NCBI GenBank assembly: GCA_964455075.1
Contig: CAYVUX010000001.1
Coordinates: 1 to 34,054, forward strand
Length of the DNA: 34,054 bases
Direction of reading: 5' to 3'
Origin: an uncultured Desulfobacteraceae bacterium
Lineage (GTDB): Bacteria > Desulfobacterota > DSM-4660 > Desulfatiglandales > Desulfatiglandaceae
The translations under genes and the position numbers were made by a program. Positions 1 to 34,054 of this stretch are shown piece after piece. Below the pieces are notes generated by a model, which saw only the letters and a list, made by a program, of their open reading frames with translations, was not told where the DNA came from and did not search any database. Positions within the stretch are counted from its first letter, which is position 1. Each line of letters opens with the position of its first letter.

Positions 1-850
1 CACCCGGCCTCCAGAGAATCAACGTCTTTCCGTATAGACCCGACAAACCGGCACCCCGCTTGCTCTGGCCGCTTTCTCTCGCGGGAAAGGGCACCGTTAT
101 CCCGGCGCTCGCCTCCGTTCGGACCTGCGGGTGCGGGCTGGAAAAGGCGACTCCGTCCTCCACGAGGTGCTCCGCTATATAGCTCAGGACAAAAGGATCC
201 AGCGTGACCAGGAGGGAGTTCTCTTCCAGGTAGGAACCAAAGAGCCCCAGCCAGGCCTCCAGAACCTGTGCAAGGCGGGTTTTCTCGGGCAGGCTGTACG
301 GGTGCGTAGGATAGATGTCCTCGAAAAGTGCGGGGGGAGCCGGTGCTTCTCCCAAGGCCTCTTTGAGAGGAGCGCCTTTTTCTTTGACCTGAGCGAGCAT
401 TCGCGCCATCTCCAGACGCTCCTTTTGGATCTCCCTTGCCAGGTGAAGGACAAGATGCCATTTCAGGGCGGGGACACTTGAGTCCCCGGAGACGCTTTTC
501 CCAACAGAACGAATCATCCCTCGAATATTCCACGCATGGCTCTCGGAGGCGTCCGCGTCCTGGATGGATTGGAGAAAAGCGGCCCAGTCCCCCCCGCGGT
601 TCAACCGCATCCACCCAATGTACTCGGCAAGAAGACGCCTGAAATCCCCTCCGGGTTTCAGCCCTTCCGGAGGATAACGTTTCGGGACAGGGACGGAGGT
701 TGATTGCCCCTCAGGGGGCGAATCCTCCGCATGCCATGGCCGGCATACGATCAGGCCGGGGAATTCGGACCGGATCGCCTCATACTCGGGTTTGGCGATA
801 TGTGTATGCGGAAAAAGAAAAAGGCTCGGATTCTTTGGTGATTTTTCCAC
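1..850 (-). CDS. hypothetical protein; the first ~283 codons are in the window and the gene runs off the left edge. Start uncertain (GTG at 850 is the first candidate in frame)
   Basis: My hand translation of the minus strand gives an uninterrupted frame from an upstream TGA (~916) down to position 1. It is missing from the ORF track because it has no ATG start and no stop inside the window. It reads ...FPHTHIAKPEYEAIRSEFPGLIVCRPWHAEDSPPEG...LAEYIGWMRLNRGGDWAAFLQSIQDADASESHAWNIRGM...LEMARMLAQVKEKGAPLKEALGE...LAQVLEAWLGLFGSYLEENSLLVTLDPFVLSYIAEHLVEDG... It lies on the same strand as the acetoacetyl-CoA synthetase gene, 88 nt downstream of it. I do not recognise a family. Confidence 0.5.
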   Translation of the reverse strand, partial: MEKSPKNPSLFLFPHTHIAKPEYEAIRSEFPGLIVCRPWHAEDSPPEGQSTSVPVPKRYPPEGLKPGGDFRRLLAEYIGWMRLNRGGDWAAFLQSIQDADASESHAWNIRGMIRSVGKSVSGDSSVPALKWHLVLHLAREIQKERLEMARMLAQVKEKGAPLKEALGEAPAPPALFEDIYPTHPYSLPEKTRLAQVLEAWLGLFGSYLEENSLLVTLDPFVLSYIAEHLVEDGVAFSSPHPQVRTEASAGITVPFPARESGQSKRGAGLSGLYGKTLILWRPG

Positions 851-937
851 GCGACGTAATTGGCTTTCATTCCGGTGCCCGCTTAGAAATGTTTCGCGGG
901 CACTTGTTGAGCCGTTTATTCAGAATGGACGAAGGCT

Positions 938-2893
938 CTAGTCTTCCTTCAACTCCTTTAAGTTCTGATAGTAATCCAGAATTTCAGGATTTTTTAGTGC
1001 ATCCTTGTTTTTCACTTCCTGGCCTTCGATCGTCTTTTTTACCGCCATCTCCACCTTCTTCATGTTCAGCGTGTAGGGGATCTCGGGAACGGCGAGGATC
1101 TTCGCCGGCACATGTCGAGGCGAGGCGTTGGCTCGGATGTTGGTCTTGATCTTTTTCTTTACCTCGTCGGTGAGTTCAAACCCTTCCGCCATCTGGACGA
1201 ACAAGACGACACGGACGTCGTTCTTCCAGTTCTGCCCCACCACGATGCTATCGGCGATCTCTTCCATCTGCTCCAGCTGGCGATAGATCTCAGCGGTTCC
1301 GATCCGGACGCCTCCGGGGTTCAGAGTGGCATCGGAACGACCGTAGATCGTCACACCTCCCCGGTCGTTGATTTCGATGAAGTCCCCATGCCTCCAAACA
1401 CCGGGATATACATCGAAGTAGGCCGAATGGTACTTCTCTCCTTTCGGGTCGTCCCAGAAGTAGATGGGCATGGGGGGGGCCGCAGCCGTGCATACGAGTT
1501 CTCCCTGCTGATTGATCACGGACCGGCCGTTTTCATCAAAGGCCTCCACCTTCATGCCGAGACACCTGCACTGAAGCTCGCCGGCATAGACCGGCCCCAT
1601 GGGATTGCCCGCGGCAAAACATCCATTGATGTCGGATCCGCCCGAGATGGACGCCAGCTGGAGGTCCTCTTTCACTTCACCATAGATGTACTCAAAGCCT
1701 TCCACAGACAGGGGGGATCCCGTGGAAAGCAGGGCCTTGAGCGGAGACAGGTCGAACCGCTCTCCCGGTTTGGCGTCTGCGCCTTTCAGAGCGGAGATGT
1801 ACCCGGCGCTGGTGCCGAACACGGTGATTTTCTCCTCTTCCGCCATTTTCCAGAGTGCTTCGGGGCCCGGATGAAACGGGTTCCCGTCATACAGCACCAG
1901 TGTCGCGCCGACGGCCAGGGATGCGGTGAGCCAATTCCACATCATCCACCCGCACGTGGTAAAGTAGAAAATGGTGTCCTCCCGCTTGAGATCCGTGTGG
2001 AGCAGCAATTCCTTGAGTTGATTGATCAGCACGCCTCCGGCGCTTTGGACCATGCATTTTGGAAGTCCGGTTGTGCCCGATGAATACATGATGTAATGAG
2101 GGTGTCCGAAAGGCATGGGAGTGAATGGGACCTCCAGGCCCGATTCCGCAGATCGGAAATCCTGGTAATGGACGGCATTCGGCACTTCGCTGATGTCCGG
2201 GGCCTCCTGGGTGTAGGGGATAACCACGACCTTCTCAATGCTCGGAATCTCCTTGAGAATATTGGAAATCCGCTGGAGGGAGTCGAGGTCCTTGCCCTTG
2301 AACCAATACCCGTTGGCCGTGAACAGGACCTTGGGCTTGATCTGGCCGAACCGGTCAAGCACCCCTTTGATGCCGAAATCAGGAGAGCAGGATGACCATG
2401 TGGCCCCTAAGCTGGCCGCAGCAAGCATGGCGATGATCGCCTCGGGCATATTGGGGATGAAGCCCACAACCCTGTCGCCGGGGCCGATACCGGCCTCTTT
2501 CAAGGATCTGGCAATGCGAGCCACCTCGTCGTAAAGTTCCGCGTAGGTCATTTTTCGGGAGGCCTGGTCTTCGCCCCTGAAGCTGAGCGCGACGTGCTCG
2601 TCCCTGTACCTGAGGAGATTCTCGGCGAAGTTCAACTCGGCGCCGGAGAACCATTGGGCTCCGGGGAGTTTTTTGGGATCATCGACAACACGGTCATAAC
2701 TCTTCGATGCCTTGATGTCGGCGAACTCCCACATGGAGGCCCAAAAGTCGGGAATGTTTTCAATGGACCATTGGTACATGGGTTCGTATTCGGTAAAGTC
2801 CTTGCCGAACCTCTCATTGACGAACTCCATAAATCGGTACATGTTGCTGCCCTTGATCCGATCCTCGGAAGGTTCCCATAACAGTTTGGCCAT
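938..2893 (-). CDS. acetoacetyl-CoA synthetase (acetoacetate-CoA ligase, AMP-forming acyl-CoA synthetase family)
   Basis: 651-aa ORF. The N-terminus MAKLLWEPSEDRIKGSNMYRFMEFVNERFGKDFTEYEPMYQWSIENIPDFWASMWEF is typical of acetoacetyl-CoA synthetases. It has the AMP-binding motif YSSGTTGLPK. A GGAGGA Shine-Dalgarno sequence lies just upstream of the ATG (plus strand cattttttcctcc at 2891-2903). Confidence 0.9.
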   Translation of the reverse strand: MAKLLWEPSEDRIKGSNMYRFMEFVNERFGKDFTEYEPMYQWSIENIPDFWASMWEFADIKASKSYDRVVDDPKKLPGAQWFSGAELNFAENLLRYRDEHVALSFRGEDQASRKMTYAELYDEVARIARSLKEAGIGPGDRVVGFIPNMPEAIIAMLAAASLGATWSSCSPDFGIKGVLDRFGQIKPKVLFTANGYWFKGKDLDSLQRISNILKEIPSIEKVVVIPYTQEAPDISEVPNAVHYQDFRSAESGLEVPFTPMPFGHPHYIMYSSGTTGLPKCMVQSAGGVLINQLKELLLHTDLKREDTIFYFTTCGWMMWNWLTASLAVGATLVLYDGNPFHPGPEALWKMAEEEKITVFGTSAGYISALKGADAKPGERFDLSPLKALLSTGSPLSVEGFEYIYGEVKEDLQLASISGGSDINGCFAAGNPMGPVYAGELQCRCLGMKVEAFDENGRSVINQQGELVCTAAAPPMPIYFWDDPKGEKYHSAYFDVYPGVWRHGDFIEINDRGGVTIYGRSDATLNPGGVRIGTAEIYRQLEQMEEIADSIVVGQNWKNDVRVVLFVQMAEGFELTDEVKKKIKTNIRANASPRHVPAKILAVPEIPYTLNMKKVEMAVKKTIEGQEVKNKDALKNPEILDYYQNLKELKED

Positions 2894-3184
2894 TTTTTCC
2901 TCCTTGGCTGGTTGTCACGAACAATACTCTGAACAACTTTCGGCCTGTCTCCTTCAGAACTTCCGTTCCTCCATTCCTGTCCCGCTGTGGGCCGGGCTGG
3001 GTCGCTATTCCCGGGAATTCGATAAAGGAAGGCCATCTTATATCATTTGAAGTGAAAATTTTCAAAAACAAATCCGTTGTGGGAGGGCGGCGCGGTTGCC
3101 GGGATCGAGCAGTCAAATGGCGAAGCCGCATTGAAAGTCGAGGAGGCAATCTCTGCTTCGGCAAGGAGCAGGCAGTCTTTTGCC

Positions 3185-3214
3185 TTGACTATAGGCCCCA
3201 AATGGACTAAAAAT
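3185..3214 (+). promoter_or_regulatory. near-consensus sigma70 promoter (TTGACT, 17/18-nt spacer, TAAAAAT) facing the repeat element and lysS
   Basis: TTGACT lies at 3185-3190, followed by a 17-nt spacer and TAAAAA(T) at 3208-3214. The predicted transcription start is ~3220-3222, a few nt before the conserved GTTTCC (3228) that opens repeat copy 1. Confidence 0.55.
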
Positions 3215-3221
3215 CCGCGGC

Positions 3222-3526
3222 TAACTTGTTTCCATCCATAAACGGCCCTTTTCCGCAATCCCCCGTCTTCGACGGGACGGGTCGGCGTTAAACGGCGGAG
3301 TTCCTTGTGCGGTCCGTCTCAGGCGGGCCTCCGCGTAACTCCTTGTTTTGTCCTCGCTTTGCTCGGACTCCCCACCCTGCGGGCGGGTCCCCGGTTTCGC
3401 AAGGTCAAGGCTTCCGGGGACCCGCCCGCAGGGTGGGGACTGAGTCACCCGTTAGGGTGCGAAGAAAAATCTCCCATTTATGGATCGGAAACTCCTTGTG
3501 CCCCCCACCGAATTCGTGGATGGGCT
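3222..3526 (+). ncRNA. candidate structured non-coding element, copy 1 (lysS 5' leader); unknown family. The strand is inferred from the promoter
   Basis: It matches the reverse complement of 30706-30980 in two blocks. By hand alignment, 3228-3308 is 76/81 identical and 3416-3495 is 75/80 identical. The 5' end GTTTCCATCCATAAA (3228-3242) pairs with TTTATGGATcGGAAAC (3477-3492). Internal hairpins are CCCGTC-TTC-GACGGG and CACCC-GTTA-GGGTG. The overlapping ORFs at 3221..3448(-) and 30806..31081(+) both start MTQSP but then fall out of frame with each other, so the conservation is not protein-coding. Confidence 0.5.
3370..3438. repeat. perfect 25-bp inverted repeat with a 19-nt loop, embedded in repeat copy 1
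   Basis: The left arm is CCCCACCCTGCGGGCGGGTCCCCGG (3370-3394). The loop is tttcgcaaggtcaaggctt. The right arm is CCGGGGACCCGCCCGCAGGGTGGGG (3414-3438). One more T-A pair is possible at 3369/3439. Confidence 0.9.
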
Positions 3527-3586
3527 CTAGCTTGGCGAAAGGACGTGTATTCAGAAGACATTATTCGTCCGGATGGATGGTTTGCG

Positions 3587-5074
3587 ATGACAGAGAGCAG
3601 GCAGAGTCTCCCGGAGAACGGGATCTCGAAAGCAGAGAAACTGAAAAAAATGGGCATTGAGCTCTACCCGGCGGGATACAGGCCCGATACCACGGTTCAG
3701 GAGGCCCGGGAGCGGTATGACGGCCTGGATGCAGAAGCGCTCGAGAAGAAAAGCGGGCTGCACGCCATGGCCGGAAGGATCATGGCGGTTCGGGATTTTG
3801 GGAAAGCGTCTTTCGTCCATTTCAAGGACCGGACGGGGCGGATTCAAGCCTACGTGAGAAAGGACAAGGTCCCTGCCGATCAATTCGAGCTTTTCAAACT
3901 GCTTGATGTGGGAGACTTTGTTGGTTTAAAGGGGCGGATTTTTCGTACCAGGACCGGCGAACTGACCCTTTTGGTTGAAGACCTGCGAATCCTGGCCAAG
4001 TCTCTCAGGCCGCTGCCGGAGAAATGGCACGGTCTGACAGATGTTGAGATTCGGTACAGGCAACGGTACCTGGATTTAATCGTTAATGATCCCGTAAAAG
4101 AGGTTTTTGTTCTCAGGAGTCGAATTGTCCAGACTGTACGCTATTTTTTTATTCAGAGGGACTTCCTGGAGGTGGAGACCCCCATGATGCAGCCCATTCC
4201 GGGGGGAGCCACGGCGAGGCCTTTCAAGACCTATCACAATGCCCTGGGCATGAGCCTGTATCTGCGTGTGGCCCCCGAACTCTACCTCAAGCGCCTTCTC
4301 GTCGGGGGGCTTGAGCGCGTGTTTGAAATCAATCGGAATTTTCGAAATGAAGGGATCTCCGTGAGGCACAATCCAGAGTTCACCATGTTGGAGTTTTACA
4401 TGGCCTATGCCACCTATGAGGACCTCATGGAAATCACCGAGGAACTCTTTGACGAGGTGGTCCGGCACGTGTTGGGCGGGAGCTCCATCCGGTATCAGGG
4501 CCACCGGATCGACTTCAGCCCGCCCTGGCCGAGGATTTCCTTTATGCGGGCGCTTGAAGAGAGTCCGAAGGTCCCTGATCGTGTCTTTCGCGGTCGGGCG
4601 GAAGCGGCAAAGGCCGCCGAGGAATTGGGAATTCGAACCGAGGAGAGGGACGGCCACGGAAAGATCCTTACGAAGCTGTTTGACCATTTTGTGGAACCGC
4701 AGCTCATACAACCCGTCTTTGTATACGGCTATCCCACGGAGGTCTCTCCTCTTTCGAGGAGCAATGATCAAAACCCCGAGCTTGTGGACCGGTTCGAGCT
4801 GTTTGTGGGAGGGCGGGAAATCGCCAATGCCTTCACCGAGCTCAACGACCCCGAGGATCAGCGAGGACGTTTCGAGCTCCAGACTGCATTGAGAGATGCA
4901 GGGGACGAAGAGGCGCAGTTCATGGACGAAGATTTTCTGAAGGCCCTGGAATACGGGATGCCTCCGGCTGCCGGGGAAGGAATTGGAATTGACAGGCTGG
5001 TGATGCTGCTGACGGACAGCCCTTCCATCCGGGATGTCATCCTTTTCCCGCACATGAGGTCGAGGCAGGGCTAG
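3587..5074 (+). CDS. lysS: lysine--tRNA ligase, class II
   Basis: The ORF track frame is open from 3305, but homology begins at the internal ATG at 3587 (MTESRQSLPENGISKAEKLKKMGIELYPAGYRPD...). It contains the OB-fold region AGRIMAVRDFGKASFVHFKDRTGRIQ and class II motifs (FRNEGISVRHNPEFTMLEFY, GIGIDRLVMLLT). The upstream 94 codons overlap the repeat element. Confidence 0.93.
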   Translation: MTESRQSLPENGISKAEKLKKMGIELYPAGYRPDTTVQEARERYDGLDAEALEKKSGLHAMAGRIMAVRDFGKASFVHFKDRTGRIQAYVRKDKVPADQFELFKLLDVGDFVGLKGRIFRTRTGELTLLVEDLRILAKSLRPLPEKWHGLTDVEIRYRQRYLDLIVNDPVKEVFVLRSRIVQTVRYFFIQRDFLEVETPMMQPIPGGATARPFKTYHNALGMSLYLRVAPELYLKRLLVGGLERVFEINRNFRNEGISVRHNPEFTMLEFYMAYATYEDLMEITEELFDEVVRHVLGGSSIRYQGHRIDFSPPWPRISFMRALEESPKVPDRVFRGRAEAAKAAEELGIRTEERDGHGKILTKLFDHFVEPQLIQPVFVYGYPTEVSPLSRSNDQNPELVDRFELFVGGREIANAFTELNDPEDQRGRFELQTALRDAGDEEAQFMDEDFLKALEYGMPPAAGEGIGIDRLVMLLTDSPSIRDVILFPHMRSRQG

Positions 5075-5080
5075 CAGGAT

Positions 5081-6307
5081 ATGTCTTTTGAGCTATTTCT
5101 AGGGCTCCGATACCTCAAGGCCAAGCGCAAACAGGGCTTTATCTCAGTGATCACAGTGATTTCGGTCTTGGGTGTGATGGTTGGGGTCATGGCGCTTGTG
5201 GTTGTGCTCTCCGTTATGAACGGTTTTCGGGCGGATCTGATGTCCAAGATCCTTGGAGTGAATTCCCACGTCCTGGTGTTCAGTTCCGCGGGCCCGTTTG
5301 AAGATTATCAGGAGGTGAAGAAGCAAATCGGGAAGATTGAGGGCGTAGAGGCCTGCTCCCCCTTTATTTACTCTCAGGTGATGGTCGGCGATTCAGGAGG
5401 CGTGACGGGCGCCATCCTGAGAGGGGTCGATTATCAGAGTGTGGACGCGGCAATCAATATCGAGGACATGATCAAGGAGGGCTCTCTCGACTCCCTGGAA
5501 AGAGCCCCCGGGGAGCTTCCCTCGATCATTGTGGGCCGGGAGCTCGCGAAGCAGATTGGTGCCTACCCCGGCCATACAGTCAAAGTCATCGCTCCCGAAG
5601 GCAGGCTGACCCCCATGGGCCGGGCGCCGAATACTCGGGAATTCAAGGTCTCCGCTTTTTTTGACTCAGGAATGTACGAGTACGACGCCAGCATGGTCTA
5701 CGTTTCCTTGAACGAGGCGCAGGATTTGCTGGGCTTGGGCGAACGGGTCACCGGGTTGGAGCTTCGTGTCCGGGATGTGTACCAATCCGACCGTATGGCG
5801 GAACGCATTGAACAGGCTCTCGGGCATCCATTCTGGACCAAGGACTGGAAAGCGATGAACAGGAGCTTGTTTTCGGCTCTCAAACTGGAAAAGATGACGA
5901 TGTTCGTCATCCTAACCATGATCATCCTCGTAGGGGCACTCAACATCATCAGTACGCTCGTGATGGTGGTCATGGAAAAGACGAGAGAGGTAGCTATCCT
6001 GAGGGCCATGGGCGCATCCGCCCGGAGCGTGATGTCCGTGTTTATGCTCCAAGGGCTGCTTGTGGGGACTGCCGGAACCGTAGCGGGAATGGCCTCCGGA
6101 TTGGGCCTCTGCCACATCCTCGAGAAGTACAAGTTCATCAGCCTGCCTTCGGACGTGTACTACATATCGACGCTGCCCGTCAGGGTAGAATGGCCTGACG
6201 TTTGGTTCGTTGCTATGGCGGCCGTAGGCATTTCATTTCTGGCAACCATATATCCCGCCTGGTATGCTTCCAAGCTCAACCCGGTGGAGGCCCTCAGATA
6301 TGAGTAA
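5081..6307 (+). CDS. lipoprotein-releasing ABC transporter permease (LolC/LolE family)
   Basis: 408 aa. It begins MSFELFLGLRYLKAKRKQGFISVITVISVLGV..., has a periplasmic MacB-like domain and a C-terminal FtsX-type membrane domain, and ends ...[18 protein letters not shown]. It overlaps lolD by 8 nt. Confidence 0.9.
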   Translation: MSFELFLGLRYLKAKRKQGFISVITVISVLGVMVGVMALVVVLSVMNGFRADLMSKILGVNSHVLVFSSAGPFEDYQEVKKQIGKIEGVEACSPFIYSQVMVGDSGGVTGAILRGVDYQSVDAAINIEDMIKEGSLDSLERAPGELPSIIVGRELAKQIGAYPGHTVKVIAPEGRLTPMGRAPNTREFKVSAFFDSGMYEYDASMVYVSLNEAQDLLGLGERVTGLELRVRDVYQSDRMAERIEQALGHPFWTKDWKAMNRSLFSALKLEKMTMFVILTMIILVGALNIISTLVMVVMEKTREVAILRAMGASARSVMSVFMLQGLLVGTAGTVAGMASGLGLCHILEKYKFISLPSDVYYISTLPVRVEWPDVWFVAMAAVGISFLATIYPAWYASKLNPVEALRYE

Positions 6308-6983
6308 CCGGAAAGACGGTATTCTGGCCCTTTACGGGGTGCACAAGACCTTTGTTCATCGAGGAGAACAGCTTGAAATACTAAGGGGAATTGATTTGCT
6401 TGTGCATCCCGGGGAGAGCCTGGCTTTGACAGGGGCTTCGGGAGTGGGCAAGTCAACCTTGCTGAATATTATGGGCAGTCTGGACATGCCCACAAAGGGG
6501 GTTGTCAAATTCCGGGGACAGGATGTATCCAGTCTGGATGAAGCGGCCCTTTGCCGATTCCGGAATAGGGAAATCGGTTTTGTCTTTCAGTTTCATCATC
6601 TTCTTCCGGAGCTTAATGCCCTGGAAAACGCGATGATGCCCGCCCTGATCGGACGTTATCCAAGAAAGCGGGCGGCGGAAATGGCCGAGTCGGTGCTGGT
6701 GAGAGTAGGTCTGGGAGATCGCATGACTCACAGGGCGGGGGAACTGTCGGGCGGGGAGCAGCAACGGGTAGCCATTGCGCGGGCCCTCCTGATGAAGCCC
6801 CGCTTGATACTGGCTGATGAGCCCACGGGAAACCTGGATTGGCAGACGGGACAGGGAGTGGCCGACCTGCTTCTGAATTTGAATGGTGAAGAGGAAGGGG
6901 CTCTTGTCGTGGCGACTCACAATGAGATTCTGGCAAAAAAAATGTCAAGACGGATGGAGTTGACCGGTGGGAGAATTTGTTAG
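6300..6983 (+). CDS. lolD: lipoprotein-releasing system ATP-binding protein
   Basis: It has Walker [10 protein letters not shown], signature [15 protein letters not shown] and Walker [13 protein letters not shown] prefer the internal ATG at 6300 ([18 protein letters not shown]) to the track start at 6264, which lies inside the permease gene. Confidence 0.9.
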
Positions 6984-7026
6984 AAAACCTGCGTTCCCGG
7001 TGCGAGTGAATGTTTCCGTGGGCAAT

Positions 7027-9693
7027 ATGGGGCCTTGGGTCTTGGCTGCGGCGCTGCTTCTGAGCCTGGTTGCGCTGCCGGGGTCTTCGGGAAAGGCAAA
7101 GGCACAGGAACCGGCGGCCTTCGCCGTACTCCCTTTCCAAGTTCACGCAGTTGAACCCCTCGATCATCTGCGTCTTGGGGTCCAGGACATGCTGACCGCT
7201 CGTGTCGGAAGTCGAGGACTGGATGCTCTGGATCCCGGGATTGTGAACAAACATCCCATGGCTTTTGCCCCGGATCTGAGCCATGAGCAACTTCGCCGGG
7301 TAGGCTTGGACCTCAACGCCAAGTGGATTGCTTCCGGAAGCGCTACACAGATTGGCGAGAAAATCAGCGTGGATCTCACCGTGGTGGATGTTGAGGAGGA
7401 GAGACCGCCTCTCTTGTTTTTTATGGTTGCAGAGAATGCCCACATGCTGCCGGAGACTGTAGGGCGGCTTGCGGCCAGCATCTACAACGAGATTTCGGGC
7501 GTGGTCCAGGTTGATTCTGTCCGGGTCGCCGGGAACCAGCGGATCGAAGCAGACGCCGTTCTCGCCGTGATTGAGACAGATAAGGGGGATCCGTTCGATC
7601 AGGAGCAGCTGGACAAAGACCTGAGAAGCGTTTTCAAGATGGGCTATTTCATGGATGTGGAGATTGAAACAGAGGAAGGTGCGAAGGGGAGGATAATTAC
7701 CTTTAGGGTCTCTGAAAAGCCGAGCATCGGAGGAATCGTTTTTGAAGGCAATGAGGAAGTCGAAGATGACGTGCTGAAAAAGGAGATCGGAATCAGTCTC
7801 TATTCAATCCTGGATCGAAACAAAGTAAAACAGAGCATAAACAGGTTGAAAGAATATTATCGCCAGGAAGCCTATTACAACGTCCAGATCGAGGAGGAAA
7901 TCAGCCCTCTTCCGGAGAACCAGGTTCTCTTGAAGTACAAAATCAACGAGAGTGAAAAGGTGTTTGTCCGTGAGATCCGATTTGAAGGGAACAAGCATTT
8001 CGATGATGATAAACTGAGAGATATCATGGAGACTTCGGAAAAGGGTTTTTTTTCCTGGATTACGGATTCCGGATATCTTGACACGAAGAAGTTGGAGTTC
8101 GATACACACAAGATCGCCTCCTTTTACCACAATAACGGTTTCATTAAGGCCAAAGTGGGGGACCCGCAGGTCGAATACAAGAAAAGCCTTGGGCTGGTTA
8201 TCACCATTGAGATCGAAGAGGGGGAAAAATACAAGGTCGATAACGTTGATTTTAGGGGGGAGCTGATAGAGCCCGAGGAAGAACTTCTGAAAAGGGTTAT
8301 GATCGATCAGGAGGAGGTTTTCAGGAGAGAAACCCTGAGAAGAGATGTCCTGGAATTGAAGGAGCTCTATGCAGCGCAGGGCTATGCCTATAGCGAAGTG
8401 GTGCCTCTTACTCGGGAAGACGATGAGGCCCATTTGGTTGACATTACGTACAATATCTCCAAGGGAGCAAAGGTGAAGTTCGAACGAATCAATATTTCCG
8501 GAAATGAGGTCACCCGGGACAAAGTGATTCGGCGCGAGCTGAAGGTGGAAGAGGGCGAATATTTCGACGGCGAGGCCCTGAAGCGAAGCACGGAGAACCT
8601 CAACAGGCTCGGCTACTTCGAGGATGTGGAGATACAAACAAAGAAGGGCAGCGAAGAAGACTTGATGGTTCTTGATATCAAGGTGAAGGAGCGGCCTACC
8701 GGAAGTTTCAGTTTCGGAGCCGGATACAGCTCCGTGGACGATGTGATCGGTACGGCAAGAGTGGAGCAGGACAATCTCTTTGGGTATGGCCAGAGTTTGT
8801 TTGCGGCGATTCGCATTGGAGGCCGAAGCAACGAGTTCGAGGTTCGCTTCACAGAGCCCTGGCTCATGAATCGGCCGATCTCCGGAACGCTGGGCGCATA
8901 TAAATGGGAGAGAGAATACGACGAATACACAAAGGATGCATTCGGAGGTACGGCTGCGATTGGTTACCCGCTGAATATGTTCGATGACTATACGCGCGGT
9001 TGGACGGAGTATCGTTATGAGGATGCCGACGTCACGGATGTGGATGATGATGCATCCTACTTCTTGCGGCAAATGGAAGGAAGGAGCGTCACCAGCAGCA
9101 TCACGGTGGGAATCAGGAGAAACTCTACGGACAAGCCATGGAACACGTCCAAAGGCTCTATCAACAGCTTGTCCGTTGAATATGCAGGAGGCCCTCTGGG
9201 AGGCGACAATTATTTCAACAAATACCTGGCCAGGACCACCTGGTTTTTTCCGCTGCCATGGGACACGGTGTTCATGGTTCAAGGAAGATGGGGATATATT
9301 AAAGAACGATCGGGCGGGGATTTGCCCGTTTATGAAAAGTTTTTCCTCGGCGGAATGAATTCGGTACGCGGATTTGACTATGCGGACATTTCACCCCGGG
9401 ATGCGGTGACAGGGGACAAGGTCGGCGGCGAAAAGATGATGTGCTACAACGTCGAATACCGGTTCCCGCTCATTAAGGATCAGGGAGTGATAGGGCTTGT
9501 CTTTTTCGACGCAGGGAAAGTGACCACTTCCGAGCCGGGGACAGTGGACAGAAAACTGGGAACCAGCGTAGGCGCGGGAGTTCGCTGGTATTCTCCGATG
9601 GGCCCGCTTCGTCTTGAATGGGGATACAATCTGGATCCGCAATTTGACGAAGACTCGAGCCAGGTGGAATTCAGTATTGGAACGATGTTTTGA
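7027..9693 (+). CDS. bamA: outer membrane protein assembly factor BamA (Omp85 family) with an extra N-terminal module
   Basis: The track ORF starts at 6967, but ATG 7027 opens a signal peptide (MGPWVLAAALLLSLVALPGSSGKAKAQ). POTRA repeats start near VDSVRVAGNQRIEADAVLAVIETDKGDPFD. The C-terminal barrel ends ...VEFSIGTMF, with an aromatic final residue. Confidence 0.9.
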   Translation: MGPWVLAAALLLSLVALPGSSGKAKAQEPAAFAVLPFQVHAVEPLDHLRLGVQDMLTARVGSRGLDALDPGIVNKHPMAFAPDLSHEQLRRVGLDLNAKWIASGSATQIGEKISVDLTVVDVEEERPPLLFFMVAENAHMLPETVGRLAASIYNEISGVVQVDSVRVAGNQRIEADAVLAVIETDKGDPFDQEQLDKDLRSVFKMGYFMDVEIETEEGAKGRIITFRVSEKPSIGGIVFEGNEEVEDDVLKKEIGISLYSILDRNKVKQSINRLKEYYRQEAYYNVQIEEEISPLPENQVLLKYKINESEKVFVREIRFEGNKHFDDDKLRDIMETSEKGFFSWITDSGYLDTKKLEFDTHKIASFYHNNGFIKAKVGDPQVEYKKSLGLVITIEIEEGEKYKVDNVDFRGELIEPEEELLKRVMIDQEEVFRRETLRRDVLELKELYAAQGYAYSEVVPLTREDDEAHLVDITYNISKGAKVKFERINISGNEVTRDKVIRRELKVEEGEYFDGEALKRSTENLNRLGYFEDVEIQTKKGSEEDLMVLDIKVKERPTGSFSFGAGYSSVDDVIGTARVEQDNLFGYGQSLFAAIRIGGRSNEFEVRFTEPWLMNRPISGTLGAYKWEREYDEYTKDAFGGTAAIGYPLNMFDDYTRGWTEYRYEDADVTDVDDDASYFLRQMEGRSVTSSITVGIRRNSTDKPWNTSKGSINSLSVEYAGGPLGGDNYFNKYLARTTWFFPLPWDTVFMVQGRWGYIKERSGGDLPVYEKFFLGGMNSVRGFDYADISPRDAVTGDKVGGEKMMCYNVEYRFPLIKDQGVIGLVFFDAGKVTTSEPGTVDRKLGTSVGAGVRWYSPMGPLRLEWGYNLDPQFDEDSSQVEFSIGTMF

Positions 9694-9841
9694 TGAACTC
9701 GGGTCCGCTATGCTTATCGGCTGATGGCCACCTTGGTATTTGGGAGCCGGGCGGCTGAGACCCGACATATGATTGAGGAATAAAAACAAACACAACCCCG
9801 GGCGAGTAAACCCCGGTTTCTGCATTTTGAGGAGGAAAGCT

Positions 9842-10369
9842 ATGAAAAGGTTCATGTTGCCCTTCGGCTTGCTTGTTCTGCTGATCTCTACGCCGTTCGG
9901 CGTATCCATGGCTGCAGATTTAAAAATAGGAGTTACCGATCTTCAACGCTGCATCACCGAGTCCGAAGAGGGAAAGCGTGTGTATCAAGAGTTGAAAAAG
10001 AAGAAGGACGACATGCAGTCGAAACTGGACGAACGCCAGGACGTGCTGTTGAAGCTGAAGGAAGAATTAGAGATGCAGAGCATGATGCTGAGCATGGATG
10101 CAAAAGAGGATAAAGCCAAGGAGTTCGAGAGGAGAAAGCGTGAGTTCAAGTATTTCTACGAGGATCTCAACGATCAGATGCAGAAGGCGGAATCCGAAGC
10201 CAGAGAAGCCATGCTGAAGGATCTCGAGAAAGTAGTTGAGGAATTCGGGAAGAAAAACGGATTCACAATGATCTTTGAAAGACGCAGCAGCGGGATCATG
10301 TATCTTGAAACCGCGATAGACATCACGGACAAGATAATCGAAGCGTATAACAAAATGAAAGGGCAATAA
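9842..10369 (+). CDS. skp: OmpH/Skp family periplasmic chaperone
   Basis: An internal ATG at 9842 is preceded by GAGGAGGAAAGCT. It has a signal peptide (MKRFMLPFGLLVLLISTPFGVSMA) and a K/E-rich coiled-coil body. It sits in the canonical position between bamA and lpxD. Confidence 0.85.
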   Translation: MKRFMLPFGLLVLLISTPFGVSMAADLKIGVTDLQRCITESEEGKRVYQELKKKKDDMQSKLDERQDVLLKLKEELEMQSMMLSMDAKEDKAKEFERRKREFKYFYEDLNDQMQKAESEAREAMLKDLEKVVEEFGKKNGFTMIFERRSSGIMYLETAIDITDKIIEAYNKMKGQ

Positions 10370-10378
10370 CCCTGATCG

Positions 10379-10395
10379 GAGTCCATCCACGAATT
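10379..10395 (+). repeat. 17-nt motif GAGTCCATCCACGAATT, a third occurrence of the 3'-flank motif of the repeat element
   Basis: 16/17 identical to the reverse complement of 3511-3527 (GAGCCCATCCACGAATT). It also resembles 30727-30743 (GCCCATCCACACGAATC) in copy 2. It lies in the skp-lpxD spacer, 10 nt after the skp stop. Confidence 0.6.
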
Positions 10396-10502
10396 GTATC
10401 GGAGCGGAAGCATCGTCCAATTCGGAGACATCTGAAAAATGCGTCCGCAAAGAACGCTGCCGTTTAATGACGAAACGGATGGAGAATAGCTGAGGCCAAC
10501 CC

Positions 10503-11537
10503 GTGAAAGTATCGCTTGCGAAACTTGCCGCCATGGTCAAAGGACGTATTCTCGGGGACGAGGAGACTTTGATCACGGGGGTGAACGCCCTGGATCGCGC
10601 GTGTCCGGGAGATATCGTTTTCCTATCCGACATGCGACACAAAGACCGATTGCAGGAAACGAACGCCTCCGCCGTCATCCTGTCGGAGAAGGCGGAAAAT
10701 TTCGAGGGGGCGCAATTGTTGGTGGACAACCCGTCATTGGCTTATGCCAAGGTGGCCGGCGTCTTTTCCGCCCCGCTTCCGAGATATCCGGGGATCAGCG
10801 AGCGGGCGGTGGTCCATGAATCAACCCATATCGGCCGGAATGTTTCCATATACCCCTTTGCGCATGTAGGGGAAGATGTGGTCATCGGAGACGATACGGT
10901 GATCTTTCCGGGGGGGTTCATCGGAGACCGGGTGGAGATTGGAAGCAGAACCGTTCTCCATGCCAATGTGAGCGTTCTGCATGACTGCAAGATTGGAAAT
11001 GATGTGATTATCCATGCCGGGACGGTCATTGGAGCGGATGGCTTCGGCTTCGCCCGGGAAGGAAGCCGGCATATCAGGATACCCCAGATGGGAATCGTCC
11101 AAATTGACGATCGCGTGGAGTTGGGTGCAAACAACTGTGTGGATCGCGCGACGTTCGGAGAGACCCGGATCAAGGCAGGTGTCAAAACGGACAATTTCGT
11201 CCATGTGGGACACAATGTGATGATCGGTGAGGATGCGCTCCTGGTAGCGCAGGTTGGAATTGCAGGGAGCGTCAAGATCGGTCGAGAAGTGATTGTTGGG
11301 CCCCAGGCGGGGTTCCGGGATCATGTGGAGGTAGGAGACAGGAGTATGATCGGCCCTCGATGCGGTGTGGTCAAGTCCGTCCCTCCGGGGGAGGTCGTGT
11401 CGGGGTATCCGGCCATTCCTCACCGTTTGTGGCTGAAAGTCTCGAAGTTGATTCCAAGGCTTCCCGAGTTCAACCAGCGGATCCGTCATCTCGAAAAGAG
11501 AATGAAAGAGCTGAAAATCGGGACGGAAAAGGAATGA
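10503..11537 (+). CDS. lpxD: UDP-3-O-acylglucosamine N-acyltransferase
   Basis: GTG start. The N-terminus reads MKVSLAKLAAMVKGRILGDEETLITGVNALDRACPGDIVFLSD. It has left-handed beta-helix hexapeptide repeats. Its stop overlaps the fabZ start (ATGA). Confidence 0.92.
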   Translation: MKVSLAKLAAMVKGRILGDEETLITGVNALDRACPGDIVFLSDMRHKDRLQETNASAVILSEKAENFEGAQLLVDNPSLAYAKVAGVFSAPLPRYPGISERAVVHESTHIGRNVSIYPFAHVGEDVVIGDDTVIFPGGFIGDRVEIGSRTVLHANVSVLHDCKIGNDVIIHAGTVIGADGFGFAREGSRHIRIPQMGIVQIDDRVELGANNCVDRATFGETRIKAGVKTDNFVHVGHNVMIGEDALLVAQVGIAGSVKIGREVIVGPQAGFRDHVEVGDRSMIGPRCGVVKSVPPGEVVSGYPAIPHRLWLKVSKLIPRLPEFNQRIRHLEKRMKELKIGTEKE

Positions 11538-11992
11538 ACATGGACATGGAACTGCCTCTTACCTATCGGGATATCGTCAAAATCCTGCCGCATCGTCACC
11601 CCTTTTTGCTGGTGGATCGAATTATCGAATTGGAAACCGGACTCCGTGTGGTTGGGATCAAAAACGTGACGGTGGATGAACCCTTCTTTCAAGGCCACTT
11701 TCCCGGTCGGCCCATCATGCCCGGCGTCCTTATTGTGGAAGGGATGGCGCAGGTGGGGGGCATTATGGCCAGGCTGTCCGTCCCGGGAGCAATGGAAACG
11801 AAAGACGAGGACGCCATATATTTCATTTCCATGGACAAGGTCAAGTTTCGCAAGCCGGTGATTCCAGGAGACCAATTAAGATTTGAACTCAGGGCCCTCA
11901 GAAAGGGTTCCAGGGTATGGAAAATGAAAGGTACGGCACACGTGGATTCGGATCTGGTGGCGGAAGCGGAACTTGTGGCCGCCATTTCATAA
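11534..11992 (+). CDS. fabZ: 3-hydroxyacyl-ACP dehydratase
   Basis: An internal ATG at 11534 overlaps the lpxD stop. The sequence reads MNMDMELPLTYRDIVKILPHRHPFLLVDRI...EPFFQGHFPGRPIMPGVLIVEGMAQ. Confidence 0.93.
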   Translation: MNMDMELPLTYRDIVKILPHRHPFLLVDRIIELETGLRVVGIKNVTVDEPFFQGHFPGRPIMPGVLIVEGMAQVGGIMARLSVPGAMETKDEDAIYFISMDKVKFRKPVIPGDQLRFELRALRKGSRVWKMKGTAHVDSDLVAEAELVAAIS

Positions 11993-12067
11993 AAGCAATC
12001 CAGCGCCGGAGGTTCTCGGACTCCAGGCTCATTGTGTGCCCTGCGCTCCGGAGCCGGGAGGAGAAAC

Positions 12068-12841
12068 ATGGACATCCATCCCTCGGCCGTAATCAGCCCC
12101 CGTGCGGAACTGGACAGCGGGGTGAAGATCGGCCCCTACAGCATCGTTGGAGACCGGGTAAAGATCGGTCGCGATACGGTCCTGGACTCCAACGTAGTCC
12201 TGGACGGCAATACGGAGATCGGAAAAGAAAACAGAATCTACTCCTTTGTGTCTCTGGGTACAGCCCCTCAGGACGTGGGATATCGTGGTGAGGACACCCG
12301 CCTCACAATCGGAAGTGGGAACGTGATTCGGGAGTTTGTCACCATCAACCGGGCCACGACCAAAGAAGAATGGAAAACCACGGTGGGCGACAGAAACTAC
12401 ATCATGGCCTATGCCCATATCGCCCACGACAGCCTGATAGGCAATGATGTGATTATGGCCAATGCCGCGACTCTCGGTGGGCATGTGGAGATAGGCGACC
12501 ACGCTGTTCTGGGAGGATTGGTCGCGGTCCATCAGTTTGTACGGATCGGATCCCATGCATTTATTGGAGGGCACACGGCGGTTGCCCAGGACATTCCGCC
12601 TTTCATGCTCACCAGTGGGCACAGGGCAAGACTCTTCGGCATTAACCGGAAAGGGCTCGAACGGGCCGGACTCAGCCCGAAAACCATTGAAGGCCTGAAG
12701 AAAGCTTACCGGATCATCTGGCGGGACAAGGGAAAGTTGTCCCAGGCCCTGGAAAAGGTCAGGGCCGAGGTCCCGCCTTCTCCTGAACTGGACTTGCTCT
12801 TGAAGTTCTTTCACGGCTCCAAGCGGGGAGTGGTACGCTGA
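12068..12841 (+). CDS. lpxA: acyl-ACP--UDP-N-acetylglucosamine O-acyltransferase
   Basis: ATG 12068 follows GGAGGAGAAAC. The sequence starts MDIHPSAVISPRAELDSGVKIGPYSIVGDRVKIG and continues with hexapeptide repeats. The C-terminal helical domain has the LpxA pattern. Confidence 0.92.
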   Translation: MDIHPSAVISPRAELDSGVKIGPYSIVGDRVKIGRDTVLDSNVVLDGNTEIGKENRIYSFVSLGTAPQDVGYRGEDTRLTIGSGNVIREFVTINRATTKEEWKTTVGDRNYIMAYAHIAHDSLIGNDVIMANAATLGGHVEIGDHAVLGGLVAVHQFVRIGSHAFIGGHTAVAQDIPPFMLTSGHRARLFGINRKGLERAGLSPKTIEGLKKAYRIIWRDKGKLSQALEKVRAEVPPSPELDLLLKFFHGSKRGVVR

Positions 12842-12863
12842 CAAGGCGGCATAAGATAGGACC

Positions 12864-13703
12864 ATGTCGGGAGTTGAAAAAGACAGGGACGAAGTCATCG
12901 GCCTGATTGCGGGAGGCGGGAAATTTCCTTGGATGGTTGCCCGTGCCGCAAGGAGGCAAGGTGTCCGTGTGGCTGCCGTGGCTCATCGTGGAGAGACGGA
13001 TCCCGCCTTAGCGGAAAACGTTGATGAGATACGATGGGTGAGGCTCGGGCAGCTTGGAGGGATGGTCAAGGCCCTCAGAAAAATGGGCGTTCATAAGGCC
13101 TTGATGGCGGGCACCATATCCAAGAAGCGTATGTTTGTGGATCTTCGACCGGATTTTCGTGGTGCGGCTTTCATTTCGAAACGGGCGATTCTGCATGATG
13201 ACGATGTTCTGCGTGCCCTCGCACAAGAGCTTTCTGAGGAGGGGATTGAGATCGTCAGTTCGACCGCTTACCTGCCTGAGCTTATGGCCCCGATCGGATG
13301 CCTTACCAAGAAAAGGCCCGGGAAGAGGGAAAGCGAGGATATACAGTTGGGATGGCGGATTGCCAAGGAGTTGGGCCGCTTGGATATCGGGCAATGTGTT
13401 GTGTTAAGAAACAGGACCATCCTGGCCCTTGAAGCCATAGAAGGCACGGACTGCACGATTCGCAGAGGGGGTGAGTTGGCGCGGGAAAAGGCCGTAGTCG
13501 TAAAGGTGAGCAAACCGAATCAGGACCTTCGCTTTGATATGCCCACCGTCGGCCTTGAAACCCTGCGCGTCATGATCGAAGTAAAGGCGTCGGTGTTGGC
13601 CATTGAGGCAGGGAAGACCCTAGTGATCGACAGGGATGAGATGATTGCCGGTGCAGACAGGGCCAGGATAGCTATTGTCTCCTTGGAAAAATCCGATTCG
13701 TGA
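12864..13703 (+). CDS. lpxI: UDP-2,3-diacylglucosamine pyrophosphatase LpxI (DUF1009 family)
   Basis: 279 aa. It reads IGLIAGGGKFPWMVARAARRQG...LDIGQCVVLRNRTILALEAIEGTDCTIRRGG... It lies between lpxA and lpxB, as in LpxI-type lipid A clusters. Confidence 0.8.
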   Translation: MSGVEKDRDEVIGLIAGGGKFPWMVARAARRQGVRVAAVAHRGETDPALAENVDEIRWVRLGQLGGMVKALRKMGVHKALMAGTISKKRMFVDLRPDFRGAAFISKRAILHDDDVLRALAQELSEEGIEIVSSTAYLPELMAPIGCLTKKRPGKRESEDIQLGWRIAKELGRLDIGQCVVLRNRTILALEAIEGTDCTIRRGGELAREKAVVVKVSKPNQDLRFDMPTVGLETLRVMIEVKASVLAIEAGKTLVIDRDEMIAGADRARIAIVSLEKSDS

Positions 13704-13888
13704 CGAAGCGTTCTCAAAAGCGGGACACCATGGCGAAGCAGGAAATGGTTCCGACTGTAATGGACTTCAGAATAAGAGAGGATCAAAGGAACCGTGAGGA
13801 TGCCGTCCGGTATGGTACATCATGAGACCGCCCGGATGATCCCGCCAATACAGGAAGAAAACCAATCAAGCACCGGAACAACGAAAGA

Positions 13889-14866
13889 GTGAAAAGAAAT
13901 ATGTTGCGTGTGGGAGTCATAGGAGTCGGCCACCTGGGCCAATATCACGTGGGAAAGTACCTGAATATTCCGGAGGTGGAGCTTGTAGGCGTTGTGGATG
14001 TCGATCCGATCCGAGCGAGGAAGCTGCAGGAGCGGTGCGGTGTAAAGGCATACAGTGATCACCGGGAAATATTAGACAAAGTCGATGCTGTGAGCATCGC
14101 TGTTCCTACCGAAGCCCATTTCGAAGTAGCCGAGGACGTTCTCTCTGCGGGTGTTCACGCGCTTATCGAAAAGCCGATCACCTACGAACTGGAACGTGCG
14201 GACAGGCTGATTGACTTGGCGCGGGAGAAGAACCTTGTTCTGCAAGTGGGGCTCGTGGAAAGATTTAATCCGGCCGTGGTTAAGATGGAGACGTTTCTCA
14301 ACAAGCCGATGTTCATTGAATCCCATCGGATGAATCTGTTCACCCCGAGAGGAACGGATGTGGATGTGGTTCTGGATCTCATGATTCATGACCTGGACAT
14401 TATCCTGCACGTGATCTCTTCCCCGGTGAAGGAGCTGCATGCTGTGGGCATGTCTGTTATCACTGGAAAAACGGACATTGCCAATGCGAGGCTTATTTTC
14501 GAAAGCGGGACGGTGGCCAACCTGACTGCAAGCCGGGTGTCCAATGAAATGCTGCGAAAGATCCGGGTGTTTCAACCGGACGCATACATTTCGGCCAATT
14601 GCGGGAAACGCCGGTGCACGCTCGTCAGGCTCGACAATGATGTGGTCCAGCCCGGTGTGCACCCGCAACTCAGTTCTCAACAGATGGAATTTCCCGACAG
14701 CGATCCGCTGGCCGATGAGATCGCCTCTTTTGTGGATGTGGTACGCAGAGGCGCCACTCCCGTTGTAACGGGGCAGCACGGAAGAAACGCCCTCAAGATT
14801 GCATTGGAAATCATTGACCAAATCGAGAGAGGGTGCAGGGATTTTGAGTCTGTCTGCCCTTCCTGA
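13889..14866 (+). CDS. Gfo/Idh/MocA family NAD(P)-dependent oxidoreductase embedded in the lpx cluster
   Basis: It has an N-terminal Rossmann motif MLRVGVIGVGHLGQYH. The start is either GTG 13889 or ATG 13901. It also contains an EKP motif (ALIEKPITYEL). Confidence 0.85.
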   Translation: MKRNMLRVGVIGVGHLGQYHVGKYLNIPEVELVGVVDVDPIRARKLQERCGVKAYSDHREILDKVDAVSIAVPTEAHFEVAEDVLSAGVHALIEKPITYELERADRLIDLAREKNLVLQVGLVERFNPAVVKMETFLNKPMFIESHRMNLFTPRGTDVDVVLDLMIHDLDIILHVISSPVKELHAVGMSVITGKTDIANARLIFESGTVANLTASRVSNEMLRKIRVFQPDAYISANCGKRRCTLVRLDNDVVQPGVHPQLSSQQMEFPDSDPLADEIASFVDVVRRGATPVVTGQHGRNALKIALEIIDQIERGCRDFESVCPS

Positions 14867-14915
14867 GCGGGTCCTCGACAGAGGATGGAATTAAAGGCCG
14901 ACGGAAAGTTTTCAA

Positions 14916-16136
14916 ATGCGAGGCCTTCAAAAATCGGAACGGATGACGAGGATGCGGGCGCAGCAAACGGACGCTTCGCGAAAGCCTGCCAGAGATGGAA
15001 AACTCATCCTCATCGTGGCGGGGGAGGCCTCGGCGGATCTCCATGGCGCCAATCTCGTCAAGGCCATGAAACGCTTGAACCCGGAGCTGCAATTCCTGGG
15101 TATCGGCGGAGGCAGGATGGAAAAGGCGGGAGGGCAGACGATCTTTTCCTCCTCTGAGATGGCTGTCGTGGGGTTGACCGAAATCCTCGGACGGATCCGG
15201 ACCATATACAGCGCGGCCAGGAGACTCAAGTCCATCCTCAGGAATCTGGCCCCCGACCTCCTGATTTTGATAGACTATCCCGGTTTCAACATTCACCTTG
15301 CCCGGACCGCCAAGCGGAATCGTGTTCCCGTCCTTTATTACATTACTCCCCAGGTCTGGGCCTGGAGAAGGGGGCGGACCCGAAAAATGGCCCGGCGCAT
15401 TGATCGCTTTTCTGTCATCCTCCCGTTTGAAGAGGACTTTTACAAAAGAAGGGGATTGAGTGTGGAATATGTGGGGCATCCGCTCCTGGACGCCTTCCCC
15501 GGAGTGTTGAAGAAGACGGAGATGGGGCATAAACTGATTAGAGAATGCACTCAGCCGATAATCGGACTGGTGCCCGGGAGCCGGAAAGAGGAGGTGGAGA
15601 AGCTTCTCCCCCCCATGGTGAAGGCCGTGGAGATGCTTGCCCAGGAATATCCCCATCTGGCGTGTATCCTTCCACTGGCTCCAACGCTCGACCGGAAATG
15701 GGCTCAGAACATTCTCGACGAGGCGCCGGTGAAGGTCACAATGATCGAAGGGAATATTTACGAAGCCTTGTCATTGTGCGACCTGGCATTCGTCACATCC
15801 GGGACGGTCACCCTGGAGGTCGCCTTGCTCGAAGTCCCCATGGTGGTGGTTTACAAAATGTCCGGCTTCTCGTTCTGGCTGGCAAGCCGGGTAGTCAAGG
15901 TCCCTCATATCAGCCTGGTCAATCTTGTTGCAGGGAAAGATGTCGTGCCAGAGCTGATTCAGGAAGATGCCGAGCCCCGAAATCTGGTTCGCCATGCACT
16001 GATGATTTTGGAAAATGGGCCCGAGCGGAAACGGATGGTGGACGAGCTCAGGAGAATCCGGCTTCGCCTTGGCCGGGGGGGAGCATCAGAGAAGACGGCC
16101 CGAATCGCTTTGGAAATGATGGAAGCAGGCAACTGA
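14916..16136 (+). CDS. lpxB: lipid-A-disaccharide synthase
   Basis: It reads LILIVAGEASADLHGANLVKAMK...GIGG..M...G, which is typical of LpxB. The start is uncertain among ATG 14916, 14943 and 14952. Confidence 0.9.
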   Translation: MRGLQKSERMTRMRAQQTDASRKPARDGKLILIVAGEASADLHGANLVKAMKRLNPELQFLGIGGGRMEKAGGQTIFSSSEMAVVGLTEILGRIRTIYSAARRLKSILRNLAPDLLILIDYPGFNIHLARTAKRNRVPVLYYITPQVWAWRRGRTRKMARRIDRFSVILPFEEDFYKRRGLSVEYVGHPLLDAFPGVLKKTEMGHKLIRECTQPIIGLVPGSRKEEVEKLLPPMVKAVEMLAQEYPHLACILPLAPTLDRKWAQNILDEAPVKVTMIEGNIYEALSLCDLAFVTSGTVTLEVALLEVPMVVVYKMSGFSFWLASRVVKVPHISLVNLVAGKDVVPELIQEDAEPRNLVRHALMILENGPERKRMVDELRRIRLRLGRGGASEKTARIALEMMEAGN

Positions 16137-16182
16137 CCGAACCAGGCGCCCTTTTGGAAAACCATGGGGCAGGGTATAGACG

Positions 16183-17556
16183 ATGGCCAAAACCATTCTT
16201 GTTGTCGATGACGAAACCAGCATCCTCCAAACCCTCCAGGGGATCCTTTCGGACGAGGGGTTCGAGGTGATGATTTCGGAGAGCGGATCGGAAGCCCTGG
16301 GCATGATCGAAGAGGTTTTTCCGGACCTGGTGTTGCTCGACATCTGGCTGCCGGGAATGGACGGGCTTGAGACGCTTGCGAAGATCAAGGAGAAATACCC
16401 GACGCTTCATGTGGTGATGATGTCCGGGCATGGCAACATTGAGACAGCCGTCAAAGCAACAAAAATGGGCGCTTACGACTTCATCGAAAAGCCGTTGTCC
16501 CTTGATAAGCTCCTGCTGACGCTGCAGAACGCCCTCGAACGTTCCGTGCTGGCCGAGGAGATCACCCTCCTGAGGCAGAAACAGAGAGACCGCTACGGAA
16601 TTACCGGAGGCAGCAAAGCGATTGTCCAGTTGAAGGAACAGATCCGGACGGTGGCGCCCACGAATGCCTGGGTGCTTATCTCCGGGGAGAACGGGACCGG
16701 AAAGGAACTTGTGGCCCACACCATTCATTGGCTGAGCAAAAGGGCCCACAAGCCCATTATCGAGGTGAACTGTGCGGCCATCCCTGAGGAGTTGATCGAG
16801 AGCGAGCTTTTCGGACATGAAAAGGGGGCGTTTACCGGGGCCTCCGGCATGAAAAGAGGCAAATTCGATCTGGCCGATGAAGGGACCATCTTTCTGGACG
16901 AAATCGGGGACATGAGCTTGAAAGCCCAGTCCAAGACCTTGAGAATTCTTCAGGAACAGAAATTTGAGCGCGTGGGCGGGGCCAGAACCATTACCGTGGA
17001 CGTCCGGGTTCTTGCGGCAACCAACAAGGACCTCGAAGCGGAAATCGAGAAAGGGACTTTCAGAGAGGATCTTTATTTTCGTCTCAATGTCATTCCCATT
17101 CGCGTGCCTCCTTTACGGGAGCGGAAGGAGGACATTCCCGAGCTGGTCCAGGAGTTCGTCAAGGAATTTGCACACAGCACAAACACGGTGTCGAAAGTCG
17201 TATCCGAAGACGCAATCGGCATGCTGATGGAATATGATTGGCCCGGAAACATAAGGGAATTGAAGAACCTGGTCGAAAGACTCATTATCATGACACCGGG
17301 GGAGAAAATCAAGCCGGGAGACATCCCGCCCCCGTTCAGCGGATCCATCTCCATGAAGGACGGATTTGAAATCCCCTTCGATGCCAAGAGCCTCAAAGAA
17401 GCAAGGAGGCAATTCGAGAAGGCCTACATTGAGAGCAAGCTCAAAGAACACCGGGGGAACATCTCTCACACCGCCGAAGCCATTGACGTGGAGCGGAGCA
17501 GCCTTCACAGAAAGATCAAGGCGTATGGATTAGACAAGGCCAAACGGCAAGCGTAA
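16183..17556 (+). CDS. sigma54-dependent two-component response regulator (NtrC/AtoC family)
   Basis: The receiver domain reads ILVVDDETSI...DLVLLDIWLPGMDG. The AAA+ domain has GENGTGKE and the GAFTGA loop (EKGAFTGA). A C-terminal Fis-type HTH is present. No histidine kinase gene is adjacent. Confidence 0.92.
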   Translation: MAKTILVVDDETSILQTLQGILSDEGFEVMISESGSEALGMIEEVFPDLVLLDIWLPGMDGLETLAKIKEKYPTLHVVMMSGHGNIETAVKATKMGAYDFIEKPLSLDKLLLTLQNALERSVLAEEITLLRQKQRDRYGITGGSKAIVQLKEQIRTVAPTNAWVLISGENGTGKELVAHTIHWLSKRAHKPIIEVNCAAIPEELIESELFGHEKGAFTGASGMKRGKFDLADEGTIFLDEIGDMSLKAQSKTLRILQEQKFERVGGARTITVDVRVLAATNKDLEAEIEKGTFREDLYFRLNVIPIRVPPLRERKEDIPELVQEFVKEFAHSTNTVSKVVSEDAIGMLMEYDWPGNIRELKNLVERLIIMTPGEKIKPGDIPPPFSGSISMKDGFEIPFDAKSLKEARRQFEKAYIESKLKEHRGNISHTAEAIDVERSSLHRKIKAYGLDKAKRQA

Positions 17557-17564
17557 CGTTTGCT

Positions 17565-17584
17565 TTCCGCGGTCATCCGCGGGA
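17565..17584. terminator. hairpin in the 28-nt gap between the convergent response-regulator and engB genes; possible bidirectional terminator without clear U-tracts
   Basis: The sequence is ttCCGCGG-tcat-CCGCGGga (stem 17567-17572 with 17577-17582). It is not followed by a clear T-run on either strand. Confidence 0.3.
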
Positions 17585-18190
17585 TTATCCTCCCGGATCC
17601 GTGTGTTCGGGAGGCATTTCTGCAGCTTCCACAATTTTTTTCCAAAGCGTTGCCCTCCCGTCCCCGGTTTTTGCCGAGAAGAGCGTGAAAGCCTCCGGCG
17701 AAATGTTTCCGCAGAGCCGGGCGATTTCCCTGGACCGATGCTTTGCCTGGTGTGTCGAGAGCTTGTCCGCCTTGGTTAATACCGGAAGGGCGGGCAGTCC
17801 GTGGTGCTCCAACCACTCCAACAGAGCAAGGTCCCCGGGGCTGGGATCTCTCCGGATGTCGAGGATAATAATCACGGCCTTCAAATTGGGCCTGCTCCGG
17901 AGGTAGGTTTCCACCATCTCTTTCCATGTCTTTTTGATTCTCGATGGGACCCTTGCGAAGCCATAGCCTGGAAGATCGACCAAAACCACACGGTTGTCCA
18001 CCCTGTAGAAATTGATGGACTGCGTTCTTCCCGGAGTGGAGCTTGTTCGGGCGAGTTTCTTCCTGTTGAGCAGCACGTTGATAAGAGAGGATTTTCCCAC
18101 GTTGGACGGGCCTGTGACGGCGATTTCCGGTTCGTCCGCAGGAGGGTATTGGCTTTTTTTAAAGGCGCTTTTGATGAATTCCGCCTGCAA
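17585..18190 (-). CDS. engB: ribosome biogenesis GTP-binding protein YihA/YsxC/EngB
   Basis: It has G1 motif GPSNVGKSSLIN, G3 motif DLPGYGFA and G4 motif TKADK. Confidence 0.9.
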   Translation of the reverse strand: MQAEFIKSAFKKSQYPPADEPEIAVTGPSNVGKSSLINVLLNRKKLARTSSTPGRTQSINFYRVDNRVVLVDLPGYGFARVPSRIKKTWKEMVETYLRSRPNLKAVIIILDIRRDPSPGDLALLEWLEHHGLPALPVLTKADKLSTHQAKHRSREIARLCGNISPEAFTLFSAKTGDGRATLWKKIVEAAEMPPEHTDPGG

Positions 18191-18276
18191 GAAAGTTTCC
18201 CTTTGTCATTTCAGAGAAGGCGTCGTCGCTTCAATGGGGGATGGGTACCGAATGATGTTTGCCTTTGTAAGGAAAC

Positions 18277-19422
18277 TTAGCGGGCCTTCAAGTAATTCCC
18301 TATGCGATCCAGACCTTCTTTAATATTTTCGAGGGAGTTCGCATAGGAGAATCGAATATGGCCCTCGGCGTTCTTTCCGAAATCCACTCCCGGACTTGTG
18401 CCGACCCCGGTGTTTTCCAGCAATTCAAAGGCGAAGGCAAAGGAGTCCCCGGAGAATCTTCCGGCATCGGCCAGGACATAGAATGCGCCCATCGGATCAA
18501 CAGGAAGGCCGAATTCCAGCTCACGGAGCCGCGCAATCATGTATAGCCGTCTTTCGTTGTAGATGGACTTCATCCTCTCCACGTCGGATCCGGCCTGCTT
18601 CAGGGCCGCCAATCCGGCCCACTGGGAGAGACTGCCGGCGGATATGAAGAAGTTCTGCTGGATCTTTTGAAGCGGGCGGATGAAGTCGGACGGACAAATG
18701 AGGTACCCGAGCCTCCAGCCTGTCATGGCATAAAGCTTGGAGAAGCCGTTCAGAACGAATGCATTGTCCGTGAATTCAAGGATGCTGTGCGCGTCCTCGC
18801 CGTAAACGAGTCCGTGGTAGATCTCATCGGAGACAACCGGGATGCCCAGATCTGCAATTTGCGCCATACGCTCCTGAGAAAGGACATTTCCCGTGGGATT
18901 GGAAGGGGAGTTGATCAGGGCGGCCCTCGTTCTCGGGCCCATTGCCTTCTTCACGTCCCCGGGGCGCATCTGAAATCCTTCTGATTCATACCCCTTCACA
19001 AAGACGGGTTCGGCCCCGATGAATCTTGCAAAGTTGGGATAGCAAGGGTAGTGGGGATCGGAAAGAATGATCTGATCTCCCGGGTCGAGAACAGCGGAGA
19101 AGATCATAAAAAGGGCCGGAGATGTGCCGGAAGTGACCATCACCCGATCCGGGGTTACTTCGACCCCGTAGGTGTTGAGGTAATGTTCGCAGATGGCTTC
19201 TCTCAGTTGGGGGATCCCGAGACTGTGGGTGTAATGGGTCTCCCCCCGGTTCATTGCGCTCACAGCCGCCTGGCAGATGCATTCCGGCGTCGGAAAATCG
19301 GGTTCGCCGATCTCTAAATGAATGATTTCACGCCCTTGCTTTTCGAGTTCGTGGGCGCGTTCGAGAACATCCATAACGATGAACGGCGGGATTTCCTGTG
19401 CCTTTTTGGTAATTCGGCTCAC
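18277..19422 (-). CDS. pyridoxal-phosphate-dependent aminotransferase, class I (AspB/AlaT-like)
   Basis: It reads HLEIGEPDFPTP...SKLYAMTGWRLGYL. The track start at 19575 would overlap hisG. I prefer GTG 19422, which is preceded by GGAGGTGAG (giving VSRITKKAQEIPPFIVMDVLERA...). Confidence 0.85.
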   Translation of the reverse strand: MSRITKKAQEIPPFIVMDVLERAHELEKQGREIIHLEIGEPDFPTPECICQAAVSAMNRGETHYTHSLGIPQLREAICEHYLNTYGVEVTPDRVMVTSGTSPALFMIFSAVLDPGDQIILSDPHYPCYPNFARFIGAEPVFVKGYESEGFQMRPGDVKKAMGPRTRAALINSPSNPTGNVLSQERMAQIADLGIPVVSDEIYHGLVYGEDAHSILEFTDNAFVLNGFSKLYAMTGWRLGYLICPSDFIRPLQKIQQNFFISAGSLSQWAGLAALKQAGSDVERMKSIYNERRLYMIARLRELEFGLPVDPMGAFYVLADAGRFSGDSFAFAFELLENTGVGTSPGVDFGKNAEGHIRFSYANSLENIKEGLDRIGNYLKAR

Positions 19423-19525
19423 CTCACCTCCAGGAGTTCCTGAATCGAAACCTTTGAGACAGAAGCCCTCCTCGGCTTCCTTGACCTCGATCCGCCTCCG
19501 GCGGAGACATTCTTCAAGGGTCTCG

Positions 19526-20401
19526 TTACACGACCTTGTTGAGCGGATATTCGATAATTCCCTCGGCCCCCGCATCCATGAGCCTTGGAATCAAGTCCCG
19601 GACCGCGCTTACATCCACGATGACTTCCACGGACACCCAACTTGAGTTGTATAGACCCGCTACGGTCGGGGCATTGAGGCTGGGCAGGATCTCAATGATC
19701 TTTTCAACATTTTTTTGCGGGAGGTTCATCTTCAGCCCCACCATGTTCTCCGCCCTCAAAGCCCCTTTGAGCAGAAGGATAATTTGTTCGATTTTGCCCC
19801 TTTTGAAAGGGTCTTTGTAGGACTCTCGATTGGCGATGAGCTGGGTGTTCGTTTGCATGAGTTCGTAGATGATCTTGAGACCGTGGGCGCGAAGGGTGCT
19901 CCCCGTCTCTGTGACCTCCACCACCGCGTCGGCAAGTCCGGACACCACCTTTGCTTCCGTGGCCCCCCAGGAAAACTCCACTTTGACGTCGATAGCGTGA
20001 TTCTGGAAAAAACGCTTGGTAAAGTTGACCAGCTCCGTAGCGATTTTCTTTCCCTTGAGGTCCTCAAGGGTCCGCATATTCGAATCCGCAGGCACGGCAA
20101 CAACCCAGCGTGCCGGGCTCTGGCTCACTTTCGAGTAAACGAGGTCGTCCACGATGATCACGTCGGACTTGTTTTCCTCGATCCAGTCTTTGCCGGTCAA
20201 CCCCGCATCCAGAGCTCCGTTTTCAACGTGCCTGGACATTTCTTGGGCCCGGCAAATACTGCACTCCATGGTATCATCATTGATGTCCGGAAAGTAACTA
20301 CGACCGTTGATGTTGATCTTCCACCCCGATCTTTCGAACAATCTGACTGTGGCATTTTGCAGGCTCCCCTTCGGGATGCCGAATCTGAGTTTCTTCATCA
20401 T
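19526..20401 (-). CDS. hisG: ATP phosphoribosyltransferase, long form
   Basis: 291 aa. It starts [27 protein letters not shown] and contains ...[15 protein letters not shown]... A C-terminal regulatory domain is present. It overlaps the hisI stop by 4 nt. Confidence 0.9.
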
Positions 20402-20775
20402 CCATAAACCTTCTTGGGATCAAATCGCTTTTCGCCTTCCACGGTCAATTTTCCGTCTTTGTTCAATCGCCTGTGAAAACAGGATTCGTAGCCGGTATGA
20501 CAGGCAGCACCTCCGATCTGTTCAACCTGGAACAGGACCGTGTCATTGTCGCAATCCACGAAAATCTCCTTTATTTTCTGAATGTTTCCTGAGGTTCCGC
20601 CTTTGTGCCACAATTTTTCCCTGGAACGGCTCCAAAAATGCGCCTCTCCGGTTTCAACAGTCTTTTCCCAGGCTTCGCGATTGATATAGGCGAGCATCAG
20701 CACCTTGCCGGTGGCACTGTCCTGAACAATGGCCGGCAGCAGACCGCCTCCTTTTGAAAAGTCAAGTTGGAGCAT
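20398..20775 (-). CDS. hisI: phosphoribosyl-AMP cyclohydrolase
   Basis: 125 aa. It reads [53 protein letters not shown]...[28 protein letters not shown]. Confidence 0.9.
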
Positions 20776-20805
20776 GATCCAAATCCCTTTCTCCCTAAAC
20801 TTTAT

Positions 20806-20840
20806 AGTATAGCACAGAAAATCTTCTTTGAGCTAGTAAA
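20806..20840 (-). promoter_or_regulatory. candidate extended -10 promoter (TGcTATACT) for hisIG
   Basis: The minus strand reads tgTGcTATACT, with the -10 at 20811-20806 and TG at 20814-20813. This lies ~30 nt upstream of the hisI ATG and is followed by an RBS-like GGGAGAAAGGGA. The -35 is poor. Confidence 0.35.
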
Positions 20841-20919
20841 TTCATGTCCGGTTCATCTCATGCCCCGAGATCTTCGAGAAACAGCCTGTTTCGATGCAAA
20901 AGACGTTTTGCGCCGCGAT

Positions 20920-21954
20920 CTATCCCTCTCGGGATCGGGAGCCGCTTAATTGCCCGCAGGCAGCCTGGATATCGCGTCCTTTGCTCTTTCGGATGATGGC
21001 CGTATAGTGCCGGCCTGCCAGGATTTGCTGGAAACGCAAGACGCGTTCCATGGATGGAGGGGCCATGTCACAGCCGGAGTGGGCGTTCAAGGGTATCAGG
21101 TTGATCTTGGCGGGGAGGCCCGAGAGAAGAGCCGCCAGTTTCTCTGCATCCACTCTGCGGTCGTTCATTCCTCCAACCAGGATGTATTCGAAGGTGATCA
21201 TGCGACGGTTGGGAAGGGGGAATGCCCGGCAGGCGGCGATCAGCTGCGCCAGGGGATAGGTGCGATTTACCGGCATGAGGCGGCTCCGGGTGCTGTCGTC
21301 CGCTGCGTTGAGGCTGACTGCCAGATTGATTTTCATATCCCTGCCCATTTGCGCCATTTGAGGAACCAGGCCGCAGGTGCTCAGGGTCACTCGCCGGTGG
21401 GAGAAATTCATCCCATCTTCATCCACCAGGTTCATCACCGCGGTTCGCACTGCATCGTAGTTCGCGAGGGGTTCGCCCATTCCCATGAAGACAACGTTTG
21501 TGAGTGCCTCCGGCGTATCCATGGACCGCTTGACCTGGATGACCTGTTCCACGATTTCCCCGGCGGTGAGATTCCTCTTGAGCCCTGACCTGCCTGTGAG
21601 GCAGAAGAGGCATCCCATGGCGCAACCGGCCTGGGTGGACACGCAAAGGGTTGCATGATCCCTTTCCGGAATGAGGACGGATTCGATATGGTGGCCGTCC
21701 TGAAGTCTGAACAGGCTCTTTTCTGTTCCGTCCTCGGAAAGGACCGTCTCCACCTTTACGAGCGGCCGAAGGGAAATCCGTGCATCCAGAGATTCCCGAA
21801 GCGGCTTGGGAAGGTTGTGCATTTCTTGGAACGAACCCGCCAGGCGTTTGAACATCCAGTGCCGGATCTGACGCGCCCTGTAGGGCTCCAGCCTCTCCCT
21901 GAGGACCCATTTCTCGGTTCCGGCGGCGTCCAAGCCCTTGAGGTCAGTCTTCAT
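20920..21954 (-). CDS. rlmN: 23S rRNA/tRNA adenine-C2 methyltransferase, radical SAM
   Basis: It has the radical SAM motif GCAMGCLFCLTG and ends ...ACGQL. I prefer ATG 21954 (MKTDLKGLDAAGTEKWVLRERLEPYRARQIRHWMF) to the track start at 22059, which overlaps the upstream gene by 116 nt. Confidence 0.9.
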   Translation of the reverse strand: MKTDLKGLDAAGTEKWVLRERLEPYRARQIRHWMFKRLAGSFQEMHNLPKPLRESLDARISLRPLVKVETVLSEDGTEKSLFRLQDGHHIESVLIPERDHATLCVSTQAGCAMGCLFCLTGRSGLKRNLTAGEIVEQVIQVKRSMDTPEALTNVVFMGMGEPLANYDAVRTAVMNLVDEDGMNFSHRRVTLSTCGLVPQMAQMGRDMKINLAVSLNAADDSTRSRLMPVNRTYPLAQLIAACRAFPLPNRRMITFEYILVGGMNDRRVDAEKLAALLSGLPAKINLIPLNAHSGCDMAPPSMERVLRFQQILAGRHYTAIIRKSKGRDIQAACGQLSGSRSREG

Positions 21955-22648
21955 CCAGGGCCCCGTCCTCCCGCACCGGCACCGGCTGATATTGCATGGT
22001 CCTGAGTCTGGCCAATTCCCAGGCATAGTCATAGAGATGAAGCCCTTTGCTGGATGCAATCATTTCGCCGTCGTCTACGCCGATGCTCAGAGCCATATAT
22101 TCCTTGAGCATCTGAAGTGCCCCCAGGTTCGCGGGAAATCCGTTCCAGAGATCCCAGGACCTGAAATACACGATAAAATGGAGCTTTCCTTCTTTTACCC
22201 GTGTATCGATGCCTCTCAGACAGGGGGGATCGTTCAGGTGGATGGCGTTCGGATCTCCCACGGTCATGTAGGCCTGATTGGTGTCGAAGCCGTCCTCACG
22301 GTACATGCGAATGACCTCGTTGATCTGAGGCTCCAAATACTGTCCGTAGGTGTAATCCTCGCCCGGTTGCTTCGCCGAGGTCATCAAATAGGGCAGGTAT
22401 TCCTCGAGGTATCCATCAGCGACAGGATTGGGAATGCCGAGGGCAGGGGGAATGTCGGGAAGCAGGGGACGAACTCCGGGGTGCCGTATATGTACAGTAA
22501 CAAAATCGAACTCGAGCCTCTTCTGCCCTTCATAACTCCCCCTGTCTATAGTGTACTCCCGACCGGAGGAAAGCAGCCGGTAAACACACTGAAACCACGC
22601 GTCAGGGAGGTCTCGGGCTTGGATGAATTCAAGTTTCATAACCATCAT
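21944..22648 (-). CDS. thymidylate synthase family protein, archaeal/methanogen-type ThyA-like
   Basis: 234 aa. The ThyA-like motifs are YTYGQY (compare YGxQWR), the catalytic-Cys context NDPPCL (compare PPCH), YFRSWDLWNGFPANLGAL (compare QRSxDxxLGxPFNIA) and GLHLYDY (compare HLY). It overlaps the rlmN start by 11 nt. Confidence 0.75.
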   Translation of the reverse strand: MMVMKLEFIQARDLPDAWFQCVYRLLSSGREYTIDRGSYEGQKRLEFDFVTVHIRHPGVRPLLPDIPPALGIPNPVADGYLEEYLPYLMTSAKQPGEDYTYGQYLEPQINEVIRMYREDGFDTNQAYMTVGDPNAIHLNDPPCLRGIDTRVKEGKLHFIVYFRSWDLWNGFPANLGALQMLKEYMALSIGVDDGEMIASSKGLHLYDYAWELARLRTMQYQPVPVREDGALDED

Positions 22649-22681
22649 GTTCTCCGCTGCAAAGGGCGGTTGGTCAACGGC

Positions 22682-23602
22682 TTACAGGTCCTCCAGGAGC
22701 GCAAGAATTTTGTCCCTTTTCTTGAGCCCGTCCATCCATTGCGTCGGGAGTGATTCGGGCCCCAGATACGCTCCCAGAATCATACCCACCAACATCCCCC
22801 TGCCGGCGCTGTCCCCTCCTGCCATCACGGATTGGACGAGGGCCTCCACGAGATCATCTTCATACTTGGCGATGAGATGAGCCACTCCGGGGAACGCCTC
22901 GGGAGTGTGACAGCTTTGTCCGAATTGTACCACGGTGCCTACGGTCTCGCTGCCGATCGAGTCGAGTCCGGCATTCAACCATCCCATAATCGGCGAACCC
23001 TTGAACCCGTCTTCAGAGATTTTCTTCATGGCCCGGACCGGACGGGCTCCCTTGAGAATGTCAAAGGCGACTCTCGCGAAAAACTCGGCGCAATCCACCG
23101 TGATCGGATCCCTGTGGGTCATGCTGGTCTGCGCCCTTGCCGTTTCCACCAGGGTTTCGAGATCCTCTCTATACACATAGACGACGGGCGGGATCCGCGC
23201 GGCGCCTGCAAGATCGTTTGACGGGGAGCCTGCTTCCTCCACGTCCTTTCCCGAGGCGTAGTTGGATAGGGTCGTCTTGGTGGCTTGATCGAAATAGCCG
23301 CGGTAGTTCTCAAAAAGCCCCCGCCATCGGGACGAGAAATCCTTCAGATCGAACCCGTTTTTTGCGGAGACCGACTCGAGAAGGGCAAGGGCCTGGTCCC
23401 CGTAATGGGTGAACTCTCCTTTATCCTTGCCGGCATGGAAGGACCCGTCAGCCGGTTTCAGAAGATTTTCCACTCTGCCGAACTCATTTTGAATGCGACG
23501 CGTATCATAAATCCAGTGCGCGCCGAGGGCGAGGGAATCGCCCAGGAAAGAGGAAATCACCATGGCCTTGGCGTGGCTGTCTGCAGTATCGTTTTGAGGC
23601 AT
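22682..23602 (-). CDS. ADP-ribosylglycohydrolase family protein
   Basis: 306 aa. It has an N-terminal FLGDSLALGAHWIYD and a C-terminal GGDSAGRGMLVGMILGAYLG, which correspond to the two metal-site motifs of the ARH/DraG fold. Confidence 0.75.
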   Translation of the reverse strand: MPQNDTADSHAKAMVISSFLGDSLALGAHWIYDTRRIQNEFGRVENLLKPADGSFHAGKDKGEFTHYGDQALALLESVSAKNGFDLKDFSSRWRGLFENYRGYFDQATKTTLSNYASGKDVEEAGSPSNDLAGAARIPPVVYVYREDLETLVETARAQTSMTHRDPITVDCAEFFARVAFDILKGARPVRAMKKISEDGFKGSPIMGWLNAGLDSIGSETVGTVVQFGQSCHTPEAFPGVAHLIAKYEDDLVEALVQSVMAGGDSAGRGMLVGMILGAYLGPESLPTQWMDGLKKRDKILALLEDL

Positions 23603-23605
23603 TTT

Positions 23606-23956
23606 TCATCTCCTGTATTTCTTGTATCCCATAACGATCCAGAAAATCCCCCAGGCTCCGAATACAGGCGCGAGTCCGATGTAGAAAAAGAAGGCCGGGT
23701 CCTCTTGCCAGGGCTTCAACAAAACGGCGACCAGAGCGGGCCACGCGATCGATACGACAATGCCTGCTCGCATCCAACCGGTAAGCGCAAGGCCTTGCCG
23801 TCTGACCTCTTGGGTCCCCCGAACCCGTGAACCGAGCCGGGGAAGCATGAGGATGACCAGGCCAATTGCAACCAGCAGAAGAATTTCGGAAATACCAGAC
23901 AAAGAGATCCTTCCAAAGGCTTCGGAAGCCCGTTCGTTTTCGGTGCCTGGAGCCAA
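23606..23956 (-). CDS. small integral membrane protein (about 3 TM segments), hypothetical
   Basis: 116 aa. The hydrophobic segments are ILLLVAIGLVILML, AGIVVSIAWPALVAVLL and IGLAPVFGAWGIFWIVMG. Its stop is 3 nt from the start of the downstream gene. Confidence 0.6.
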   Translation of the reverse strand: MAPGTENERASEAFGRISLSGISEILLLVAIGLVILMLPRLGSRVRGTQEVRRQGLALTGWMRAGIVVSIAWPALVAVLLKPWQEDPAFFFYIGLAPVFGAWGIFWIVMGYKKYRR

Positions 23957-24350
23957 TGCGGAGGCGCTGAAAAAGGCGGCCCGCGGTCCTCCCCCTTCGG
24001 TCTTAGGGGGCTGTGATTTTCTTTCCCATTCGGTCGGGGAATGGAATCCGCCGCATACTCAAAAAAGGTCCGGTCTTCATTCGGTTCACTCGGCCCCAGC
24101 CGCCGGGCAGGAACCCTCCAAATGCGGGGAAGGGTCCATGCTCACAAGGCGGCTCTGGATCTGTATGGAGCCGACATCTATTGTTATCACAAAGAAGCGG
24201 GTTCGGGCAAGCACGCGTCCATGTGAGGCCCTTCCCTCTTTTCGTCTGTCTCGTTAAAATGATAGATTGCAACATTGCCCGAGATGGGCAGAATAATCGA
24301 ATTCAGCGAGGGAGATGCACCCCATGAAAGGCGAGCACACGGGATTGGAA

Positions 24351-27300
24351 ATGAACAGTCGAACCATACGAATTAAAGGTGCAAGGCAACACAACCTTAA
24401 GAATATCAGTCTCGAGATTCCGCTCCACTGCATCACGGTGGTCACGGGTGTGAGCGGTTCCGGAAAGTCTTCTTTTGCTTTCGATACGCTCTACGCGGAA
24501 GGCCAACGGCGGTATGTGGAGACCTTCTCCTCTTATGCCCGGCAGTTTATGGAACGCATGGACCGACCCCAGGTGGACCGGATTCAAGGAATCCCGCCGG
24601 CGCTTGCCATCGACCGCAAGGCCCCGGTCAGGACCTCGCGCTCTACAGTGGGAACGATGACCGAGATCACGGACTACGTAAAGCTCATATATCCGAGACT
24701 GGCCCGGCTTCATTGCCGGCGCTGCGGGGAGCCCGTCAGGCCCGAGACACCCGAGGACGTCTGGCTGCGTCTCAAGGGGTTCCCTCGGGGCTGTGAGGCC
24801 ATCGTGACATTCCCTGTTCAGACATTCGGCCTTCCCACAGATGACGTGGTAAAGTCCCTGCTTCAAATGGGATTTTCCCGTTGCCTTCTGAACGGCGAGC
24901 TCCACGATCTTGCACAAGGAGGACTCACAAGCTCTGCCGAAGAGATCCAGGTGGTTGCAGACCGGCTCCTGCTTCGTCCCGGGGAGGCCAAACGGACCAA
25001 GGATTCCTTGGAGCAGGCCTTTCGTTTCGGAAGGGGAAGGATGGACGTATGGATCAGGGACGGGAGGAACAAGGCCGGTTCGGTTGAAGACGTCGATTCG
25101 GCGAAGCGGTTGTCATTCAGCTCCACGCTTGAATGCGCCCGCTGCCGGATATCCTATCCGGAACCGACCCCCAACATGTTCTCGTTCAACAGCCCCATCG
25201 GGGCCTGCCCGACGTGCAGGGGGTTTGGGAGAATCATCGATGTGGATCCCGACCTGGTGGTCCCGAACACGGAACTTTCTCTCGGGGAAGGGGCCATAAA
25301 ACCCTGGGGAACCGGTTCGGAATCCCGGATGGAATTTGAAGACCTCATGACCTTTTGCCGGGCAAACGGGATACCGACGCACATTCCCTTTCGGAGACTT
25401 TCCGAGCCCCAGAAAAGAATGATTATGGACGGCGGAAAAGGATTCTATGGGGTTCGAGGGTTTTTCAAGTGGCTCGAGGGAAAGACCTACAGGATGCATG
25501 TGCGCGTGTTCCTCTCCCGCTACCGTGCCTACAGGCGATGTCCGGACTGCATGGGATCGCGGCTGAAAGAGGAGCCGCTTCTATACAGGCTGAACGGCTT
25601 GAGCATCGCGCAAGTGTATGAATTGAACGTGAAACAGGCGCGGGAGTTCTTTTCAGGCGTGAAATCTCCCAGGGGCGACGCGGCAAGCCGGCTGATTCTC
25701 TCCGAGGTGCAGGGTCGGCTGCGGTATCTGGTGAAGGTGGGGCTGGAGTATCTCACCCTGGACAGGCAGTCCCGGACACTGTCGGGCGGGGAGGTTCAAC
25801 GCGTGGCCCTGGCATCTTCTCTCGGGGCATCCCTTGCGGACACGCTCTACGTGCTGGATGAACCCAGCATCGGTCTTCACCCCAGAGACAGCCGCCGCCT
25901 GTTGGACATTCTCCAGGGACTAAGCAGCCAGCGCAATACCGTTGTGGTCGTAGAGCATGACCCGGAGCTCATCGCGGGAAGCGATGTGATGCTCGACCTT
26001 GGGCCCGGGGCCGGAGAGCAAGGCGGTAACGTTATGTACTTCGGGCCGACCCGCGAAGTGGCAGGCTCCCTTACTGGCGAGTTCCTGACAGGAGAGAGGC
26101 GGATTCCCCTCCCGCAGGTGCGAAGGCCGGCCGGTTCAGGGGGATGGCTCACTATCGAAGGAGCCTCCGCCCACAACCTCAAGGGCATTCGAGTGGATAT
26201 CCCTCTGGGCTGTTTCGTTTGCCTTACAGGGGTTTCCGGTTCAGGGAAGTCCACTCTTGCCGAAGAGGTTTTGTACAAAGCCCTCAAATGGGCGAAAGGC
26301 GACCCCCAGGGGAGGCCGGGAGAATACGCTGCTCTCACCGGGATTGAACGTGTCCGGGAAACCGTTCTTGTGGACCAGCGGCCCATAGGGCGAACGCCCA
26401 GGGCCAATCCGCTTACCTACATTCGCGCCATGGACGAGATTCGAAAGCTTCTCGCCGGGACGCCGGAGGCGGCGTCCCGGAATCTTTCACCCACGCACTT
26501 TTCTTTCAACACGGCGGAAGGCCGCTGCAAGACCTGCCGGGGAGACGGGTTTGAAAAGGTGGAGATGCAATTTCTCTCCGATGTGTATGTGACCTGCCCG
26601 GACTGCGGAGGTACGCGGTTTGAAAAACCGGTCCTGGAGGTGCGGTATCACGGGAAAAATATTCACGAAATCTTTTCCATGACAGGTCGGGAGGCGCGCC
26701 GCTTCTTTTCCGACCGGCCTGCGCTTTCGAGAGCCCTGGATGTGCTTTTCGACGTCGGGATGGAATACGTCCGCCTCGGACAGCCTGTGAACACGCTTTC
26801 AGGAGGAGAAGCACAGCGTCTTAAGCTTTCCAGATATCTCAAGTCCAAAGAAGAAGACGGGATCCTGTTTATCCTGGATGAGCCCACGACGGGGCTTCAC
26901 TTCCAGGACATCGAAAAGCTGCTTGCAGCCCTTCAGGGTCTGGTGGACAAAGGCCACACGGTCCTTGTCATTGAGCACAACATGGACCTCGTCAAGTGTG
27001 CGGACTGGGTGATCGATCTGGGCCCCGAGGGAGGAGCGCGGGGTGGAGAGGTCGTGGGCAGAGGAACCCCGGAGGAGACGGCCCTGATTAAGGGATCCTA
27101 CACGGGCCGTTTCCTCAAGACGGCTCTCAGGGGAAAGCCACGAATTCCGCTGCACAAAGCAAAGACAAGGGCGGCGCCGGGCCGGTCGGGAAACGGCCGG
27201 GAACGCATATCCGTGAGAGGGGCCCGTGAACACAACCTGAAGAACCTGAGTCTGGACATCCCGAGGGGGCGCTTCGTAGTGCTCACAGGGGTAAGCGGAT

Positions 27301-29672
27301 CCGGAAAATCCACACTGGCCTTTGATGTGCTTTTCGCCGAAAGCCAGCGCCGCTACCTGGAGAGCTTGAGCCCTTATGTGAGGCAATACCTGAAGAATCT
27401 CGAACGGCCCGACGTGGACGTGATCACAGGGCTCCCGCCCGCGGTTGCCATCGGCCAAAGAACCAGCCGGGGAGGATCGCGGTCCACCGTGGCCACGCTT
27501 GCGGAGACTTATCATTTCCTCAGGCTCCTTTACAGCAAACTCGGTACCTCCCACTGTGCCGGCTGCGGCCGGGAGATGTCAAAACAGGACCGCAAGTCGC
27601 TCAAGACGGCGGTGCAAAACCGCTATGGACGAAAAAAAGGCCTTGTGCTTGCCCCCAAAATCCTGGGGCGCAAGGGCTTCCACAAGGATGTCCTGAGCGG
27701 CGCCCTGCGAAAGGGATACAGCGAGGCAAGAATTGACGGGGAATTGAGGCGCATAGAGAAAGGCATGTCTCTGAGCCGTTACCGGGAGCACACCATCGAA
27801 ATTGTCGTGGGCGGCTTGCCTTCCAAGGATGTGGAAGCACTTGTAGATGCCGCACTCGAGGAAGGGAAGGGCACCTTTCTCGTTTGCGACAGCCGGGGGA
27901 AGGAGGAGGTGTTCAGCCTGAGCGGGGTATGCCCCGCCTGCGGGACAGGCGTCCCCGAACTCGAACCTCGGCTCTTCTCGTTCAACAGCCGGAGGGGTGC
28001 TTGCTCGGTGTGCGAAGGTTTGGGGACAAGAAACACTGCCAGTGGAAATTCCGGAGAGGTGTGTCCTGCGTGCAAGGGAGCGAGGCTGAAGCCCGAGGCC
28101 CTCTCGGTGAAGGTGGGCGGCCATTCCATCTGGGACCTGGTGAAGAAATCCGTCTCCGAACTGCCGGGAGTTCTCGGGAAACTGTCGTTTGCCCGCGGGA
28201 AAATCCCGGTGGCCGAACCCATATTGGCGGAGCTTCTTACAAGGATCTCCCTGCTCGACCGACTGGGATTGGGGTACTTGGCACTTTCGCGGAGCGGAGA
28301 ATCCCTTTCCGGGGGGGAATCGCAGAGGATACGCCTGGCGGCTCAGCTGGGTTCCAACCTTGCGGGTGCCTGCTACATTCTGGACGAACCCACCATCGGT
28401 CTTCACCCAAAAGACAATGGGCTTCTCCTTGAGGCCTTGAGGCAGCTCAGGGATCAAGGGAACTCCCTCATTGTGGTGGAACACGATGAAGAGACCATCA
28501 AGGCCGCGGACACCCTTATCGATCTCGGTCCGGGCGCGGGAAGGGAAGGGGGAGAATTGGTCGGTTTGGGCAAGCTGAAGGACCTGAAGCGCACCCGCGG
28601 TTCCTTGACGGGCGCCTGCTTCAACGGGGGGGCTCACGAAATGACGTCAAGGCTGCGGCCTTATAGGCAATGTGCGTTTGTCACGGTTCGGGAAGCCCGC
28701 GCAAACAATCTGAAGAAGATTGATGTGGGCATTCCGCTTGGGACGTTTGTTGTCATCACGGGAGTATCAGGTTCGGGCAAGTCTTCGCTCTTGCGGGAAA
28801 CGCTTTACAAGGGTCTGCGGGGTCTGCTGGGCCGACATCAGGAGGCCCCTGTTCACTGCAGAGCCATCGAGGGCTGGGAAGCTCTCGACCGAGTGCTCGA
28901 GGTGGATCATCGCCCCATCGGAAGGACGCCCCGATCCGTTCCCGCTTCCTACGTAGGATTCCTGGCCGATATTCGAAGGCTCTTTGCCGGGACGAGCGAA
29001 GCCCGGAGCCGGGGCTACACGCCCGGACGGTTTTCGTTCAATCTTTCCGGCGGGCGGTGCGAGGCGTGCAAGGGGCAGGGGAGCCTTAAGGTCGAGATGA
29101 GTTTTCTGCCCGATGTTTACGTGCATTGCGAGAGCTGTGGGGGGTGCCGATACAACGACGAGACCTTGAAGGTGACTTATAAGGGAAAGGACATCTCGGA
29201 GGTGTTGGAGTTCACTTTTGAAGAGGCAAACGCCTTTTTCCGCCCCGTGCCTACGATCAGAAAGGCCGTGGAGTTTGTGTGTGCAACCGGGTTGGGTTAT
29301 CTCCGGTTGGGCCAGCCAAGCCCCACTCTTTCGGGAGGAGAAGCCCAGCGAATCAAGCTGGCCAGGGAGTTGGTCAAGTCGGGTGGGGGGCGGACCCTGT
29401 ACATCCTCGACGAACCCAGCACAGGGCTCCATCTGGCCGATGTTGAACGGCTTATGGAAGTCCTCCAGGCCCTTGTCCATGGAGGAAACACCGTGGTGGT
29501 GATCGAGCACAATATGGAGGTGATCAAGGAGGCCGATTACATCATCGACCTGGGTCCCGGAGGAGGAGAGGCGGGCGGCCGCATCGTGGCGACGGGCTCT
29601 CCGGCGGAATTCCTGGAACTGGGACACGGCTCCCACACGGCAACATACCTTCGGCGGTATCTTTCCGGCTGA
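24351..29672 (+). CDS. tandem-duplicated UvrA-like ABC ATPase: two complete UvrA modules and four nucleotide-binding domains in one polypeptide
   Basis: The track frame starts at 24315; the likely start is ATG 24351 ([19 protein letters not shown]). There are four Walker A motifs ([10 protein letters not shown]) and four signatures ([36 protein letters not shown]). The UvrA N-terminal pattern (F[AD][12 protein letters not shown] / [14 protein letters not shown]) occurs twice, and the second module starts near nt 27205. Both modules keep all the CxxC zinc modules. Confidence 0.9.
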
Positions 29673-29777
29673 CAGGCCAGGAGGGTTGGTTGCGCGCCGT
29701 GGTGAAGAGCACGGAGAAATGGGTTCGATCCTTGGTTTATATTGGAAGTTCAGGGCATTTTGTGATATTTATTTTGC

Positions 29778-30089
29778 ATGCCGCAAGCCTCAGGATCGAA
29801 AAGAGACTTGCCAAAAGTGGGGCTCTGGGATATCCGGGAGAAGACCATTCCCGGCAAGAGGTCCCATTTTGTGCGTTGGCGTGCCGAGAAGACAATCCGG
29901 CGGACTGAGAAAAAACTCAGAGCCGGTGCCTTGGCGACGAAAAGTGCGGTCATATCCGACTTTGGGCGGAGAAGCCTGCCCCAGGCAAGAACAAGGCCCG
30001 TCGATTCTGCGGGCGGGGGCGCAAATTTGCATGAAATGGCTTTTGAAAGAAGGGCGCGCACGGCCCGCCCGGCGGGATTCAGCATATGA
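29778..30089 (+). CDS. possible small, very basic protein (103 aa), hypothetical
   Basis: Its stop overlaps the next ORF's start in an ATGA arrangement (ATG 30086-30088, TGA 30087-30089). The sequence is R/K-rich (WDIREKTIPGKRSHFVRWRAEKTIRRTEKKLRAG...). There is no clear RBS and no family I recognise. Confidence 0.3.
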   Translation: MPQASGSKRDLPKVGLWDIREKTIPGKRSHFVRWRAEKTIRRTEKKLRAGALATKSAVISDFGRRSLPQARTRPVDSAGGGANLHEMAFERRARTARPAGFSI

Positions 30090-30649
30090 CGAGCCTGGAG
30101 AGCATTAATGGTCAAGGCGGGAAGGCGGCGCCGAACAGCAAGATTCTCGCAATGTGCAGGACCGCCGTGAACAAGAAACTCGGAAGCCTGGATGATCTCC
30201 CGCATGAACTGGCCAATACGGTGGTCAATATTTTTTACCGATACTTTGAAGTCTGTGTGGGCTGGGCCGGAACCAAATTGGGAGGACCTCCTGGTGGCAG
30301 CTACCATGGGGGAGACAGGGCGGGCCTTGGAGAGAAGGCGTTCATTTTTGGCGGATCCGAAACTATTGGATCTTTATACAGCAGGGCAAAGAGAGATCAC
30401 GAAGCCATCGAAAAGATGAGATATCACCTGAGACAATCAGAGCACATCGTAAAGATGGTGAGGGCGCTCCGGGGCATCGACCGGGAAAGGGAGCCCCGGG
30501 CATACGAAGCCAAGACAAAGTATATACTGGATATGATGAAGTATAAAATTAAGGATGCCAATAAAAAGTCCGATATCATTAGAGACATCGAGAGAGACCT
30601 GAACAGAAAAGAGGTAGACGAGATTCCCGATTTGTATATGCGGTTATAA
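30086..30649 (+). CDS. hypothetical protein (187 aa)
   Basis: Codon third positions look coding throughout. The C-terminal half is hydrophilic and helical (EAIEKMRYHLRQSEHIVKMVRAL...KYILDMMKYKIKDANKKSDIIRDIERDLNRKEVDEIPDLYMRL). The competing antisense ORF 29750..30307 looks like a shadow frame. Confidence 0.6.
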   Translation: MTSLESINGQGGKAAPNSKILAMCRTAVNKKLGSLDDLPHELANTVVNIFYRYFEVCVGWAGTKLGGPPGGSYHGGDRAGLGEKAFIFGGSETIGSLYSRAKRDHEAIEKMRYHLRQSEHIVKMVRALRGIDREREPRAYEAKTKYILDMMKYKIKDANKKSDIIRDIERDLNRKEVDEIPDLYMRL

Positions 30650-30705
30650 CACCGGTGCCCATGGACAGATGGCCTTCGGATACTGGGGAATCTCCCTCCG
30701 GAGAT

Positions 30706-30732
30706 GAAAAATGGGCGCTAATTAGTGCCCAT
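30706..30732 (-). terminator. intrinsic terminator at the 3' end of repeat copy 2
   Basis: The minus strand reads AUGGGCAC-UAAUUA-GCGCCCAU followed by UUUUC. Seven of eight stem positions pair and the core is GC-rich. Confidence 0.6.
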
Positions 30733-30980
30733 CCACACGAATCATTTTTGGGCACTTGGGAGTTTCCGATTCATAAATGAGAGGTTTTTCTTCGCACCCT
30801 AAAGGGTGACTCAGTCCCCATCCTGCGGGCGGGTCCCCAGTTTCGCAAGGTCAAGGAACACAAGGAGTTACGCGTCCCGTCCGCAGGACGGGAACAAGGA
30901 ACTCCGCTGTTTGACGCCGACCTGTCCCGACGAAGACGGGGGATTGCGGAAAAGGGCCATTTATGGATGGAAACTAATTA
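30706..30980 (-). ncRNA. candidate structured non-coding element, copy 2 (stand-alone, terminated); unknown family
   Basis: It is the inverted homolog of 3222-3526. It has the same closing helix (GTTTCCATCCATAAATG with CATTTATGAATcGGAAAC on the minus strand) and the same conserved blocks. It lacks one palindrome arm and ends in the terminator at 30706-30732. I see no convincing promoter upstream, so the strand is inferred from the terminator and from copy 1. Confidence 0.45.
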
Positions 30981-30981
30981 C

Positions 30982-31024
30982 TTTTCCAGCCGGGTCCCGC
31001 CGTCGGCGGGACCCGGCTGGAAAA
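30982..31024. repeat. perfect 20-bp GC-rich palindrome with a 3-nt loop
   Basis: The sequence is TTTTCCAGCCGGGTCCCGCC-gtc-GGCGGGACCCGGCTGGAAAA. It lies between the 5' end of copy 2 and the RBS of the 31042 gene. It shares the CGGGTCCC core with the palindrome arms at 3370-3438. Confidence 0.9.
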
Positions 31025-31041
31025 CGGACAGGAGAAGACGA

Positions 31042-31650
31042 ATGCTGCTGCCCCAAGGGGAACATATCTGGAAGAATATGAGCGCCTCTTTTGTGGATAT
31101 GGATGAGCTGCTTTTTTTTCTTAAGAGGGATGACTTTGTGGGATATCTCAACCTGAAATTCCCGGACAGGCAGGGAGTCGTTTTCCTTCAGGAAGGCGAT
31201 CTTGTCAATGGAGTCGAGCAGAGGAAAAATGAAAGGAGGGGCGGCAAAGGAGTCGTTACAGGGATCCTGGAGCAATCAAGACGTGAGAGTGACGGGTGGA
31301 TTACGGTTTCGAAACTGACCCCCCGGAGCGTTTCCGTTCTTGCCGATGTGCTGTGCATGTCGGTGGTGATTCTTCACAAGGGGCTTTCTTCCGACTTTTC
31401 AGACCTAGAAAAATTCGTGGGCAAGCTCAGAAAAGAGGGTTTTCACGGATATATTGAGACCCGCCTTTCACGAGGTGGGCAGGAAGGACTCATCGCGCTT
31501 GATCAGGGAAAAGTCAAGGCCATTTTGACTTCGGATATGCAGCTCGTCTCAATGCGGGAAAACCAGGCCGAGCTGGACTTCATGTTTTCGAAAATTATTG
31601 AGGCGACAAAAAAGTCGGAAGCGCTTTTTGATGTCTTTGTTGCCGTTTAA
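31042..31650 (+). CDS. hypothetical protein (202 aa) with two internal DUF4388-like repeats (assigned by eye)
   Basis: ATG 31042 lies 6 nt after AGGAGA (31030-31035). The track start at 30967 lies inside repeat copy 2 (the palindrome follows at 30982-31024). The repeated pattern is FVGYLNLKFPDRQGVVFLQEGDLVNGV and FHGYIETRLSRGGQEGLIALDQGKVKAIL. Confidence 0.6.
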   Translation: MLLPQGEHIWKNMSASFVDMDELLFFLKRDDFVGYLNLKFPDRQGVVFLQEGDLVNGVEQRKNERRGGKGVVTGILEQSRRESDGWITVSKLTPRSVSVLADVLCMSVVILHKGLSSDFSDLEKFVGKLRKEGFHGYIETRLSRGGQEGLIALDQGKVKAILTSDMQLVSMRENQAELDFMFSKIIEATKKSEALFDVFVAV

Positions 31651-31665
31651 ACGAAGATGTGCTGT

Positions 31666-31977
31666 CTATTTCTCCAGGAATTTCAGCCCGCCGATGGCCA
31701 GGCAGACCATCGCAATGATCTTGAAGACCACGTGGACCGTATAACCGGTTACCAAACCATAGTTTGGAACCAGGAAAAGCGCTGCGTCGGCCACGAGGAA
31801 CAGGCCGATCGTGGCGATAACAAGGTTGATGGTCTTTTCAATAATTCCGCCCGTGTACTTGGACCTGGCATAGTAGAAAACGAAGAGAATTACTACGTAG
31901 ATCGCGAGCGTAAGGAAAATCAATATTGCACCTGTCTCCTTAAACTTTCCCAGGAAATCCAACCCTACTGAATTCAT
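31666..31977 (-). CDS. small integral membrane protein (103 aa, about 3 TM segments)
   Basis: AGGAGGA lies upstream of the ATG. The hydrophobic segments are AILIFLTLAIYVVILFVFYY, LVIATIGLFLVADAALFLV and VVFKIIAMVCLAIGGL. The gene starts 15 nt downstream of the 508-aa ORF. Confidence 0.65.
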   Translation of the reverse strand: MNSVGLDFLGKFKETGAILIFLTLAIYVVILFVFYYARSKYTGGIIEKTINLVIATIGLFLVADAALFLVPNYGLVTGYTVHVVFKIIAMVCLAIGGLKFLEK

Positions 31978-31992
31978 ACGGTCCTCCTGTCA

Positions 31993-33519
31993 TCACCTGT
32001 AATTTTCTATAATCTCGTCCAAAATTTCCATAGACCGACTTCTCAATACAGTGTGTTCAAGGGTTTTGTCAGAAAAAGTCTCCATATCTGATCTGATGAT
32101 CCGTATTTTTTCTATGGCGTCCTTGGTCAAAACCGATCCGAGGATTTTTTTGGACGCATCGAGAATATTGATGAACAGGCCGTAAAACGCCTCCAGGAAG
32201 ACATGCCTCTGATCCGGGGAAGGAAAGTAGGAGGCGATATTCCTCAGGATAGTATTCGCGTCAAGTGAACCGGGCTCTTCAAGAGCGACATTAACGAACA
32301 CGACTTTGTAATCCGGGTGCAAATCCTTTCGGGCTTTCTCCACAATCTCCTTGCCCCGTGCCCCGATCTGGCGGAAAAGCTCAGATGTTATAATTTGATA
32401 AATTTGGAAAAGTGTTTTCAGGATCCTGGAAAGACGTTGGAACTCTTTGTCCTCATATTCCCCGACCTCTTTCGTCTTTCTGACGAGGCCCAAAGAACTG
32501 AGCCGGTACAGGATGTTCATGACGGAGACTTCTTCGGCACCGCTAAAAAGGATCAATTGCTCTATATTTCGGGTTCCGTCTATCAAAGAAAGGATAAATT
32601 TTTCATTGGCGTTGAGCTGCTCCTTCACAGCCTTTCTGCCGTCCTTCACATAAGGCGAAGGCCGGAATATAATCCTGTTGTCAGGGACCTCCCGCTTGAA
32701 TTTGGAAAAGTTGAATCCCCTCTTTGCCGCCATGAGTGCAGCCTTAAGAGGCGTGTATTTGACAACATTTTCTGATGGGACGTCTTTTTCCAAAAAGTAG
32801 AAGTGACCGGACTTCCAGAAAAAAGTGTCGCTTAGAATCTCCTCGATCTGAAGGGCGAGAAGATCCTCAAGCGTGTTTGAAGTAATTACTCCCTTCTCGA
32901 CCAGGTACGTGCCAAGCCTTTTCCCCGAAAGTCTGGATTGCTTCGCCAGGTCCTCCAATTCATTCGGCTTCAGCTTGCCTTGCCTCAAGATGAAGCGGCC
33001 TATCCTCTCCTCTTTTCGCGTGGTAGCGGCAAAGACAATCAAACCATTCTGGAAGATAACCTTCTTTGAAGCCTCCTCTGTCTTGACCAGGGCTACCCCC
33101 GTACTCTTGTTCACATAGATCGCATAGAGGAAAAACAGAAACGGAATCTCCTGGATCATGCTGCCGAAAAACAGCCGCCCTCCCGCGGGTTTAAAATTTA
33201 TGGGCTCACTGAATTTGCTCCTGCTCGCCGCAATCCACTCCTCAATGGCCCTGCCGAAGTTATGCTCCTGGTAATGCCGGGTGCCGCTTTGAAGGTGCTC
33301 GAAAAATGCATTGGAAGGGAAGTTGCTCCTCTTCAGGACTTGAATTTTCAAGGCGGGCTCCTCTATTCGTTTGGATTGCGCGTTGGTTTGACGGTCCGGG
33401 TAAGCTCCGGGCAAACAAAAAGCCTCTCCAACAGCAGATTTAATTATCGGACGAGTTCCGAAGTTAATGAAGGGAACTCTCCCAAAGCAATGCTCTGGCG
33501 GCTTCCCAGGGAAAGTCAA
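31993..33519 (-). CDS. DUF4388 (PATAN-like) and T2SSE-N/MshEN-like domain protein, hypothetical
   Basis: The DUF4388-type pattern is GSMIQEIPFLFFLYAIYVNKSTGVALVKTEEASKKVIFQNGLIVFAAT. The MshEN-like segment is RLGTYLVEKGVITSNTLEDLLALQ. An alternative start is TTG 33351, preceded by GAGGAG and a 6-nt spacer (453 aa). Confidence 0.7.
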   Translation of the reverse strand: MTFPGKPPEHCFGRVPFINFGTRPIIKSAVGEAFCLPGAYPDRQTNAQSKRIEEPALKIQVLKRSNFPSNAFFEHLQSGTRHYQEHNFGRAIEEWIAASRSKFSEPINFKPAGGRLFFGSMIQEIPFLFFLYAIYVNKSTGVALVKTEEASKKVIFQNGLIVFAATTRKEERIGRFILRQGKLKPNELEDLAKQSRLSGKRLGTYLVEKGVITSNTLEDLLALQIEEILSDTFFWKSGHFYFLEKDVPSENVVKYTPLKAALMAAKRGFNFSKFKREVPDNRIIFRPSPYVKDGRKAVKEQLNANEKFILSLIDGTRNIEQLILFSGAEEVSVMNILYRLSSLGLVRKTKEVGEYEDKEFQRLSRILKTLFQIYQIITSELFRQIGARGKEIVEKARKDLHPDYKVVFVNVALEEPGSLDANTILRNIASYFPSPDQRHVFLEAFYGLFINILDASKKILGSVLTKDAIEKIRIIRSDMETFSDKTLEHTVLRSRSMEILDEIIENYR

Positions 33520-33704
33520 GAATATAACTCTCCGATTGGAGGATTCCTTTCACTTCCCTTGGGCGGAGCTTTCTGGTTGTTAATGCTTATGATTTGTCCG
33601 AATTTTAGACCCCACAGCGGAACTATATGAGACGAACCAAGCATTGTCAATCGTTTGCGTGTTTTTTCCAATGCGGAAGGAATGGCTCCGGCAAAGAGGC
33701 TATG

Positions 33705-34054
33705 TCAGTAGTTTAGAATCTCCCCGTGAACATCGAAAATGTAGGCGATCAAGGCGGCGCGGGTCCACATGCCGTTTCTCTCCTGTCGCCAATACATGGC
33801 TCTCGGATCCGAATCAATGACCACATCAATTTCGTCTCTTCTGGGAAAGGGATGCATGACCACCGCGTTCGGTCGTACACGCGACATGATGGGAACCGTC
33901 AGCTTAAACTTCGAGATGTCGGTCCTTGCGGAGTCTCCACGGACCTCGTCGTGCTCATCCTGAATCCGGGTCATGTAGATGGCGTCGGCCTCGTGAACCA
34001 CGTTTTCCAGAGATTCGGTCTCAATGACGCATAGGATCTCTTGGCGTTCCAGGA
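33705..34054 (-). CDS. pyrB: aspartate carbamoyltransferase catalytic chain, C-terminal part (the gene continues past the right edge)
   Basis: The frame is open to the window end (…VIETESLENVVHEADAIYMTRIQ...). It has the HPxPR motif (VMHPFPRRDEI) and the tail ...YWRQERNGMWTRAALIAYIF. Confidence 0.8.
   Translation of the reverse strand, partial: LERQEILCVIETESLENVVHEADAIYMTRIQDEHDEVRGDSARTDISKFKLTVPIMSRVRPNAVVMHPFPRRDEIDVVIDSDPRAMYWRQERNGMWTRAALIAYIFDVHGEILNY

Follow-up and report, generated by a model that had tools for sequence, protein, structure and literature searches.

The Correia (NEMIS) elements of Neisseria and the ERIC (IRU) elements of enterobacteria are co-transcribed with their neighbours, form long mRNA hairpins and can alter adjacent genes in expression or stability. 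Insertion of Correia elements duplicates TA, and their terminal inverted repeats (TIRs) are ~26 bp long; ERIC elements are not known to show a clear target-site duplication (TSD). Bacterial MITEs, such as Chunjie of Geobacter uraniireducens and QMITE2 of Coxiella burnetii, are small, non-coding elements with TIRs and flanking direct repeats that occur in multiple copies, mostly between genes; their size varies by internal gain and loss, their transcripts are predicted to form stable stem-loops, and they can lie inside operons or untranslated regions and leave these intact (PMC10969869). Here we report on two repeats in a 34,054-nt stretch of DNA (hereafter the window) from an uncultured deltaproteobacterium (Desulfobacterota). 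Both are very probably copies of a non-coding MITE common in sulfate-reducing Desulfobacterales, and copy 1 landed past the promoter of lysS. We read them in this way because of the copy number of the family, its 6-bp TSD, its YTARYTAR target, the existence of empty sites, the neutrality of its orientation and its non-coding sequence. Rfam, the plasmid and phage collections and the searchable papers gave no description of the family, which is apparently an undescribed bacterial MITE.

A repeat search of the window returned two pairs of inverted arms, one of 87 nt with 92% identity (3222-3308/30894-30980) and one of 80 nt with 94% identity (3416-3495/30759-30838). These arms bear out the preliminary description of the region, which had recognized two diverged, inverted, non-coding copies. 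The length it gave, ~270 nt, has to be revised: copy 1 is 300 nt long and copy 2 is 250 nt long (Table 1). When the two copies are aligned, non-triplet indels fill the segments between both conserved blocks. The open reading frames that overlie the repeats, 3221-3448(-) and 30806-31081(+), both start with MTQSP and then part by frameshift; nucleotide sequence and pairing are conserved, not protein, as had been proposed. A concatenated six-frame translation of both copies found zero relatives among 5.8 billion proteins. We conclude that the small ORFs over both repeats are spurious. Copies of the family as a whole are smaller than ~600 bp and without coding capacity, as MITEs are.

Table 1. Coordinates of the two MITE copies, their parts and the genes flanking copy 1 in the window.
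Feature	Position	Strand	Remarks
Acyl/acetyl-CoA synthetase gene, other flank of copy 1	938-2893	-	
lysS promoter-like site, TTGACT-N18-AAAAAT	3185-3214	+	9/12 match; conserved upstream of lysS in relatives
Copy 1 left TSD, TAACTT	3222-3227	.	5/6 match to 3528-3533; fits family T-A-R-Y-T-A logo
MITE copy 1	3228-3527	+	300 nt, GTTTCCATCCAT to GTGGATGGGCTC
Copy 1 left terminus, 5' strand of long-range helix P1	3228-3245	+	pairs with 3474-3492
Helix P3 in copy 1, GGAGTT (3297-3302) with AACTCC (3337-3342)	3297-3342	+	MFE folds
Variable hairpin P4 of copy 1, enclosed by P3	3311-3329	+	
Perfect 26-bp hairpin, copy 1 only	3369-3439 (arms 3369-3394/3414-3439)	+	100% complementary
Internal inverted left-end copy CCATTTATGGATCGGAAAC, 3' strand of P1	3474-3492	+	no transposon end
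Copy 1 right terminus, GTGGATGGGCTC	3516-3527	+	reverse complement equals GTTTCCATCCAT at ~9/12 positions
Copy 1 right TSD, TAGCTT	3528-3533	.	
lysS, class II lysyl-tRNA synthetase, copy 1 in its 5' region	3587-5074	+	tRNA-synt_2, E = 2e-93
Copy 2 TSD by right end, TAATTA	30719-30724	.	
Copy 2 right end, exact GTGGATGGGCAC	30725-30736	-	
MITE copy 2	30725-30974	-	250 nt
Copy 2 left end	30954-30974	-	
Copy 2 TSD by left end, TAATTA (minus-strand reading)	30975-30980	.	perfect match to 30719-30724

The left terminus of copy 1 is that of the family except for one C/T difference. Its right TSD lies 35 nt beyond the internal left-end copy, after GGGCTC. Pairing of the ends with a 1-nt bulge had been drawn by hand, and GTTTCCATCCATAAA and TTTATGGATcGGAAAC do pair so in the MFE folds of both copies; both folds likewise hold the GGAGTT/AACTCC strands that had been seen around a hairpin of copy-specific sequence. 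The fold of copy 1 reaches -162 kcal/mol (z = -7.9), and the reverse strands of both window copies fold equally well or better. Copy 1 differs from copy 2 by its 26-bp hairpin, the left arm and loop of which are an inverted duplicate of sequence that occurs once in copy 2 (3369-3410 against 30815-30856, in direct orientation, 95%). The hairpin is a mutational inverted duplication and no conserved structure.

The window copies are long variants within their family. They have in common a ~50-nt insert, CYGGGGACCCGCCCGCAGGRTGGGGACTGAGTCACCCKTTAGGGTGCGAAG, at 3416-3470 and 30784-30838 (minus strand), which contains the palindrome TGAGTCA and a duplicated GCGAA junction and is absent from all other family members examined; a 21-mer from it had zero exact matches in the genome and metagenome collections. 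The two copies bear different P4 hairpin variants, each of which is known elsewhere in the family. A shared insert together with differing P4 variants suggests recombination between copies.

Relatives of the window copies were found by means of the 21-nt left-end pattern GTTTCCATCCATAAAYGGCCC in metagenome and GTDB genome collections. The pattern occurred in at least 120 contigs from metagenomes and at least 116 from GTDB genomes, making more than 230 family loci with the same left end. Complete Desulfobacterales genomes are among the carriers (e.g., CP070768.1 and CP070769.1). Among the matches listed, the named hosts were almost all Desulfobacterales, Desulfobacteraceae or Desulfobacteria MAGs, and several MAGs had 4-7 or more matches (e.g., CSMAG_806, binchicken_co47_163, binchicken_co86_155 and Meg22_02_Bin_86). 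Many of the left-end matches lie at contig ends, as expected of repeats that break assemblies. For the source organism the count is two copies, taken within the 34-kb contig only. Plasmid and phage collections gave no family match, and the IMG/VR collection gave five matches only, all of them chance. A further pattern, GACTGAGTCACCCNTTAGGGTG, taken from the right block, had zero matches in the genome and metagenome collections; it is uninformative on the family because it lies inside the ~50-nt insert, which only the window copies carry among those examined.

By MAG label, a few matches fall outside Desulfobacterota: locus L168 (Saprospiraceae, on a 528-kb contig), L174 and L185 (Gammaproteobacteria) and L177. 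The copy at L168 is canonical, 176 nt long and has a TSD. Either the element has crossed between phyla, or the contigs are chimeric or were mis-binned.

Complete copies span GTTTCCATCCA... to ...TGGATGGGCAC. The 108 unique copies that were complete measure 80-369 nt, and their lengths peak at 176 and 186 nt; the window copies, at 300 and 250 nt, may be set against these. The outer TIRs are short (~12 bp) and imperfect: GTTTCCATCCAT matches the reverse complement of the right end, GTGCCCATCCAC/T, at ~9/12 positions, and the CCATCCA core is common to both. An alignment of 65 core-length copies gave the anatomy of the element. Nested helices make up a rod-like interior, in which the left end is paired to an internal inverted copy of itself and the right end lies in a hairpin of its own. 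Helix P1 joins the left end (positions 1-18) to the internal inverted copy TCATTTATGAATTGGAAAC at ~125-141; most copies have lost the CCATCCA core from the internal strand and have kept the pairing. P2, P3 and P4 are nested inside P1, and P5, GTGCCCA...TGGGCAC, is a separate 3' hairpin that holds the true right terminus.

Variation in the interior takes the form of hairpin modules exchanged, gained or duplicated. Subfamilies differ by replacement of whole complementary arms, P2 for instance being GCAA/TTGC, GGATC/GATCC or GATGAGC/GCTCATC, and some copies have extra hairpin modules or internal tandem repeats. One ~33-nt hairpin module, CTCTCCGAGCCGTAGGCTCTACGGAGCCGGAGGC, is seen at two positions in the MITE, always at a TC|CGC junction: after CCCTTTT in L005, L093, L114, L078 and L154, and after GCGTTCT in L067. 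It was also seen once, in L189, with no MITE left end nearby, within the 30 nt shown upstream. Possibly the module is a very small nested insertion, either mobile or templated. Tandem or closely paired copies of the MITE itself occur in L002, L015, L080 and L049. A further left end (GTTTCCA...) stands immediately past the 6-bp flank of the preceding copy in both L002 and L015, like a reused duplicated target; the two copies of L080 are direct and separated by 289 nt, and the two of L049 are inverted.

Flanking repeats were scored in all 143 copies that have the right-end motif, with no TSD filter, and compared with shuffled partners. A perfect 6-bp direct repeat flanked 71 of the 143 copies; shuffled partners gave a mean of 4.5 and a maximum of 12. 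Repeats of 3-5 or 7-9 bp were almost never found in the same test. The duplicated hexamer took more than 25 different forms with the logo T-A-R-Y-T-A, preceded by Y and followed by R, so that the palindromic target is YTARYTAR. The flanking repeats are not a fixed part of the element, since more than 25 different hexamers occur. At copy 1 the duplication is imperfect, with 5 of 6 positions matching.

Empty sites were found for two copies of the family. TAATTA occurs once at locus L019, at the site where L041 reads TAATTA-MITE-TAATTA; L019 is ~80% identical to the flanks of L041, and the two sites are paralogous. The other empty site is that of copy 1. The window LysS has 73-74% identity to its nearest database proteins, and the gene order lysS-lolCE-lolD-bamA, together with the lysS promoter, is common to the window and to relatives at ~70% LysS identity. 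Three such relatives keep this synteny and lack the element upstream of lysS. The promoter, CCTTGACTA...TGGAYTAAAAAT, could be aligned across the four genomes, and the window sequence, once the MITE and one TSD are taken out, can be aligned across the insertion point to the promoter and leader that lysS has in the three relatives. The gene upstream of the lysS promoter (window 3165-3227, L242-L244) is a different one in each genome.

The promoter that had been noticed shortly upstream of copy 1 is thus also present in relatives (Table 1). Copy 1 is inserted 8-13 nt past the -10 box of this promoter (3208-3214) and lies between the promoter and the lysS start codon, with its 3' end 59 nt short of the start. 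It is now probably an extra ~300 nt of highly structured lysS 5' UTR. Transcription would run through copy 1: if the lysS promoter is used, lysS mRNA would have ~306 extra nt of very stable structure. Because lysS is normally essential, a putative read-through or alternative start must exist at copy 1. Copy 1 can be regarded as a natural experiment in which a hairpin-rich insertion of 300 nt is tolerated in the 5' UTR of an essential gene.

Copy 2 stands between two plus-strand genes, at 30086-30649 and ~31036-31650 (DUF4388-like). It is antisense to both and therefore leads into no gene in the orientation first proposed. Next to its TSD, upstream of the DUF4388-like gene, is a long GC-rich hairpin, CCAGCCGGGTCCCGCC-GAC-GGCGGGACCCGGCTGG (30985-31019), that resembles a terminator for both directions or a REP-like palindrome. 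Farther off, at 24315-29672 (+), the window has a 1785-aa ORF with UvrA DNA-binding and UvrA interaction domains and several ABC ATPase modules; it has three internal zinc-finger-like repeats (25179, 27975 and 29031) and is about twice the normal length of UvrA.

Covariation was measured in 64 copies with P1, P3, P4 and P5 specified by hand. RNAalifold had given a poor consensus on a MAFFT alignment of the same number of copies (-8.9 kcal/mol) because the subfamilies differ in sequence and register in the P2 region. With the helices specified, 89.3% of helix cells were paired, compared with 27-44% when the partners were slid by 1-3 columns. Changes on both sides of a pair were seen at 11 pairs and in 73 cells; shuffles gave 32.7 cells, and none of 500 shuffles reached 73. 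In P3, the pair of columns 53-92 is UA in 35 copies, AU in 14 and GC in 10; in P4, the pair of columns 65-81 is GC in 28 and AU in 15; and in P5, columns 162-195, position 4 from the right terminus, the pair is CG in 32 and UA in 15. The helices drawn in the preliminary description do exist, then, and they covary across the family. Compensatory change is above that of the shuffles, and therefore something beyond the termini seems to be maintained. The shuffle tests overstate this support, however, because the copies are related by descent.

Does the pairing belong to an RNA? The element had been proposed as a novel structured non-coding RNA, of which copy 1 would be a cis-regulatory leader of lysS, of riboswitch or attenuator type. 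The place of copy 1 between a conserved lysS promoter and the start codon, the very stable fold of copy 1 and the covariation of the helices across the family all speak for such a leader. The family at large does not behave in this way. Neighbouring genes are unrelated between family sites, and in the 63 copies that are clearly intergenic and have near neighbours the orientation relative to the flanking ORFs was same/same in 19, opposite/opposite in 19, divergent in 14 and convergent in 11; the downstream gene was on the same strand in 33 and on the opposite strand in 30, with no orientation bias. Copy 2 itself is antisense to both neighbours, lysS of relatives has the same promoter and no element, and 6-bp TSDs flank the copies. 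A dedicated leader of lysS is thus not what copy 1 is. A search of Rfam 15 at the gathering threshold, with the window and six family loci, had 0 matches; sub-threshold matches were to generic miRNA-hairpin models only and fell on the 26-bp stem.

Mismatches within the helices point away from RNA as well. Among 2517 helix cells we counted 98 G-T, 143 A-C and 126 other mismatches, so that a strand-specific wobble bias, G-U over A-C, is absent on either strand. We also tried to assign the strand by folding energy. The complementary strand folds slightly better in 100 of 108 copies and is more stable by a mean of 7.4 kcal/mol; the two strands have the same number of G-U pairs in their MFE folds, and we set the assignment aside as suggestive but unsupported by the types of mismatch. 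Novelty as an RNA had been tied by the preliminary description itself to the absence of dozens of TSD-flanked copies, the sign of a plain MITE, and dozens of TSD-flanked copies are what we found. As a function of the family the leader is already refuted, and we hold the whole proposal of a novel RNA to be very improbable. The structure data fit a palindromic architecture at the level of DNA, not a strand-specific RNA. Selection in active master copies could produce such an architecture, and so could template-switch "correction" of the kind illustrated by the 26-bp hairpin of copy 1.

A second possibility keeps the MITE and gives its fold a function. Transposition would pass through a single-stranded stage that depends on the helices holding the termini; the single strand would be ssDNA or else an RNA guiding or regulating the transposase. 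The element would then belong, as its non-autonomous partner, to an unusual transposition system that is possibly undescribed. The compensatory changes in P3, P4 and the right-end hairpin P5, the replacement of whole arms in subfamilies with complementarity kept, and an internal left-end copy that still pairs despite loss of its CCATCCA core all agree with this. We also know of no IS family, among those that we could name with confidence, that combines these ends with a 6-bp TSD. On the other side, the shared descent of the copies inflates the shuffle tests, and the mismatches are strand-symmetric, with the "other" class common, as in decaying DNA palindromes. The 26-bp hairpin of copy 1 shows that template-switch or inverted-duplication mutation can make pairing without selection, and a TSD of fixed length is typical of ordinary double-strand DDE transposition. 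We consider a functional fold unlikely. The same doubt extends to its more specific form, in which the family would be the non-autonomous partner of an undescribed Desulfobacterales transposon that needs a folded single strand, with the left end paired to an internal decoy and the right end in its own hairpin. Were it true, a structure-dependent mechanism that also generates a fixed 6-bp TSD at YTARYTAR would be an unusual combination. A hairpin-recognizing enzyme has been considered in another guise, that of a palindromic element (PATE), REP/BIME-like or derived from IS200/IS605, that a tyrosine (Y1) transposase would move. The hairpin-rich architecture, the conserved flank beside the left end (..TA) and the intergenic distribution would suit such an origin. 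IS200/IS605 and REP/RAYT elements are not known to make target duplications, however, and are marked by a short REP hairpin or by hairpin ends beside a fixed tetra- or pentanucleotide, and the family has an exact 6-bp repeat on both sides that varies between sites; it is also far longer than a REP. The TSD already contradicts this origin, to which we assign next to no probability.

We return, then, to the plain MITE. A transposase supplied in trans would bind the imperfectly inverted, CCATCCA-containing termini, 5'-GTTTCCATCCA... and ...TGGATGGGCAC-3', and would cut palindromic YTARYTAR with a 6-bp stagger, where the element would be inserted. Gap repair would then double the central TARYTA. 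A search of 241 loci (1.47 Mb) found no transposase-bearing parent with the ends of the family. In the same loci we found no pairs of ends 0.5-4 kb apart with a TSD, even with degenerate ends allowed, and neither long elements with matching TSDs nor clusters of multi-copy ORFs yielded a transposase. On inspection of their sequences, the ORFs beside solo left ends resemble ordinary cellular genes. Because no coding parent was found, the chemistry and family of the enzyme and mobilization in trans are open to inference only; DDE-type cut-and-paste or copy-in chemistry, acting in trans, is the one we would propose. The ISNCY/ISDol1 group, known originally from Desulfococcus oleovorans, has a Desulfobacterales host and duplicates 6-7 bp of its target. 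We mention it as a candidate parent on the strength of TSD length and host order, and as a lead only.

These results have some practical bearing. In annotation, the region ought to be entered as a mobile repeat rather than as a riboswitch of lysS or a gene for a new RNA. The family is abundant in sediment Desulfobacterales and often stands at contig ends, so that its recognition aids the assembly, binning and repeat masking of MAGs. Helices that include the termini and are kept by compensatory change deserve the attention of transposon specialists.

How does the family compare with what has been described? With the T-box and lysine riboswitch leaders of aminoacyl-tRNA synthetases, copy 1 shares a place between promoter and synthetase start codon and a stable fold of several helices. 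Unlike those leaders, the element has no Rfam match, is flanked by TSDs, is missing at lysS in relatives and elsewhere stands beside unrelated genes in either orientation. The Correia (NEMIS) and ERIC (IRU) elements resemble it as repeats of ~100-200 bp with inverted ends, but the window family has a 6-bp TSD and different ends. The closest likeness in kind is to MITEs of the Chunjie and QMITE2 type, whose traits, as set out at the beginning, are common to the window family; it shows all the structural features by which a bacterial MITE is recognized, save an identified parent IS (PMC10969869). It differs from them in a TSD of exactly 6 bp at YTARYTAR and in an outer TIR of ~12 bp that is imperfect, with the better inverted copy of the left end lying inside the element, unused as an end. 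It also spans many lineages of Desulfobacterales, not one species.
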